A stretch of DNA of 61,615 nucleotides from assembly GCA_965541585.1 (NCBI GenBank), contig CBEUCH010000019.1, positions 1 through 61,615 on the forward strand, written 5' to 3'. The position numbers and the translations under genes are program-made. A model generated the notes under the pieces. That model was not told the origin of the DNA and did no database searches. It saw nothing but the letters and a program-made list of their open reading frames with translations. Below are positions 1 through 61,615 of this stretch, piece by piece. Within the stretch, counting starts at the first letter, position 1; every line of letters starts with the position of its first letter. Source of the DNA: an uncultured bacterium. Its GTDB lineage: Bacteria > Zixibacteria > MSB-5A5 > UBA10806.

Positions 1-188
1 TTCACTTTTATTTTTGTCTCGTTCTCGTCAGCGGCCCGGTGGTTAATTCCGCTTGTAGCGGAACTCTGCCAGCTGAGCTACCGAGGAGTGTTTTTCATTC
101 AATTTTATTCTTGTCTCGTTCTCACAAGCAGCCCGGTGGTTAATTCCGCTTGCAGCGGAACTCTGCCAGCTGAGCTACCGAGGAGTGT
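1..188 (-). repeat. Two tandem 97-bp-period copies of a tRNA-Asn-derived sequence (array may continue left of the window)
   Basis: Positions 1-91 and 98-188 align with 7 mismatches. The minus strand reads TCCTCGG-TA-GCTC-AGCTGGCA-GAG (tRNA 5' acceptor strand plus D arm), then hairpin TTCCGCT-RCA-AGCGGAA, then TTAA-CCACC-GGGCY-GCT. No T-loop or 3' acceptor strand follows. Confidence 0.85.
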
Positions 189-204
189 AATAAATCTATC
201 GGTA

Positions 205-236
205 AACAATGAAATTCGTTTAGCAGATGTTGTCAA
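205..236 (-). promoter_or_regulatory. Possible sigma70 promoter reading into the tRNA-like repeats
   Basis: TTGACA on the minus strand (236-231) with a weak -10 (TTCATT/CATTGT) 17-19 nt downstream, about 25 nt before the tRNA-like 5' end at 184. Confidence 0.4.
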
Positions 237-260
237 GGCAAATGTGGGCTGTTCCCGGAC

Positions 261-803
261 CTATGACATCCAGTCCTCGGGATCGACTCCCAGGCCGTCG
301 GCGATCCGGTTCATATAATTGAAATAGGCGATCACCTCCACGGCGTCGGTGACCCCGCGATCGTCGAGGCCGGAGGATTTCAACCGGTCAATGTCCGTCT
401 GCTCGATTGACCATGTTTCGGATGTCAATTTCTCGGCGAACCCGCAGAGCGCCTTATCCAGATTCGATAAGTCGGCTTTCCTCCAATCAGTCTTGACCGC
501 CAGGGCCAAATCATCGTCTTTACATTCCGACCGAAACTCGACCGCATGCGCTTCCACTCAGTAATGACATTGGTTGGCTTTGGAGACGACCACCGCCATC
601 ATCTCCCTCTGGGCGCGGGAGAGAGGTGATTCTCCGTACATGACATCGCGGTAAAACTTTATGGATGACTCCAGGACCTTCGGATTATGCCCCTGAACGC
701 TGACTACATTGGCTACGCTGCCGGCACGTTCTATAGCGGCGTCATATTGCTTTTTTAAGAAACCGTCGGCCTCATCCGGCCCGATAACTCTTATATATGC
801 CAA
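261..803 (-). CDS. AhpD/carboxymuconolactone-decarboxylase-family peroxidase, probable selenoprotein (CHYU, Sec at TGA 560-558), 180 aa
   Basis: ORFs 558..803 and 261..557 abut in frame across a single TGA, giving ...SKANQC-H-Y-U-VEAH, the AhpD CxxC motif with Sec as second residue. Both halves look AhpD-like (LSRAQREMMAVVVS; AYFNYMNRIADGLG). RBS GGAGG lies upstream. Confidence 0.9.
523..548 (-). promoter_or_regulatory. Putative bacterial SECIS element of the AhpD-like gene
   Basis: Stem CGGTCGA/TCGGTCG (two G-U pairs) with a GTT loop starts 13 nt after the UGA, with a lower CAT/ATG pairing. Confidence 0.65.
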
Positions 804-920
804 TCAATACCTCCCTCTGATGAGCAGCTCTAAAACCCACGGTTCAGTGAATACCACAGGGCAGGAATTTAGTCAAATTATCCTTTTCAGCGATAATCGC
901 CTGATGTATATTGAGAACAA

Positions 921-2447
921 ATGATATCAATGACAGCAATCCTGACCTTGACGTCTATCCTGATCTACGCCGGCAACTTCGAGGAAGGCGACTGGGTAAC
1001 CTATACGGATTTCAGGTATGTGACCTCGGTAGCGATAAGCCAATCTGTCGTATATTTTGGCACTACCGGAGGTATTATCAGATATGACCGTTATGCAGGA
1101 AAATGGCTCGACCCCTTGACTGTCACCGACGGTATCCCGTCCGCGTGGATCGATAATATTGCCTTTGACCCCGACTGGGATAGGATCTGGGTAACAACGC
1201 CGGACGGTAACGCCTATTACCAGCCAATATTCAAGCAATGGTATCGAGGCGGGGATTTTCCTATTGAACTGGTGCACAACGACTTCGACCCCAAAGCCTT
1301 TCCTCTGCTGAACACCGAGTTCGGATACAGCTACCAGGAGGGCCGGCTGATGGATTTCAACATGCAGGAGTTTCCTCTAACCAGAGGAGTCAATGACGGT
1401 TATGACAGTCTTTTCGTCGGCACCTGGGGTATGGGCCCGGTCGTAATCAATACCCGTTACCGGGATGTAAGCATCATGCCATATGGCCCGTACAGCGCGA
1501 ATATTTCGACTATTGTCAAGATCGGAGAGGAATTCTGGATGGGTGACGGTCTTGGAGGTCTTACCGGCGGGGCAATCAGCAAATTTGACAGGTTGACCGG
1601 GGATTGGCACTGGTTTCAACCCCGTTATGTGAATGGATTGGCCTCGTCCAAGCTAACGTCGGCAGCCGGTGGGAATAGTATCGTCTGGCTGGGGACGGAA
1701 TACGGGCTGACTCGCCACGACAAGAAGGATAATAGTTTCACGGCTTATGCCGACTTCTCAACTCTGCCGTCGGTAATTATTTCATCCGTTGCCGATGACA
1801 GCCTGTGGGTTTTTGCAGGAACAGATAACGGTCTTGGCTATATCGGCAGGAAGGATTCAGGCAGCAAATCGAAAGGCAAGGAACCGGCCAATTCCACGAG
1901 CAAAGAAGATACCAGTCTGAGTAGCATCGCAACGATTGAGTTCGAACGGCAACGGCTGATCGGATGGCGCATTAACAATGTCGAGATCATCGGCCAATAC
2001 CTGTATCTGTCAACCGATCGAGGGGCTCTACGGCGCCTTCTCGGCGAGAATACCGAATTCGAGTATGTTAATACGCCCAACCGGATGCTCTCAACTGAAA
2101 TCTACGATATCGCCTCTTCCGGAGACAGTCTGTATTTCGTCACACGCAACGATGTCGTGATCATCGATTTAAAAACAGAGGAATATTCCACGATAACCGA
2201 TCATAAGTATTTCGGACAATGGCGCCTGCGGCGGATCGAGGTTGACGGTAAGAACGTATGGGCCGCCACGGATATAGGTCTCTGGAAATACAGGTTAGAG
2301 GACGGCTACAGCCGGCTGTTCACCGTCGGCGATGGCATGATTTCGGATGATGTCAGGAATATCGTTCTTGACGGCGATTACGTCTGGATCGCCACGCCGG
2401 GCGGGTTGATTAGATTTTACTGGAGCGATCCGGGAAGAATTGACTGA
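921..2447 (+). CDS. Secreted beta-propeller protein (two-component regulator propeller-like repeats)
   Basis: Signal-like N-terminus and repeated VW.GT..GL / DG..SD.V..I..D.D.VWIAT.GGL blades, 508 aa. Confidence 0.75.
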   Translation: MISMTAILTLTSILIYAGNFEEGDWVTYTDFRYVTSVAISQSVVYFGTTGGIIRYDRYAGKWLDPLTVTDGIPSAWIDNIAFDPDWDRIWVTTPDGNAYYQPIFKQWYRGGDFPIELVHNDFDPKAFPLLNTEFGYSYQEGRLMDFNMQEFPLTRGVNDGYDSLFVGTWGMGPVVINTRYRDVSIMPYGPYSANISTIVKIGEEFWMGDGLGGLTGGAISKFDRLTGDWHWFQPRYVNGLASSKLTSAAGGNSIVWLGTEYGLTRHDKKDNSFTAYADFSTLPSVIISSVADDSLWVFAGTDNGLGYIGRKDSGSKSKGKEPANSTSKEDTSLSSIATIEFERQRLIGWRINNVEIIGQYLYLSTDRGALRRLLGENTEFEYVNTPNRMLSTEIYDIASSGDSLYFVTRNDVVIIDLKTEEYSTITDHKYFGQWRLRRIEVDGKNVWAATDIGLWKYRLEDGYSRLFTVGDGMISDDVRNIVLDGDYVWIATPGGLIRFYWSDPGRID

Positions 2448-2501
2448 ACCCCGGGGTTGTATGTAAGTATAATCGGGAGCACCTTTGAATAACTCCGCCG
2501 G

Positions 2502-4079
2502 TTGTGTGTATCAAAAGATAAATGGGTGACCGAATTCTTGGGAATGAAATCTGAAAGAGAATGTAAATTGAAATCAGTTGTCAGGTTGTTTTTGGTATTT
2601 GCTCTGGCCTTATCATCTATTTCAAGTTCCGGTTGCTCCGGCAAGGAAGAATCGGGAACCGCATCTGTCGAAGAACTTAATCTTCCAAGCGAACTCTCGG
2701 ATTTCATGATGGCCGATTTCGATGGCGATTCTCTTATGGAGATTCTGGCCTTATGCGCGGACCGCTATGCTCCGGTTCCAATCAGGAAAGGGTGCTTGTT
2801 CTATCAATCTGATGGAGCTTACAGGTCCGATCCGGATCTCGTTTTCGATATCCCCCCGGACGCGGTGGTCTTTGACATCGGCGATATCGACGGTGACAAC
2901 AGCCCGGAGATTCTCTACCTCTCCTATGAGGGTCTTTATGCCTTAAAGGTAACCGATGGCGGGGTGGAAGACCCGCGTCTGGTAATAGGAAGAACAAGCA
3001 TATTCTATCTCCCGACGAATGAATCCATCTCCTATTGGGATTTCTATAGAGTCTCGCCCCAGAGCAATCGGACATTCCTGCTGATTCCGACCTTCTCCAG
3101 TTTGTCTATATACTCTGTCGGTAACGGCAGAATTTCGCCGGTCACCGATATACCGATACAACACAGGGCGACAGCACAATCTCCCGGTATTTCGGAGATG
3201 AGAGACAGAATGGCGCTTACATATCAGTACTCCCTTCCTGTAATCGAATTTTGCGATTATAATGGCGATGGCGTGGAAGATATATTTGTTATCGATGATA
3301 CGCGCATGTCCATCTTCGCAGGCACCTTCCAGGGAGGATTCTTAAAAGATCAGGATGACCGTTCGTATGAAAACCTCTGGCCGGAGGCTGAAGGTGGAAA
3401 TACGGAGTTTAATCTGCAGGTGCAGGATCTCAACGGGGACGGCCTGGCGGATCTGATTGTCTCTCTCATCAGTGGAGGCGTCAAGAGCCTGGAATCGAAC
3501 ATAAAGATATATCTGTGTAACGCACGCGAGGGATACAATGAAACCCCGTCCTTTAGCCGCAACATCTCCAATTCAGCCGGTACGACCTATCTGCACGATC
3601 TCAATAACGACGGGCGTGTGGACATCGTGATACCGGCATTGAAGATCGGGGTCACGGCATTGATGAAGATGCTGATATTGAGCAGACTCGATCTGGGTCT
3701 GGATATATATCTCCAGGACGTCGGCGGGCGTTACCCCGACGAACCATCGTTGAGCACATCCATCAGCGCCACGGTGGATCTGAACTCCGGTAATATAAGT
3801 TATGGAGAGAATATCGCCGTAACAGGTGATTTCAACGGCGATAACCTTTCTGATTTCTTGATAGAAACCGGCGACGGCACACTGGATATCTATTTCGGGG
3901 CTATCGGGACGGTGCTGGCTGGTAAGCCGGGCTGGTCATATAGACTGCCCAAACCATCGAGCATACTGGCCGCCGACTGCGACAACGACGGCATTTCGGA
4001 AATACTGGCTTTCTATGGATCGGCAGAGGATGATCGGGGTAAGATCAGGGTGGTACGCGTCGGCAGGGAGGGAATGTAG
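2502..4079 (+). CDS. FG-GAP/VCBS repeat lipoprotein
   Basis: Many D-x-[DN]-G-D-G motifs and a lipobox-like SSSGC. The true start is probably slightly downstream (2544 or 2568). Confidence 0.8.
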   Translation: MCVSKDKWVTEFLGMKSERECKLKSVVRLFLVFALALSSISSSGCSGKEESGTASVEELNLPSELSDFMMADFDGDSLMEILALCADRYAPVPIRKGCLFYQSDGAYRSDPDLVFDIPPDAVVFDIGDIDGDNSPEILYLSYEGLYALKVTDGGVEDPRLVIGRTSIFYLPTNESISYWDFYRVSPQSNRTFLLIPTFSSLSIYSVGNGRISPVTDIPIQHRATAQSPGISEMRDRMALTYQYSLPVIEFCDYNGDGVEDIFVIDDTRMSIFAGTFQGGFLKDQDDRSYENLWPEAEGGNTEFNLQVQDLNGDGLADLIVSLISGGVKSLESNIKIYLCNAREGYNETPSFSRNISNSAGTTYLHDLNNDGRVDIVIPALKIGVTALMKMLILSRLDLGLDIYLQDVGGRYPDEPSLSTSISATVDLNSGNISYGENIAVTGDFNGDNLSDFLIETGDGTLDIYFGAIGTVLAGKPGWSYRLPKPSSILAADCDNDGISEILAFYGSAEDDRGKIRVVRVGREGM

Positions 4080-4206
4080 GTTAATCCTCTGGCATTTGAC
4101 TGCATGGAAATATAATCCGCCAGCATCCATCTATAAGACCGCATCTACTCTTCGTCCTTGAAATAATTATATCCTTAGATATAATATCATTCCAGGGGGT
4201 ATTATT

Positions 4207-6030
4207 ATGAGCGAGCATCTGCTTTTAGGATTGGCCACTATCATAGCGCTGGGTATTGTTGCGCAATGGCTCGCCTGGCGGCTGCATCTGCCGGCGATAT
4301 TGCTCCTATTGATATCCGGCATTATAGCCGGCCCCGCCACCGGAATCCTCAATCCCGACGAGCTCTTCGGCGATCTGCTCTTTCCTCTGGTGTCGGTTTC
4401 CGTGGCGATCATAATTTTCGAAGGCGGCCTCAGTCTTCGAATCTTCGAGCTTCGCCGCGTCGGAAGCGTCGTCAGGAATTTGATTACTATCGGAATATTT
4501 ATCACCTGGTCGTTAATTGCCCTGGCCGCCTATTTTGTTGTCGGCCTGCAGCCGGCCCCTGCCATATTGCTGGGTGCGATCCTGGTGGTATCCGGCCCCA
4601 CGGTCATAATTCCGCTTCTAAGGCATGTCAAACCTATAGGAAATATCGGGTCGATAGTCAAATGGGAAGGTATCGTCAACGACCCGATTGGAGCCATACT
4701 GGCGGTTTTAGTCTTTGAGGTAATTCTGGCAGGCGGCATGCGCGAGGGATCATCGCTGGCCATCTGGGGCGTGGTCAAAGCTGTTATTGCCGGCGGAATG
4801 ATAGGTCTGGCAGGGGCTTCAGCGTTGGTGATATTACTCAAACGATACCTGATCCCCGATTTTCTGCAAAATCCCATTGCCCTCATGCTTGTTGTCATCT
4901 GTTACACCGCATCGAATGCCATCCTGACGGAATCCGGTCTTCTGGCGGTAACCATAATGGGTATAGCGCTGGCCAATCAGAGATTCGTTTCTGTCAGGGA
5001 TATCACCGAGTTCAAGGAAAGCATGAGAGTCATTTTAATTTCGAGCCTGTTTATAATCCTGGCGTCGAGGCTCACCTTTGAGCAGTTGTCTTTATTCAAT
5101 GCGGCCAATTGGGTATTTGTCGGAATTCTGATTGTCATAATCCGCCCGGTAGCGGTTTTCGCTTCCTCATACGGTTCCGAGCTGAAATGGCGAGAACGTC
5201 TCTTTCTGGCCTGGATTGCGCCGCGCGGTATAGTGGCGGCGGCAGTGATCTCGGTTTTTGCCATACGTCTGGCTGAGATAGGCATTCCGGGTAGCGAAAG
5301 TCTCATGCCGCTGACATTCCAGGTGATCATCGGGACAGTGGCGATCTACGGTATCACCGCTCCCTTCGTAGCACGCTGGCTGAAGGTCGCCAAACCTGAT
5401 CCGCAGGGCGTCCTTTTTGCAGGAGCACAGCCGTGGGTTCAACAGATTGCCAATACGCTCAAGGCCGAAGGGTTCCAGGTAGCCCTGGTCGACTCCAACT
5501 GGGGGAATATTACCGCCGCTCGCAGCGATGGACTTACGGGCCACTATGCCAATGTACTCTCCGAGAATCTATTGCACGAAATCCAGCTGGATGGCATCGG
5601 CCGCCTGCTGGCAGTGATACCCAATGACGAGGTAAACTCGCTGGCCACTCTGCATTTTGAGGATATCTTCGGCCGGTCGGAGGTTTATCAACTGCCGCTT
5701 ACAGCTAAAAGCAGCGTTGAAAGCCGGGGGGTGATGCCCAGGCATCTTCGCGGAAGGTTCCTTTTCGATAAGAAGGCCACCTGCGATTATCTCGAGGCTC
5801 GCTTTCGCGGCGGAGCTGTCGTCAAGAAAAATTCGATAACCGAAGAGTTCGATTTCGCCGCCTTCAAATCGAAATACGGCGAGGATGCGCTGCCGATGTT
5901 TGTTATCACGGAATCGGGAAACCTGAAAGTCTGGACCGCAATCAGCCAACCGTTGCCGGAGCAGGGAGAGAAACTGATCAGCATTGTCGATGAACCCGAA
6001 GAGATACCGGAATCTGAGGAAAAAAAATAG
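4207..6030 (+). CDS. CPA1/NhaP-type cation:proton antiporter with C-terminal TrkA-N-like domain
   Basis: About 12 TM helices, motifs IIFEGGL, VSGPTV, WEGIVNDPIG and APRGIVAA, plus a Rossmann-like C-terminal domain. Confidence 0.9.
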   Translation: MSEHLLLGLATIIALGIVAQWLAWRLHLPAILLLLISGIIAGPATGILNPDELFGDLLFPLVSVSVAIIIFEGGLSLRIFELRRVGSVVRNLITIGIFITWSLIALAAYFVVGLQPAPAILLGAILVVSGPTVIIPLLRHVKPIGNIGSIVKWEGIVNDPIGAILAVLVFEVILAGGMREGSSLAIWGVVKAVIAGGMIGLAGASALVILLKRYLIPDFLQNPIALMLVVICYTASNAILTESGLLAVTIMGIALANQRFVSVRDITEFKESMRVILISSLFIILASRLTFEQLSLFNAANWVFVGILIVIIRPVAVFASSYGSELKWRERLFLAWIAPRGIVAAAVISVFAIRLAEIGIPGSESLMPLTFQVIIGTVAIYGITAPFVARWLKVAKPDPQGVLFAGAQPWVQQIANTLKAEGFQVALVDSNWGNITAARSDGLTGHYANVLSENLLHEIQLDGIGRLLAVIPNDEVNSLATLHFEDIFGRSEVYQLPLTAKSSVESRGVMPRHLRGRFLFDKKATCDYLEARFRGGAVVKKNSITEEFDFAAFKSKYGEDALPMFVITESGNLKVWTAISQPLPEQGEKLISIVDEPEEIPESEEKK

Positions 6031-6053
6031 CCGGGCAAGAGAACCCGGCTATT
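6026..6053. terminator. Bidirectional intrinsic terminator between convergent genes
   Basis: AATAGCCGGG-N8-CCCGGCTATT stem with an A-tract on the left. Confidence 0.8.
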
Positions 6054-6075
6054 GTGTTTACATCGATGGTCTTTC

Positions 6076-9015
6076 CTATTTCAGTAACGTCATCTTCTTC
6101 GTTTCCGTAAATTCGCCCGCCTGAATTCTGTAGAAGTAAATACCGGACGACCGATCCGGGGCATCCCAGATCATATGATGAGAACCGGCTGGCTGAGCAG
6201 CGTTCACCAGAGTTGTAACGCGCCGGCCGAGAATATCGAAGATATCGATAGTCACATAGGAATCCTTCGGCAGATCGTATTGAATGGTGATAGAGGCGTT
6301 GAACGGGTTGGGATACGGCGAGGAGACCAACAAATGCCTGGGAAGATCGACCATCTGGTCGTCAGATTCACGCTTGGGGGAACCTGATACCAGATCGCTC
6401 TCCCACCAGGAAACATTCCCGACTACGCCGGTCCCTGCGCCGATAACGTCGATGTCGGTATCGCCGTCGAGATCTACCGCATAGACCTCCCATGCCCCTT
6501 TGTAAGCGCTCGTGATTTGCTTTTCGTCGAAGCTGTATCCGCCGAGGTTTTCCCACCAGATAATAGCGTCCTCGTTAGGGGCGGCGGCCATAACATCGGG
6601 AAGACCGTCGCCGCTCAAATCGGCAGCGTATACATCCATGGTTCCGGTGAAGTGGCCGGTAATCTGATGCTCGATCCAAACCGGCTCGTACGAGATTCCT
6701 ACATATTCCCAGAGGAGGATAGTTTCGGGTTCAAAGGCGGCGCCTGCCAATATATCGATGTCGTTATCGCGATCTATATCGATAGCAAAAACGTCAGAAG
6801 CTCCATTGAAGCGCGAAGTAAGAACATGTTCCCTGAAGTTCTGGCTGCCATCGTTCTCGAACCACGAGATCTTATCATCATCCATGGCCGCTCCCAGAAC
6901 ATCGATATCACGATCAAAATCCATATCCAGGGCATAAATGGAGATTGCGTAGTTGAAATCGCTTACGATAACCACTTCACGGAAGTCCATTTGGCCGTCG
7001 TTGACCCACCAGCTGATTCTGTTGTCTCCGGCCACCGCGCCCAGCACGTCCATATGGCCGTCGCTATTTAAGTCGACCGTACTGATGTCGAGTACTCCGT
7101 AGCCGCCGTTGACCCGGATTTCCTGGAAGTTCTGGAAACCGTCGTTTTTCCACAAGTAGAAGCCGTTGACATACTTTCCTCCGGCGACTATATCGATATC
7201 GCCATCTCGATCAAGATCTGCGGCATGGACGGTAAATGCGCCGTCGACATTCCCGCTGATATAATGTTCTCTCCACGGAAAAATCTGCGCCGGCCCGCGG
7301 TTTTCCCACCAGATAACGGCATCTTCGTTGAATGCCACCGCCAGCACGTCCTGATCCCCATCTCTGTCGAGGTCTATGGCAAAGACGTCGTGGCTACCGG
7401 TTAAATGACCGGGTATCTTGTGTTCTGTCCAGGTTATTTCCGCAGGAGGCATAGCCATTTCCGCCGCCGCCGCGAGATTAATACGGCCATGTCCCAGTTC
7501 CAATGATTTTCCGGTTCCGGGGTCGTAATAATATCCGCCGACCTGGTCCGCCGACTCATTGATTATTTCGCGAACCTCCACATTGCTCAATGTCGGGTCC
7601 AGAGACCAGATCACTCCCGCCAGCCCTGCCACGTGGGGGCAGGCGGCGGAGGTTCCGTTGAAGGTCGGCGTATAATTGCCGTACAAGGAGGTCGTATAGA
7701 TTTTCACGCCGGGGGCGGCGCAATCGAGCTCGGGTCCGTAGCTGGAGCCCCACCCTTCTCCGTCGCAACTTGACGGGTTTTTCCGCTCGTCGCAAGGGCT
7801 GCTCGCCGCAATCGCCATGGCCTCGGGATAAATCGCGGGATAGTTCACCGATCCATTGGTGTTGCCCGCCGAGAAGCAGACCAAAACGTCGTTCGCATAG
7901 GCATTAACAATAGCATCGTGAACCGCCGTATAATCGCCGGAGGACATTCGCCAGGAATTCGAGAGCACCAGCCCGTCAAAATCGGGCCGCCGCGACGTGG
8001 CATAATTGATGGCATCGGCACGGTTCTGGTTCTGGCCGGATGTCAAGCTTACTCTAAGAGGCATGATCTGGCAGAGATGGCCGATTCCGGCGACACCGAT
8101 AGCATTGTTGGTAACCGCCGCCGCTATCCCCGAACATTTGGTGCCATGTCCGTAAGTATCATCGGGAGAATCGTCATTGGGGTCGGCAAAATCCCAGTCG
8201 TGGCCGTTGCGAGGCAGCAGATTGCCCGCCAGATCGGGATGATCGAGGTCCATGCCGGTATCGATAATGCTGATTACAACCCCGGGATCGCCTCTGCCGA
8301 TATCCCACCCGGGCTCGGCATCAATATCATGATCCCCGTAAGGAGTGCAGCCGGAACATGTTGGAATCTGGCCGGTGTTTTTCAAGGCCCATTGCTGATC
8401 GAAATATTGATCGTCGGGCGTAAAACAGAAATCATTGTAGGAAATGATCGACGGTTCTGAAAACTTAACCTCCTTGTATTTGTATAGCTTGCGGACGGTT
8501 TCAAAATAACCCCTTGTCTCCGGTGCGCTTATCGTGAAATAACCGGGCGTCCATTGCCTCCGGACCACCGAAGAACCCACCTCCTCGATAATCGCCGTCA
8601 TCCGGGATTCGGCCACGCCATCATTAAAACGAACCGTCAATTCGGTCGGAACACAATACTTTATGAAGTCTTCCTGATCGATGTAAGCCGGAGCCGCTCG
8701 ATTCACCATCGGGTCGGCTTCGAGCAGATCGATAACGTCGCCTGCGGCGAGTCCGTCCGGAATGCGATAGACTCCAACGAGTTTTTGTCGATCCAACACC
8801 TGAGCCCGATCCAGGTTGTAGGTCCCCTCAAATGCGTCGAAATCCGCGCCCCGGTTGAAAACGACCACGATCTCTTCGAGCGATGGCTCAAATTCAAACG
8901 TCTTACCGAAGAGCGTATCATGATAATAGGTGCTTTTCTCGTGAACGTATCCAAGCGCGGAGAATTGCGGTACAAATAAAATCGACAGAAGTATAAATGT
9001 CACAAATCCTTTCAT
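6076..9015 (-). CDS. Secreted S8 (subtilisin-like) serine peptidase with FG-GAP repeats and C-terminal sorting domain
   Basis: Catalytic motifs IIDTG, HGTKCSG and NGTSAACP; DLD.DGD repeats; YPNPFN...KKMTLLK tail. Start moved to ATG 9015 (RBS AAGGAGGAG, signal peptide MKGFVTF...). Confidence 0.9.
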   Translation of the reverse strand: MKGFVTFILLSILFVPQFSALGYVHEKSTYYHDTLFGKTFEFEPSLEEIVVVFNRGADFDAFEGTYNLDRAQVLDRQKLVGVYRIPDGLAAGDVIDLLEADPMVNRAAPAYIDQEDFIKYCVPTELTVRFNDGVAESRMTAIIEEVGSSVVRRQWTPGYFTISAPETRGYFETVRKLYKYKEVKFSEPSIISYNDFCFTPDDQYFDQQWALKNTGQIPTCSGCTPYGDHDIDAEPGWDIGRGDPGVVISIIDTGMDLDHPDLAGNLLPRNGHDWDFADPNDDSPDDTYGHGTKCSGIAAAVTNNAIGVAGIGHLCQIMPLRVSLTSGQNQNRADAINYATSRRPDFDGLVLSNSWRMSSGDYTAVHDAIVNAYANDVLVCFSAGNTNGSVNYPAIYPEAMAIAASSPCDERKNPSSCDGEGWGSSYGPELDCAAPGVKIYTTSLYGNYTPTFNGTSAACPHVAGLAGVIWSLDPTLSNVEVREIINESADQVGGYYYDPGTGKSLELGHGRINLAAAAEMAMPPAEITWTEHKIPGHLTGSHDVFAIDLDRDGDQDVLAVAFNEDAVIWWENRGPAQIFPWREHYISGNVDGAFTVHAADLDRDGDIDIVAGGKYVNGFYLWKNDGFQNFQEIRVNGGYGVLDISTVDLNSDGHMDVLGAVAGDNRISWWVNDGQMDFREVVIVSDFNYAISIYALDMDFDRDIDVLGAAMDDDKISWFENDGSQNFREHVLTSRFNGASDVFAIDIDRDNDIDILAGAAFEPETILLWEYVGISYEPVWIEHQITGHFTGTMDVYAADLSGDGLPDVMAAAPNEDAIIWWENLGGYSFDEKQITSAYKGAWEVYAVDLDGDTDIDVIGAGTGVVGNVSWWESDLVSGSPKRESDDQMVDLPRHLLVSSPYPNPFNASITIQYDLPKDSYVTIDIFDILGRRVTTLVNAAQPAGSHHMIWDAPDRSSGIYFYRIQAGEFTETKKMTLLK

Positions 9016-9736
9016 AATCTCCTCCTTGAAATTAAGGTTTGGTTGTGGCAGATGGCTGTTTCTCAGATTAATTACTATTCGTACCTCCTTTCGAAAATGG
9101 TTAAAGTTACATACGGTTACTGTGAGGTCCTTACATTTGACAACATGGTTGATATATTTGTAAAGATACAATGTTTGAAACTAAGTGGTATCTTACTATC
9201 CTTAATACAGATAGTGTAAACGCCTATCAGACACATATGCCCGGATCCAATCCCCCGCTCAGAACCAAGATGCTATACAACGAGATTAAGTATCAAAGCG
9301 CACGTCGGCTTGTCTTGATGGATAATAGTATAATCGGGTGACGTCTGTCAAGAGAAATCTGAAATAATTATCACATTATGTCGATTTTATTTGTTGTAAC
9401 CTTTAAATGACGATACTTGTTTGTCGAATTGACACACGATCGGGCAGAACAGTATCTGATATATTATTAAAGCCGAATATCCAATACGAATTTTGATACC
9501 CGTGATTCCGGTGATCTGTAAATTTCGTACAAGAGCCGAAGCGGATAGCGTCCATATCGAAAATCCGGGCCGCTGGAATCGTTGGGGCGAGGAATGACCG
9601 ATAGCGTGGCGATCGATCGGAAGCACCGTGACTGAGAGCATTCAGCGGAAAGGCAGTTATTAGTAAAGAGGGCATTTTTTCAATTTTCCTTGAAGAGTCT
9701 ATCCTCATTGATTAAATTCCTCCTGGAGTTTAGCCT

Positions 9737-10732
9737 ATGCCTGCAAATTTGCCGCCACAATATTACGAGCTCGAAAGAGAATTCAAAAAAGAGAAAGACA
9801 GTCATGAGAAATTGCGGCTGGCCAAGGAGCTTTTGGCGCTTATGCCGAAGCACAAAGGGACGGATAAGCTTCAAGCCGAACTCAAAGCCAAGATATCGAA
9901 ACTGAAGAAACAGATCGAGGGCGGCGCCAAAAAGCACGGCGCCCGGCGAGTCGATTCACATGACCATATCGATAAAGAAGGCGCGGCCCAGATCATCCTG
10001 ATCGGCCCTCCCAACTCGGGGAAATCGAGCCTGCTCGATATCCTGACCAATTCCAAACCGCTCGTCGGCGATTATCCATATACCACGCGCGCCCCGATGG
10101 CCGGAATGATGACCTTCGAAACCGTCCAGTACCAATTGATCGACACGCCGCCTATCTCGGAGGAGCAGTTTGAGTCTTTCATGCCGAACTTGATCCGCCA
10201 GGCCGACCTGATTGTGGTGGTGGCCGACGTTTCCACCACAGGTGTCGAAAATCGTCTAAAAGCGCTGTTTAATCGATTGGAGGAAAAAAGAATTATCCTG
10301 ACTTCGATGATTCCTGAGAAGATCGACGATCCCCGATTTGCCCACAAGAAAGCAATCATAGCCGCTCATAAATTTCTCGATGAAAACAGCGAAAGCGGCC
10401 TGGATAAGATCAGGAAGCGCTATTCGGAATTTACAATCATCCCCACATCCATTCTCGATGAGGGCTCGCTGGATAATTTCAGGACTGCCATTTTTGACTC
10501 GCTGGGAATAATGAGAGTCTATACCAAGCGTACCGGGCATGAGGTGGATTACACCGATCCGATCGTTCTACCGATCGGGGGAACGGTCGAGGATGCCGCC
10601 AGGGCGATTCATAAGGATTTCGCCCACAAACTAAAATTCGCCAAGATCTGGGGCGAGGGGAAATTCGAGGGCCAGAGAGTGAAAAACAGTTTCATACTCT
10701 CCGATAAAGACGTTATTGAATTCCATATTTAG
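9737..10732 (+). CDS. DRG/OBG-family GTPase with C-terminal TGS domain
   Basis: MPANLPPQY...PKHKGT N-terminus, G1 GPPNSGKSS, G2 DYPYTT, G3 DTPP, TGS motif TVEDAARAIHKDF...AKIWG. Confidence 0.9.
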   Translation: MPANLPPQYYELEREFKKEKDSHEKLRLAKELLALMPKHKGTDKLQAELKAKISKLKKQIEGGAKKHGARRVDSHDHIDKEGAAQIILIGPPNSGKSSLLDILTNSKPLVGDYPYTTRAPMAGMMTFETVQYQLIDTPPISEEQFESFMPNLIRQADLIVVVADVSTTGVENRLKALFNRLEEKRIILTSMIPEKIDDPRFAHKKAIIAAHKFLDENSESGLDKIRKRYSEFTIIPTSILDEGSLDNFRTAIFDSLGIMRVYTKRTGHEVDYTDPIVLPIGGTVEDAARAIHKDFAHKLKFAKIWGEGKFEGQRVKNSFILSDKDVIEFHI

Positions 10733-10811
10733 TTTTAGCACAGGGTAAACTCAAACGTTCAAAAGGCAGATGCCTGCATAAAAAACCAGACCGGAAACCA
10801 GGGCGGTTTGT

Positions 10812-12353
10812 CTATTTGCCTGTGGCGGCCTCAAGCCTCCGGATGCGGGCCTTCAACGTCTCCAGATTTTCATTTTCGGGATTGCCGTCCACGAAAGCCT
10901 TGAGCCAGTGGATGGCGCTGGAGGTATCGTATAATGCAGTCTCATATAGATTCGCGAGCCTGATGGGAGCGAATCTCCCCTCGGGCAGAAGTGGAAAACT
11001 CTGATATAATTGCGTGAGTATCCGGGCGGCTTGGTCGTGATCCTCTTGCTCGGTGTAGCATCTCACCAGATATCCCATAGCCCGGGAGATGGAGACGGGG
11101 TTTTGCCCGGTCAGATCTGCATACTTGCTGATATATTTCTCGGCGTTATCAAAAGCTTTTTGCGCCAATTCAGTCTGCCCCCTCGACCTGTAACGATTGG
11201 CTATATACAGGGCGGCCTCGAAAGCCTTGTCCGTACCCGGGAAACTACCCTGAATATAATCCAGCTGACCCTTGGATAATTCCCATTTCCCTTCCATGTC
11301 GTAGCAGAGCGCGATTAGATAATTGGCATCCAGAATAGTCGCCTGGTTCACATGAGGCAGCCTTTCGATGTTGCCGACGGCCTGACGAGATTCGGAAAAC
11401 ATTCTCCGTTCAAACAGGCTGAGACCCAGCCCCAGGTAAGCAGAGGCCAGTTGCCCGTCATCGGGATGGGATGAGATAAACTCCCGGTAAGTTTGTTCGG
11501 CTTTTCTGGAATCTCTCAGATTGTTCATATAGATGTTAGCAATCATCATCAATATATTCGGAGAAATAATCCGCGTGTTTTCGTTCCGGGTCGATTGCAA
11601 TACCTCTATTGCTTCGGTAAACCTGCCTTGCTTTAAGTAGCTTGCGGCTATTTTTCCGGTAGCGGCGGCTTCCAGCGGTGAATCGGGGTATTTTTGGATA
11701 AGGTCATTATAATAGTCTCTGGCAGTTTCCAGCCGTCTTCCGAATTCTAGCGAGTTACCCGCCATCAGCCACATTTCGGCGGCCTTAATGGGGGCGGCGA
11801 GTGCATTGAGATTGAGGCTGTCGGGCGTGATAATTCTTCTGTAACCGATGGCCAGAGAATCGTAAGATGCTGCTGCCTCCGGAAATCGCCGGGCTTTCTC
11901 CATCGTCAGGGCAATTAAGTTTATGACGCCGTTTTCCCGTAGATCATCGGTGGCGGGGTGGCCAATTACGGCCTCGAAATGGAACAGGGCCTTGTCATAC
12001 ATCTCTTGGTCAAGGTATATGATCCCCATTCTGGTATTCGCCATTAAAGCCAGCGCCCAAGCTTCTTTTTTTGCATCGGCGGCATCAGCAACCTCCTGGC
12101 TATCCCGGGGCGGCGAGATCTTGAGTGTGATGGCCGCATATGCCTCAACCAGAGAGTTGAGATCCTCCTCTGACAGCGAAGGCCCTTTTATCGATAACTC
12201 TTTGCCCAGCCGGTCGGCATCGGCCATCATCTTCTCCATTTCGAACCGAATGCCTATATCGGTCTTCTTACCGCAGCCGGTAAAGAGCGATAATGACAAG
12301 ACTGAGACCATAAGGAGAAAGACGGGTGTTCTAAGGTCTCTGAATCTCTTCAC
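10812..12353 (-). CDS. Tetratricopeptide-repeat lipoprotein
   Basis: Lipobox LFTGC and repeated TPR-like helices (YP.S..A..A, AY.GLG). Confidence 0.8.
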   Translation of the reverse strand: MKRFRDLRTPVFLLMVSVLSLSLFTGCGKKTDIGIRFEMEKMMADADRLGKELSIKGPSLSEEDLNSLVEAYAAITLKISPPRDSQEVADAADAKKEAWALALMANTRMGIIYLDQEMYDKALFHFEAVIGHPATDDLRENGVINLIALTMEKARRFPEAAASYDSLAIGYRRIITPDSLNLNALAAPIKAAEMWLMAGNSLEFGRRLETARDYYNDLIQKYPDSPLEAAATGKIAASYLKQGRFTEAIEVLQSTRNENTRIISPNILMMIANIYMNNLRDSRKAEQTYREFISSHPDDGQLASAYLGLGLSLFERRMFSESRQAVGNIERLPHVNQATILDANYLIALCYDMEGKWELSKGQLDYIQGSFPGTDKAFEAALYIANRYRSRGQTELAQKAFDNAEKYISKYADLTGQNPVSISRAMGYLVRCYTEQEDHDQAARILTQLYQSFPLLPEGRFAPIRLANLYETALYDTSSAIHWLKAFVDGNPENENLETLKARIRRLEAATGK

Positions 12354-12567
12354 GTCTCCTCCAATAGAAGATTATCGACAACCTGCTCCTGCATCACCCA
12401 ACTATTACCCCGGAGCATAATTTCAAGTTCCGTGTTAGCAGTATACCATTATTATTTTTCGGAAGAAACAACAGATATATGAGAAAGTCATCTATTTGAA
12501 GCTATTCTCCGGGTGTCGGGCAGATACATAAGCCTTCGACGGTTCAGGTGAAATCCAATTATACTAT

Positions 12568-12584
12568 GGAGGGGCCGCCCCTCC
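12568..12584 (-). terminator. GC hairpin immediately after the transketolase-like gene
   Basis: GGAGGGG-CCG-CCCCTCC, 7 nt past the stop. No clear U-tract. Confidence 0.45.
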
Positions 12585-12591
12585 GGCAATT

Positions 12592-14967
12592 TTATCCTTT
12601 AGATTCGCTGTCTTTAATATATTTCTGTATCGCCTGCCACTGTGTGGGGCCGTCCAAGCCTACCTCCTCGAGGACTTTTTCCGCCTTGCCGCTGCCGGGG
12701 TAGATACCCCGCAAGTATGCAAACAATGAATGCTTGCGGCCGAAATCGGATGTTATCCAGTAATACATGGTGGGCATGGTGAAATCGGTGATCCCCATGG
12801 CCTCATGTCTTCTTTCCTCTGGCAAGATTGCTTTTTGCCTGTCTTCAGGAAGGAGGAAGAAAAGCTCGGCGCTCGAAACGTAATAGACGTTGATGTTGTA
12901 ATTGTTATCATCCAGATGAGGCAATACGAGCGGGACAAAATCGTTGGCGACAGCGCTTCCCTGAATAATGATCGTGCCATGATATGGCTTTTTATCCGGG
13001 TCGCCCTTGCGGAACTGATATACACCTTCGACCGCAGCCGTGGCCGGGGGCAATTTGTATTTTTCTCTGTCGAATACCGTCTCGTTGGGGCGGGTAACGA
13101 ATGGGGCCAGAAGCGAGGGTCTCTTTTTCAAACCCTCGATCGTAAGGGGCCATAGCTCCTGCGGATCCCAGGGCGTGATTGTAATGGCGTGTCCTCTAGG
13201 GAAATTTTCCTGCAGTAGCTGGAGAGCCTGCGGATCGGCGTGAGTGGGGCCGTCCTCTCCGGTCTTCAACCCGGCATGACCGCAGATCATAATGAAGGTT
13301 TTGAACGGTTCACCTGAAAACGCGTGTCTGGCCTGCTGGCTGATACAGTGAACCCTGGCGGCGATATGCTCCAGTGCGGCGATGAAGGCCGCATAAGACG
13401 CAGTTACCCCGATATGATATCCGAATGACGATAGACCGGTCATAAACGCGCCCAGAGCATCTTCGCAGATACCACCGACTGCGATGAGGCGGGATTCGGG
13501 ATTATTTATAAAATTGTAAAATCCATCGGGAAAACCATCCCCGAGCTTGTTTACCGATGTTGAACCCAGAAGATCTGCAGCCCCGGCGATGAACGCTCCC
13601 CCGGTTAGATCATTCAGGTAACCGAGAGACTTTCCCAGCTCCCCTCGCAGCGTCGCCTGTGTCCCTGGTTTGAGCTTCAGCTTTTCAGGAATCGCCTTTG
13701 AATCTATTGAGCTGTCTGTATACAGAAGGCTCAGGTCGGAAACACCTTCGCGGGGAGTACGCCCCAGGGCGGCAAGACGTTCCCTGCTCTGACGGATTTT
13801 TTCTCCGACATAGCCCGACATGTCCGTTTCTCGTTCGGCCACGTCACGCAAAATGAGCAATGTATCGAAATAGAGCTGCTCGATTTCTTCCGGTGATTTT
13901 TGATCCGCATGACGGGGGAATTTTACTTTGAAAGCCGTCTCGAACTCCCTTAAGGATTCATAATATTCCGGCGAGCAGAATTTATGCCCCGCCCCATGAG
14001 ACTTTTTCCCCTCGATCCCGTATTTCCAGCCCTTTACTGTCTTGTAAACTATCGCTGTTGGCTGATCGTTAATCCCCTCCCTGGCCAGTTGCTGCGCGCG
14101 TATGATCATATCGTAATCGAAACCATCAGGAACCCGGATCACATTCCAATCGTGAAGGTAAAAGAACTCGAGGGGGTTCCACTGAACATAGTCGCCGGGT
14201 AGATCCCCGTCACGACAGACCCTGTTGGAATCGATGGAAGCCTGATTCCAGTCAACATGGACGATCAGATTCTTTAGCTGGGCCGTGGCGGCTGCTGCTG
14301 AAGCCTCGGAAACCCTTCCCGGGGTCATCCCTCCTTCTCCCTCAATAATGTGAACGGTGGGAGCGTTGCGGCCGTATCTGTCAAGAGCTCCCAGAGCCAG
14401 ACCATAGGAGGCGGGGATGCCTACGCCCGACGGCCCGGTGGACAATCTCAAAAACGGCGTTAGCGGCGTCGGATGACCGTCGAGCGGCTTGGCCTTAAAT
14501 TTCTTGAAAAGAGGGGTATCCTGAACAGGATTCCTGCGGAAACCGAGCATGTCCTCGAGGCGAAGTTGTTTTTCCGGCTCCGGCAGTAGATCGGGTTGGC
14601 TGGCGCGAACCATCTCGTTGCGGGAGGCCCACATGGCATAAAGACCCAGCGCCTTATGGCCTGCGGCGTAGCTGATGAGGTCGGCATCAGGTTGGTCAGG
14701 GTCTCCGATGTTGTAGTCCATGGTTTCGATTATGGCCGAAGCAACCATGTGCCCTGAGGATACGCTGCCTCCCGGATGACCCGACGTGGGAACAAAATTG
14801 TAGAGGATAGCGCATAACGTACGATACCAGAGATCGTATTTATCCAAGGCGCTGATGGTTTCTGCGCTCACGGGGTTGGGTTGATCCGGGAGTTCGGAAA
14901 TGTCGATATAAATGCCTCTCCTTGCCCCGAACTCCAGCTTCTTATTGGCGATTTTATTTACAAACAT
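12592..14967 (-). CDS. Transketolase-like TPP-dependent enzyme (single chain)
   Basis: SGHPGGS, LDGHP, STGPSGVG and GEDGPTH motifs. The TPP-binding motif reads GEG...N. Confidence 0.85.
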   Translation of the reverse strand: MFVNKIANKKLEFGARRGIYIDISELPDQPNPVSAETISALDKYDLWYRTLCAILYNFVPTSGHPGGSVSSGHMVASAIIETMDYNIGDPDQPDADLISYAAGHKALGLYAMWASRNEMVRASQPDLLPEPEKQLRLEDMLGFRRNPVQDTPLFKKFKAKPLDGHPTPLTPFLRLSTGPSGVGIPASYGLALGALDRYGRNAPTVHIIEGEGGMTPGRVSEASAAAATAQLKNLIVHVDWNQASIDSNRVCRDGDLPGDYVQWNPLEFFYLHDWNVIRVPDGFDYDMIIRAQQLAREGINDQPTAIVYKTVKGWKYGIEGKKSHGAGHKFCSPEYYESLREFETAFKVKFPRHADQKSPEEIEQLYFDTLLILRDVAERETDMSGYVGEKIRQSRERLAALGRTPREGVSDLSLLYTDSSIDSKAIPEKLKLKPGTQATLRGELGKSLGYLNDLTGGAFIAGAADLLGSTSVNKLGDGFPDGFYNFINNPESRLIAVGGICEDALGAFMTGLSSFGYHIGVTASYAAFIAALEHIAARVHCISQQARHAFSGEPFKTFIMICGHAGLKTGEDGPTHADPQALQLLQENFPRGHAITITPWDPQELWPLTIEGLKKRPSLLAPFVTRPNETVFDREKYKLPPATAAVEGVYQFRKGDPDKKPYHGTIIIQGSAVANDFVPLVLPHLDDNNYNINVYYVSSAELFFLLPEDRQKAILPEERRHEAMGITDFTMPTMYYWITSDFGRKHSLFAYLRGIYPGSGKAEKVLEEVGLDGPTQWQAIQKYIKDSESKG

Positions 14968-15242
14968 GGTCCCTTCCTCTTGAATCTATTCAATTCATTT
15001 AGCCGATAAGATATACATATTGTCTTAAGCGTCAAGCGCCATTTTTCACAAGCTTTGAGCTATCGGAAACGATAATTGTTTGCCTTTATACGCAATCGGG
15101 AATAGATTAGATAGGAACCGATACATGCTTTCGAGCGGAGTCGCAGAAGAACGTGAGGGGTACTATGAATCAAGGATGTTTTATTCGATGCGCAGGATCA
15201 TTTCGGATCGTTGTCGATATTTTTCCTTAAAGGAGTCCGGAT

Positions 15243-15740
15243 TTGTCCTGGTTTGAAATAGTACTTTTTATCTTAACTGTAGTCGTTATGCTGATAGGCC
15301 TGGTGGGCGTAGTTCTGCCGGTTATGCCGGGAGTGCCGATCATTTTCGGTGCGGCTTTATTATATGCTCTGCTTACCGGTTTTTCGACCATCAGCGGTCA
15401 GACGCTGATCATCTTCGCTCTATTGACCGTCTTTTCAATTGTTCTCGACTGGATAGCAAGCGTCATGGGTGTGAAGAAAATGGGCGGTTCTTATGCCGGT
15501 ATGATCGGTGCCTTTATCGGTATGGTTGTAGGCTTCTTGCTACCGGGGGTGGGCCTCATCGGTTTTATCATCGGCGCTTTTGCCGGGGCCTACGCAATGG
15601 AGCTTCTAATCAATAAAGATACGCGGGTTGCACTGCGGGCCGGCCTGGGAAGCTTCTTAGGTTTTCTGGCAGGCGGATTGATGAAATTTGTAATTGGCGT
15701 GATTATCATCAGCATTTTTGTCTGGCAAGTTTTTTCTTGA
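15243..15740 (+). CDS. DUF456-family membrane protein
   Basis: GLVGVVLPVMPG and G-rich helices (GAFIG, G.FAGA.A.E). TTG start with RBS AAGGAG. Confidence 0.85.
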   Translation: MSWFEIVLFILTVVVMLIGLVGVVLPVMPGVPIIFGAALLYALLTGFSTISGQTLIIFALLTVFSIVLDWIASVMGVKKMGGSYAGMIGAFIGMVVGFLLPGVGLIGFIIGAFAGAYAMELLINKDTRVALRAGLGSFLGFLAGGLMKFVIGVIIISIFVWQVFS

Positions 15741-15915
15741 AATGCAGCTTTTGCTATGGAACCTATCCCCGGTGTGATTTCCGATCCGGGTCGCCCTCAA
15801 ATGTGGATCTTGACAACAAGGTCGGGATTATTCTTATTATGCAGTCTGAAGAGTTCGAAGTAACGTGAGGAGCAATAAAGGCAAGGTCTCGAGAAATGGG
15901 AACAACAGCGAGGAG

Positions 15916-17100
15916 ATGATGAACATTAGAAAAACCGCAGCTTCCGTTTTAATTATAGGCGCTATCATCGTCGGAACTGCAGATGCGCAGAAGCCCGAAA
16001 GCTTTGACGAAGCAAAATCGCTGTCGGCGAGTCAAAACAAGCTACTTCTCCTGGAATTCTTTCGCGAGGGGTGAGAGTACTGTGAGCTTTCCGCTCGTGA
16101 AGCGGAATCGGAGGATGTCATTAAGAATGCCGTGCAATCGTTAATACATTTTCCGCTAAATGCCAAGGAAGGCGAGGGCGTCGAATTATCCAGACAGTAT
16201 AAGATAGGAAGTCATTTTCCGGTCTTTATTCTGGCAAATAGCTCCGGCGATATCATATACCGCTGGACCGGCTATACGGGATCGAGTCGTTTTATCAGTT
16301 CCCTGAAAAAAGGATTATCGGATCTTACAACTCTAGATGAGCGTATAGGCAGACTACAGGCCAACCCCTCGTTCTCTGATGCTTTATTTCTTGCCAGCTA
16401 TAACTCCGATGCGGGGGAACATTTGAAAGCCGTGGAATATTACCGGCAGGCGGGAAGCCTCGCTACAAGAAAGGGTTCCGATTATTCGTATGAGATTTTC
16501 CAGAATACCGCTAATGCGGTATGGAAAGATATGACTGAGTTCGATGAAGTCCTGCCCGCCGCCGATGGAGTATTGAACTCAAAGAGAAAAGGAACGAATA
16601 ATATCGTCAAGATGACGCGGATGATGACCAGGCTGGCGCGGAAATTTGATAAGACGGATAAAATAGCGAAATACCTTCAGGCAGGCATCGATGCGACGGC
16701 AAATGGCCGCACTGAATCGGTCCGGAAATCCAACAGGCTTTTTTCGGCCGATTACGCATTATATGTTAGAAAAGATACGCTCGAGGCGGTCGAGATCAAA
16801 AAAGCAGGTATGGGGGATAACTGGTCGTCCAATCCGGAAAAATATTATGGATACGCCAAATGGTGTCTGGAGAGAAAGATAATGCTCGTAGAAGCGGAAC
16901 ATTATGCACGCGAGGCGGGAAAACGGGCGTATGCCGGCGAGTTCAGGGCGACAGTGCTGAATACGCTGGCCGAGATGATCTATATCCGCGGCGATACGAA
17001 AGAAGCGATCAGGCTGATCGAAATGGCTATCGAGCAGGACCCGGAAAACGATTCTTATAAGGATCAGCGGAAACGCTTCCAGGAGGATTTGGGGGGCTGA
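15916..17100 (+). CDS. Exported thioredoxin-fold plus TPR protein, probable selenoprotein (UEYC, Sec at TGA 16072-16074)
   Basis: ORFs 15865..16074 and 16132..17100 are in frame with 19 open codons between them. Read-through gives SFDEAKSLSASQNKLLLLEFFREG-U-EYC...FP, a thioredoxin-like CxxC position and cis-Pro loop. Signal peptide and C-terminal TPR present. Start at 15916 or 15919. Confidence 0.88.
16089..16107 (+). promoter_or_regulatory. Putative SECIS element of the thioredoxin-TPR gene
   Basis: Perfect 7-bp stem TTCCGCT/AGCGGAA with loop CGTGA, starting 14 nt after the UGA. Confidence 0.7.
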
Positions 17101-17345
17101 GAAGAGAAATTGGATTTCGGATCATTCTAAAGCAATTGGCAGCCGGAGGCCTGATCAGGTTTCCATTCATTTTGAATTCCGGAATTAAAAGGGTGTATAT
17201 GTTAACGAGAAATATGAGTATTTTTCTGGGAATATTGCAGCCAGGGAGAATCCGGAGGAAGATTACCCTTGTTTATTCCTGTTTGCAGACCTAACTTGAG
17301 AATTGTTTTGGAGGAATATTCAACAAACCGTAAAGGAGGCGAGGG

Positions 17346-18356
17346 ATGGCTTTTGAAAGCGATAGCATAGAGGAATTTTTAAGAAAGATTCCACGCAAGA
17401 GTAAAAGGAGACTCATTGTCTTGGGCATCGGGGCGATTGCGGTGATCGCCTTTCTGGCCACAACCTTTTATTCGGTGCGTACGGATTCGGTGGGCGTGAT
17501 CCAGCGTTTTGGGGGATATACCAGAACCACTCAGCCCGGGTTGCACATGAAGATCCCATTAGGAATCGAGGTGGTTACCACGGTGCCGGTGACGCGCATT
17601 GAGACCCTGGAATTTGGTTTCAGAACGGCACGGCCCGGAGTCAGGACGACTCGAAGCAAGCAAGCTTTCCTGGGCGAATCTTTGATGCTGACCGGAGACC
17701 TCAACGTGGTGGTGGTTGATTGGATAGTCCAGTATAAGGTGAAAGACCCCAAGGAATTCCTTTTCAATGTGGTGCACGTGGAAGAGACTATTCGAGACGT
17801 TTCCGAGGCTGCCATGCGTCAGGTGGTGGGAGATAGAAGCGTGGATGGCGTCCTTACGATCGAGCGTATCCTGGTCGGCGAGGAGGCGGCGCGGAGTATG
17901 CAGGAGATTCTGGATGGCTACAAGGCAGGTATCCAGATAGTGACCGTGAAGCTTCAGGATGTGACGCCGCCCGATAAGGTCAAGCCGGCGTTCAATGCCG
18001 TCAACGAATCCAAGCAGGAAAAAGAGCAGATGATCAACGAGGCCATGAAGGAATACAATACCATTATCCCCAAAGCCAGGGGGGAGGCCGAAAGGATGAT
18101 CAAAGAGGCTGATGGTTACGCCATCGACAGGGTTAACCGGGCCGAGGGAGACGCCTCGCGATTCGTTCAGCTCTTTAAACAGTATGCCAGGGCCAAGGAT
18201 GTTACGCGAAGACGACTATATATGGAGACCATGGCCAAGGTCCTCCCGCAGGTGGAGAAGAAATATATCATCGATGAAAGCGAAAATGGAATTCTCAGGC
18301 TCCTCCCCCTGGGTGAGTCTGGCGCTATCACATCGAGAAAGGGGCAAGGACAATGA
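17346..18356 (+). CDS. hflK: FtsH protease modulator HflK
   Basis: SPFH domain (MLTGDLN, LQDVTPP, IPKARGEA, TRRRLYMET), paired with hflC. Confidence 0.92.
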   Translation: MAFESDSIEEFLRKIPRKSKRRLIVLGIGAIAVIAFLATTFYSVRTDSVGVIQRFGGYTRTTQPGLHMKIPLGIEVVTTVPVTRIETLEFGFRTARPGVRTTRSKQAFLGESLMLTGDLNVVVVDWIVQYKVKDPKEFLFNVVHVEETIRDVSEAAMRQVVGDRSVDGVLTIERILVGEEAARSMQEILDGYKAGIQIVTVKLQDVTPPDKVKPAFNAVNESKQEKEQMINEAMKEYNTIIPKARGEAERMIKEADGYAIDRVNRAEGDASRFVQLFKQYARAKDVTRRRLYMETMAKVLPQVEKKYIIDESENGILRLLPLGESGAITSRKGQGQ

Positions 18357-19279
18357 AAAATATAAAATTGATCATCGGCGGGGCCATTGCCCTTGCAGTT
18401 CTCATCGTGCTTTCCAGCGCTCTGTATACCGTGGATCAGACGCAACAGGTGGTCATCACGCAATTCGGAGAGCCGATCAGAGTGGTGAAGGATCCGGGGC
18501 TGCATATCAAGACCCCGTTCGTTCAGCAGGCCACGACTTTCGAGAAGCGGATCCTGGAATGGGACGGCCGCGCTACCCAGATTCCCACCAAGGATAAGAA
18601 ATTTATCCTGGTTGACACCTACGCTCGCTGGCGGATAGCCGATCCGTTGAAATTCTACCAATCCGTCGGGGGAGAATTAGGAGCCCAGACGAGACTGGAC
18701 AACGTCATCGATGCCGCTGTGCGGGACATCGTAACCGAACAACTCTTAATCGAGGTGGTCAGGAACTCCAACCAGCCCCTGGTGCAATCGGAGGGCGAAG
18801 AGATAGAGAGAGAGGTGCTGGAAATCGAGAAGGGGCGGGAGCAACTCACGCGTGAAATTCTCGAAAGAGCCCTGGAGATGACTCCCCAGTATGGGATCGA
18901 GTTGGTCGATGTTCGGGTGAAGCATATCAATTATGTCCAGAGTGTGCGGGAAAAGGTTTTCTCGAGAATGATCGCCGAGAGAGAGCGGATTGCCGAGCAA
19001 TACCGTTCCGAGGGTCGGGGTGAGCGCTCCAAAATCCTGGGAGATATGAAAAGGGATCTCCAGAAGATTACATCCGAAGCCTACAGGACGGCGCAGGAGA
19101 TCAAAGGCAAGGCCGACGGACAATCTACAAAGATCTATGCTAACGCTTATAGCAAAGACCCCGAGTTCTATTCATTCTTGAAGGCCCTTGAATCTTACCC
19201 TGATGCTATAGGTAAAGAATCCTGGCTTATACTGACCACCGATTCGGATTTCTTTAGATATTTGAAGAGGATACGCTGA
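18353..19279 (+). CDS. hflC: FtsH protease modulator HflC
   Basis: ITQFGEP, TKDKK, ARWRI.DP, RMIAERERIA, DPEFYSF; ATGA overlap with hflK. Confidence 0.93.
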   Translation: MKNIKLIIGGAIALAVLIVLSSALYTVDQTQQVVITQFGEPIRVVKDPGLHIKTPFVQQATTFEKRILEWDGRATQIPTKDKKFILVDTYARWRIADPLKFYQSVGGELGAQTRLDNVIDAAVRDIVTEQLLIEVVRNSNQPLVQSEGEEIEREVLEIEKGREQLTREILERALEMTPQYGIELVDVRVKHINYVQSVREKVFSRMIAERERIAEQYRSEGRGERSKILGDMKRDLQKITSEAYRTAQEIKGKADGQSTKIYANAYSKDPEFYSFLKALESYPDAIGKESWLILTTDSDFFRYLKRIR

Positions 19280-19308
19280 GCGCAGGCAGCTAAATTAGAG
19301 CATTACGC

Positions 19309-19334
19309 GGTGTCGGGTCTCGAGACCCGACACC
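19309..19334. repeat. Perfect 26-bp extragenic palindrome (REP-like)
   Basis: GGTGTCGGGTCTC-GAGACCCGACACC downstream of hflC. Confidence 0.75.
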
Positions 19335-19410
19335 CGCCTCTGTCGGGGAACTTGTGGCGGAACTCTTCTTATAGTTGATACGTAATATTCATCAAGGGAG
19401 GATATGATCC

Positions 19411-19764
19411 ATGAGTATTACCGACATCAAAATCAAAACGGCTACTCTCGTATTAAGTGTTCTGATAATGAGCTGCACCAGCTATTCGACCAGACAGCTT
19501 TTGAATGTCCATCTGGAGATGTCTAAAGCCAATGTTATGTCGGTTCTCGACGAGCCGGCTACGGTGCGTGAATCGTTGACGAACAGATACGGGCAGCTAG
19601 TTGAGGTCTGGGAATACGAACTGTATAAGCCGAATCACACGTCACCGACGCCATACTGGATGTATTTCCACGACGGCACGCTGGTGAAGTGGTGCGAAGG
19701 CGGAAGTTGGAGAATCTGGGAGGAGAGAGCAGACGAAATATATGAAATGAGGTTTCCGGAGTAG
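19411..19764 (+). CDS. Small lipoprotein, SmpA/BamE-like fold
   Basis: Lipobox-like LIMSC, MSK..V..VL..P, EVWEY, F.DG.LV.W. RBS GGAGG. Confidence 0.7.
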   Translation: MSITDIKIKTATLVLSVLIMSCTSYSTRQLLNVHLEMSKANVMSVLDEPATVRESLTNRYGQLVEVWEYELYKPNHTSPTPYWMYFHDGTLVKWCEGGSWRIWEERADEIYEMRFPE

Positions 19765-19779
19765 GATGGCCCAATTATC

Positions 19780-21288
19780 TTAAATCTCTATATGACCCGC
19801 CCAGCCGGGATGGGGCTTGAAGCCGAACATAGGATCTTTATTCCGGGGATCGAACAACTTCTCCGCTAATAATTCTTCCCCATCTGTCAAGACATCTATC
19901 TCGCCGGGCGAAGGGAAATGCGAACTATCATCACTCATCAAATCAAATTGCCGTAGTTTATTTATATCGAATCCCATCAGCCTGGTTGTCACCAGGTCGA
20001 CCGCCAGGGGATTCTCCCCGGCCACCAGGCAGCCGCAGGCCTTTGCCGCGGGAGAAAGAGGGCCGTTATTTTCACCACCGATTATGCCATCGACAACGCA
20101 GAAGAACTTTCTTTGGACCCTATCACGGATTTTCCCATCGGAATCAGCGTAAGCTATGATCCTGGCTAGGTCAGTGGTCATCCGCCAGGCAGAATCGTTG
20201 CCGTGCCAGTTCCCGGCATCACGGTTGAGGGTTTCATATGATATACCGCGAATGGGCTTGATCAGGTTACGGTAAAAGGCCAGCGACGTCTTATAGGCTA
20301 GATCTCCCCACCTATTTTGCCTGGCCAGGGCGTGATCGTAAAGCCATCGCCGGGCTCTGGTAAACAGGCGATCAGTTTTTAGCTGATTGTCGGGAAGTTG
20401 GTCGCCACCGGAATCGGGAGCTCCCAGCCGGTAATGGATCAGGTAATTCTTATTTGTATTTATTCCAACAAGTCCTTTCAGATTAAGAGTAACGCCGACT
20501 TTTTTGTGAACTTTCATCTTCGGGACTGAAATGAAAACATCGGCGGATAAAACGGTCCTGGAGACGCAATATTCATGAATTGCCCCGCGATGATGTCTTA
20601 TGGTTTCGCTTCGGTTATAATCAGCACCGTAATAATCTTCACCTGGCAGCCCATAAAACCGGCTTTGCTCTCCGAGATTGATAATTACGCTGCCGAGTGG
20701 ATCGCCGGGGCGGGATTCTCTATTTGACGAATACGCCGGAATGGTGGGATCTTTCAGGGCAAAATTTCTCAAATCGTAGATCTCGATATCAAACCCAAAT
20801 TTCTCGTTATAGAAGGATTGAATAGAATCCAGCCGCAAGGCGGCCATCAGTTGATTCCAGTTGCAATCCATCTGGGGAGCGTCGGCTATGATTATCCGGC
20901 CCGATCCTTTCAGCGCGATAAAGGCGTAATCTATCAAAGCTCTTAATATCGATGGATGGGTGACGACGGAGAATAAATCATCACCGCTGGAATTGAAGCT
21001 CAAGACGAAATTGGGCTTTATTAAGACCGTCTGCCCAGGATCGATGATAGCCCCGAGCGGATTCCATTGCGATGTGCCGTAGCGGTCACTGTCATATCCA
21101 AGGCGATGCAGAAGGTTTCTTAACAGATTATATGGATGATTTGAATTCTGCGAACGTTCTGCAAACTGGAATTCAGGGTAGCGGGTGTCCGGATGGAATG
21201 GAGGATCGTCGTTATACTCGGGGATCGTGGTTCCGGCTGCAACTCTCGCCAATCGAACATCTTTCGAATATTTACAATTGATTGCCAT
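19780..21288 (-). CDS. DUF362 domain-containing protein
   Basis: VLIKPN, THP, VPKMKVH...VTLNLKGLVG, VDGIIGGE.NGP and AVD.V..RLMGFD motifs. Confidence 0.85.
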   Translation of the reverse strand: MAINCKYSKDVRLARVAAGTTIPEYNDDPPFHPDTRYPEFQFAERSQNSNHPYNLLRNLLHRLGYDSDRYGTSQWNPLGAIIDPGQTVLIKPNFVLSFNSSGDDLFSVVTHPSILRALIDYAFIALKGSGRIIIADAPQMDCNWNQLMAALRLDSIQSFYNEKFGFDIEIYDLRNFALKDPTIPAYSSNRESRPGDPLGSVIINLGEQSRFYGLPGEDYYGADYNRSETIRHHRGAIHEYCVSRTVLSADVFISVPKMKVHKKVGVTLNLKGLVGINTNKNYLIHYRLGAPDSGGDQLPDNQLKTDRLFTRARRWLYDHALARQNRWGDLAYKTSLAFYRNLIKPIRGISYETLNRDAGNWHGNDSAWRMTTDLARIIAYADSDGKIRDRVQRKFFCVVDGIIGGENNGPLSPAAKACGCLVAGENPLAVDLVTTRLMGFDINKLRQFDLMSDDSSHFPSPGEIDVLTDGEELLAEKLFDPRNKDPMFGFKPHPGWAGHIEI

Positions 21289-21289
21289 A

Positions 21290-22645
21290 TCAGCTAGGGG
21301 TAATGTATTTATGTTGCTGTTTAACTGTCCCGGATTGTGCTGCCTTGCCGTCGCTCTTTTCCCTGGATCTTAATGGTTTCATTATCGATAAGATAGTCAC
21401 AAAATCTCCCTTTCGCGGTATGAACAGGTCAGCCAGCCGAAAATCAGTGGTCTTCGTCAGATATATAATCATGTATATGGAAACCACACAGAATGACAGC
21501 GATGTTGACAGAGCAGCCCCGTTAATCCCGTAAGCCGGTATCAGAAAGACATATCCGATACAGTTTAGAATAAATATGGGGATCCATATCAGGGCGGCCG
21601 GCCAGGGATAGCCGCGACCGGCCATGTCTCCGGCAATTATCACCTGCAACCCGAGCAGGAATGCCCCGGGCAAAATTATTAAAAGGGCATTTGCCGATGG
21701 CAAGAATTCAGGTCCGAATAATAGCGTTATGATCGGCTCAGCCCCCAGCGCCAGAGTGATAAAAAGCGGCAGGAATAAAGCGTTCATTGTTCTTAGTACC
21801 TTCGCCGTAAGATCTTTCGAATCTCCGCCGGCTACACGGGGGAAAAGAATGCCACCGATGACCGAGGGGACAATTATCAGAAGTTCCGAGATCTGCTGCG
21901 CAACTGCAAACAGCCCGGCGTCCGATATTCCTCTAAAATGATTGACGAAAAAGATACCGGAGCGAAGAGTGGCCATTGCGAAAATAGTAGCGATATACGG
22001 TCTGCTTCCGTAGAAAAACGATTTCGAAACCAGCTTTATGTTAATAGACTCGCTCCCCGGCGAGACTCTTATATACCAGTAAATATAGAAGGCCACCAGC
22101 AAAGCTATACCAGCAATAACTGAAATCATATATTTCTCGAAATCATGATCGAACACGATCAGCATCAATAGTGCGGCACCCAGAAAGATAATTCGCTGAC
22201 CGGTGTTAAAAATATTATATGCGATGATCCTGCCCAATCCCAGGAATGCCTGCGAAAAGAGATTTCCCCACAGGAACAAAGGCAGCATCAAAAGCGTAAC
22301 CGCGAGAAGAGCACCGTCGATACCGGCTACCATTCCCGGCTGGTAGGTATGGATAAAGTAAAACGCCATACCGCATATCATTGAACCTGCCAGGCCAACG
22401 ACGATCGATTGTACTCCGAGCGCTCTCGCACTATTTCTGTCCTTTGCGATGAAGTAGGTATTGGACGCAGCGAATCCAAAAACGCCAAAGCTGGCCGACA
22501 GAACGATAACGGTCATGATTATTCCGTATATTCCTCTCCCCTCCGGTCCCAGAATTCTACTGATAATTATTGAAGTTCCGAGGCCCCCGAATAGAGCCAC
22601 GGCTTTGAGAATTATTGTTGTGCTTGCAGAATGTATAAACCGCAT
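21290..22645 (-). CDS. Wzx-type oligosaccharide/O-antigen flippase
   Basis: About 12 TM helices; SRILGPEGRGIY, AGLFAVA, LLFGPEF, LIPAYGINGAALS. Confidence 0.88.
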   Translation of the reverse strand: MRFIHSASTTIILKAVALFGGLGTSIIISRILGPEGRGIYGIIMTVIVLSASFGVFGFAASNTYFIAKDRNSARALGVQSIVVGLAGSMICGMAFYFIHTYQPGMVAGIDGALLAVTLLMLPLFLWGNLFSQAFLGLGRIIAYNIFNTGQRIIFLGAALLMLIVFDHDFEKYMISVIAGIALLVAFYIYWYIRVSPGSESINIKLVSKSFFYGSRPYIATIFAMATLRSGIFFVNHFRGISDAGLFAVAQQISELLIIVPSVIGGILFPRVAGGDSKDLTAKVLRTMNALFLPLFITLALGAEPIITLLFGPEFLPSANALLIILPGAFLLGLQVIIAGDMAGRGYPWPAALIWIPIFILNCIGYVFLIPAYGINGAALSTSLSFCVVSIYMIIYLTKTTDFRLADLFIPRKGDFVTILSIMKPLRSREKSDGKAAQSGTVKQQHKYITPS

Positions 22646-22893
22646 ATCGATCCCATCGTAAAGTCTCTATTGTCATTCTATCGGAAAAATATTAATTTTC
22701 AAGAGGGACTGATGATATTTAGTACGCTCAATTGGATGGAATATGCTTTTGAGAAACCGAGACGTGCCTGGAATCGGCACGACTGAATGATCCTCGCATA
22801 TCCTATCCCGAACGCGGTTCACTGAAATGGATTTTTGATCTTTAAATATCTGTAAAAGGAATAGCCAAAACGCACTTAGTCTTCAGCGTTCTT

Positions 22894-23382
22894 CTAATTA
22901 TCCCTGACCTTCACCCTGGAACGCAAGAAATTTATTATCTCGTTTTCCGTCTCGAATCTGCTGACTTTTACCCCGGCCAACTGGGCCATTTTAAGCGTTG
23001 CCTTTTTGGATTCCTCCCAGGCTTCACCGTTCAAATCATTTAGATAGACCACCTGCTTGATGCCGGTTTGAATAATTGCCTTCATGCACTCTGAACATGG
23101 AAACACCGTGGCGTAGAGGCTGCATCCGTCAAGCTCCCGTTGTGCGTGGAGGATGGCGTTGAGCTCCGCGTGCACCACATAGAGATATTTTTCCGGCCTG
23201 GTCTGAGGGATCTGATCGTCATCGATATACCGGGGGAATCCGTTATAGCCGGAGCTCACAAGTTTTCGTGTCTTATTGTCTATTATGACCGCCCCGACCT
23301 GGGTGCTGGGGTCCTTGGATTTGAGCGAGGCCACCAGGGCCAGTGTCATGAAATATTCTTCCCAGCTTAGCGGCTTATTCAA
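22894..23382 (-). CDS. dCMP deaminase (ComEB/deoxycytidylate deaminase family)
   Basis: SKDPSTQVGA, GYNG, HAE.NA and PC.EC zinc motifs; TTG start. Confidence 0.92.
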   Translation of the reverse strand: MNKPLSWEEYFMTLALVASLKSKDPSTQVGAVIIDNKTRKLVSSGYNGFPRYIDDDQIPQTRPEKYLYVVHAELNAILHAQRELDGCSLYATVFPCSECMKAIIQTGIKQVVYLNDLNGEAWEESKKATLKMAQLAGVKVSRFETENEIINFLRSRVKVRDN

Positions 23383-23495
23383 GTTCTTTCCCCGTTTGAT
23401 CCGTCTGATTTCTCCCTCAGTGTGTTCTTCTATAACTAATCCCGGATCAGAATTGCAATAGAAATATTCTCCTGTATTCAGAGGTCCCGGGCAAT

Positions 23496-23532
23496 AAAAA
23501 CGCCGCCGACCGAGTGAATCAGCCTGCGGCGC
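23496..23532 (-). terminator. Intrinsic terminator
   Basis: Minus strand GCGCCGC-A-GGCTGA-ttcac-TCGGTC-G-GCGGCG followed by TTTTT. Confidence 0.75.
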
Positions 23533-23825
23533 TTTAGGTTCCGGCTTCCGAACTCGGGCTTACGAGGTGGTGGCCTATAAGGATATCGCCGGATATGCAG
23601 CGACAGTGAGGCCGCTTTACGCCGCCAGCGACCTATTCACCATCATGAGAACGGGATTAGCCCTGCTTTTTGAAGTCCCCGGGGGCATTCTGGTTGATGG
23701 GGGGAGGCTTAGAGACCTCGGGCTGGTTCTAAAAGCGGTTATTATCTATATTCTCTCAATGGCTATTTTACACGATTCCGTTTTTCGGCCTCATGATATC
23801 CTCCTGAGGATTTGTTTTGACCGGT
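23496..23825 (-). ncRNA. Candidate structured RNA or small-peptide transcript
   Basis: Upstream TATAAT boxes, strong RBS with an 8-codon ORF, several hairpins whose G-U pairs work only on the minus strand, and a terminator. No family recognised. Confidence 0.4.
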
Positions 23826-23950
23826 GTAATTATATTATATATTGGGAAACATGAGGTTTAGAATTCGACGTAAGGGGAATTACCTGAAAAACCGAAGATC
23901 CGCGCTTGAGCTGAGGCGTATAATATAGCTAAATGGAAAAGGAGATAATC

Positions 23951-24901
23951 ATGCAACATTCGATTTTATCTGTAGTACGCATCGGGATACTATTCTGTAT
24001 TGCTCTTTCGTCCTATTGTGTTTCGTCCCCGGCTTCGGAATTTAAGGCAATCTTATACGAGAGTATGGGGGATATAACCCGGACCGGGAATATTTATGTA
24101 AAAGGTCCATTGTACCAAATGGAACAGACCTTTAGAGGAGAACAATTCCTTATTCTTGTGGACCAGAAAGACTGCAGAACAAAAGTCTTTTCGGTTGGCA
24201 ATAAGGAATATATAGATATAGCCTGCGATGATCGGCTAAGCCTCAAAAACGATCCCTTCCAGGCATTAAAACGGATGATAGACAGTTCAGAGGTCGAATC
24301 TCTCGGACTGGAAACCGTGAATGGCTACGAATGCGAAAAGAGCATCATCTCGTATAGGGAGGAAAAAGTGGCAACCCAATGGGTATCTCCGAAGCTCAAC
24401 TTCCCGATTAAAATCGTAAACCACATTCTCAGAGACAAGATAACGGAGTTACGGGATATAGAGGAAGGTCCTGTGGACGATTCTCTATTCCGGGTGCCGG
24501 CCGGTTACGAAAAAACGGAGAAGTTCGGGCGTAAGCCGCAGGAACCGCCGGAACTGCCGGAATGGGCCGACCAGGTTCCGTCTGCACAGATAATGGACCC
24601 TCCCTTCGAAGTCGACATTTCCCCCGGTGATATAATTCGTGTGAAGGTACAGGATGGCTGGAAGATAAACATCAGCGGGGAGAGTACGGTCGACGGAATT
24701 TCCGCCTATACAGTCTTACCCTTTCTCAATGGCAGGAATACGAAGAATCCCGAAAGAGGTCTGGTAACGCTATCGAATAAGAAAACAATCAGAATCCGTT
24801 CTTTCGGCGAGACTACCGAGAAGGCCGACGAGATAGTTATCCGGATGCGGGAGGGCAAGGTTACATTAGAGGTGACCAGAACCGAGTTTGAGCCGAAATA
24901 A
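23951..24901 (+). CDS. Secreted DUF4412/LolA-like protein
   Basis: Signal peptide, GLETVNGYECEK, WV..KL.FP.K, DDSLFRVPAGY. RBS AAGGAG before ATG 23951. Confidence 0.75.
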   Translation: MQHSILSVVRIGILFCIALSSYCVSSPASEFKAILYESMGDITRTGNIYVKGPLYQMEQTFRGEQFLILVDQKDCRTKVFSVGNKEYIDIACDDRLSLKNDPFQALKRMIDSSEVESLGLETVNGYECEKSIISYREEKVATQWVSPKLNFPIKIVNHILRDKITELRDIEEGPVDDSLFRVPAGYEKTEKFGRKPQEPPELPEWADQVPSAQIMDPPFEVDISPGDIIRVKVQDGWKINISGESTVDGISAYTVLPFLNGRNTKNPERGLVTLSNKKTIRIRSFGETTEKADEIVIRMREGKVTLEVTRTEFEPK

Positions 24902-25153
24902 TTTTTCGGAATATCGGTATTCTCTAGGCACGTTCTTTGGCGTCCCATCTTTCCCGTTCGAGTGCCATTTTGCATCGTGGCGATAACTGCATAGATTTTT
25001 CCCCCTGAGGAGCGGTCTCCAATTTCAAGGTAGTAAAAAGCAGCTCCAGCCTGTTCGCTCCTGGCTATTTGCCGGCCTCAAACTTTAAGGTTGGAGATTT
25101 CTCACCATTGCATTATTATGCGGGCAAAATTATTTGCCTCAGGAGGAATAAGG

Positions 25154-27976
25154 ATGAAATCTTTCACCCCCATTATCAAATCGCTGGTTTTCGTCGTATG
25201 GGTTACCTTTATAGTTTCACCAGCCGGGGCCGACGTTGATCCGGCATCGTCGCCGTCGGGACCGTATTTTGCCTCGAGTCAGTATGACCCGGGAGTCCCG
25301 AAACCATCCGAGTATCTTGGATTTCCGCTGGGATCGAAGCCGACCAGCCATGCCGAGATGGCCGGGTACATGAAGCTTCTGGCAGAATCGTCCGAAAAAG
25401 CCCAATTATATGAGTACGGCGAGACCTACGAGGGACATACGCTTTACTACCTGCTGGTGACATCTGAAGATAACATGTCTAACATTTCATCTATCAAAGA
25501 CGGGCATGAGCTTATTTCCGATCCGAGGAAATTGAAATCAAAAGGCGAGGCCGATAGGTTGATTGATGATCTTCCCGCCGTTGTCTGGGCCGGTTACGGT
25601 ATCCATGGCGATGAGCTCTCCTCCACTGACGCTGCCATAGCGGTGGCATACCAGATGGTGGGCGGGGCGGATGATGACACCCGCTTTCTCCTTGATAATC
25701 TCGTAGTTGTGATCGATCCCATGCAGAATCCCGACGGCAGGGAACGTTTTTTAACGCAGGTTCGGCAATTCTCAGGGCAGGTTCCCAATCCAGACATACA
25801 GAGCATTCAGCATACCGGGGTCTGGCCGTGGGGACGGGGCAACCATTATTTCATCGATCTCAACCGGGATATGTTCAGCCTGGTTCATCCCGAGACGAGG
25901 GGCAAGGTCTCCGTTTGCGTGGAGTGGCGGCCACAGCTGATGATCGATTCTCATGAGATGGGCGCCATGAGCACCTACCTGTTTTCTCCTCCCCGAGAAC
26001 CGTTCAATCCGCATTGGCCGCGCAATACCAGAGAGTGGTGGGATATTTTCGCGGGCGATCAGGCCCGGGCGTTCGATCAATACGGCTGGAGCTACTTCAC
26101 CCGCGAATGGAACGAGGAATGGTTCCCGGGTTATACATCGTCATGGGGGATATTCCTCGGCATGGTGGGAATTTTGTACGAACAGGCCGGGGTCGACGGA
26201 ACGCTGGTGAAGCGGAAAACCGGTGAAATCCTGACCTTTGCCGAATCCGTGCATCATCATATCGTCAGCTCCATGGCCAACCTGAAAACGGCTGCCGTGA
26301 AAAGAAAAGAGCTGTTGAGACATTACCATGACGCCCGGCGGGTGGCCGTGGATAATAAAGAAAATTCCATCGGTGGATCCTTCATAGTCGATCCGGCGCA
26401 GAATCCTTATAAAGCCAACCGCTTTATCGAGGCCTTGCTCCTGCAGGGGATCGAGATTAAAGAAGCTGAATCGGATTTCAAAGTTTCCGGCCTTTACAAT
26501 GAGTACGGCCGGAGCCGTGGCAGGGAATTTCCCGCCGGCACTTATATCATAGACTTCGCCCAGCCCTCGCGAAATCTCCTGCAGGTCCTCCTCGATTATG
26601 ATATCAGGATGACCAACAAGGCGCTTTTCGAGGAACGACGTTCCATAGAGAAGAACTGGGGCTCACGCATGTATGAGGTCTCCGCCTGGAACCTGCCTAT
26701 GGCGTTCGGACTGGAAAGCTATATTTCCGATAAGAGAGTATCGGCATCATCGAACTTGATATCCGGGATCACCAAATCGAGCGGCCAGGTCTCGGCCGGC
26801 GACCCCATGTATGGCTACATTGTAGAATACACCGATGATGCGGCGACTTATTTATTGGCCGAGGCGCTAACCCGCGAATTGAAGGTCCGCGTGGCAACCA
26901 GGCCGACCACTATCGAGGGCAGGCGGTTCGAGAGGGGAAGCCTGCTTTTCGTCAAAAAAGAAAATCCACCGGAGTTGAGAAGTATACTCGATGAACTGGC
27001 CGGGAAATATGGAGTCGATGTAACAGGTATCAACACCTCGCTGGCGTCGGACGGAGCCGACTTGGGCGGCGATATTTACCGCCTGCTTGTAAAACCGAGG
27101 ATAGCGATGCTGACCGCTCCGCCTATCAGCCTCTCCAATTATGGCTCCATCTGGCATATGCTCGATTATGAGTTCGGCCTGAAACTGGCATCCATAGATG
27201 TCAACCGGGTCGGCCGGGCCGATCTTACCAGGTATAACGTGCTGATAATGCCGTCGATATGGGGCAGCCACAGCATGCTCAAATCGGTTCTCGGTAAAGG
27301 CGGTATCTCGAAACTGAAAGAGTGGATTGACGACGGCGGCACGCTGGTGGCGTTCGGTGACGCCTCTGCTTTCTGCGCCGATTCCACGGTCAAGATATCG
27401 AAGGTGCGCCTGAAATCCCAGATGTTGGATAAGCTCGATGAGTACGATTACGCACTGAAAAGGGAGTTCTCCGCGGATAAGGTGGTGATCGACAGCCTCC
27501 TGATCTGGGAAAATACCGCACCCCCGAAGACGGAAGATAAGAAAAAAGAAGAGGGTAAAAAGCCGGGAGCGGAGGAGCTTAAACGTCTCGATCAGTTCGC
27601 GCGTAAGTTCTATCCCCAGGGTGCAATCTTCGATTGCCGGATTGATACTACACAGTGGATAACCTACGGCCTGAAGGAGAGCCTGCCGGTGACTATATAC
27701 ACGCAAAATGTCTATCTGGCCAAACCGCCGGTGCGAGTTGCGGCCCGTTTCAAAGATGAGGAAAATATCAGGTTATCGGGGTTGGCCTGGCCGGAGGCGA
27801 GGAAGAGGTGGGCCAATACCGCTTATTGCACCAGGGAGGGCAAAGGCAAAGGGCAGGTGATACTCTTCGCCTCCCACCCATATCTGCGATCGCTGTTCCA
27901 CGGGTCGAAACGGATGCTGGTCAACGCCATCCTGCTCGGTCCCGGCATGGGCGCAAAGTGGTCTGTGCCGTATTGA
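25154..27976 (+). CDS. M14 zinc carboxypeptidase family protein with C-terminal glutamine-amidotransferase-like domain
   Basis: IHGDE, QNPDGR, RGNH..IDLNRD and DSHEMG motifs. RBS AGGAGG before ATG 25154. Confidence 0.9.
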   Translation: MKSFTPIIKSLVFVVWVTFIVSPAGADVDPASSPSGPYFASSQYDPGVPKPSEYLGFPLGSKPTSHAEMAGYMKLLAESSEKAQLYEYGETYEGHTLYYLLVTSEDNMSNISSIKDGHELISDPRKLKSKGEADRLIDDLPAVVWAGYGIHGDELSSTDAAIAVAYQMVGGADDDTRFLLDNLVVVIDPMQNPDGRERFLTQVRQFSGQVPNPDIQSIQHTGVWPWGRGNHYFIDLNRDMFSLVHPETRGKVSVCVEWRPQLMIDSHEMGAMSTYLFSPPREPFNPHWPRNTREWWDIFAGDQARAFDQYGWSYFTREWNEEWFPGYTSSWGIFLGMVGILYEQAGVDGTLVKRKTGEILTFAESVHHHIVSSMANLKTAAVKRKELLRHYHDARRVAVDNKENSIGGSFIVDPAQNPYKANRFIEALLLQGIEIKEAESDFKVSGLYNEYGRSRGREFPAGTYIIDFAQPSRNLLQVLLDYDIRMTNKALFEERRSIEKNWGSRMYEVSAWNLPMAFGLESYISDKRVSASSNLISGITKSSGQVSAGDPMYGYIVEYTDDAATYLLAEALTRELKVRVATRPTTIEGRRFERGSLLFVKKENPPELRSILDELAGKYGVDVTGINTSLASDGADLGGDIYRLLVKPRIAMLTAPPISLSNYGSIWHMLDYEFGLKLASIDVNRVGRADLTRYNVLIMPSIWGSHSMLKSVLGKGGISKLKEWIDDGGTLVAFGDASAFCADSTVKISKVRLKSQMLDKLDEYDYALKREFSADKVVIDSLLIWENTAPPKTEDKKKEEGKKPGAEELKRLDQFARKFYPQGAIFDCRIDTTQWITYGLKESLPVTIYTQNVYLAKPPVRVAARFKDEENIRLSGLAWPEARKRWANTAYCTREGKGKGQVILFASHPYLRSLFHGSKRMLVNAILLGPGMGAKWSVPY

Positions 27977-28002
27977 TTTCCTATTGAAAATGACAATTTT
28001 GC

Positions 28003-28033
28003 AGGGGCGAATAATGATGCGCCCCTCTTTTTT
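28003..28033 (+). terminator. Intrinsic terminator
   Basis: AGGGGCG-N10-CGCCCCT followed by CTTTTTT. Confidence 0.7.
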
Positions 28034-28035
28034 GC

Positions 28036-28099
28036 AAAATAGATATTTATAGCTGTTTGGAATAATGTAGGGACAGTGTTCTGTCCCTACAGGTATCTT
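28036..28099 (+). repeat. Direct repeat copy A containing a GTAG-type REP palindrome
   Basis: AAAATAGATATTTATAG...GTAGGGACAG-TGTT-CTGTCCCTAC-AGGTATCTT; recurs at 29888-29952. Confidence 0.85.
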
Positions 28100-28172
28100 T
28101 AAGCAAATTTGAGTTGCTAATCCCGTATATTCAGCTATATTATTATTGTAGGCCATCTGAGATGGGGGTAAC

Positions 28173-29894
28173 ATGAAAAAGCTCGTTTCCTTAATTGTCA
28201 TACTGCTTTTCTGTCTCTCCGCCCGGGCCGACTACCACTACGCCAGCCATGAGGGGAGCGACGAATACCCCTATACAAGCTGGGAGACGGCGGCGCATCT
28301 GATACAGGATGCGGTGGATGCTACTGACGCCCATGATACGCTGTATATAGGTGCTGGGGATTGGTTTGAGGCAGTGGCCACCGATATGTATGATTCTATA
28401 GCCATTATCGGTATGGGGATAGACAGCACTTTCTGCCACACTGACGAATACCGGATTACGGTCATGGTTACCGATTATGGCTGTTCGGTCGAGGGGATCA
28501 CATTCTGGCATGATGATAATTGGAAGTGCCTCCGGGCCAGGGTGTATGCTGATATAAAAGTGAAGAATTGTAAATTCATTAATACAGGAATTGGTCTTGA
28601 GGTGGCAGGTGGGCCGACGACGATTACCGACTGTATATTCGACAATTGCCGAAGATCGATATTCCTTCCGGGCTGGTTAGGGGACTATTATATAAGTAAC
28701 AACCTTATAGTAAATGGGTATGAAGCTGAGGCTATGTTGCTACGAGTCGGTTCAGCCATCGTCGAGAATAATATAATTATTAATTCGGATGACAATATGG
28801 ATGGGATGTGGGGTACCAGAGCAATTGTTAGAAACAATATTGTGATAAATGGCTCGCGGGGAATAGCTGTCGATTTTGACAGCATCTACAACAACGTAAT
28901 CATGAATATCAATTACCCGAGCGTGTCAAACTGGGGTATTCTGGATTCGGGGTATCCCAATGATGACGCTTCTATTTTCAACAATTCGATAACCGGTTGC
29001 ATTATTGGAGTGTTTGCCTACAGTCCCACGGAGATAAGCTACAATAACTTCTGGGGCAATGATACAGATATATATAATCCGGGAAATCATCAGATTGATT
29101 CCGTCGGGAACATCTACTCATACCCAATGTATTATTCCGATGAGGATTTTCATCTGCAGGCGTATTCTCCTCTTATAGACGCAGGTCACCCGGACATACT
29201 TGATGTCGACGGTTCCAGATCTGATATTGGGGTTTATGGCGGGCCTTATGGTTACTCCTACACTTACCTTGACCTGGCGCCTCAGATACCGGATTCTATC
29301 ACCGTTGATGTCCAGGGAGACAATGTCGTGCTCAACTGGCGATTTAATTCCGAGGCTGACTTCAATCGCTACCAGATATTCAGAGACACGGTGTCCGGTT
29401 TTGAGCCGTCCGAATTCAACATGATCGCCGAACCGGATTCGTCATACTATGAGGATGATGATATTGATCCGGGAGTTGCCTATTATTACAGGCTGACGTC
29501 CGTGGATAACCAGGGCAACGTCTCCGACTTTTCCGACGAAGTCGCCGTCATACCGGCGGGCATTGTCAGGGGTCAGGACGGGAGTCTCTTACCGGAATAC
29601 TCGGTAATAGAATCGGCCTATCCCAATCCTTTCAATTCGGATATCACGATTGTCTATTCGGCCTCCAACCTGGGGCCTCAGCCGCCGGAGATCAAGCTTC
29701 AGGTATTCGATATTCAGGGTCGGGTGGTAAGGACCCTGGTGGATGAGCGAAAGGCGATGGGGACTTACCGTGCGGTATGGGACGGCACGAATGATTCAGG
29801 CCAGCCGGTATCATCGGGAACATATATCGCTAAGGTTTCCCAATGGGGTATGGATGCCGGTGATTTCCCGGTGAAGATAACGCTGATAAAATAA
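28173..29894 (+). CDS. Secreted parallel beta-helix protein with Fn3-like and FlgD/sorting domains
   Basis: Signal peptide, I.NN.I repeats, DFHLQ..SP.IDAG, YYYRLTSVD, YPNPFN...WDGTND.G..VSSG.Y. Confidence 0.85.
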   Translation: MKKLVSLIVILLFCLSARADYHYASHEGSDEYPYTSWETAAHLIQDAVDATDAHDTLYIGAGDWFEAVATDMYDSIAIIGMGIDSTFCHTDEYRITVMVTDYGCSVEGITFWHDDNWKCLRARVYADIKVKNCKFINTGIGLEVAGGPTTITDCIFDNCRRSIFLPGWLGDYYISNNLIVNGYEAEAMLLRVGSAIVENNIIINSDDNMDGMWGTRAIVRNNIVINGSRGIAVDFDSIYNNVIMNINYPSVSNWGILDSGYPNDDASIFNNSITGCIIGVFAYSPTEISYNNFWGNDTDIYNPGNHQIDSVGNIYSYPMYYSDEDFHLQAYSPLIDAGHPDILDVDGSRSDIGVYGGPYGYSYTYLDLAPQIPDSITVDVQGDNVVLNWRFNSEADFNRYQIFRDTVSGFEPSEFNMIAEPDSSYYEDDDIDPGVAYYYRLTSVDNQGNVSDFSDEVAVIPAGIVRGQDGSLLPEYSVIESAYPNPFNSDITIVYSASNLGPQPPEIKLQVFDIQGRVVRTLVDERKAMGTYRAVWDGTNDSGQPVSSGTYIAKVSQWGMDAGDFPVKITLIK

Positions 29895-29952
29895 ATATTT
29901 ATAGGATATCTGGAGTAGGGACAGAACAGTGTTCTGTCCCTACAGGTATCTT
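29888..29952 (+). repeat. Direct repeat copy B containing a GTAG-type REP palindrome
   Basis: AAAATAAATATTTATAG...GTAGGGACAGAACA-G-TGTTCTGTCCCTAC-AGGTATCTT. Confidence 0.85.
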
Positions 29953-29954
29953 GG

Positions 29955-30473
29955 TTATAGCCCTGCGGTCATGGTGATGACGAGAGTGATTTTGAACCGT
30001 ACCGTAAACGGTGAATTCTCCGCCAGGCCGTAGAGCCAGAAATGACCCTCTTCGGCGGCATCCTTCAGGGCGCCGATGTTCTCTATATGGCTTAACCCAT
30101 CCGACCAGCTGATAAATATCGTACTATCGCCGGGAATGACCGGGGAGGTGAAAATCCTTATAGCGTCTTCCCGCACTTCCGCTGGGGTGACATAGTTTCC
30201 GGAATCGGCCAGCCAGATCTCGGCCTGGTTATCCTCCGGCTGGAGATTTGCAAGAGTGCCGGTAACCGTCACCTGATCGATCGATTTGATCTTGTCCTTG
30301 TTATCGTTGTAGTCTTCGTTGGTTGTAAGGTCGACCTCTACGACCTCCATGCCGACGCTTGACGATATGAATTCGTCGATATCGTACGTAATGATGATGG
30401 TTCCCGATGCAACACATCCCGCGATATAGGTTAACAGCAGGAGGGCCATCGCAAATGTCAGATACTTTTTCAT
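29955..30473 (-). CDS. Hypothetical lipoprotein
   Basis: Lipobox IAGC; RBS; 10 nt downstream of the previous gene. Confidence 0.75.
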   Translation of the reverse strand: MKKYLTFAMALLLLTYIAGCVASGTIIITYDIDEFISSSVGMEVVEVDLTTNEDYNDNKDKIKSIDQVTVTGTLANLQPEDNQAEIWLADSGNYVTPAEVREDAIRIFTSPVIPGDSTIFISWSDGLSHIENIGALKDAAEEGHFWLYGLAENSPFTVRFKITLVITMTAGL

Positions 30474-30483
30474 CTCAACCCTC

Positions 30484-31029
30484 CTACATTATCCCGAAAT
30501 GGTAGTTTGCGCCGACAAAAATCAATATGTTCTTCCGCGATCCGCCACCGTCGGTGGGCACAATTTCGAAGTGGGCGCGAGCCTCGACCCCGATTTTTGC
30601 GGGAAATACTATCTCCAATCCCGGTCCCAGATGATAGCCGACCTCGGAGACGTCATCGTAACCGTCACGGGTCCATTTATAGCTGACCAGGCCTATAGTC
30701 CAGTAGAAGTGAGGGCCGGGACCGCCTCCCGTGCTGCCTATCAGGGCATCTACTCCGAATGCGGTGACCTTGCCGCCATCGGAACTCATGGTCACATCCT
30801 GAATTGTCAGTTCAGGATCGCCGAATGAACGGGACTCGAAAAACAAGGCGCCCGCTATCATAGGCGATGGCGAGATTCTGGCCTTCAATCCGAAGCCAGT
30901 CCCCGATTTGGCATCATCCTGGACGATAGGGGCATTCAGCCCGCCAAAGGCTCCGACCGATATATCCGTCAACGCCCAGGCAGATCCTGTCATAGCCAGA
31001 AACATAAAAATCAGCAAAAGTTTTTTCAT
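30484..31029 (-). CDS. Outer-membrane beta-barrel protein (8-stranded type)
   Basis: Signal peptide, alternating beta strands, C-terminal GANYHF. RBS AGGAGG. Confidence 0.8.
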   Translation of the reverse strand: MKKLLLIFMFLAMTGSAWALTDISVGAFGGLNAPIVQDDAKSGTGFGLKARISPSPMIAGALFFESRSFGDPELTIQDVTMSSDGGKVTAFGVDALIGSTGGGPGPHFYWTIGLVSYKWTRDGYDDVSEVGYHLGPGLEIVFPAKIGVEARAHFEIVPTDGGGSRKNILIFVGANYHFGIM

Positions 31030-31113
31030 TTAACCTCCTGTTGTCATGCATTCTTCGGTCAAAGTAAACTTGGATCTATAATAAGTCAAGAGTTATCACA
31101 ATATGTGCGGAAA

Positions 31114-32019
31114 TTATCTGAAGATCGAAAAGCTGAAGATGTGGCGGTCCCCGAAAAGCCCTGACGGAAGATAGGAATAGTCAATTCTCAACCTCTCAAT
31201 GGCAAAGCCGAGTCCCACCGAAAGGCGTGTATCATTATTACTTCCTGCTCTCATGAAGAAACCGGAGACGGGGGAATACTCCAGTCCTGCCGATGGCACG
31301 AACCCGATGTTTCGCTTATAGGAGAGATCGAGATTTATATTGATGAAATAGCTGCGAAGCGGTATCCAGGCCGAAACCGAATACCTCGCAGGCAGAGGCG
31401 ATGATGAGTTTCCGATTTTGAAATCGGGGCCTATGTTATCGGCGCTGAGCGCTAGCCGTGTAACGCTAAAATCATGGGAGATCCCGAGGCCAAATCCGAA
31501 TCCACTGCCAGATAGGTCATCCAAACGCTGGCTGTAATATGAGACCGACAAACCGTATGAAAGCTTACCTGTCCGCGACAGGCCAAGACGCATCAGGATA
31601 TCACCCGATCTGATTTTCCCCGCCCTGACATTACCTTCCGTATATCCCGTTATCTCACCCGGATCGAACAGATGGATTCCAAGACCGGTCGAATAACCCC
31701 TTCCCAGGAAGAAATTGGCCGCCGCCGCCTGGGAGCGCATATCCATAAAGAGCTTTTGATAAGAGGCGAAACCGCCGGTCCTTTTACCTGTCAGGGCCGG
31801 ATTGACGAAAATGGCCTCCGGCCCTTTTATGCTTGCGTACCCCGCCTGTCCGATTGAAGCTCGATACGCTCCCACCGGTATATTGAGAAAATCCAGGGCG
31901 CATTCGCCGGGATCGGCCCGTATGGAAACGGGGATCGCTGATAACAACATTATAACATATGTAATTGTGATATGTCGGGAAAACAGTATCGATCTTTTAA
32001 GAGTCGTTCTCCGGAGCAT
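31114..32019 (-). CDS. PorV/PorQ-family outer-membrane protein
   Basis: FLNIPVGA.RASIG.A, AIFVNPA, NIGP, RIDYSY...FGDRHIFSF. Confidence 0.8.
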   Translation of the reverse strand: MLRRTTLKRSILFSRHITITYVIMLLSAIPVSIRADPGECALDFLNIPVGAYRASIGQAGYASIKGPEAIFVNPALTGKRTGGFASYQKLFMDMRSQAAAANFFLGRGYSTGLGIHLFDPGEITGYTEGNVRAGKIRSGDILMRLGLSRTGKLSYGLSVSYYSQRLDDLSGSGFGFGLGISHDFSVTRLALSADNIGPDFKIGNSSSPLPARYSVSAWIPLRSYFININLDLSYKRNIGFVPSAGLEYSPVSGFFMRAGSNNDTRLSVGLGFAIERLRIDYSYLPSGLFGDRHIFSFSIFR

Positions 32020-32194
32020 CTTTATCCAACCGGGTATAAGCTTTAAGAAAAAGAATCCAAATTCCTCCGCACGATCCGCATCTTAAAAATCAGTTCCGCC
32101 GTCATACTGCGGTCGGCCTGATTCCAACCATTAACTTCTTACAATCCGGCGCCAGCCTTGTCAACAATTATCGGATTTTTCGAGAAAAGTCTTT

Positions 32195-32578
32195 TTAAAC
32201 ATGGGCGATCATCTCTATCTCTACCAGAACGTCTTTGGGAAGTCGCGCTACCTCGACCGCTGAGCGGGCAGGGAAAGCTCCCTTGAAGTATTCGGAGTAA
32301 ACCTCATTCACCTTAGCAAAATCCTCCATATCTTTCAGAAATACGGTGGCTTTCAGAACATGATCGAAATCCACGCCGGCAGCCGCTAGCACATTTTTAA
32401 GATTTTCAAATACCTGCCGCGCCTGGTCTGTCGCATCACCGCTTACGACTTCACCGGTGGACGGATCGATAGCGATCTGGCCCGATGTGAAAACAAGGCC
32501 TGAGTTTGGCTCTATGACCGCTTGGCTGTAGGGACCGATTGCCTCCGGAGCTTTATCGGTGTGGATGATTTTTTTCAT
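32195..32578 (-). CDS. ridA: RidA/YjgF family reactive intermediate deaminase
   Basis: [26 protein letters not shown]...VEIE. RBS GGAGG before ATG 32578. Confidence 0.92.
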
Positions 32579-32672
32579 TGAATTACCTCCGAAAAAGGTT
32601 AAATTCACCCGGTAGGGTCTATATCACAGGTCGGATTGGATTTCAAGCCCTCTATAACCGGAAAGACACATT

Positions 32673-34142
32673 TTGAGAATCCTGAAAGCCAGAAGAGAAG
32701 AGATCATAATAGGTCTCCTGGCTATTGGGACCTATATCGTTTGCCTTGTAAATGACTTTCATGCCGATGACTGGGTCGTATTGAGCCATCTTCGCGACGG
32801 ATTCTCGTTTGGCGATTTCTTATCGATGGAGAATCCCGGGCGGTTCAGGCCGCTCACCAACATCCTTCTTTATCTCAGATATCTGGTCTTAGTTGATACC
32901 TCTTTCCTGTATTATACCCTTAACATTATCCTACATGCGCTCGTGTCCATTATGTTATACAGGCTTCTTTTGAAAATCGAACTACAGCCGACGGCCTCTT
33001 TCCTGTCCGCTATCATTTTCGCTGTATATTTTCAACATTATGAGGCTGTCATATGGCTTTATGGCATTATCAGAGAGTTCGAAGCCATATTCTACATAGC
33101 CTGTTTATGGCATCTACATAGTTTTGTAACCGGTGAATCGAAGAAATCATTCTGGCTTTTTGCGGTCTTGACATTCCTGGGGCTTTTTGTCGTGGAGGAT
33201 TTCGTGATAGCGCCGCTCGCATTTCCGGTTTTCGTTCTACTGTTTGCCGGCAAAGGCAGGATGGCAAGAGCCCTGAAGCCGGTCATCATCTCCGGCGTCA
33301 TCGTTCTTCTGGTTTATTTTTCACTCAGAACCGCTCTTATCGCTCGACCGGGAGTGACAGAACAGTATTATTATTTCGGCTCTCATATGTTCAGGGTCCT
33401 TTTCGAGTATCTCGGGTGGTTTGTTGTTCCATCCCCGGAACACGCTTATTTCCAGTCGTTGGCAGCCAGGCTAAACGGTCCGATATTTTATATCTGGAAA
33501 GGAGCGAACTTTCTGACCATGGCCGGATTAATCCCCCTTGCGATATGGCTTTATATAAAATCGCCGAAACCGGTCAGGTTTTTTATTCTCCTCATTCCCA
33601 TAATGCTCCTTCCCATATTGCCATTAGAGTACAAGGTCGGCTCGAGAAACATCTATCCGCCATCGCTGGGGATTGCGGTCATAGCGGGCTACATATTTCA
33701 TAGTCTGATATGGAATAAGGGGATCAGCCTGTGGCTGCGACGGACGTGCCTCGCTGCATTGCTAACCTATATCGGGATCAGCATAGCGGCCATCAATATA
33801 GCATCCCTGGAGTATCATAAGACGCAGGCGCTTGTCGCCGATATTATCGAGGATCTGAGGGAATCGGGTGTTGATTTCAACCAGCATAAATTCACTCTTT
33901 TTGATAACGTTCCGGGGCGTGCTATCATCGGACCGCCCATGATGTATAAAATGGATTATAAACGGTACGTTATTGTTTCCAATGACGCCGTCGCCGGATC
34001 GATAGATATTGAAAGAAAAGCGGATTCTCTTTATAATGAAGGGGTGCCTATTGTCGTTTTCGATTATCGTGACGGCCACATGGTGGAGGCGACGAAAGAA
34101 TATATACCTGCAGGGAAAATTGATTCGAATCTTTCCGAATAA
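32673..34142 (+). CDS. GT-C-fold membrane glycosyltransferase-like protein
   Basis: F.ADDW, FRPL, NIILH, EAV.W, R.IY.P motifs and multiple TM helices. Confidence 0.7.
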   Translation: MRILKARREEIIIGLLAIGTYIVCLVNDFHADDWVVLSHLRDGFSFGDFLSMENPGRFRPLTNILLYLRYLVLVDTSFLYYTLNIILHALVSIMLYRLLLKIELQPTASFLSAIIFAVYFQHYEAVIWLYGIIREFEAIFYIACLWHLHSFVTGESKKSFWLFAVLTFLGLFVVEDFVIAPLAFPVFVLLFAGKGRMARALKPVIISGVIVLLVYFSLRTALIARPGVTEQYYYFGSHMFRVLFEYLGWFVVPSPEHAYFQSLAARLNGPIFYIWKGANFLTMAGLIPLAIWLYIKSPKPVRFFILLIPIMLLPILPLEYKVGSRNIYPPSLGIAVIAGYIFHSLIWNKGISLWLRRTCLAALLTYIGISIAAINIASLEYHKTQALVADIIEDLRESGVDFNQHKFTLFDNVPGRAIIGPPMMYKMDYKRYVIVSNDAVAGSIDIERKADSLYNEGVPIVVFDYRDGHMVEATKEYIPAGKIDSNLSE

Positions 34143-34160
34143 CCTAAACGGGAGGGTTGT

Positions 34161-35747
34161 ATGAGAATTTATATATCCATATTTATAGTCTTATTAGCCG
34201 TTGAGGCGAGGCCCTATGGCACAAAACCGAGGCATATTGCCGCTGACTCGGTCTGGCTTCTGGAGCTGCAGGAAAAATTGGAAGGGAATGATTCAGTATT
34301 TTCCAGGGCCAGATGGGTTTATTATACGACAGGTATAAATCCTGATATACCCGAGAAATTTGCCAGAGAAGGCGGCGAAATTATATTTAGCAGATACAGC
34401 CGCAAGAAGCTCGACAGAATTCAGGGCGAGTTCGGGACTCCTGAACTTAATCGTATTGCAAGACTACTCTATATAAGAATCCTCTCCGGACAAAATAGAT
34501 TTATACCCGATGCCTACGGCCTGGAATCCTCGATTATGGAAACATTTATAAACTATCGTGCCGAATTCGAAGGGGAGAAACGTACAGGAAACTACTTTAG
34601 AAGATTAATGCGCGAAGAATCAGATCGGGAAAGGCGAAGGAGGGCATGGTATGCGAATACGCTTATAGGATCGGATATTGCTCCCAAGCTTCGGAAACTG
34701 ATAAAGAAAAGAAACAGGCTCGCCCGGGAATGTGATGCCGACGATTTTTATGGATTTCAATTGAGCGGCATGGGCATGACAGTGGATAACTTGTTTACGG
34801 TTCTGGATAAACTCGACGCATTGACCAGGGAGCCCTATCTGAAGATCCTCCAAAAAAGGAAGATCAAACTCGGTGTGGAGGCAGTCGAACCCTGGGATCT
34901 GGCCTATTTTCCAGATACATTAGCGCCGGTATTTGATTCCTGTTTTAAGAGAGACAGCCTGATGTCAGTATTAAATAGGACGATGACCGGGCTCGGATAC
35001 AATATGGACAGCCTATCATTACAATACGATCTTGAGCCAAGACCGGGGAAGATCCAGAGCGCCTTTTGCTTTCCCATTGATGTGCCGGATGATATCAGAA
35101 TTTTAGCCAATATCGATGATGGTTATTCATCATATCGAATCCTGTTTCATGAGCTCGGGCATGCGCTTCATTTATCGTATATAGATCAGCCCCATTATAT
35201 GCTACGTGAATCTCCTGCCGGCTGCTTCGCGGAGGCAATGGCGTCTATCAACGCAGCGATATTGCATCAACCTGAGTGGCTCATAAAATACAGCGGAGTT
35301 CCAGATTCAATCCTTTCTCCATCATTAAATCTAATGCATGATGCGAGGATTGTCAGTCTCAGGTTTGCGCTTGTAAATGTTTATTTCGAGAGAGAGTTAT
35401 ATCGCACCGACGCCGAAAATCCGACAGAATTGTACTGGGATATGTACGAAAGGTTTACTTCCGGGGCTCGCCATGATGATGTCGCCCTCTGGGCTTTAGT
35501 TCATCATTACACCGACAATCCGGTTTACGTGCATAACTATATACTCGCCGGGTTGATAGCCGCTCAGACATTGGCCCATCTCGAGAGAATCAACGGGACG
35601 GTGATAGATAATAAGGCAACATCGGAATTTCTTATAAACAACTATTTTAAGCCCGGTGCATCCAAAGATTGGTTTGAGTTGATTGAAGAGGCAACGGGAG
35701 AGCCGCTTAATGCTAAGTATTATATCGAGGATCTTCTGGGAGAATAA
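34161..35747 (+). CDS. Secreted M2/M3-like (gluzincin) metallopeptidase
   Basis: LFHELGHA, downstream FAEA.A, VHH...PVY.HNY and TGEPL motifs; signal peptide. Confidence 0.85.
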   Translation: MRIYISIFIVLLAVEARPYGTKPRHIAADSVWLLELQEKLEGNDSVFSRARWVYYTTGINPDIPEKFAREGGEIIFSRYSRKKLDRIQGEFGTPELNRIARLLYIRILSGQNRFIPDAYGLESSIMETFINYRAEFEGEKRTGNYFRRLMREESDRERRRRAWYANTLIGSDIAPKLRKLIKKRNRLARECDADDFYGFQLSGMGMTVDNLFTVLDKLDALTREPYLKILQKRKIKLGVEAVEPWDLAYFPDTLAPVFDSCFKRDSLMSVLNRTMTGLGYNMDSLSLQYDLEPRPGKIQSAFCFPIDVPDDIRILANIDDGYSSYRILFHELGHALHLSYIDQPHYMLRESPAGCFAEAMASINAAILHQPEWLIKYSGVPDSILSPSLNLMHDARIVSLRFALVNVYFERELYRTDAENPTELYWDMYERFTSGARHDDVALWALVHHYTDNPVYVHNYILAGLIAAQTLAHLERINGTVIDNKATSEFLINNYFKPGASKDWFELIEEATGEPLNAKYYIEDLLGE

Positions 35748-35925
35748 AGGGACATCGGAGATCGTAACGGGACAGTAACTAGCTGTAAATCGGGGACTTA
35801 CATACCCTGTTGAAATTATGTGCCTGAGCTTGAAAAGATCGATCATTAATTTGGCCTTGCTAACCGATAATAAATATATATCTTAATTTGTTGGAACTTG
35901 AGGGGGAGAAAGTCGGTATTAGAGT

Positions 35926-36303
35926 GTGATGGCAATGTTGGGAATAGCAAAATCAACGGTTATTTTTGGGTTGAGCCTTATTCTGCTCGCCGGACCGATG
36001 GCATTCCAGCAGGGATGCCGGATGGCGGATTGCTGCTGCCAGCCTGAAGCGACTGAACAAACCTCTTTAGAAAAATCGTCCTGCTGCGGGTGCGAAATGT
36101 GGGAAGCGGCACAGATGCCGGTTCAGCCGGCCATGGCCCAGGCGATCAGTGTTCCTGATTATGTTCGCACCGAGGTATCTCTCGCCTTTTCCAATGAAAT
36201 CGAGCTATCAGGCAATAAAAATTTCTCAGGTAGATTCATCGAATCGCGTTCTTTATCGCCACCATTAACAAATAGTAGTATAAACACTCCACTTATCTGT
36301 TGA
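35926..36303 (+). CDS. Cys-rich exported small protein upstream of the metal efflux operon (DUF2946/CutF-like candidate)
   Basis: Signal-like N-terminus, C....CCC and CCGC clusters, C-terminal RSLSPP...PLIC. Confidence 0.7.
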   Translation: MMAMLGIAKSTVIFGLSLILLAGPMAFQQGCRMADCCCQPEATEQTSLEKSSCCGCEMWEAAQMPVQPAMAQAISVPDYVRTEVSLAFSNEIELSGNKNFSGRFIESRSLSPPLTNSSINTPLIC

Positions 36304-36372
36304 TTCTTTTGCAGCGACTATAGTATTCTAAAGACCGGTGCAGGCCGCGTCTTTTAACTTTTTGCAAAAGGA
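36304..36372 (+). promoter_or_regulatory. Hairpin sequestering the probable RBS of the TolC gene
   Basis: TTCTTTTGCA (36304-13) pairs with TGCAAAAGGA (36363-72); inner stem AAAGACCGGT/GGCCGCGTCTTT. Confidence 0.55.
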
Positions 36373-36379
36373 CAGGAGA

Positions 36380-37669
36380 GTGTGGAGAATAATAGTTTTC
36401 GTAACATTTCTAAGCCTTCTGGCGATGCCCAGCACGGTACCGGGGCAGCCGATTCCCGGTGATCCGGTACTGGATTCGCTGATATCATCGGCTCTGAATA
36501 ACAACCCCGATATTCGGGCGGTTGCCGAGAAAGTAAAATCGGCGGAGTATATGGTCTCCCCGGCCGGAGCCCTTCCTGATCCGATGGCATCAGTAGGGCT
36601 ATCGGGGCCGCTGGCTGAATCGTGGATCGGAGAGCCGATGGCGATGCCGAATGTGAAGCTCGGTTTATCTCAGAAGTTTCCATTCCCCGGCAAACTGGGA
36701 GCTTCGAAGAACGCCGCCGAGAACAGGGCCAGGGGTTTAGCGGAATCTCTGGAGGCTGCCAGACAGAGACTGGCAACCATGGTTATAGCGGCCTATTACG
36801 ATCTCGCCTACTGGCTCGACGCCAAAGAGACGGTCGAAAGGAATATAGATTTCGTCAGTGAACTGGAGGTGGTCGCCAGGGAACGGTACAAAGTCGGTCA
36901 GGGACTTCAGGTGCACGTTCTACAGGCCCAGAAAAGCCTGACGCGTCTCGAGGATCAAGAACTCATGATCGATCAGATGGTCGAAACCTCACGATGGCGG
37001 CTGTCCAAACTTCTGGGGAATATGAATCCGGGCTCTTTGTACGCGTCATTGCCTGACGTAAAAAACCTGCCTGAGCGGGACAACGAATCATTGAGAGATC
37101 GTCTAATCAAGCGCAATCCGGATTATAAGAGTTCGGCTTTCACTATCGAAATGCGTAAGGATATTCTGAGAAAGGCGAGGCTCGGTTACCTGCCGGATAT
37201 CACCGTGGGCGCCGGCTACGGTTTCAGATGGGAAAACGATATGTTTCCGATGTTCAGCAGGGACATGCTAACGGTGACTGCCGGACTGAATATTCCGCTC
37301 TGGGCAGGGTGGAAACAGAAAAATATCATCTTATCGGCGAAAGCGAATCTTCGCCAGTCGGAATATACGAGATCGGATCTGCGAAACCGGCTTACGTTTG
37401 AGCTTGAGAAGCATCTTTTGGAATACCGGCGCAACAGATCGAAATACGCTCTTTACGGGCAATCCCTTATCCCGCAGACGCAGGCGACCCTGGAATCGGC
37501 CAGGGCCGCTTATCAGGTCGGTAAGCTGGAATTCCTCGATGTTATAACCGCTCAAATGGAATTGTTTAACGCCGAGCTGGAATTGCAGAGATCATTGGCC
37601 GATGCCCTGAAGGCGCTGGCCGAGATAGACAGATTGACGGCGGATGCCGTGGCTGATTCGAACAACTAA
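36380..37669 (+). CDS. TolC/CusC-family outer-membrane efflux protein
   Basis: AL.NNPD, LPDP, SQKFPFPGK, AY.VG...FLDV. Start GTG 36380 inferred (the ORF opens at 36338). Confidence 0.9.
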   Translation: MWRIIVFVTFLSLLAMPSTVPGQPIPGDPVLDSLISSALNNNPDIRAVAEKVKSAEYMVSPAGALPDPMASVGLSGPLAESWIGEPMAMPNVKLGLSQKFPFPGKLGASKNAAENRARGLAESLEAARQRLATMVIAAYYDLAYWLDAKETVERNIDFVSELEVVARERYKVGQGLQVHVLQAQKSLTRLEDQELMIDQMVETSRWRLSKLLGNMNPGSLYASLPDVKNLPERDNESLRDRLIKRNPDYKSSAFTIEMRKDILRKARLGYLPDITVGAGYGFRWENDMFPMFSRDMLTVTAGLNIPLWAGWKQKNIILSAKANLRQSEYTRSDLRNRLTFELEKHLLEYRRNRSKYALYGQSLIPQTQATLESARAAYQVGKLEFLDVITAQMELFNAELELQRSLADALKALAEIDRLTADAVADSNN

Positions 37670-37685
37670 AAATGTGAGGAATACG

Positions 37686-39674
37686 ATGAGAAGATTCTGG
37701 ATCGTACCTATAGCAGTGATTTCGCTGGGGGCAGGAGTCTTATTAGGACTGGCTCTCTTCGGCACCGGTGGAGATAGCAGTTCAACACAAGCTTCTGCAG
37801 CGAAACAACAATACACCTGCGGCATGCATCCTGAGATCATATCCGATGAGCCCGGGTATTGTCCCATATGTGAGATGAGGCTCACCCCCATAAGACGAGA
37901 GACAGCGAGAACATCATCGGGCGAAAGAGTGATTGCCTACTGGGTGGCTCCCATGGATCCCGCCTATATTCGCAACGAACCCGGGAAATCCCCCATGGGG
38001 ATGGATCTGGTGCCAGTGTATGAAGACGAGATTATCGGAAGTATCATCAAAATCGATCCGGTAACATCGCAGAACATGGGCCTGAAAATGGCAACGGCCG
38101 AGCAAAAACAGTTAACAAAAGAGATAACTGCTGTGGCTCGTATAGTATATGACGAGGAGAAGCTATACGGCGTCAATTCCAAGGTCCCTGGATGGATCGA
38201 GAATCTTTATGTCGATTTCGAGGGCATGTCTGTCAAGAAAGACGATCCCCTTCTTGAGATCTACTCGCCCGATCTGGTCACCGCCCAGCAGGAATACCTT
38301 TCCGCGTTGAGAAATCATGAGAATTTGAAAGACGTCTCGCTGGAATCCGCCCGCAAGGGAGCGGCTGACCTTTTGGTGGCCGCCAAAGACCGGCTGTTGC
38401 TCTGGGATATCACTGAGGAACAGATCGAAAACCTCAGACAAACAGGTGCCGTAAAGAAAACTCTCACTCTTTATTCCCCGGCCGACGGCGTGGTTATATC
38501 ACGGATGGTGGTCGACGGTGATAAAGTCATGCCGGGGATGAAGCTTTTCCAGGTGGCGGATCTCTCAACGGTCTGGGCACATGCCGACATATACGAATAT
38601 GAATTGCCGTTCATTTCTATGGGTCAGGAAGTCAGGCTCAGCCTCTCATACCTTCCCGGCACGACGTTTACCGGACGCATCTCTTTCATATACCCCTATC
38701 TGAATGAAATGACCCGTGACGTCCGGATCAGGATAGAGATTCCGAATCCCAACCTCTATTTGAAACCAAACATGTATGCTACCGCCTTCATAAGCTCGTC
38801 TCTTCCAGGAACCCGGGTTGTCATACCTAATCAAGCGGTCATCCGTTCCGGACTTCGGAATCTGGTTTTTATATCGTTAGGAAACGGCAAATTCATGCCC
38901 CGCGAAGTGAAGTTGGGCGTTCTGGGACAGAACGATATGATCGAAATTGTTTCAGGTCTCAATGCCGGGAACATTGTTGTTACATCATCGCAGTTCATGC
39001 TCGATTCCGAATCGCGTCTGAGGGAGGCGACCAGCAAGATTCGGGCGAAGATGGCATCGGCTACAGTGGTCAAAGATGAGCCGGTGGAGGTGCAGGAGCC
39101 TTCGCAGAGAGAGCATCCGGAAGCGGAAATGAAGCAGATGAAGATGGAACAGAAGGAGGAGTCCGAGCCCGAATCGGCCAGCGGCGTTTATACCTGCCCC
39201 ATGGACTCTCACTCTCATATAGTGCAGATGGGCCCGGGAAAATGCCCGGAGTGCGCCATGAAGCTGGTGCCGGCGGAGGAGACGTCCGGCAGGACCTTCT
39301 ATAGTTGCCTTATGCTCGAGGACAGCCTCTCTATCGAACCGGGGTGCTGCGATAAAGGCGCCGTGAAGCTGGTGGAGGAATCAATCGGCGGCGAAGATCA
39401 AGAGATGGAGTCTCATGATGTGAACAAGCATGATGGGAAAGAATCACCATCCGCAGAGCTCAGCGGCATATTCACCTGCCCCATGGATTCACACTCCCAT
39501 ATAGTGGAGATGGGCCCGGGAAAATGCCCGGAGTGTGGCATGAAACTGGTGCCGGCGGAGGAGACTTCCAGGAGCATGGCCTGCGTATGCCCGATGTCCG
39601 AGGACAGCTTTGTCTCAGCGGAGCTGGGGCATTGCCCAAAATGCGGTACGAAGTTAGCTGAAAAAACAATTTAA
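37686..39674 (+). CDS. cusB: CusB-type RND periplasmic adaptor with multiple heavy-metal-binding domains
   Basis: YTCGMHP..CPIC.M.L, YWVAPMDP...PGKSPMGMDLVP, YSP.L..AQ.EY, LKPNMY, and C-terminal CPM...CP.C.M.L repeats. Confidence 0.88.
   Translation: MRRFWIVPIAVISLGAGVLLGLALFGTGGDSSSTQASAAKQQYTCGMHPEIISDEPGYCPICEMRLTPIRRETARTSSGERVIAYWVAPMDPAYIRNEPGKSPMGMDLVPVYEDEIIGSIIKIDPVTSQNMGLKMATAEQKQLTKEITAVARIVYDEEKLYGVNSKVPGWIENLYVDFEGMSVKKDDPLLEIYSPDLVTAQQEYLSALRNHENLKDVSLESARKGAADLLVAAKDRLLLWDITEEQIENLRQTGAVKKTLTLYSPADGVVISRMVVDGDKVMPGMKLFQVADLSTVWAHADIYEYELPFISMGQEVRLSLSYLPGTTFTGRISFIYPYLNEMTRDVRIRIEIPNPNLYLKPNMYATAFISSSLPGTRVVIPNQAVIRSGLRNLVFISLGNGKFMPREVKLGVLGQNDMIEIVSGLNAGNIVVTSSQFMLDSESRLREATSKIRAKMASATVVKDEPVEVQEPSQREHPEAEMKQMKMEQKEESEPESASGVYTCPMDSHSHIVQMGPGKCPECAMKLVPAEETSGRTFYSCLMLEDSLSIEPGCCDKGAVKLVEESIGGEDQEMESHDVNKHDGKESPSAELSGIFTCPMDSHSHIVEMGPGKCPECGMKLVPAEETSRSMACVCPMSEDSFVSAELGHCPKCGTKLAEKTI
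39180..39569 (+). repeat. Intragenic duplication (282-bp offset) of a metal-binding module in cusB
   Basis: 39180-39287 and 39462-39569 both encode SG..TCPMDSHSHIV.MGPGKCPEC.MKLVPAEETS with near-identical DNA. Confidence 0.9.
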
Positions 39675-39685
39675 GGCAGCAATCG

Positions 39686-42600
39686 ATGATAGAAAAAATA
39701 ATCGAAAGCTCTATAAACAACCGACTGGTTGTCTTTATCTTCATGGCGATAATTGGCCTGGCCGGAGTATATGCTCTGTTTAACATCCCGGTTGACGCCA
39801 TCCCCGACCTCTCCGATGTTCAGGTCATAATCTCCACCGAATATCCCGGTCAGGGACCCCAGATTGTCGAAAACCAGGTTACTTACCCGCTGGCCACAAC
39901 GATGCTTTCTGTTCCCAACGCCAAAACGGTGCGAGGCTACTCCTTTTTCGGGATAAGTTTTGTCTATATAATCTTCGAGGACGGCACCGACTTATATGAT
40001 GCCAGAAGCCGCGTGCTCGAATACCTCAGTTTCGTATCAGGCCAACTTCCCAGGGGGATAACCCCGCAACTCGGTCCCGATGCGACGGGAGTCGGATGGG
40101 TTTATCAGTACGTGATAGAGGACACCAGTGGACAATACGATCTGGCCGACCTTCGCAGCCTTCAGGATTGGTTTTTGAAATACGAACTGATCGCACTTGC
40201 CGGTGTCTCGGAGGTGGCCTCGATAGGCGGTTTCGTGAAGCAGTATCAGGTGGAGGTCGACCCCAACAAGCTGGCTGCCTATGCTATTCCCCTCTCCAAA
40301 GTCAAACATGCCATCATGCGTTCGAACAATGACGTCGGAGGCAGACTCCTGGAAATGGGTGAATCCGAGTTCATAGTTCGTGGCCTAGGTTACATAGAGA
40401 GTCTGGACGATCTGCGCCGCGTCGCCATCGGGGCATCTCCCGATGGAACTCCCATTCTGCTGAGCCAGGTGGCCAATATCCATTTCGGTCCGGAGCTCCG
40501 GCGCGGATTGGCTGAACTCGACGGCGAAGGCGAGGCGGTAGGTGGTATCGTGGTCATACGTGTCGGCGAAAATTCCCTCAAAGTCATTGAAAGGGTTAAG
40601 GAGAGAATCAAAGAGCTTGAGGAATCCGGAGGCATACCCGATGGTGTCGTCATAAAACCTGTCTACGACCGCTCGAAACTGATAAACTCGGCTATCGTCA
40701 ACCTGCGAGAGAAGCTGATCGAGGAGATGATTGTTGTCGCTCTAATATGTATCATTTTTCTCTTACATCTCCGTTCGGCGTTTGTGGCGATATTCACGTT
40801 GCCGGCGGGAATTCTGGTTTCCCTGTTCGTGATGAACTACCTCGGCATGAACGCCAATATCATGTCGTTGGGCGGCATCGCCATAGCGGTCGGTGTCATG
40901 GTCGATGCGGCGGTGGTAATGGTGGAAAACGCCCACAAGCATCTCGAACGTGACAGAGGGAAAAAAGAACATTCCCAAATCATACTTGACGCCGCCAAAG
41001 AGGTCGGGCCGGCCCTGTTTTACTCAATTTTGATAATTACAGTATCATTTCTACCTGTCTTCGTCCTCGGCGAGCAATCGGGACGGCTTTTCAAGCCTCT
41101 GGCTTACACCAAGACTTTCGCCATGGCCGCCTCGGCGATACTGGCAGTCACGGTCATTCCGGTACTGATGACCATATTTATTCGGGGTAAGATCAGAGCG
41201 GAGAGAGATAATCCGGTCTCGCGGTTCTTCATCATGCTCTACATGCCTGTTGCCAAACTGGTTCTACGCTACAGGTGGTGGACGATCGCGGCTGCGCTGG
41301 GGATATTGTTGATAACACTCTATCCAATGCTTAATCTCGGTTCCGAGTTCATGCCTCACTTATACGAAGGCGATCTTTTGTATATGCCTACAACTCTGCC
41401 TGGCATATCGATCACCAAAGCCAGAGAGCTTCTTCAGCAGACCGACAGGATTATCAAGTCATTCCCCGAAGTGGAGAGAGTATTCGGTAAGATCGGGCGG
41501 GCCGAGACGGCCACCGACCCGGCGCCGCTCACCATGATCGAGACCACTATTATGCTCAAGCCCGAGGATCAGTGGCGCGAGGGGATGACTCCCCAAAAGC
41601 TGGTTGAGGAGCTCGACCGGGCCATACAATTCCCCGGCCTGACCAACGCCTGGACCATGCCCATAAAAACCAGGATCGACATGCTGGCCACAGGTATCAA
41701 GACCCCTGTGGGTATCAAGATCATGGGCGACGACCTGGATAGTTTAAGCGCTATAGGTGAGAGAATCGAATCGGTTATAAGGAAACTCAAGGGTACTCTC
41801 TCCGTTTATTCTGAGCGTGTGGTTGGGGGCAATTATGTCGATTTCGAAATCGATCGCGACGAGATCGCCCGTTATGGACTGACGGTTGGGGATGTGCAGG
41901 ATATATTTATGTCGGCCGTAGGCGGCATGAATGTAACCTTCACCGTCGAGGGACTGGAACGCTACCCGGTCAATCTTCGCTATAGCCGCGAGTACCGCGA
42001 CAATATCGAGGCTTTGAAACGTGTTCTGGTGCCGACACAGACGGGTGCGCAGGTTCCGCTTTCACAATTGGCGGATATATCGATTCATAAAGGGGCCGCC
42101 TTCGTCAAATCCGAAAACGCCCGCAAGACCGCCTGGGTTTACGTGGACATTCGCGGCATCGATGTTGGCACCTACGTCAAAAACGCGCAAAAAGCAATAG
42201 CCGGGGCAGTCACCGTACCACCGAAATATTCGATCGTCTGGAGCGGTCAATACGAATATATGCAGGCCGCTGCGAAGAAGTTTAAGATAGTCATTCCCCT
42301 GGCAATCATCGTCATTTTCCTGTTACTATTCTTCCACTTTAAGAACATGACAGAGAGCCTGATAGTAATGCTGGCACTGCCGTTCGCGCTGGTAGGCGGG
42401 ATCTGGTGGCTTTACGTGGCTGATTACAACACCTCTGTTGCGGTGTTTGTGGGATTTATCGCCTTAGCCGGATTGGCCGCCGAGACCGGGGTGGTCATGC
42501 TGGTTTACCTCGATGAAGCGATAAAACGCTACAGATCTGAATCCCGGTTGAATACGCGAGGCGATATGAATAATGCAATCCTCGAAGGCGCCGTGGGAAG

Positions 42601-42829
42601 GGTCCGTCCGAAGCTGATGACTGTGGCCACCACCATGATAGGTTTATTCCCGATAATGATCGGCCACGGCACCGGCTCTGAAGTTATGAGGCGGATCGCC
42701 GCTCCTATGGTCGGAGGATTAATCTCATCGACGTTGTTGACTTTAATAATAATTCCTGCTATCTATTCGATCATACGAGGCTGGAATCTGCCGAAGGTCG
42801 TAGAAAAAGAGGAGGGTGCAAGTGCCTAA
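39686..42829 (+). CDS. cusA: CusA/CzcA heavy-metal RND efflux pump
   Basis: DAIPDLSDVQV, NIMSLGGIAIA.G.MVDA, MPTTLPG, PLTMIET, WTMPIKTRIDML and RVRPKLMT. Confidence 0.93.
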   Translation: MIEKIIESSINNRLVVFIFMAIIGLAGVYALFNIPVDAIPDLSDVQVIISTEYPGQGPQIVENQVTYPLATTMLSVPNAKTVRGYSFFGISFVYIIFEDGTDLYDARSRVLEYLSFVSGQLPRGITPQLGPDATGVGWVYQYVIEDTSGQYDLADLRSLQDWFLKYELIALAGVSEVASIGGFVKQYQVEVDPNKLAAYAIPLSKVKHAIMRSNNDVGGRLLEMGESEFIVRGLGYIESLDDLRRVAIGASPDGTPILLSQVANIHFGPELRRGLAELDGEGEAVGGIVVIRVGENSLKVIERVKERIKELEESGGIPDGVVIKPVYDRSKLINSAIVNLREKLIEEMIVVALICIIFLLHLRSAFVAIFTLPAGILVSLFVMNYLGMNANIMSLGGIAIAVGVMVDAAVVMVENAHKHLERDRGKKEHSQIILDAAKEVGPALFYSILIITVSFLPVFVLGEQSGRLFKPLAYTKTFAMAASAILAVTVIPVLMTIFIRGKIRAERDNPVSRFFIMLYMPVAKLVLRYRWWTIAAALGILLITLYPMLNLGSEFMPHLYEGDLLYMPTTLPGISITKARELLQQTDRIIKSFPEVERVFGKIGRAETATDPAPLTMIETTIMLKPEDQWREGMTPQKLVEELDRAIQFPGLTNAWTMPIKTRIDMLATGIKTPVGIKIMGDDLDSLSAIGERIESVIRKLKGTLSVYSERVVGGNYVDFEIDRDEIARYGLTVGDVQDIFMSAVGGMNVTFTVEGLERYPVNLRYSREYRDNIEALKRVLVPTQTGAQVPLSQLADISIHKGAAFVKSENARKTAWVYVDIRGIDVGTYVKNAQKAIAGAVTVPPKYSIVWSGQYEYMQAAAKKFKIVIPLAIIVIFLLLFFHFKNMTESLIVMLALPFALVGGIWWLYVADYNTSVAVFVGFIALAGLAAETGVVMLVYLDEAIKRYRSESRLNTRGDMNNAILEGAVGRVRPKLMTVATTMIGLFPIMIGHGTGSEVMRRIAAPMVGGLISSTLLTLIIIPAIYSIIRGWNLPKVVEKEEGASA

Positions 42830-43367
42830 TATTCATCCGGTAGCGGTACATTTCCCGATAGCTCTGATCTTCACAGTGGTATTGTGCGATCTGATCGGGA
42901 TTCTATTCAAGAAGCGATCATTCATCTCCGCCGCCAACATTCTGATGATATTTGCAGCGCTGGGGGCCATAGCGGCGGTCGTAAGCGGTTTGCTTGCCGA
43001 AGATTCGGTCTGGCATCCGGGGCCGGCCCATGAGCTTTTGGAGACTCACGAAACAGTCGGGTTGGTCTTCCTGGGCATCGTGTTGCTTCTGGCCATATTC
43101 AGGTTTGCGGCCGGAGAAAGAATTTATGGTTCCCTTGGCTGGGTGGCCCTGCTTGCGGGGATAATCGGTGCTGTAGTCGTTGCCTACGGCGGGAATCTCG
43201 GTGGAGAGATTGTCTATACCCATGGTGCAGGAGTGAAAGAAGCTCAAGTCGCTACGGCAAGGGCCGATTCGCTCCAGAATGAGTTGGACTTGTTGCAGGG
43301 TGAAGAAGCTGAAGAGGAAAAGGAGACTGTGCCCGAAGGGCATGAGGGCCATAATCACGCACACTAA
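42816..43367 (+). CDS. DUF2231-family membrane protein with His-rich tail
   Basis: HP..VHFPIAL, G..GG.IVY.HG.GV, C-terminal GHEGHNHAH. Confidence 0.82.
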   Translation: MQVPNIHPVAVHFPIALIFTVVLCDLIGILFKKRSFISAANILMIFAALGAIAAVVSGLLAEDSVWHPGPAHELLETHETVGLVFLGIVLLLAIFRFAAGERIYGSLGWVALLAGIIGAVVVAYGGNLGGEIVYTHGAGVKEAQVATARADSLQNELDLLQGEEAEEEKETVPEGHEGHNHAH

Positions 43368-43371
43368 TCTT

Positions 43372-43404
43372 AGGGCAGCCTAACCCTGATTCAGGCTGCC
43401 TCTT
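43372..43404 (+). terminator. Probable terminator of the cus operon
   Basis: GGCAGCCT-N11-AGGCTGCC followed by TCTT. Confidence 0.6.
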
Positions 43405-43669
43405 ATCTGGAGCCGCTGATTATGTAGCCGGTATCGCCGGCAACCGGCCCAATTTGTCCGCTGGGGGCCTCGGTGATCTTCTTGATCCGTGGAGCCCGTA
43501 TTCAGTCTGTGGACGATCGCGAGGATATTCCATATCCACAATTTGTCCCACTATTAGACTGCATCTTTCCACCCCGAATATTGTGTCCGGGTAAGCTAAT
43601 ATGTCATTTGAAAGATCCGATATGCATAAATGATAACCCGATCATTCGGCAAAAAGACAAGGAGGGAAT

Positions 43670-44485
43670 ATGAAAAAAGGGATTTTACTCTTAAGTATGG
43701 TTTTAATCGGCGCGTTTCTGGCATTTATCGCCTGCTCCGATAACGCCACCGACAGCGATCTGACCGAGGGAAATCCGGACGATCCGAATTTCGTTCAGGC
43801 GCAGGGCCTGGCCGAGGCTTATGTTGATACGTTGTTTGAATCGTTTGACATTGTTTTCGGATATATGTCATTCGAAGGTGACGGGCCGCTAAAAACCACT
43901 GGCGATTCGCTGAATATAAACTACGATCAAGAAACCTGCTGGTGGCAGATTTATATCAGCTCCGATATCAGCACCGATACAACCGATTACAGCCTGATAT
44001 TCATCGATTCCGTCAGGTTCAGCGATGAAACGGCCTGCCAGATGTTTCCCGATTCGCTGACGACAACTCAGATAGAATACAGGGCCTATCTTGATCTATC
44101 AGTCATCGCCGATTCGGGTTCCATAATTGTAGACTCCTACCAGAATGCGCTTGTTACCGGAATTCAATCCGATTTGGTTGTATTGAACGCCTCCAATTCC
44201 ACCTATATGGATATGGATCTGGGATTCCTGGCGCTGACCGTAGATTATGACGGCACTATCACCGATCTGACATTCAACCATGCAGATCTTGAGGGCGAGG
44301 CAGAAGTCCACCCGCTATCGGGTTCCGCATCGGTGGCCATGGCGATAGAGGGGTCAACCAACGAAGGTTCCGGAGCCCAGAGTTGGAGTGTCGATGTGAC
44401 CTTCTACGAAGACCATTACCATGCCCGCGCCGAGTCCGGCCATAATTACTGGGAGTGGGACGTTTATTACGAAGATCCAGTGTAA
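43670..44485 (+). CDS. Acidic hypothetical lipoprotein
   Basis: Lipobox FIAC; RBS AAGGAGG. Confidence 0.8.
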   Translation: MKKGILLLSMVLIGAFLAFIACSDNATDSDLTEGNPDDPNFVQAQGLAEAYVDTLFESFDIVFGYMSFEGDGPLKTTGDSLNINYDQETCWWQIYISSDISTDTTDYSLIFIDSVRFSDETACQMFPDSLTTTQIEYRAYLDLSVIADSGSIIVDSYQNALVTGIQSDLVVLNASNSTYMDMDLGFLALTVDYDGTITDLTFNHADLEGEAEVHPLSGSASVAMAIEGSTNEGSGAQSWSVDVTFYEDHYHARAESGHNYWEWDVYYEDPV

Positions 44486-44506
44486 AAAATCCCTACCCGA
44501 TGATTT

Positions 44507-44538
44507 AAGCCGGTGGAACTCTCCGCCGGCTTTTTTTA
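44507..44538 (+). terminator. Intrinsic terminator
   Basis: AAGCCGGTGGA-N4-TCCGCCGGC followed by TTTTTTT. Confidence 0.85.
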
Positions 44539-44632
44539 TTCTTATTTTGACACGGCCATAATTCTTTGAAAATCCTGCCGATTGATGATATTCTAATCCG
44601 AAAATTGCTTTGATCCTGTGAAGGAGGAATCG

Positions 44633-46081
44633 ATGGAAGCATCGTGGTCGGTTTTAATCTCGTTTTCAGCTTATACCGTGGCGATCATACTGGTCGGCTT
44701 GTGGTCGGCAAAGTCCGCCTCACGATCATCAAAGGACTACCTGCTCGCCGGGAAAGGATTGGGGGCCTGGGTATCGTCGATCTCGGCATCGGCATCATCC
44801 GAATCGGGCTGGGTTACGCTCGGCCTGGTTGGTATGGCTTTTAACAGCGGGCTGGGAGCCATATGGGTCATCCCCGGCTGCCTGTCGGGATATATTTTCA
44901 ACTGGTTTTTCCTGGCCAGGCGCATTCAGAAATATTCATCCGGCCGCGACGTTCTGACTATTCCCGATATTCTGGCTGACAGGTTTAAAGATCGGGCTGG
45001 TACGATTAGGATAATATCGGTGGTGGTGATCGCTATCATGATGACCACCTACGTAGCTGCACAGTTGAATGCCGCGGGGAAGGCATTTTCGGTAGTATTC
45101 GGCACCGGGTATATGGCCAGTGTTTTGATCGGGGCTTTTATAGTACTGGTCTATACCATAACGGGCGGGTTCCGGGCGGTGGCCTGGACCGATCTCGTGC
45201 AGGGGATTCTCATGGTTATTGCGCTTGTCGTCTTGCCGGTTCTCGTTATCACGAAATTGGGAGGGTTCGGCCCGATGTTTGCCAGGCTGGCTCAAATCGA
45301 CGCTCAGGCCGGCTCGCCTCTGCTATTGACGCCTGCTGCCGGGAAGGTGGGGCTTCTAGGCCTGGGTTTCATAATCGGGCAACTCGGAATCGGGCTGGGA
45401 TATCCGGGACAGCCGCACGTTCTCATCCGGTATATGGCCGCCAAGGACGAACAGTCTCTGAAAAAAGGCGCGCCTATCGCTATCGCCTGGGGGACGCTGG
45501 TGTTTACCGGCGCTGTGTTTCTCGGGCTGGCATGCCGGGCCATGTTTGTCTCGCTGCCCGACGCCGAACAGGCATTGCCGATTATCTCGATTCAACTATT
45601 GCCCGGGATCTTTGCGGGGATGATGCTGGCCGCGGTGTTGGCGGCCATCTGCTCCACCGCCGATTCGCAATTGATCGTAGCCTCCTCCGCCATGTCGCAC
45701 GACATTTACGCTCGCAGGAGGGGCAGTGATCTTCCCCAACGTCATGCCGTCACCATCGACCGGCTGTGGGTGGCAATAATCGGGCTTCTGGCCGTGATAC
45801 TGGCTCTGACCGAAAACCGGGTGATTTTCACGTTTGTGCTTTACGCCTGGGCCGGGCTGGGTGCAGTCTTCGGCCCCATATTCATATTGAGTTTCCTATG
45901 GAAGAAAGCCACATCGGAGGGGGCCATTGCGGGAGCGGTGGTCGGTTTTCTGACAGTCATCGTTTGGCGTAACGTCCCCGCCTTGAAGGAGAATCTCTAT
46001 GAGCTGGTGCCGGGGTTTCTCCTGGCGCTGGTGGTCAATTATGTGGTGAGTTTGGTTTACTGGGGGAAGAATAAGAAGTAG
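44633..46081 (+). CDS. putP: Sodium:solute (proline-type) symporter
   Basis: ASSESGW, GGFRAVAWTD, GYPGQPHV..RYMA, STADSQL, AWAGLG. RBS AAGGAGG before ATG 44633. Substrate is inferred. Confidence 0.85.
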   Translation: MEASWSVLISFSAYTVAIILVGLWSAKSASRSSKDYLLAGKGLGAWVSSISASASSESGWVTLGLVGMAFNSGLGAIWVIPGCLSGYIFNWFFLARRIQKYSSGRDVLTIPDILADRFKDRAGTIRIISVVVIAIMMTTYVAAQLNAAGKAFSVVFGTGYMASVLIGAFIVLVYTITGGFRAVAWTDLVQGILMVIALVVLPVLVITKLGGFGPMFARLAQIDAQAGSPLLLTPAAGKVGLLGLGFIIGQLGIGLGYPGQPHVLIRYMAAKDEQSLKKGAPIAIAWGTLVFTGAVFLGLACRAMFVSLPDAEQALPIISIQLLPGIFAGMMLAAVLAAICSTADSQLIVASSAMSHDIYARRRGSDLPQRHAVTIDRLWVAIIGLLAVILALTENRVIFTFVLYAWAGLGAVFGPIFILSFLWKKATSEGAIAGAVVGFLTVIVWRNVPALKENLYELVPGFLLALVVNYVVSLVYWGKNKK

Positions 46082-46222
46082 GTCAGGACCCCCGTGGTCC
46101 TGACTATTTTGGCAATGCAGTCGGGAGCATAAGCGTAGGCGGTCGGCCCATACGGGTCCGTCTGGATTTATCCGGCCGCCCCGCGTATCGCGGGGTTGGG
46201 CGATAAACCCCCAACCTACATA
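46078..46222. repeat. Cluster of GTAG-footed REP-like hairpins
   Basis: GTAG-GTCAGGACC-N5-GGTCCTGAC (46078-104); CCCCGCG-TAT-CGCGGGG (46179-95); minus-strand GTAG-GTTGGG...CCCAAC (46219-195). Confidence 0.7.
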
Positions 46223-46296
46223 TTTCAGATTGTCGGGATGTCACGTTGTTTCCATCCAGACGCACGGAAATCAGTCATAGTAGTCAATTTCTCTTC

Positions 46297-46324
46297 TTGA
46301 CATACCATGCACCTGCCCCATATT
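46297..46324 (+). promoter_or_regulatory. Sigma70-like promoter (rightward)
   Basis: TTGACA-N16-CATATT. Confidence 0.5.
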
Positions 46325-46571
46325 AACTGTTGGCGGAGACCCTGCTTCGCGTCGGGCCTCCGCCGGGACAATCGGGGGGAAGCTTGCTGGCAAAACTCCG
46401 GTCGTTGCGGATTTTTATTTATTTTACCGGAAAACCGCGAGCTTCATTGCTTCGTTTCTGCTCTTTGAAATAAAACCCTCTCCAAATACCCCGCACGGAA
46501 ACCAAATATGGCCTGCCGCGTGTTTGATTGGAGAGAACGGGCTCGGACAGTTCTCCGATTTTATTATCGGA

Positions 46572-46600
46572 ATAATAGTTCCGAATTATGGCCGTGTCAA
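46572..46600 (-). promoter_or_regulatory. Near-consensus sigma70 promoter (leftward, divergent from the HTH gene)
   Basis: TTGACA-N17-TATTAT on the minus strand. Confidence 0.7.
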
Positions 46601-46638
46601 GAGTTTTTTTGAACTATTTTACTGTTGATTGAAAGATA

Positions 46639-46923
46639 ATGACTTACAAACAATTTCTAAAGGCTCTCGGTAGGCAAATTGCTTACTACCGGCATAAAAA
46701 ATACGGGGATGCGAGCTATAATTCCGTAGCTCATGATGCCAAAATGCGGGGAACGGATTGGGAAAAAATTGAAAAGGGAGAATCCGATTTTAGGATAAAA
46801 ACGATATCTAAAATTGCCGTTGCCCTTAAGGTCGATATCGAGGAGCTATTCGTCATCGATGAAGCTCATAAGAAAGACGTAAAAAAAACCGCCCGCACTG
46901 GCGCATCAAAATCTGCAGATTGA
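46639..46923 (+). CDS. XRE/Cro-CI family helix-turn-helix regulator
   Basis: LG.QI...R, KIEKGE, TI.KIA.AL.V.IEELF. Confidence 0.8.
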   Translation: MTYKQFLKALGRQIAYYRHKKYGDASYNSVAHDAKMRGTDWEKIEKGESDFRIKTISKIAVALKVDIEELFVIDEAHKKDVKKTARTGASKSAD

Positions 46924-47118
46924 AAGCAAGTAGATATCGTCTTTTCCCTGCGGGTCACATCCCGCTAATGCGGGACCTTAACGGCTTGTTGTGGCCGCAA
47001 CCCCTTGAAGCGGTCATAATTCTACGGATCGGTATGGATAAATTACAACACCCGGCAAGCGCGGTCGCGAGTGCGGGGATTCCGATCTACAATTCAGCCT
47101 GAATGTAATGCTGGAATG

Positions 47119-48246
47119 CTAAGGCCTATTTGCAATTAGAGTGAAGTTCGTATATTCAGGAATCCAACCGAAGACATTGTCGGGAGCTGAACTAGTAACT
47201 TTCATGATTTGAGTCCAGCTTCCATTATTATATAGGTGTAACTCCCGTTTTTCTGATCCAGAACCGATACACGCGGCCAACAGATTACCTCCTGTTCGGG
47301 CCGCAATATCGATTTCGGAGTATGGCGAAATACCACCTTTTTTAATAGGAGCGCCCCATGCGATACCGTCAATTGACGGATATATAAAGAGCCATTCCGC
47401 TATTAACGGTCCGCCGATAGTTCTCCGAGCAAAACCAAGATAAAAAGTACTGCCGTCGTTTGTTAGATCTAAGTCGCTTCTGGGACGGCCAAAGCCGCTT
47501 TCGGCAAATTGTTGGCTGGCAACGTTTGTCCAATTAATTTCCGGAACCTTCACTCCGCCTTTCGTTACTACCTGCAAATCTCCACTGGCAATAACAACAC
47601 CTACACTTACATTAGGGAATAGCCATGCCATGACTACCTTTCCGTTTAGAACATCTATGACCGGGCTGCCGACACAAACGTTGCTAGGCATCGTAAATGT
47701 TGGGGCAAAGTTGGTATCAAGCCATTTCTTTTCCTTGATATTAAGAGCCCGCATTGAGACTATATCACCGTAAGTTCGAAAAGCTATCAAGTAGATATCA
47801 TCTCCCGCGTATGCCGGCGAGGGAGTGGACAAAACGACTTGATTTAACAGAGGTCCGGCATGTCTGGTTTCCCAGTCATCGATCCAAAAGCCCCACGCCA
47901 TTTGAAGCCTTGAGAGGGCATCCGCCCAGAAAACCAAATTCCTCCAACCTACATCGTCGAATATCATCCCTACGCCTCTACCAGTTGCCACCCCAGGAAA
48001 ATTGTCGCAATCTCTCCATGATACTCCATTTTCAGACCAACGCATTCTTATTCGGTGTGTACCTTTTTCCTCAAATGCGAGAATATATATTTTTTTTGAT
48101 GTTATTGTTATAACGGGGCCGTTTCCGTTATGACGACAAGAACCAATTCCAAGCCCAAACAAACAAATAATTGAAAATAAAACACATTTTTTTAAATGGG
48201 GGAACTTGATTTTAGGATTCCTTTTTCCCTGGATAACCTTTTTCAT
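47119..48246 (-). CDS. Hypothetical lipoprotein, probable beta-propeller (Asp-box-like motifs); AT-rich
   Basis: RBS GAGGAG before ATG 48246, lipobox-like IGSC, WSENGVSW and PSIDGIAW motifs. The longer ORF start at 48489 runs through REP DNA. Confidence 0.7.
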   Translation of the reverse strand: MKKVIQGKRNPKIKFPHLKKCVLFSIICLFGLGIGSCRHNGNGPVITITSKKIYILAFEEKGTHRIRMRWSENGVSWRDCDNFPGVATGRGVGMIFDDVGWRNLVFWADALSRLQMAWGFWIDDWETRHAGPLLNQVVLSTPSPAYAGDDIYLIAFRTYGDIVSMRALNIKEKKWLDTNFAPTFTMPSNVCVGSPVIDVLNGKVVMAWLFPNVSVGVVIASGDLQVVTKGGVKVPEINWTNVASQQFAESGFGRPRSDLDLTNDGSTFYLGFARRTIGGPLIAEWLFIYPSIDGIAWGAPIKKGGISPYSEIDIAARTGGNLLAACIGSGSEKRELHLYNNGSWTQIMKVTSSAPDNVFGWIPEYTNFTLIANRP

Positions 48247-48451
48247 AATCTCCTCTTTCAGGTTTTTTTTAACATCATAACCGGTATAATTACGTTTGCC
48301 ACGTTGTCTGGCTTCTGGAAAAATTATAATTATTAATAATATGAAGTCAATACGAAATTTATACGTATATAATGCGTATCCAAACATACGTATTAGTAAA
48401 ATTCCTTTTACAGAAAGGGCAAAAAGCCCTGGGCTTTGCCAAATATCGGAT

Positions 48452-48541
48452 GGGTGGCATGCTTTCCCCGATTTGTTTGGGGTAAGCATGTAATAGGTGC
48501 CGGAAGAGCATGCTTATGCTTTCAGCTAAAGCATGCCACCC
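48452..48541. repeat. REP doublet (REPIN/BIME-like)
   Basis: Terminal inverted repeats GGGTGGCATGCTTT / AAAGCATGCCACCC; each arm also folds as its own CATGCTT...AAGCATG hairpin. Confidence 0.75.
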
Positions 48542-48557
48542 TGTCTGGCCGGTAATT

Positions 48558-48585
48558 GTTGGGGGACAAGCCCCCAACCTACATA
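48558..48585 (-). repeat. GTAG-type REP, second copy of the 46195-46222 element
   Basis: Minus strand GTAG-GTTGGGGG-CTTG-TCCCCCAAC. CCCCCAACCTACATA is identical at 46208-22 and 48571-85. Confidence 0.75.
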
Positions 48586-48595
48586 AAATCGATCC

Positions 48596-48642
48596 GCAAC
48601 TTTTCTTTGATTTTGACGTTTTTATATTGACGGCTCATGTCG
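48596..48642 (+). repeat. 47-bp direct repeat copy A (promoter-like)
   Basis: Matches 50065-50111 at 43 of 47 positions. Confidence 0.85.
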
Positions 48643-48799
48643 GGTTCGTCCACTTCGTTTCGGAACTCTACGAGTCGTATGACCGGACCTACTGCTAAAA
48701 ATCCGTTCCATCCTGTAACAACAATTCCCCCTACCGTTCAAACCTGCAATCAGTTGCCGATAGTGTTATCAAGCAGGCGAACAATCAACGGGGGGAACG

Positions 48800-49993
48800 G
48801 TGTTCGGTTACGTAAACCTTTTCAGCTTTTTCAGCAGATACACATTCCATAATCTTTCAAGGTATAACTTTTCGCCCGCCGGTGATTATCGATCGCCCGG
48901 TCTTACCGATGGTGCTTCGCCCGATGCAATTGAGGATCGGGCAAGCGGGCAGACCGAAGCGGTTCAGCCTGTAGGCGAACTCGAGACACCGGTAGATTCG
49001 ATAGAGCTTTCAAATGATATTCCCGAGATAGCCAGCGGACAGCCTCCCGCGACCTACAGTCCGAAGATGATCTTGGCAGATTCGCCGCCGGAAGAATCTG
49101 AGATCCAGCCGGAGAATGAGGCGGCTGAAAGCGGCAATGATACGCTCCTCGCGAGGATAAAATCGCAGGCGCGGCTGAATCTTGATATGATCTTCAATCT
49201 GGCGGAGTTTACTCAAACTGTGGCCGCTTTCGCCGAAGACGCGGAGGATGGAGAGATTAACGCCATCTCATATTCTGATTTGAGCATCAGCCTCCATACC
49301 GATTTGAAGGCGAAGGCCTTCATCAAAGAGGACTACAGGGTCGTTGAGGGGGAGCCCCTTCCGACCGCTCATTCCAAACAATGGAGCCGCTTCAACCAGC
49401 TCGAGGCGACGCTTATGAGAAGCCGGGGATTCGAGGCCGCCGCCTTCTATCGAGAAAGCTTAAACACCAGCCAGAAATTAAGGCAGACTTACTCTAACGG
49501 TTTCCTGCGAGTGGCGCGTAAGCTCAGCATGAGATACACTCAGGATTTCCAGCTCAACTTGCGGGCCTTGAATCTGTATAATGATCAGGCACAAGTCCTC
49601 GATCAAACCGATGATATAGAGGCATATCTGGGTAATGTCGAGATTATGGCCGACTCCCCCGATACCCCCGGAGATCTGATCGGAGATTTCTTCGAGACCG
49701 TGCAGTCCTATCTCGATGGGGCGGAGGATAAGCTGATTGAGAAAATCGACACTTTCTTCGAGAATCTGGCCGCCGAGATGGGAGTTGATTCGAGCCTCCT
49801 TGACAATGCCAGGGAGACCATGCTATCAAGCATAAATAACTTTTTCGATGAGGTTGATAACGCTGTCGGGTCCGTCAAAAGCAATTACATTACGGCGCCC
49901 GAAGAACCCGAACTTCCTGAAGCCCCCGATGAGAGTATGGCTCCCATAGATTCGGAGCTATCCAGAAACGCCGAAGCTGTTGCGGTAGGCTGA
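48800..49993 (+). CDS. Acidic helical hypothetical protein (DUF5610-like character)
   Basis: 397-aa ORF, GTG start after GGGGG, no signal peptide, disordered N-terminus with PVDSIELS. Confidence 0.7.
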   Translation: MFGYVNLFSFFSRYTFHNLSRYNFSPAGDYRSPGLTDGASPDAIEDRASGQTEAVQPVGELETPVDSIELSNDIPEIASGQPPATYSPKMILADSPPEESEIQPENEAAESGNDTLLARIKSQARLNLDMIFNLAEFTQTVAAFAEDAEDGEINAISYSDLSISLHTDLKAKAFIKEDYRVVEGEPLPTAHSKQWSRFNQLEATLMRSRGFEAAAFYRESLNTSQKLRQTYSNGFLRVARKLSMRYTQDFQLNLRALNLYNDQAQVLDQTDDIEAYLGNVEIMADSPDTPGDLIGDFFETVQSYLDGAEDKLIEKIDTFFENLAAEMGVDSSLLDNARETMLSSINNFFDEVDNAVGSVKSNYITAPEEPELPEAPDESMAPIDSELSRNAEAVAVG

Positions 49994-50064
49994 TACACCG
50001 TCTTTGAATCTTGAAATATAGAATCCTATTATTCCATAAAAAACCCACTATCCCATAGCGCCCT

Positions 50065-50111
50065 GCAACTTTTCTCTGATTTTAACGTTTTTATATTGAC
50101 GGCCTATGTCG
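50065..50111 (+). repeat. 47-bp direct repeat copy B (promoter-like)
   Basis: Matches 48596-48642; contains TATATT upstream of the M16 gene. Confidence 0.85.
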
Positions 50112-50193
50112 ATTTGATTATCGATGTGTGTCTGAAAATATGAGCCGTGGACGTCTGAAAATGAAAACAATCAATCAAATCAAAGGAGTTATA

Positions 50194-52926
50194 ATGAGAA
50201 GCTGGAAAAGGCTTATGCTCGTCTGCCTGGCGGTGGCTGCAGTTTTTGCCGGAGCAGCGGTAGCCGGCGATTTGCCGGAGTTGAAGTTCGAGAAATTCGA
50301 GCTTCCCAACGGCCTGGATGTCATTCTGCACGAGGATCATTCTATTCCCATGGTTTCGGTGAACACCTGGTATCATGTCGGCTCGAAAAACGAGAAACCG
50401 GGTCGGACCGGGTTCGCCCATCTTTTCGAGCATATGATGTTCCAGGGCTCGGAGAATTTCAACACCGATTTCTTCGAAGGTATCGATAAGATCGGGGGTA
50501 TCAACAACGGCTCCACCTCGGAGGATCGCACCAACTACTGGGAGAATGTCCCGAGCAATTACCTGGAGCGGATGATATGGCTTGAGGCCGACCGCATGGG
50601 ATTCTTGCTTCCGGCCATGACCCAGGAGCGGCTGGATAACCAGAAGGACGTTGTCAAAAATGAACGACGCCAGAGACTGGACAACCAGCCGTATGTGAAA
50701 TCTTATGAACTAATGCTGTCTCTGATGTATCCGGATGAGCACCCTTATTCGCATTCGGTCATAGGCAGTATGGAGGATCTCTCGGCGGCCAGCCTTGAGG
50801 ACGTCTCCGAATTCTTCGAGCTGTATTACGCTCCCAACAACGCCTCGCTCTGCATTACCGGGGATTTCGATCCCGCGCAGGCGAGACAATGGGTCGAGAA
50901 ATATTTCGGCGCGATTCCACCCGGGGCGCCGATCGACCGGATGGAAAGCTGGATTCCGAAGATGACGGAGGTCAAGAGATCGACGGCCGAGGATAATGTC
51001 AGCCTGCCGCGCCTGTACATGGAGTGGCACACGCCGGGATTTTACGCTCCCGGGGACGCCGAATTCGATCTATTAGCAAATATATTAACTTCCGGGAAAA
51101 ATTCTCGGCTATATAAGACGCTGGTATATGAAAAACAGATCGCGCAGGATGTCGACGCTTATCAGTCGTCGATGGAGTTGAGCAGCACCTTTGGCATAAC
51201 CGTTACCGCCAAGGAGGGGCATTCCCTGGAGGAGATCGAAGCCGAGGTCGACGCTATCTTAAAAGACATTCTGGCGAACGGCATAACAAACGATGAACTG
51301 GAGCAGGCGAAAACCACTTGGGAAGCCGGATTTGTAAGAGGGTTGGAGCGCATAGGTGGATGGGGAGGCAGATCCGACCGGCTGAACAGGTATAATGTTT
51401 ACATCGGCGATCCGGGAAGCCTCCAGTGGGATATGGAACGTTATTCCAAGGCCACCGTGGCGGACGTTATGAAATACGCCCGGGAATACATCGATCTGGA
51501 CGGCCGGGCGATACTGTATATCATTCCACAGGGAGATCCACAACTAGTGGAAGCCGAATTCGACAGATCCGCCGAACCGGCGGCCGTCTCGGAACCGTCT
51601 TTTGCTCCCCCCTCTATACAGAAGGCGAAACTTTCCAACGGTATGGATTTGATGCTGGTGGAGGATCACGATCTTCCGCTGGTGCAGGTCAACCTTATTA
51701 TTAAAAACGGCTGGGCTGCCGATCCGTCAGATCGTCCCGGCGCCGCGGCGTTGACCGCCGATCTTCTTGACGAAGGTACAAAATCGATGGATGCCCTCGA
51801 AATATCAGATGAGTTAAAGCGGCTCGGCGCCCAACTCGGAACAGGCAGTTCTTTCGACAATTCTTCGGTGAGTCTTAATGTGCTGAAAAAGAATCTCGAT
51901 CCCGCATTAAAGCTGATGTCAGATATCGTTCTGAATCCCACCTTCCCGGAAAAAGAGCTGGAACTAAAACGTGAAAATTATCTGGGACGTATTCAGCAGG
52001 AGAACAGGAAACCGATGACTGCCGCCTTCAAAACATATTTCAGCGAACTATTCGGCGCCGATCATCCTTATGGTCAACCTTATACCGGTTCAGGTACCGA
52101 AGCGTCCGTAAAAGCCATAGCCCGTTCCGATCTGGAGAGCTTCTATCAGGCTAACTATATGCCGAATAACGCTACGGCCGTTGTGGTTGGAGATATTACT
52201 CTGGATGAAGCCAGATCGAAACTGGAGAAGGCTTTCAAGAAATGGAAGCAAGGGGCGCCGTCTGAAAGCGTCGTGAAAGAGGTGACTCCTCTGGGCAAAA
52301 CCAGGGTCTGTATCGTGGATAAGCCCGGCGCACCGCAGAGTGTCATTGTTCTGGGCAATCTCGGTTTGAAACGCAGCGATCCGGATTACCTTGCTACTTC
52401 GGTTATGAACAACGCTCTCGGCGGGCAGTTTACAGCGCGAATAAATATGAACCTTCGCGAGGAGAAAGGTTACACTTATGGCGCAATTTCGTTTTTCAGC
52501 GGACGGCGAGGAAGAGGAGCCTTCGCAGCTTATGCACAGGTTCATGCAGAGTTTACGAAAGAGTCCATTGCGGAATTCGTGAAGGAATTCAGGGATGTCC
52601 TGGGCACGCGACCATTGACTGCAGTGGAGCTTTCCGACAGCAAAAACAACCTTATCAAAGGATTCCCGCAGGATTTCCAGACCTATTCGGGAATCGCCAG
52701 CCAGATGGGCTCCATGGTTACATTCAATCTGCCCGAGGATGAATGGATCACCTATGTCAACAGGGTGAACGCCATCGATATGAACCTGGCGGTAAAGGCC
52801 GCCAATGATCATATTTTTCCCGATGCGCTTCTGATAGTAATCGTGGGCGACCGGGAGAAAATCGAATCGGGTATCCGCGAACTAAATCTCGGAGAGATAG
52901 AATACCTGAGTGCATCCGGTCTTTAA
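50194..52926 (+). CDS. M16 (pitrilysin/PqqL-like) zinc protease
   Basis: GFAHLFEHMMF, NERR, YYAPNNA, LREEKGYTYG. Signal peptide; RBS AAGGAG before ATG 50194. Confidence 0.93.
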   Translation: MRSWKRLMLVCLAVAAVFAGAAVAGDLPELKFEKFELPNGLDVILHEDHSIPMVSVNTWYHVGSKNEKPGRTGFAHLFEHMMFQGSENFNTDFFEGIDKIGGINNGSTSEDRTNYWENVPSNYLERMIWLEADRMGFLLPAMTQERLDNQKDVVKNERRQRLDNQPYVKSYELMLSLMYPDEHPYSHSVIGSMEDLSAASLEDVSEFFELYYAPNNASLCITGDFDPAQARQWVEKYFGAIPPGAPIDRMESWIPKMTEVKRSTAEDNVSLPRLYMEWHTPGFYAPGDAEFDLLANILTSGKNSRLYKTLVYEKQIAQDVDAYQSSMELSSTFGITVTAKEGHSLEEIEAEVDAILKDILANGITNDELEQAKTTWEAGFVRGLERIGGWGGRSDRLNRYNVYIGDPGSLQWDMERYSKATVADVMKYAREYIDLDGRAILYIIPQGDPQLVEAEFDRSAEPAAVSEPSFAPPSIQKAKLSNGMDLMLVEDHDLPLVQVNLIIKNGWAADPSDRPGAAALTADLLDEGTKSMDALEISDELKRLGAQLGTGSSFDNSSVSLNVLKKNLDPALKLMSDIVLNPTFPEKELELKRENYLGRIQQENRKPMTAAFKTYFSELFGADHPYGQPYTGSGTEASVKAIARSDLESFYQANYMPNNATAVVVGDITLDEARSKLEKAFKKWKQGAPSESVVKEVTPLGKTRVCIVDKPGAPQSVIVLGNLGLKRSDPDYLATSVMNNALGGQFTARINMNLREEKGYTYGAISFFSGRRGRGAFAAYAQVHAEFTKESIAEFVKEFRDVLGTRPLTAVELSDSKNNLIKGFPQDFQTYSGIASQMGSMVTFNLPEDEWITYVNRVNAIDMNLAVKAANDHIFPDALLIVIVGDREKIESGIRELNLGEIEYLSASGL

Positions 52927-52947
52927 GATAGTCTAAATCGTTGTACT

Positions 52948-52980
52948 AAGGGCGGCCCTGAAGGGGCTGCCCTTTCTTAT
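52948..52980 (+). terminator. Intrinsic terminator
   Basis: AAGGGCGGCCCT-GAA-GGGGCTGCCCTT followed by TCTTAT. Confidence 0.75.
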
Positions 52981-53052
52981 AATTATGGTATTTTACAAAA
53001 GAGATTGATCTGGTTCTTTCGATGACTATATATTATCAGAAGGGAAAATCTA

Positions 53053-54147
53053 TTGAGTTACGTTCTTGAAAAAAGAAGCGGCCCCAGGACAATCGTCGAT
53101 GGTAAGGAAGTCGTGCTGTTCAGCTCCAACGATTATCTTGCTCTCTCATCTCACCCGGAGGTTCTGAGGGCGGCATCGAAGGCGGCCGGTCAATATGGCG
53201 CCGGAACCGGCGGCGCTCCCGGCACCAGCGGTACCGACAGGATTCATTGTCAATTATCAGAGGCCATCGCCGCTTTCAAATCGAAAGAAAAAGCAGTGAT
53301 TTTTCCGTCCGGATACCAGGCCAATCTGGCCATCCACCAGGCTCTCGGTGGAGACGATACGGTCTTTCATATGGATCGACGGCATCATCCGTCCGCTATG
53401 GATGGTGCGCGGCTGGCCAGAGATTCGAAAATCGTTAAGTTTGATCATAATCAGCTTGAAGATCTGGAATCAAATCTAAAATCGCATTCGGGCAAGACCA
53501 ATATCGTAAGCCTGCCCTCGGTGTTTACAATCAATGGCGATATCGCGCCGCTGGATAAGCTTATCGATTTGAAAAAAAAGCTAAACTTTGTACTGGTTCT
53601 CGATGAGGCTCACGCCACCGGCTGCATCGGGGATACGGGCCGTGGGCTGGAGGAGCATTTCGGTCTGAAAGGCGCCGCCGATTTCATCATGGGAACATTC
53701 TCCAAGGCGTTGGGATCTCAGGGCGGCTTCTTAGCCTTCAATAAAAATGTTGAATCGTTGCTGAAATCGAAATTTCGGTCTTTCGTATATTCGACTTCGT
53801 TGTCGGCGATTTCGGCGGCGGCGGCGTTGAAGGCATTGCAGCTGCTTGAAAGTGATACAACTATCATATCGTCTCTTAGAAAATCGAAAGATGCCATCGT
53901 CCGAAATTTCCAAGAATTGAATCTGGAGATTGTTAAAAAGGAGAGCATGATTCTGCTGCTTCCCTGCGACGATTGCGAAGACCTTCAAAAAGGATTACTC
54001 GGTGATGGCTACCTGGTATTCCCGGTTGAGACGGAGAGCGACGGGCGTCCGGGGAAATTCTTTAGAATTACACCCAACGCCGCACATACTGAAGATGATA
54101 TCAATGGATTTGCAAATGCCTTAAGCGTTCATCTCGGTTCGAGCTGA
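53053..54147 (+). CDS. PLP-dependent alpha-oxoamine synthase (BioF/Kbl-like, aminotransferase class II)
   Basis: FSSNDYLAL.SHP, SGYQAN, DEAH, TFSKALG..GG; TTG start. Confidence 0.85.
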   Translation: MSYVLEKRSGPRTIVDGKEVVLFSSNDYLALSSHPEVLRAASKAAGQYGAGTGGAPGTSGTDRIHCQLSEAIAAFKSKEKAVIFPSGYQANLAIHQALGGDDTVFHMDRRHHPSAMDGARLARDSKIVKFDHNQLEDLESNLKSHSGKTNIVSLPSVFTINGDIAPLDKLIDLKKKLNFVLVLDEAHATGCIGDTGRGLEEHFGLKGAADFIMGTFSKALGSQGGFLAFNKNVESLLKSKFRSFVYSTSLSAISAAAALKALQLLESDTTIISSLRKSKDAIVRNFQELNLEIVKKESMILLLPCDDCEDLQKGLLGDGYLVFPVETESDGRPGKFFRITPNAAHTEDDINGFANALSVHLGSS

Positions 54148-54164
54148 ATCCCAGAGTTACCTTC

Positions 54165-55058
54165 CTAAAGAAATTTATATGTCAATCCCAGCGCCAGGGT
54201 CTCTTTGAATCGGCCGCGCCTATCGGTCTGTTTATCGTAAAGAAGCTGCGCGTAAAATGATACTACCAGATATTTGGAAACACTGGCCGAGACCGTGCTT
54301 TCGAAATTGACATCGACCGCCTTCCAGTAATCCTCCGCAGGAGTGTTTTTGAATTCGTCCTTCTTTGAAAAGAACATCGCCTTGAATAGAGTCAGCTTGC
54401 CGATATAATTGAGCTGTTCAGAGAGGATATAATGGATATCGGTAACGGATTCTATACCGCCATCGGTAGTGGTTTCATATTCGAATTGTTCGGCCACGGT
54501 ATCGACAATCATTTTGTTCATATTCTGCCGTATGGAAAACCCAAGCCTCGATAATATCTGGTCTTTATCCTTCTCGTATAACACTCTGGCTACACCGGCC
54601 GATTCGGTTATGAGGATCGGATTGATATATCGTTTTAACGGATCGTAGGAAGCGTCGAGGAACTGGGATTCAAGTCGTAACGCCAGGTAGGGATCGACAA
54701 ACGAATCCAATGTAAACCGGCCCACGTTTTCGATATCTATCTTGTCGGTCGATTTTGTCGGTTTTTGCCACGCCTTCGGCGTGGTGGTTTTATCCTGCGT
54801 GTGAGTCTGTCCGAATTGAAGTTTGGTGATATTTTTGAAATTGAATTTTGATGAGACCTTTTTTTCGAGGATGGCATCCACTCTGGAGACCCAGGTCACA
54901 TTGCCCGCCTCGCCTCCTGTCCAGCTGTCGGAATATGAATTCTGGGTTAAGTTCAGGCCGAAGTCTATGGATGGCTGCCAGGGCTCGCCGGTCGATGCCG
55001 TATTGGTGGCTGTAATTAATAATAACATCGCTGCAAAAAACGCTTTAGTAAAATCCAT
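54165..55058 (-). CDS. DUF3078-like outer-membrane protein
   Basis: LNLTQ.SYS.SW.GGE, QF..., LLYD, C-terminal LGLTYKF. RBS AGGAG; start at 55058 or 55061. Confidence 0.78.
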   Translation of the reverse strand: MDFTKAFFAAMLLLITATNTASTGEPWQPSIDFGLNLTQNSYSDSWTGGEAGNVTWVSRVDAILEKKVSSKFNFKNITKLQFGQTHTQDKTTTPKAWQKPTKSTDKIDIENVGRFTLDSFVDPYLALRLESQFLDASYDPLKRYINPILITESAGVARVLYEKDKDQILSRLGFSIRQNMNKMIVDTVAEQFEYETTTDGGIESVTDIHYILSEQLNYIGKLTLFKAMFFSKKDEFKNTPAEDYWKAVDVNFESTVSASVSKYLVVSFYAQLLYDKQTDRRGRFKETLALGLTYKFL

Positions 55059-55256
55059 CATCTTTCTCCTTTTATTAAGCGTAAAGTTTGTTGACGACTC
55101 ATAATCAGACCTTCGAAGATATATGTAAAGCCATTTTATTGTTGACAATGGGTAATAATCTTCGTTATTTTGTTACTGAAGGGCATAGACGACGCATACG
55201 CGACCGGGGATTATATCATAAATTAACCGTCTTGGATCACGGTCCGGGAGGAAATC

Positions 55257-56804
55257 ATGTGGCGAGTAGTTATTATTTTGGCGGCCATGACAACGCTTTG
55301 TATGGCACAGTTTCCGGGCGAGATTGCGGGATGGACGCAATATGATATGCAGGAGATTGGATCGGGCTCGAATCGTGTAGTAGTGGATTCGGAAGGAGGC
55401 ATCCATGTGTGCTGGATGCGAGCGACTCCGCTAGGAAATGTTTATTACAATTATCGAAATCCCGAGGCCGATTGGCAAGGACCTTTTCAAATTTCCCCCG
55501 ATGGCGGTGGATATTGCAATATCGATCTGGGACCGGATGACTGCATCGCCATTTTTTATCATTATGATGGACAGATACACGTTGCTACTACCTGCGACGG
55601 ATCTGATGATCACGTTCTGCCGGACACCAGCTCTTATTGGCCAAAGGGTTCGATTGCCGCCAGTGGCCGGTTCCATGTCATTTCGGGAAGAACCCCATAT
55701 TATGATGACGCAGTTATTTTGATGTACAATACCTCCACCGATTTTGGCGAGACCTGGCCAACGTGGGTAAGATTCGATTCCCTGAATACTTATCTGTGGT
55801 CGATTAACTCATCAGAGATTTCTGAGAGAACTGCTATAGTAGAAGGTGTTCCGATATCTGATGACGGAGTTCAGTACGACATCGGCTATACTATCTCCGA
55901 CGATGGAGTGAATTGGGATATGAGCGACTGGCACATGATCACCGATTATCGGGATTCCGGAACAAGTGCCCGAGCTGATGTCGATCTTCTATTCGATAAC
56001 GATGATTATCTTCACGTCATTTGGAATACGTGGGAGATTCAAGAGCCGTTCGTGAACGGTGCTTCCCTCTGGCACTGGAGCGAGGAGACAGGCGAGATAT
56101 CGCAAATAACATATTTCGACCATGTGACCTGCGAACCGGGAGCATGGAATTTTGCTTTATGCAAGATGTCTCTCGGAGTCGATCCGGACGATAACCTCTA
56201 CTGCATCTGGACCGGATTCACGTCGGAGGATTATTCTGCCGGTGGATACTGCAACGGCGATCTCTATATGTCTTACTCAGTGGACGGTGGTCTAACATGG
56301 TCTGGATATGAAGGGGTCACTAATTCTCCTACGCCTGGCTGTGTTCCCGGCGAGTGCGATTCGGATAACTGGGCGACCTTGGCCGAGATGGTAGGAGAAT
56401 ATCTGCACATTTTCTATGTTAATGACAAAGATGCCGGGGCGATGCCATTGAGTGAAGGCACCGTAACGGATAACCCGGTGCTCTATCTTGAAGTCCCCAA
56501 TCCCGCGAGAACGGGAATAGCCGAAAAGGAAACGTTGCCCGAGAACCTGACCCTATTTTCCAACTACCCCAATCCCTTCAACGCCAGAACCACCATCAAG
56601 TTCTCGCTGGCGGAGGCCGCTAATGTTAAACTCCAAGTCTTCGATATCGCCGGGCGGCTGGTGGAGACTCTCGCCGATTGTGAATTTGAAGCTGGCGAAA
56701 ACTCAGTAACCTGGGATGCAGTAGATTACCCCAGCGGTGTGTATTTCGTCAGGCTGGTATCAGGCCTTGGAGCCCACGCCAAGAAGATCGTATTGCTAAA
56801 ATGA
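55257..56804 (+). CDS. Secreted Asp-box/BNR beta-propeller protein with sorting domain (paralog 1)
   Basis: Signal peptide, STDFGETW, SVDGGLTW, TNSPTPGC.PG.C.SD, YPNPFN...LLK. Confidence 0.85.
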   Translation: MWRVVIILAAMTTLCMAQFPGEIAGWTQYDMQEIGSGSNRVVVDSEGGIHVCWMRATPLGNVYYNYRNPEADWQGPFQISPDGGGYCNIDLGPDDCIAIFYHYDGQIHVATTCDGSDDHVLPDTSSYWPKGSIAASGRFHVISGRTPYYDDAVILMYNTSTDFGETWPTWVRFDSLNTYLWSINSSEISERTAIVEGVPISDDGVQYDIGYTISDDGVNWDMSDWHMITDYRDSGTSARADVDLLFDNDDYLHVIWNTWEIQEPFVNGASLWHWSEETGEISQITYFDHVTCEPGAWNFALCKMSLGVDPDDNLYCIWTGFTSEDYSAGGYCNGDLYMSYSVDGGLTWSGYEGVTNSPTPGCVPGECDSDNWATLAEMVGEYLHIFYVNDKDAGAMPLSEGTVTDNPVLYLEVPNPARTGIAEKETLPENLTLFSNYPNPFNARTTIKFSLAEAANVKLQVFDIAGRLVETLADCEFEAGENSVTWDAVDYPSGVYFVRLVSGLGAHAKKIVLLK

Positions 56805-56855
56805 GAAAAGGGGTTGCCAGGCTATAATATTTCTGTGATGATCTGGGAGGAAATT

Positions 56856-58409
56856 ATGTTGCGAGTAATTATTATTTTGGCGGCCATGACATCGTTCTGC
56901 CTGGCGCAATCGCCTGTTGTAGTGGGTACTTCATACTATGCTTACCAGACCAACGGGTCGACGGGAAACAGGATCGCTATCGATTCTCAAGGCAGAATCC
57001 ATATTGCCTGGACGAAGGGCATGGTGCCGGAGGCGCGTCCACGCTATGTCTTTTATAATTTTCGAGATGAATACGGTCAATGGATAGGCGAAACACAGGT
57101 CAGCAGTCACGATGGCTCCGGTTTTGTAACGCTTGATCTATTGGCTGGCGACAGGCCTATCCTGGCATACAATTCGCCTGAGAACTCATCAACCTCGATT
57201 GCTGTATCCACCTGGGATAGTCAGGAGATGCCCATGGAAAATTCTTGGCCATACTTATGGCCCCACATTACTCGCGATTACGATGGCCGCCTCCATATGG
57301 TTTGCGACGCGGACAGTATTGGCTATACTTATTCAGATGACGAGGGCGAGACCTGGGCCAGTATAATAGGCATTGCCCAGCACGAAATTCTAAGCACTAC
57401 GATATGCTCGTCACCTGTCTCCGATAAATCAGCCATCGTTTATACAGCCTTAAATGAATCAGGCTATTATGATGTTTTCTTTTTTGAGACAATCGACGGC
57501 TATAATTGGGATTGGGAAAATCCCCATAATATCACCCAATTCGGTGAGGGCGACACTTATAGCGCCTGGGCCGACATTGATGCCGTCTATGACTACGATG
57601 ATGTCCTTCATATTACTTACCAGGGATTATACGTCATTGAAAATGTCATCGAGAGTTATGGCGACGTCATGCACTGGAGCGAGCCTACTAGCCATTCCGT
57701 GATAGCGACCAATGACGCCGATTGTATGCCTATAAATTATGCGCTGTGCATCTGTAAGATGAGCCTCGGCGTCGACCCGGAAAACAATTATATTTATGCC
57801 CTCTGGGCCGAACTTACGCTCGATGATGTATCTGCGGGCGGTTATTCAAATGGCGAACTCTATGCCGCCATGTCGGCCGACGGTGGAGCCCATTGGGCGT
57901 CACCGGTGAACCTGACGAATTCACCTACCCCGGGATGTATGCCTCCTGATTGCGACAGCGAGGTCTGGTCATCGATGGCCGAGATTGTGAATGATTCTTT
58001 ACACATAATGTATATCGACGATAACGACGCCGGCGCTGCGTGGAACTCCGAAGGTGGATGGACATTGAACGATGTTCTATATCTTGAATTTCCAGTTATA
58101 GAGCTATTTCCTGTTGATGTTTCTGATCAGAATTCCATTCTTCCATCCGGATTCTCGCTTTTGCGGGTCTACCCCAACCCCTTCAACGCCAGAACCACCA
58201 TCAGGTTCTCGCTGGCGGAAACGGCGAATGTTAAACTTCAGATCTTCGATATCGCCGGGCGGCTGGTGGAGACTCTGGCTGATTGTGAGTTTGATGCAGG
58301 CGAAAACTCGGTAACATGGGACGCGACGGATCGCCCCAGCGGGGTTTATTTCGCCAGGCTGGCCGGTAATGCCAGTTCGGTATCCAAGAGGCTTGTTTTG
58401 CTGAAATAA
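56856..58409 (+). CDS. Secreted Asp-box/BNR beta-propeller protein with sorting domain (paralog 2)
   Basis: RBS GGAGG before ATG 56856; SDDEGETW, SADGG..W, TNSPTPGC; YPNPFN...LLK. Confidence 0.85.
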   Translation: MLRVIIILAAMTSFCLAQSPVVVGTSYYAYQTNGSTGNRIAIDSQGRIHIAWTKGMVPEARPRYVFYNFRDEYGQWIGETQVSSHDGSGFVTLDLLAGDRPILAYNSPENSSTSIAVSTWDSQEMPMENSWPYLWPHITRDYDGRLHMVCDADSIGYTYSDDEGETWASIIGIAQHEILSTTICSSPVSDKSAIVYTALNESGYYDVFFFETIDGYNWDWENPHNITQFGEGDTYSAWADIDAVYDYDDVLHITYQGLYVIENVIESYGDVMHWSEPTSHSVIATNDADCMPINYALCICKMSLGVDPENNYIYALWAELTLDDVSAGGYSNGELYAAMSADGGAHWASPVNLTNSPTPGCMPPDCDSEVWSSMAEIVNDSLHIMYIDDNDAGAAWNSEGGWTLNDVLYLEFPVIELFPVDVSDQNSILPSGFSLLRVYPNPFNARTTIRFSLAETANVKLQIFDIAGRLVETLADCEFDAGENSVTWDATDRPSGVYFARLAGNASSVSKRLVLLK

Positions 58410-58444
58410 ATGAAATTTTCACTTTAGTCCAGGGGAGGTTTATC

Positions 58445-60049
58445 ATGCGTTATATTTGCCTGTTCTTGATGCTGGTGCCGCTTGCGGTTTCGCAGGCGCA
58501 ATACCCGCAGGTGGAGCTTTATCAGACAACGCAGGATTATTACTACTATCCTGTGGGAACCAGCTATGGGTTCGATTATCTCGGGGGGCGGCATCTTATC
58601 GAAGGCAGGACCAACCCTGATGATCCTGATATGCGGATAATATTTTATAATTTCCATGATTTGCATGGGGATTCGCTCGGTTGGACGTCCGTGTCTTTGA
58701 TCGGACGAAGACAGACTATGGAGAAACTGCATATATTTCCCCGCAACAGGGCCGCCGTTACTTTTAAGTACTACTCTGTGGGGGACCACCCGATGATAGC
58801 AGTTGATGCCTACCGAGGATTCGGCATCTTCACAGTATTGGATGCGCCCTCTCAGGGAATTGATCCCTCTCTCTACAGGCCCTCCATCACCGATGACGCT
58901 CCTGGCCGGTTCCATATGATATACTTTTCAAGCGGTTTCCCGACTTATATGCTTCGTTATATTTCCTGGGATGGATCCAACGATCCGTTCGGCCCGGTTA
59001 TTGTCGAGGATGCGGTTTTGCCGACGGCTAAAATAGTGACGTCCGGTTCGAGCGATCGGGTCGCACTTGTTTTTCTCAGGGCGGTAATAGAGGATAACGA
59101 CGAGATATCGGGCGGCGACGTCGCTTATGTGGTATCCGAGGACGGGGAAAACTGGGATTTCGAAAACGATATAATTTATGTCACCGATTATAACAACTCA
59201 GATCTGCGGGCTTTCGGAGATCTCGACGCCCTTTTCGACAGCGGCGACATCCTCCATATCGTCTGGAATGAGACGATTCTGTATGATCCCGGCATTTCCG
59301 CTTATGACGCCAGGTTGATGCATTTCACCGAGCGGGAAGACCGGATCGATATGATCAGCTACAATTTCGATGACGAATGGGATGCCTCGCCGGGGCATCG
59401 GAATATCGGTATCGGCAGCATGTCCTTAGCCTGCGATGTGAACGGGCATCTTTATGTCGCCTGGGAGGAGTTTCATGATACCGATGCCTCAAATGACGGT
59501 TACTGCAACGGCGATATTTATCTTGCGTATTCCTTCGACGACGGATATTCATGGACGCCGCCGGCAAACCTGACCGATTCCCAAACGCCGGACTGCCAGG
59601 CCGGGGATTGCGAAAGCGATCTTTTCCCCGATCTCGATGAGGCTATAGACGACGAAATCCGCCTTTTCTATCTGAGCGATCGGGATGCCGGATCCGGGGA
59701 ATTCGGGGAAGGGGAGATGACGACAAATACAACATATATGATGACCCTCTCGCCTAGGGTGAGTATCGATCCCGAAATCAGGCCGCAGAGATTTCTACTG
59801 CTCCAGAACTACCCCAACCCCTTCAACGCCAGAACTACCTTCAAATTCTCACTGGCGGAGGCGGCGAATGTTAAGCTCCAGATCTTCGATATCGCCGGGC
59901 GGCTGGTGGAGACTCTCGCGGATTGTGAATTTGATGCCGGCGAAAACTCGGTAACCTGGGATGCGACGGATCAATCCTCCGGAATCTATTTCGCCAGACT
60001 GGCCGGTAATACCGGCTCCGTCTCTAAAAAACTGGTTTTGCTGAAATAA
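58445..60049 (+). CDS. Secreted Asp-box/BNR beta-propeller protein with sorting domain (paralog 3)
   Basis: SEDGENW, SFDDGYSW, LTDSQTPDC..GDCESD; YPNPFN...LLK. Confidence 0.85.
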   Translation: MRYICLFLMLVPLAVSQAQYPQVELYQTTQDYYYYPVGTSYGFDYLGGRHLIEGRTNPDDPDMRIIFYNFHDLHGDSLGWTSVSLIGRRQTMEKLHIFPRNRAAVTFKYYSVGDHPMIAVDAYRGFGIFTVLDAPSQGIDPSLYRPSITDDAPGRFHMIYFSSGFPTYMLRYISWDGSNDPFGPVIVEDAVLPTAKIVTSGSSDRVALVFLRAVIEDNDEISGGDVAYVVSEDGENWDFENDIIYVTDYNNSDLRAFGDLDALFDSGDILHIVWNETILYDPGISAYDARLMHFTEREDRIDMISYNFDDEWDASPGHRNIGIGSMSLACDVNGHLYVAWEEFHDTDASNDGYCNGDIYLAYSFDDGYSWTPPANLTDSQTPDCQAGDCESDLFPDLDEAIDDEIRLFYLSDRDAGSGEFGEGEMTTNTTYMMTLSPRVSIDPEIRPQRFLLLQNYPNPFNARTTFKFSLAEAANVKLQIFDIAGRLVETLADCEFDAGENSVTWDATDQSSGIYFARLAGNTGSVSKKLVLLK

Positions 60050-60103
60050 ATGAAATTTTCGCTTTAGATCGAGGTAGATAACCCGTTTGAGCGGGGGGAT
60101 AAG

Positions 60104-61615
60104 ATGAGATTTCAAACAATCTTTGTAATTATCGTGCTGGTTTTTCTGGCGGCAACAGCCTTTGCCTTTGAGCCATTATTTCATGCCAGGATCGACTACG
60201 GGGTCGGGGACGATCCTACTTCAGTTTTCGCGGTTGACCTCGATGGCGACGGCGACGATGACTTAGCCGTGGCTAATAATGGCTCCGACAATGTCTCAGT
60301 CCTTCTGAATAATGGTGACGGGACATTTCAGGTGGCGGTTAATTACACGGCCGGGAGTGAACCGGTTTCAGTTTTCGCGGTTGACCTCGATGGCGACGGC
60401 GATAATGATCTGGCCGTGGCTAATTTGAGTTCCGACAATGTCTCAGTCCTTCTGAATAACGGTGACGGGATGTTCCAGCAGGCGGTTAATTACGGGGTTG
60501 GGGATCTTCCTCGTTCAGTTTTCGCGGTTGACCTCGATGGCGATGGCGATAATGACCTGGCCGTGGCTAATGGTTGGCCCGACAATGTCTCGGTCCTTCT
60601 GAATAACGGTGATGGGACATTTCAGCAGGCGTTAAATTATGGGGCCGGGGATATTCCTCGTTCAGTTTTCGCGGTTGACCTCGATGGCGATGGCGACAAT
60701 GACCTGGCCGTGGCTAATGATGGTGGCTATTTCGGCCACGGCAATGTCTCAATCCTTCTGAATAACGGTGACGGGACATTTCAGACGGCGGTTGATTACG
60801 GCGCCGTCGATCATCCTCGTTCAGTTTTCGCGGTTGATCTCGATGGCGATGGCGACAATGACTTGGCCGTGGCTAATGTAGGAACAGATCCAGAGAATCC
60901 AGGTTACGTATCGATTTTTCTGAATAACGGTGACGCGATATTCCGGCAGGTGGCTAATTACGGGGCCGGGGATACACCTGCTTCAGTTTTCGCGGTTGAC
61001 CTCGATGGCGATGGCGACAATGACCTGGCCGTAGCTAATAGTGGTGGCGATGAAGGCTACGGCAATGTCTCAATCCTTCGGAATAACGGTGACGGGACAT
61101 TTCAGGAGGCGGTTAGCTGCGAAGTTGGGGGCAGTTCTGTTTCAGTTTTCGCGGTTGATCTCGACGGCGACGGCGACAATGACCTGGCCGTGGCAAATGA
61201 GTATTCCCACAATGTCTCAGTCTTTCTGAACAACGGTGACGGGACATTTCAGGAGGCGGTTAATTACGGGGCCGGGGATTATCCTGTTTCAGTTTTCGCG
61301 GTCGACCTCGATGGCGATGGCGACAATGACCTGGCCGTGGCTAATTTGGATTCCGACGATGTCTCAGTCCTTCTGAATAACGGTGACGGGACATTTCAGG
61401 AGGCGGTTAATTATGGGGCCGGGGATAATCCTATATCAGTTTTCGCCGCTGATCTCGATAGCGACGGCGACAATGACCTAACCGTGGCTAATAATTGGTC
61501 CGACAATGTCTCAGTTCTTCTGAATAACGGTGACGGGACATTTCCGGCGGCGGTTAATTACGGGGCCGGGGATGCGCCTTTCTCAGTTTTCGCGGTTGAC
61601 CTCGATGGCGACGGC
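60104..61615 (+). CDS. Secreted FG-GAP/VCBS tandem-repeat protein, partial (open to the window end, absent from the ORF track)
   Basis: ATG 60104 after GGGGGG, signal peptide MRFQTIFVIIVLVFLAATAFA, then repeats SVFAVDLDGDGDNDLAVAN...NVSVLLNNGDGTF..AVNY. Confidence 0.9.
   Translation, partial: MRFQTIFVIIVLVFLAATAFAFEPLFHARIDYGVGDDPTSVFAVDLDGDGDDDLAVANNGSDNVSVLLNNGDGTFQVAVNYTAGSEPVSVFAVDLDGDGDNDLAVANLSSDNVSVLLNNGDGMFQQAVNYGVGDLPRSVFAVDLDGDGDNDLAVANGWPDNVSVLLNNGDGTFQQALNYGAGDIPRSVFAVDLDGDGDNDLAVANDGGYFGHGNVSILLNNGDGTFQTAVDYGAVDHPRSVFAVDLDGDGDNDLAVANVGTDPENPGYVSIFLNNGDAIFRQVANYGAGDTPASVFAVDLDGDGDNDLAVANSGGDEGYGNVSILRNNGDGTFQEAVSCEVGGSSVSVFAVDLDGDGDNDLAVANEYSHNVSVFLNNGDGTFQEAVNYGAGDYPVSVFAVDLDGDGDNDLAVANLDSDDVSVLLNNGDGTFQEAVNYGAGDNPISVFAADLDSDGDNDLTVANNWSDNVSVLLNNGDGTFPAAVNYGAGDAPFSVFAVDLDGDG
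60221..61615 (+). repeat. Ten coding tandem repeat units of 147-162 bp (last one partial)
   Basis: TCAGTTTTCGC anchors at 60221, 60368, 60515, 60662, 60821, 60983, 61142, 61289, 61436 and 61583. Confidence 0.92.

Follow-up and report, generated by a model that had tools for sequence, protein, structure and literature searches.

The minus strand of positions 1 to 236 of the window (the whole stretch of DNA analysed here, 61,615 nt) carries a tandem array of tRNA-Asn remnants rewritten around a perfect palindrome. The reading to which we lean is that these units are the footprint of a small, selfish, integrase-free nuclease cassette that resides at a tRNA gene and nicks at its own hairpin. Taken as a whole, with the hairpin-nicking and SegB-like variants together, the cassette reading is likely. 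Judged from its sequence, the window most likely shows a nuclease-free footprint of the cassette. The arrangement is real, widespread and apparently unpublished, a form of hairpin-linked small GIY-YIG element specialised on tRNA genes; a description of it was not found in the literature, subscription journals and supplements lying outside the scope of the search.

If this is correct, one of the smallest kinds of selfish element, needing no integrase or transposase, has colonised essential tRNA genes in many bacteria, where it remodels tRNA loci and breaks assemblies. tRNA alleles may then be exchanged between lineages, and many small UPF0213-like GIY-YIG genes would acquire a role. The pairing of each nuclease with its own hairpin would also yield substrate predictions for sequence-specific ssDNA nucleases that may make up a second family beside Ssn.

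The array at the contig end

The window is contig C19 from its base 1, and the array therefore begins at a contig end. An earlier note, made from the letters alone, had described two minus-strand copies with a 97-nt period behind a TTGACA box, each retaining parts of a tRNA around a palindrome that stands in place of some 10 nt, with the one difference between the hairpins confined to the loop; closer analysis bears out all of this. The units start at 184 and 87 and are identical at 80 of 87 positions. Each consists of TCCTCGG-TA-GCTCAGCTGGCAGAG (tRNA nt 1-24), a 17-nt perfect palindrome substituting for the 10 nt at tRNA positions 25-34, TTAACCACCGGG, a partial 5' strand of the T-stem and an A-rich tail. 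The features of the array and of its continuation on contig C6 of the same genome (G000) are the following.

231..236, minus strand: putative -35 box TTGACA of the tRNA-Asn promoter, read from the sequence and similarly placed in relatives
184-88, minus strand: unit 1, whole
161..184, minus strand: unit 1, tRNA-Asn nt 1-24 (5' acceptor strand and D arm), TCCTCGG type, 21/24 identical to the genome's tRNA-Asn
144..160, minus strand: unit 1, 17-nt palindrome TTCCGCT-GCA-AGCGGAA in place of tRNA nt 25-34
126..143, minus strand: unit 1, tRNA nt 35 to about 52, stopping before the T-loop, 13/18 identical to tRNA-Asn
88..125, minus strand: unit 1, A-rich 'tail A', running into the next unit
87-1, minus strand: unit 2, whole extent, cut by the contig end
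64..87, minus strand: unit 2, tRNA-Asn nt 1-24, from the sequence by comparison with the genome's tRNA-Asn
47..63, minus strand: unit 2, palindrome TTCCGCT-ACA-AGCGGAA
29..46, minus strand: unit 2, tRNA nt 35 to about 52, 15/18 identical to tRNA-Asn
1..28, minus strand: unit 2, tail A, cut by the contig end
G000:C6:210718-210516, outside the window: continuation of the array, one partial and two whole units
C6 c[210441-210515]: tRNA-Asn(GTT), the only tRNA-Asn called in the genome
C6 c[210148-210399]: intact GIY-YIG gene, 83 aa, PF01541
C6, at the 3' end of the GIY-YIG gene: decayed tRNA remnant with the same kind of hairpin

The segment from nt 35 to about 52 comprises the end of the anticodon loop, the 3' strand of its stem, the variable loop and the 5' strand of the T-stem, and nt 1-24 of unit 1 occupy the position held by the tRNA 5' end in array-free relatives. 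The retained segments of the units match the genome's tRNA-Asn at 21/24 positions in the 5' part and at 13/18 and 15/18 in the 3' part; the acceptor of that tRNA is GCCTCAG, as against TCCTCGG in the window units. ARAGORN called no tRNA in the window and Rfam gave no match on the units. The units are without T-loop and 3' acceptor strand, and folding predicts no cloverleaf, which is not the make-up of a tRNA or tRNA mimic. In many relatives TTGACA precedes tRNA-Asn by a comparable distance; a -10-like TTTCAT near 214-209 on the minus strand is weak, and the window's TTGACA promoter did not pass a consensus-level promoter scan.

The array is not a product of chance, because a BLAST search of the units against the whole genome gave E 1e-54 to the end of C6 and all other matches had E 0.058 or worse. 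Among 285 genomes of the phylum, the exact pattern of tail A occurs in this genome (three times) and in G002 of the same genus (once) only, while non-exact matches, with 1-2 mismatches, appear at about the control rate. This distribution disposes of tail A as a native leader from elsewhere. A second candidate, duplication of the native leader, was also rejected: the matches in L057, L061, L093 and L063 are older, decayed upstream units, and the tails share with the native leader only a few bases before +1. Tail A might conceivably be a relic of the 3' coding end of the nuclease.

The upstream neighbour of the array, at window 261-803 on the minus strand, is a peroxidase-related (TIGR01926/AhpD-like) gene with an in-frame TGA after C-H-Y. 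It is probably a CxxU selenoprotein gene, since the two ORFs into which it is split align to profile positions 2-81 and 85-177; the genome carries a tRNA-Sec.

The tRNA-Asn gene and the nuclease beyond the array

Extension to the left had been proposed as a way to count copies and to look for an intact tRNA-Asn with a small nuclease or an integrase gene. It adds two whole units and one partial unit, at least five in all across C19 and C6, and directly beyond them come the intact tRNA-Asn and the GIY-YIG gene, which starts 42 nt downstream of the tRNA. Between the tRNA-Asn and the downstream remnant there is the GIY-YIG gene only, and no integrase.

The ends of C19 and C6 have no exact overlap, and the tail of the partial unit on C6 differs from that of unit 2 in the window. 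The join is supported because G001 (same genus; L003) and the metagenome locus L138 carry the same order on one contig, with the same upstream gene, promoter, one unit, tRNA-Asn and the start of the nuclease; the L138 nuclease is 89% identical to that on C6. Contigs from three of four public runs align on the array with variant hairpins, and none of them spans it.

The array is a mosaic. Two tail types alternate in it, and the GCCTCAG-type tRNA-Asn with its 24-nt leader tail sits between remnants of a TCCYCGG-type allele. G002, the relative that shares tail A, has a tRNA of the TCCCCGG type. Tail B, the 24 nt before the intact tRNA-Asn, is 21/24 identical to the corresponding stretch in G005, a member of a different genus; over these 24 nt the three members of G005's genus that were examined are only 16-18/24 alike among themselves. 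The 3' strand with which the downstream remnant of L138 ends is of the TCCCCGR type, yet the working tRNA there is of the GCCTCAG type. The simplest reading of these alleles would be that tRNA-Asn and its leader have been exchanged between lineages by recombination at the units, although the mosaic may instead reflect ancient retention with uneven decay.

By sequence, the C6 protein belongs to the GIY-YIG nuclease superfamily (PF01541, E 1.2e-17, 64 bits against a cut-off of 22.6), and Pfam finds no domain but GIY-YIG in it. At 83 aa and with a single domain it is within the size of Ssn proteins (less than about 100 aa). It does not qualify as a sequence relative of phage SegB, TIGR01453 scoring it at only 20.6 bits against a cut-off of 56. 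Residues Y6, Y17, G19, R27, H31 and E67, conserved in the family and assigned a catalytic role, are invariant in eight homologs. The structure model has a pLDDT of 89, and the nearest folds are UPF0213 and Slx1. The dN/dS values of about 0.09 and 0.13 against the two closest relatives point to purifying selection. No vehicle was identified, the nuclease being without a match in viral contigs, phages or plasmids, and a tblastn search of 50,697 phage records at E 1e-8 was likewise negative.

The 3' end of the nuclease gene enters a copy of the tRNA D arm, which is followed by the palindrome TYCCGC-N5-GCGGRA and then by the 3' portion of the tRNA, beginning at the 'TTAA' of the anticodon. The cassette thus described flanks one intact tRNA-Asn, and nuclease-free copies of its junction are stacked between the promoter and the tRNA gene.

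The hairpin

The comparison of hairpins is based on 86 distinct examples from 79 loci, retrieved with a pattern that allowed wobble at two stem positions. Pair 2 is C-G in 82 and T-A in 4 of them, and pair 7 is C-G in 69, T-A in 16 and C-A in one; G·T pairs, though permitted by the pattern, do not occur among the 86. There are 36 different loops. GNA loops number 17 against 5.4 expected and the reverse complements of GNA 7, with AAA loops (8) as common as any single GNA loop, but the hairpins come from related genomes, so that these counts overstate independence and the statistics are inflated. GNA triloops are reported to stabilise DNA hairpins (PMC3201870, PMC13037366).

The strict pairing, the free loops and the presence of loops in both orientations indicate a DNA palindrome and not an RNA arm, as expected of a palindrome recognised by a protein. 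Perfect pairing of a palindrome can also arise from template-switch correction, with no protein needed. The hairpin as a re-registered anticodon arm, with a stem of 5 bp and a 7-nt loop in which GCA and ACA would both be Cys anticodons, was ruled out by the 36 loops among the 86 hairpins.

Other tRNA and tmRNA loci in the same genome

The suggestion that other tRNAs might be edited in the same way proved right, for five further tRNA/tmRNA loci in the genome share the design of the array. A profile made from six proteins of this genome yields eight small GIY-YIG genes. Five of them have a called tRNA or tmRNA no more than 113 nt away (Asn, Asp twice, Gly, tmRNA), although stretches within 500 nt of a called tRNA or tmRNA make up only 1.3% of the genome. 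A sixth, at a contig end, directly adjoins a tRNA-Ser-like fragment; all six have hairpin-edited remnants. The other two, on C3 and C7, are flanked by NTS-like repeats and lie away from tRNAs.

Individual loci vary in layout. G000:C6:95130-96025 (L183) holds a tRNA-Val, two identical cassettes and an intact tRNA-Asp, each cassette being made of the 5' 28 nt of tRNA-Asp, a different hairpin (TCCCGACCT/AGGTCGGGA) and a GIY-YIG gene. At G000:C5:213767-214244 a tRNA-Gly(TCC) has a hairpin unit upstream and, downstream, a GIY-YIG gene and a remnant with two small palindromes; a stretch of the tRNA 3' end and trailer is duplicated and the contig breaks off within the array. At G000:C2:278101-278410 three tRNA-fMet units in tandem, each with the hairpin in place of part of the D arm, stand between a strong promoter-like sequence and the intact tRNA, with no adjacent nuclease gene. 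The cassette family also uses tmRNA, since at G000:C14:53525-53845 a tmRNA is followed by a GIY-YIG gene and a copy of the tmRNA 3' end with a double-hairpin insert; a second 3'-end copy lies 4 kb further on (G000:C14:57831-57927).

Two hairpin-bearing copies (GGGGACCCCGCCAAAGGCGGGGC) are located upstream of tRNA-Leu(CAA), at G000:C17:60105-60145 and 61355-61415. The two Ssn-like genes between NTS-like repeats are at G000:C3:160470-160545 and C7:98400-98870, and the loop of the C3 repeat is interrupted by a small palindrome, TCCTACGG...CTGTAGGA, that is known from tRNA remnants. A motif resembling TTGAAAAYAGAA, possibly a processing or antitermination signal, recurs in the tails before tRNA-Asn, tRNA-Asp and tRNA-fMet and in the Val-Asp spacer (G000 leaders; L002-L010). 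In the whole genome ARAGORN called no tRNA-Ile(GAT) and no tRNA-Ser(CGA). Contigs C5, C6, C19 and C23 end in tRNA arrays or cassettes, and it follows that the repeats break the assembly.

Distribution across bacteria

In GTDB species genomes, 106 stretches fitted a degenerate pattern of the junction, and 80 of them were fetched; among these 80 there is one overlapping pair, and a few duplicate the DNA of loci from the relatives. The junction-bearing records include Thermodesulfobacteriota, Nitrospirota, Zixiibacteriota, Planctomycetales, Hydrogenedentes and Acidobacteriota. Within the fetched DNA a GIY-YIG gene is present in 61/80 stretches and tRNA-Asn in 59/80, and the highest copy number is nine pattern matches in one locus (L084). 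The nuclease lies between tRNA and unit in 25 of 30 downstream units, and the entire 3' half, T arm included, survives in 16 of the 30 downstream remnants; 61 of the 63 upstream units stop at or before tRNA position 55 and have lost the T-loop. In 26 of 53 full-length nuclease genes a TAA immediately behind the hairpin serves as stop codon; of the others, 12 end sooner, in a unit or before it, 2 end later, and for 13 there is no unit within 120 nt. The 37 evaluable loci divide into 22 with nuclease and upstream unit, 10 with the nuclease only and 5 with units only, the last meaning no GIY-YIG gene within 700 nt.

A protein search of metagenomes, independent of the hairpin, gave 24 loci. Among the best nine matches eight follow a called tRNA-Asn (two near-duplicate pairs included) and the ninth stands at a contig edge, behind the 3' end of a tRNA; the remaining 15 all lack a tRNA-Asn. 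A quick tree of 93 columns groups the nucleases by tRNA isotype, with SH-aLRT support of 98 for Gly, 91 for Met and 88 for Asp. The Asn group of 59 rows has a weak support of only 76 and three Asn-labelled rows fall outside it, and transfer between phyla is therefore not proven.

The nuclease is patchily distributed among relatives, with a close match in 5 of 41 related genomes; G001 holds the start of the gene at a contig end. In a set of 30 loci from the genome and its relatives, upstream units occur at five of six loci with the nuclease, at 0-1 edits from the consensus, and at seven of 24 without it, at 0, 0, 2, 2, 3, 5 and 6 edits, the background minimum being 7. This fits decay of the units after loss of the nuclease; yet some stay intact, with intact hairpins persisting in G023, G005 and G016, where the nuclease was not found, and draft genomes may miss the gene. 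L066 and L070 have unrelated upstream contexts and an identical 45-nt tail that contains promoter-like sequence, possibly the trace of a nuclease-free unit that has moved.

Proposed mechanism and alternatives

In the mechanism that we favour, the nuclease would recognise its own palindrome as a DNA hairpin, single-stranded or extruded, and nick beside it, within sequence homologous to the tRNA. Repair by recombination with the tRNA gene, on a sister chromosome or on incoming DNA, would copy the hairpin into a tRNA copy. As tRNA-Asn is single-copy, only outcomes that keep one whole gene would survive, with the broken copy left upstream or downstream. Unequal exchange would then multiply and shuffle the units, and the conserved tRNA would serve as a homology anchor for movement between lineages. 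The earlier note had entertained the footprint of an uncharacterised palindromic mobile element that targets tRNA genes, and this proposal gains support from the tRNA-Asn and GIY-YIG gene beyond the array and from the other edited tRNA loci. A bolder version, which we regard as speculative and rather doubtful, is an integrase-free tRNA 'gene drive', in which a hairpin-guided 83-aa nickase with the tRNA gene as homology anchor spreads across phyla, nuclease-free units are mobilised as non-autonomous mini-elements and an essential tRNA is swapped between lineages. Were it true, every nuclease clade would amount to a new ssDNA enzyme with sequence specificity and a hairpin of its own.

The same cassette might instead act in the manner of SegB, making a dsDNA cut inside the intact tRNA-Asn, with break repair generating tandem duplications and the hairpin marking copies that have lost the target. 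This is unlikely, though it has a precedent: SegB, itself a GIY-YIG enzyme, cuts within tRNA genes and drives their tandem amplification (accessible text of PMC13096335). The loss of the T-loop from nearly all upstream units and the grouping of nucleases by tRNA isotype would suit such a mechanism as well. Against it, the tRNA next to a nuclease can equal that of a nuclease-free relative (G022, G019), so that it carries no change conferring resistance (limited self-cutting is, however, reported for SegB), about half of the downstream remnants retain the T arm, and the conserved stem sequence is left unexplained. SegB, moreover, shows no isotype preference in that account. An origin of the palindrome as a REP- or RPE-like micro-element in its own right, mobilised by a different enzyme, with the GIY-YIG gene as a passenger at the same hotspot, would explain why the same hairpin is joined to tRNA remnants at several places (D arm, variable loop, T-loop edge; usually with TT next) and why a second, 18-nt palindrome is found in Gly and Asn remnants and inside the Ssn-type repeat on C3. 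It is made decidedly improbable by the hairpin being built into the 3' end of the nuclease gene, by the different hairpins that go with the Asp- and Gly-linked nucleases, by the replacement of 10 nt at the anticodon where a clean insertion would be expected, and by the absence of dispersal of the Asn hairpin through this genome.

A function for the units as RNA is improbable too. Such co-transcribed D-arm/hairpin units could be tRNA decoys, or an RNA antitoxin for the nuclease. The order of promoter, repeats and nuclease recalls type III toxin-antitoxin systems; the window units, lying between promoter and tRNA, should be in the precursor transcript; an upstream unit has been retained in several genera; and the units fold better than shuffled sequences (z -2.1 to -3.4). 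A transcribed tRNA mimic or decoy, which the earlier note had also offered, fares badly: a mimic is unlikely because the units have neither T-loop nor 3' acceptor strand, vary in number and look decayed in several relatives without the nuclease. The unconstrained loop and the complete lack of G·U pairs tell against any RNA role, as do units placed upstream of promoter-like sequence (L079, L108, L066, L070, G015), the decayed first units of several arrays and the 10 of 37 loci in which the nuclease has no upstream unit, when the array of a type III system is always present. An origin of the array in misassembly, or in neutral slippage of an ordinary duplicated tRNA, deserves almost no credence. 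The array does lie at a contig break whose ends lack an exact overlap, and its copy number is only bounded, but the units differ mosaically, the same locus carries units in G001, G002 and L138, contigs of three public runs bear variant hairpins there and the junction recurs across several phyla.

Comparison with known systems

Integrative elements with a tRNA gene as attB reconstitute one complete tRNA, displacing a 5' or 3' fragment that stays behind. The cassette differs from these in having no integrase, with the nuclease gene as its only cargo, and in that a palindrome is written into the displaced fragment, which is also amplified. In sequence and fold, the nearest solved proteins are UPF0213 (PDB 1zg2, 1ywl) and Slx1 (PDB 6seh and others), at identities of no more than 34% in the fold search. 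The Slx1 entries are titled as acting on branched DNA, and Slx1 chains are multi-domain, unlike the cassette protein; a literature search found no link of UPF0213 to tRNA or to a hairpin.

The REP/RAYT and GTAG/CGTC repeats are similar in being short palindromes with a small cognate nuclease, a link drawn in the accessible text of PMC11893778, but they involve a different enzyme family and are dispersed; 'GIY-YIG' does not occur in the main text of PMC3733652, as far as that is accessible. SegB of phages T4 and T6, a free-standing GIY-YIG homing endonuclease, resembles the nuclease described here in that its gene lies beside tRNA genes. It has tRNA-derived microhomology at its own 3' end, and the reverse complement of its motif, RAWTSGAAC, reads like a T-loop (accessible text of PMC13096335, for these and the following points on SegB). 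SegB is phage-borne and indifferent to isotype, and hairpin-replaced tRNA copies are not described for it there, whereas the protein on C6 is chromosomal, linked to an isotype and without a match in phage collections.

Ssn (SsnA, CDD cd10448, with NTS/SRM repeats) is the other close parallel, again a small single-domain GIY-YIG gene tied to a hairpin. The Ssn NTS (CGTCATTCCCGCGMAVGCGGGAATCYRG) shares the stem core TCCCGC/GCGGGA, and in both systems the loop is free and the stem sequence conserved. SsnA binds its hairpin, whose stem has TCCCGC/GCGGGA in common with the one found here, tolerates changes in the loop and cuts upstream in ssDNA (accessible text of PMC11893778, Chenal et al. 2025); the word 'tRNA' is absent from the accessible main text of that paper. 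None of the six tRNA/tmRNA loci fits the published SRM pattern, window 1-260 does not fit it either, and the hairpins described here are confined to tRNA remnants whereas Ssn repeats are dispersed in hundreds of copies. The SRM pattern does match the NTS-flanked C3 locus but misses C7. The proteins of these two loci, which stand in for cd10448, form a separate branch in the quick tree (support 99, length 1.58), that of C3 being 30% identical. On this comparison the cassette would work most like SsnA, and we would place it with neither Ssn nor SegB.
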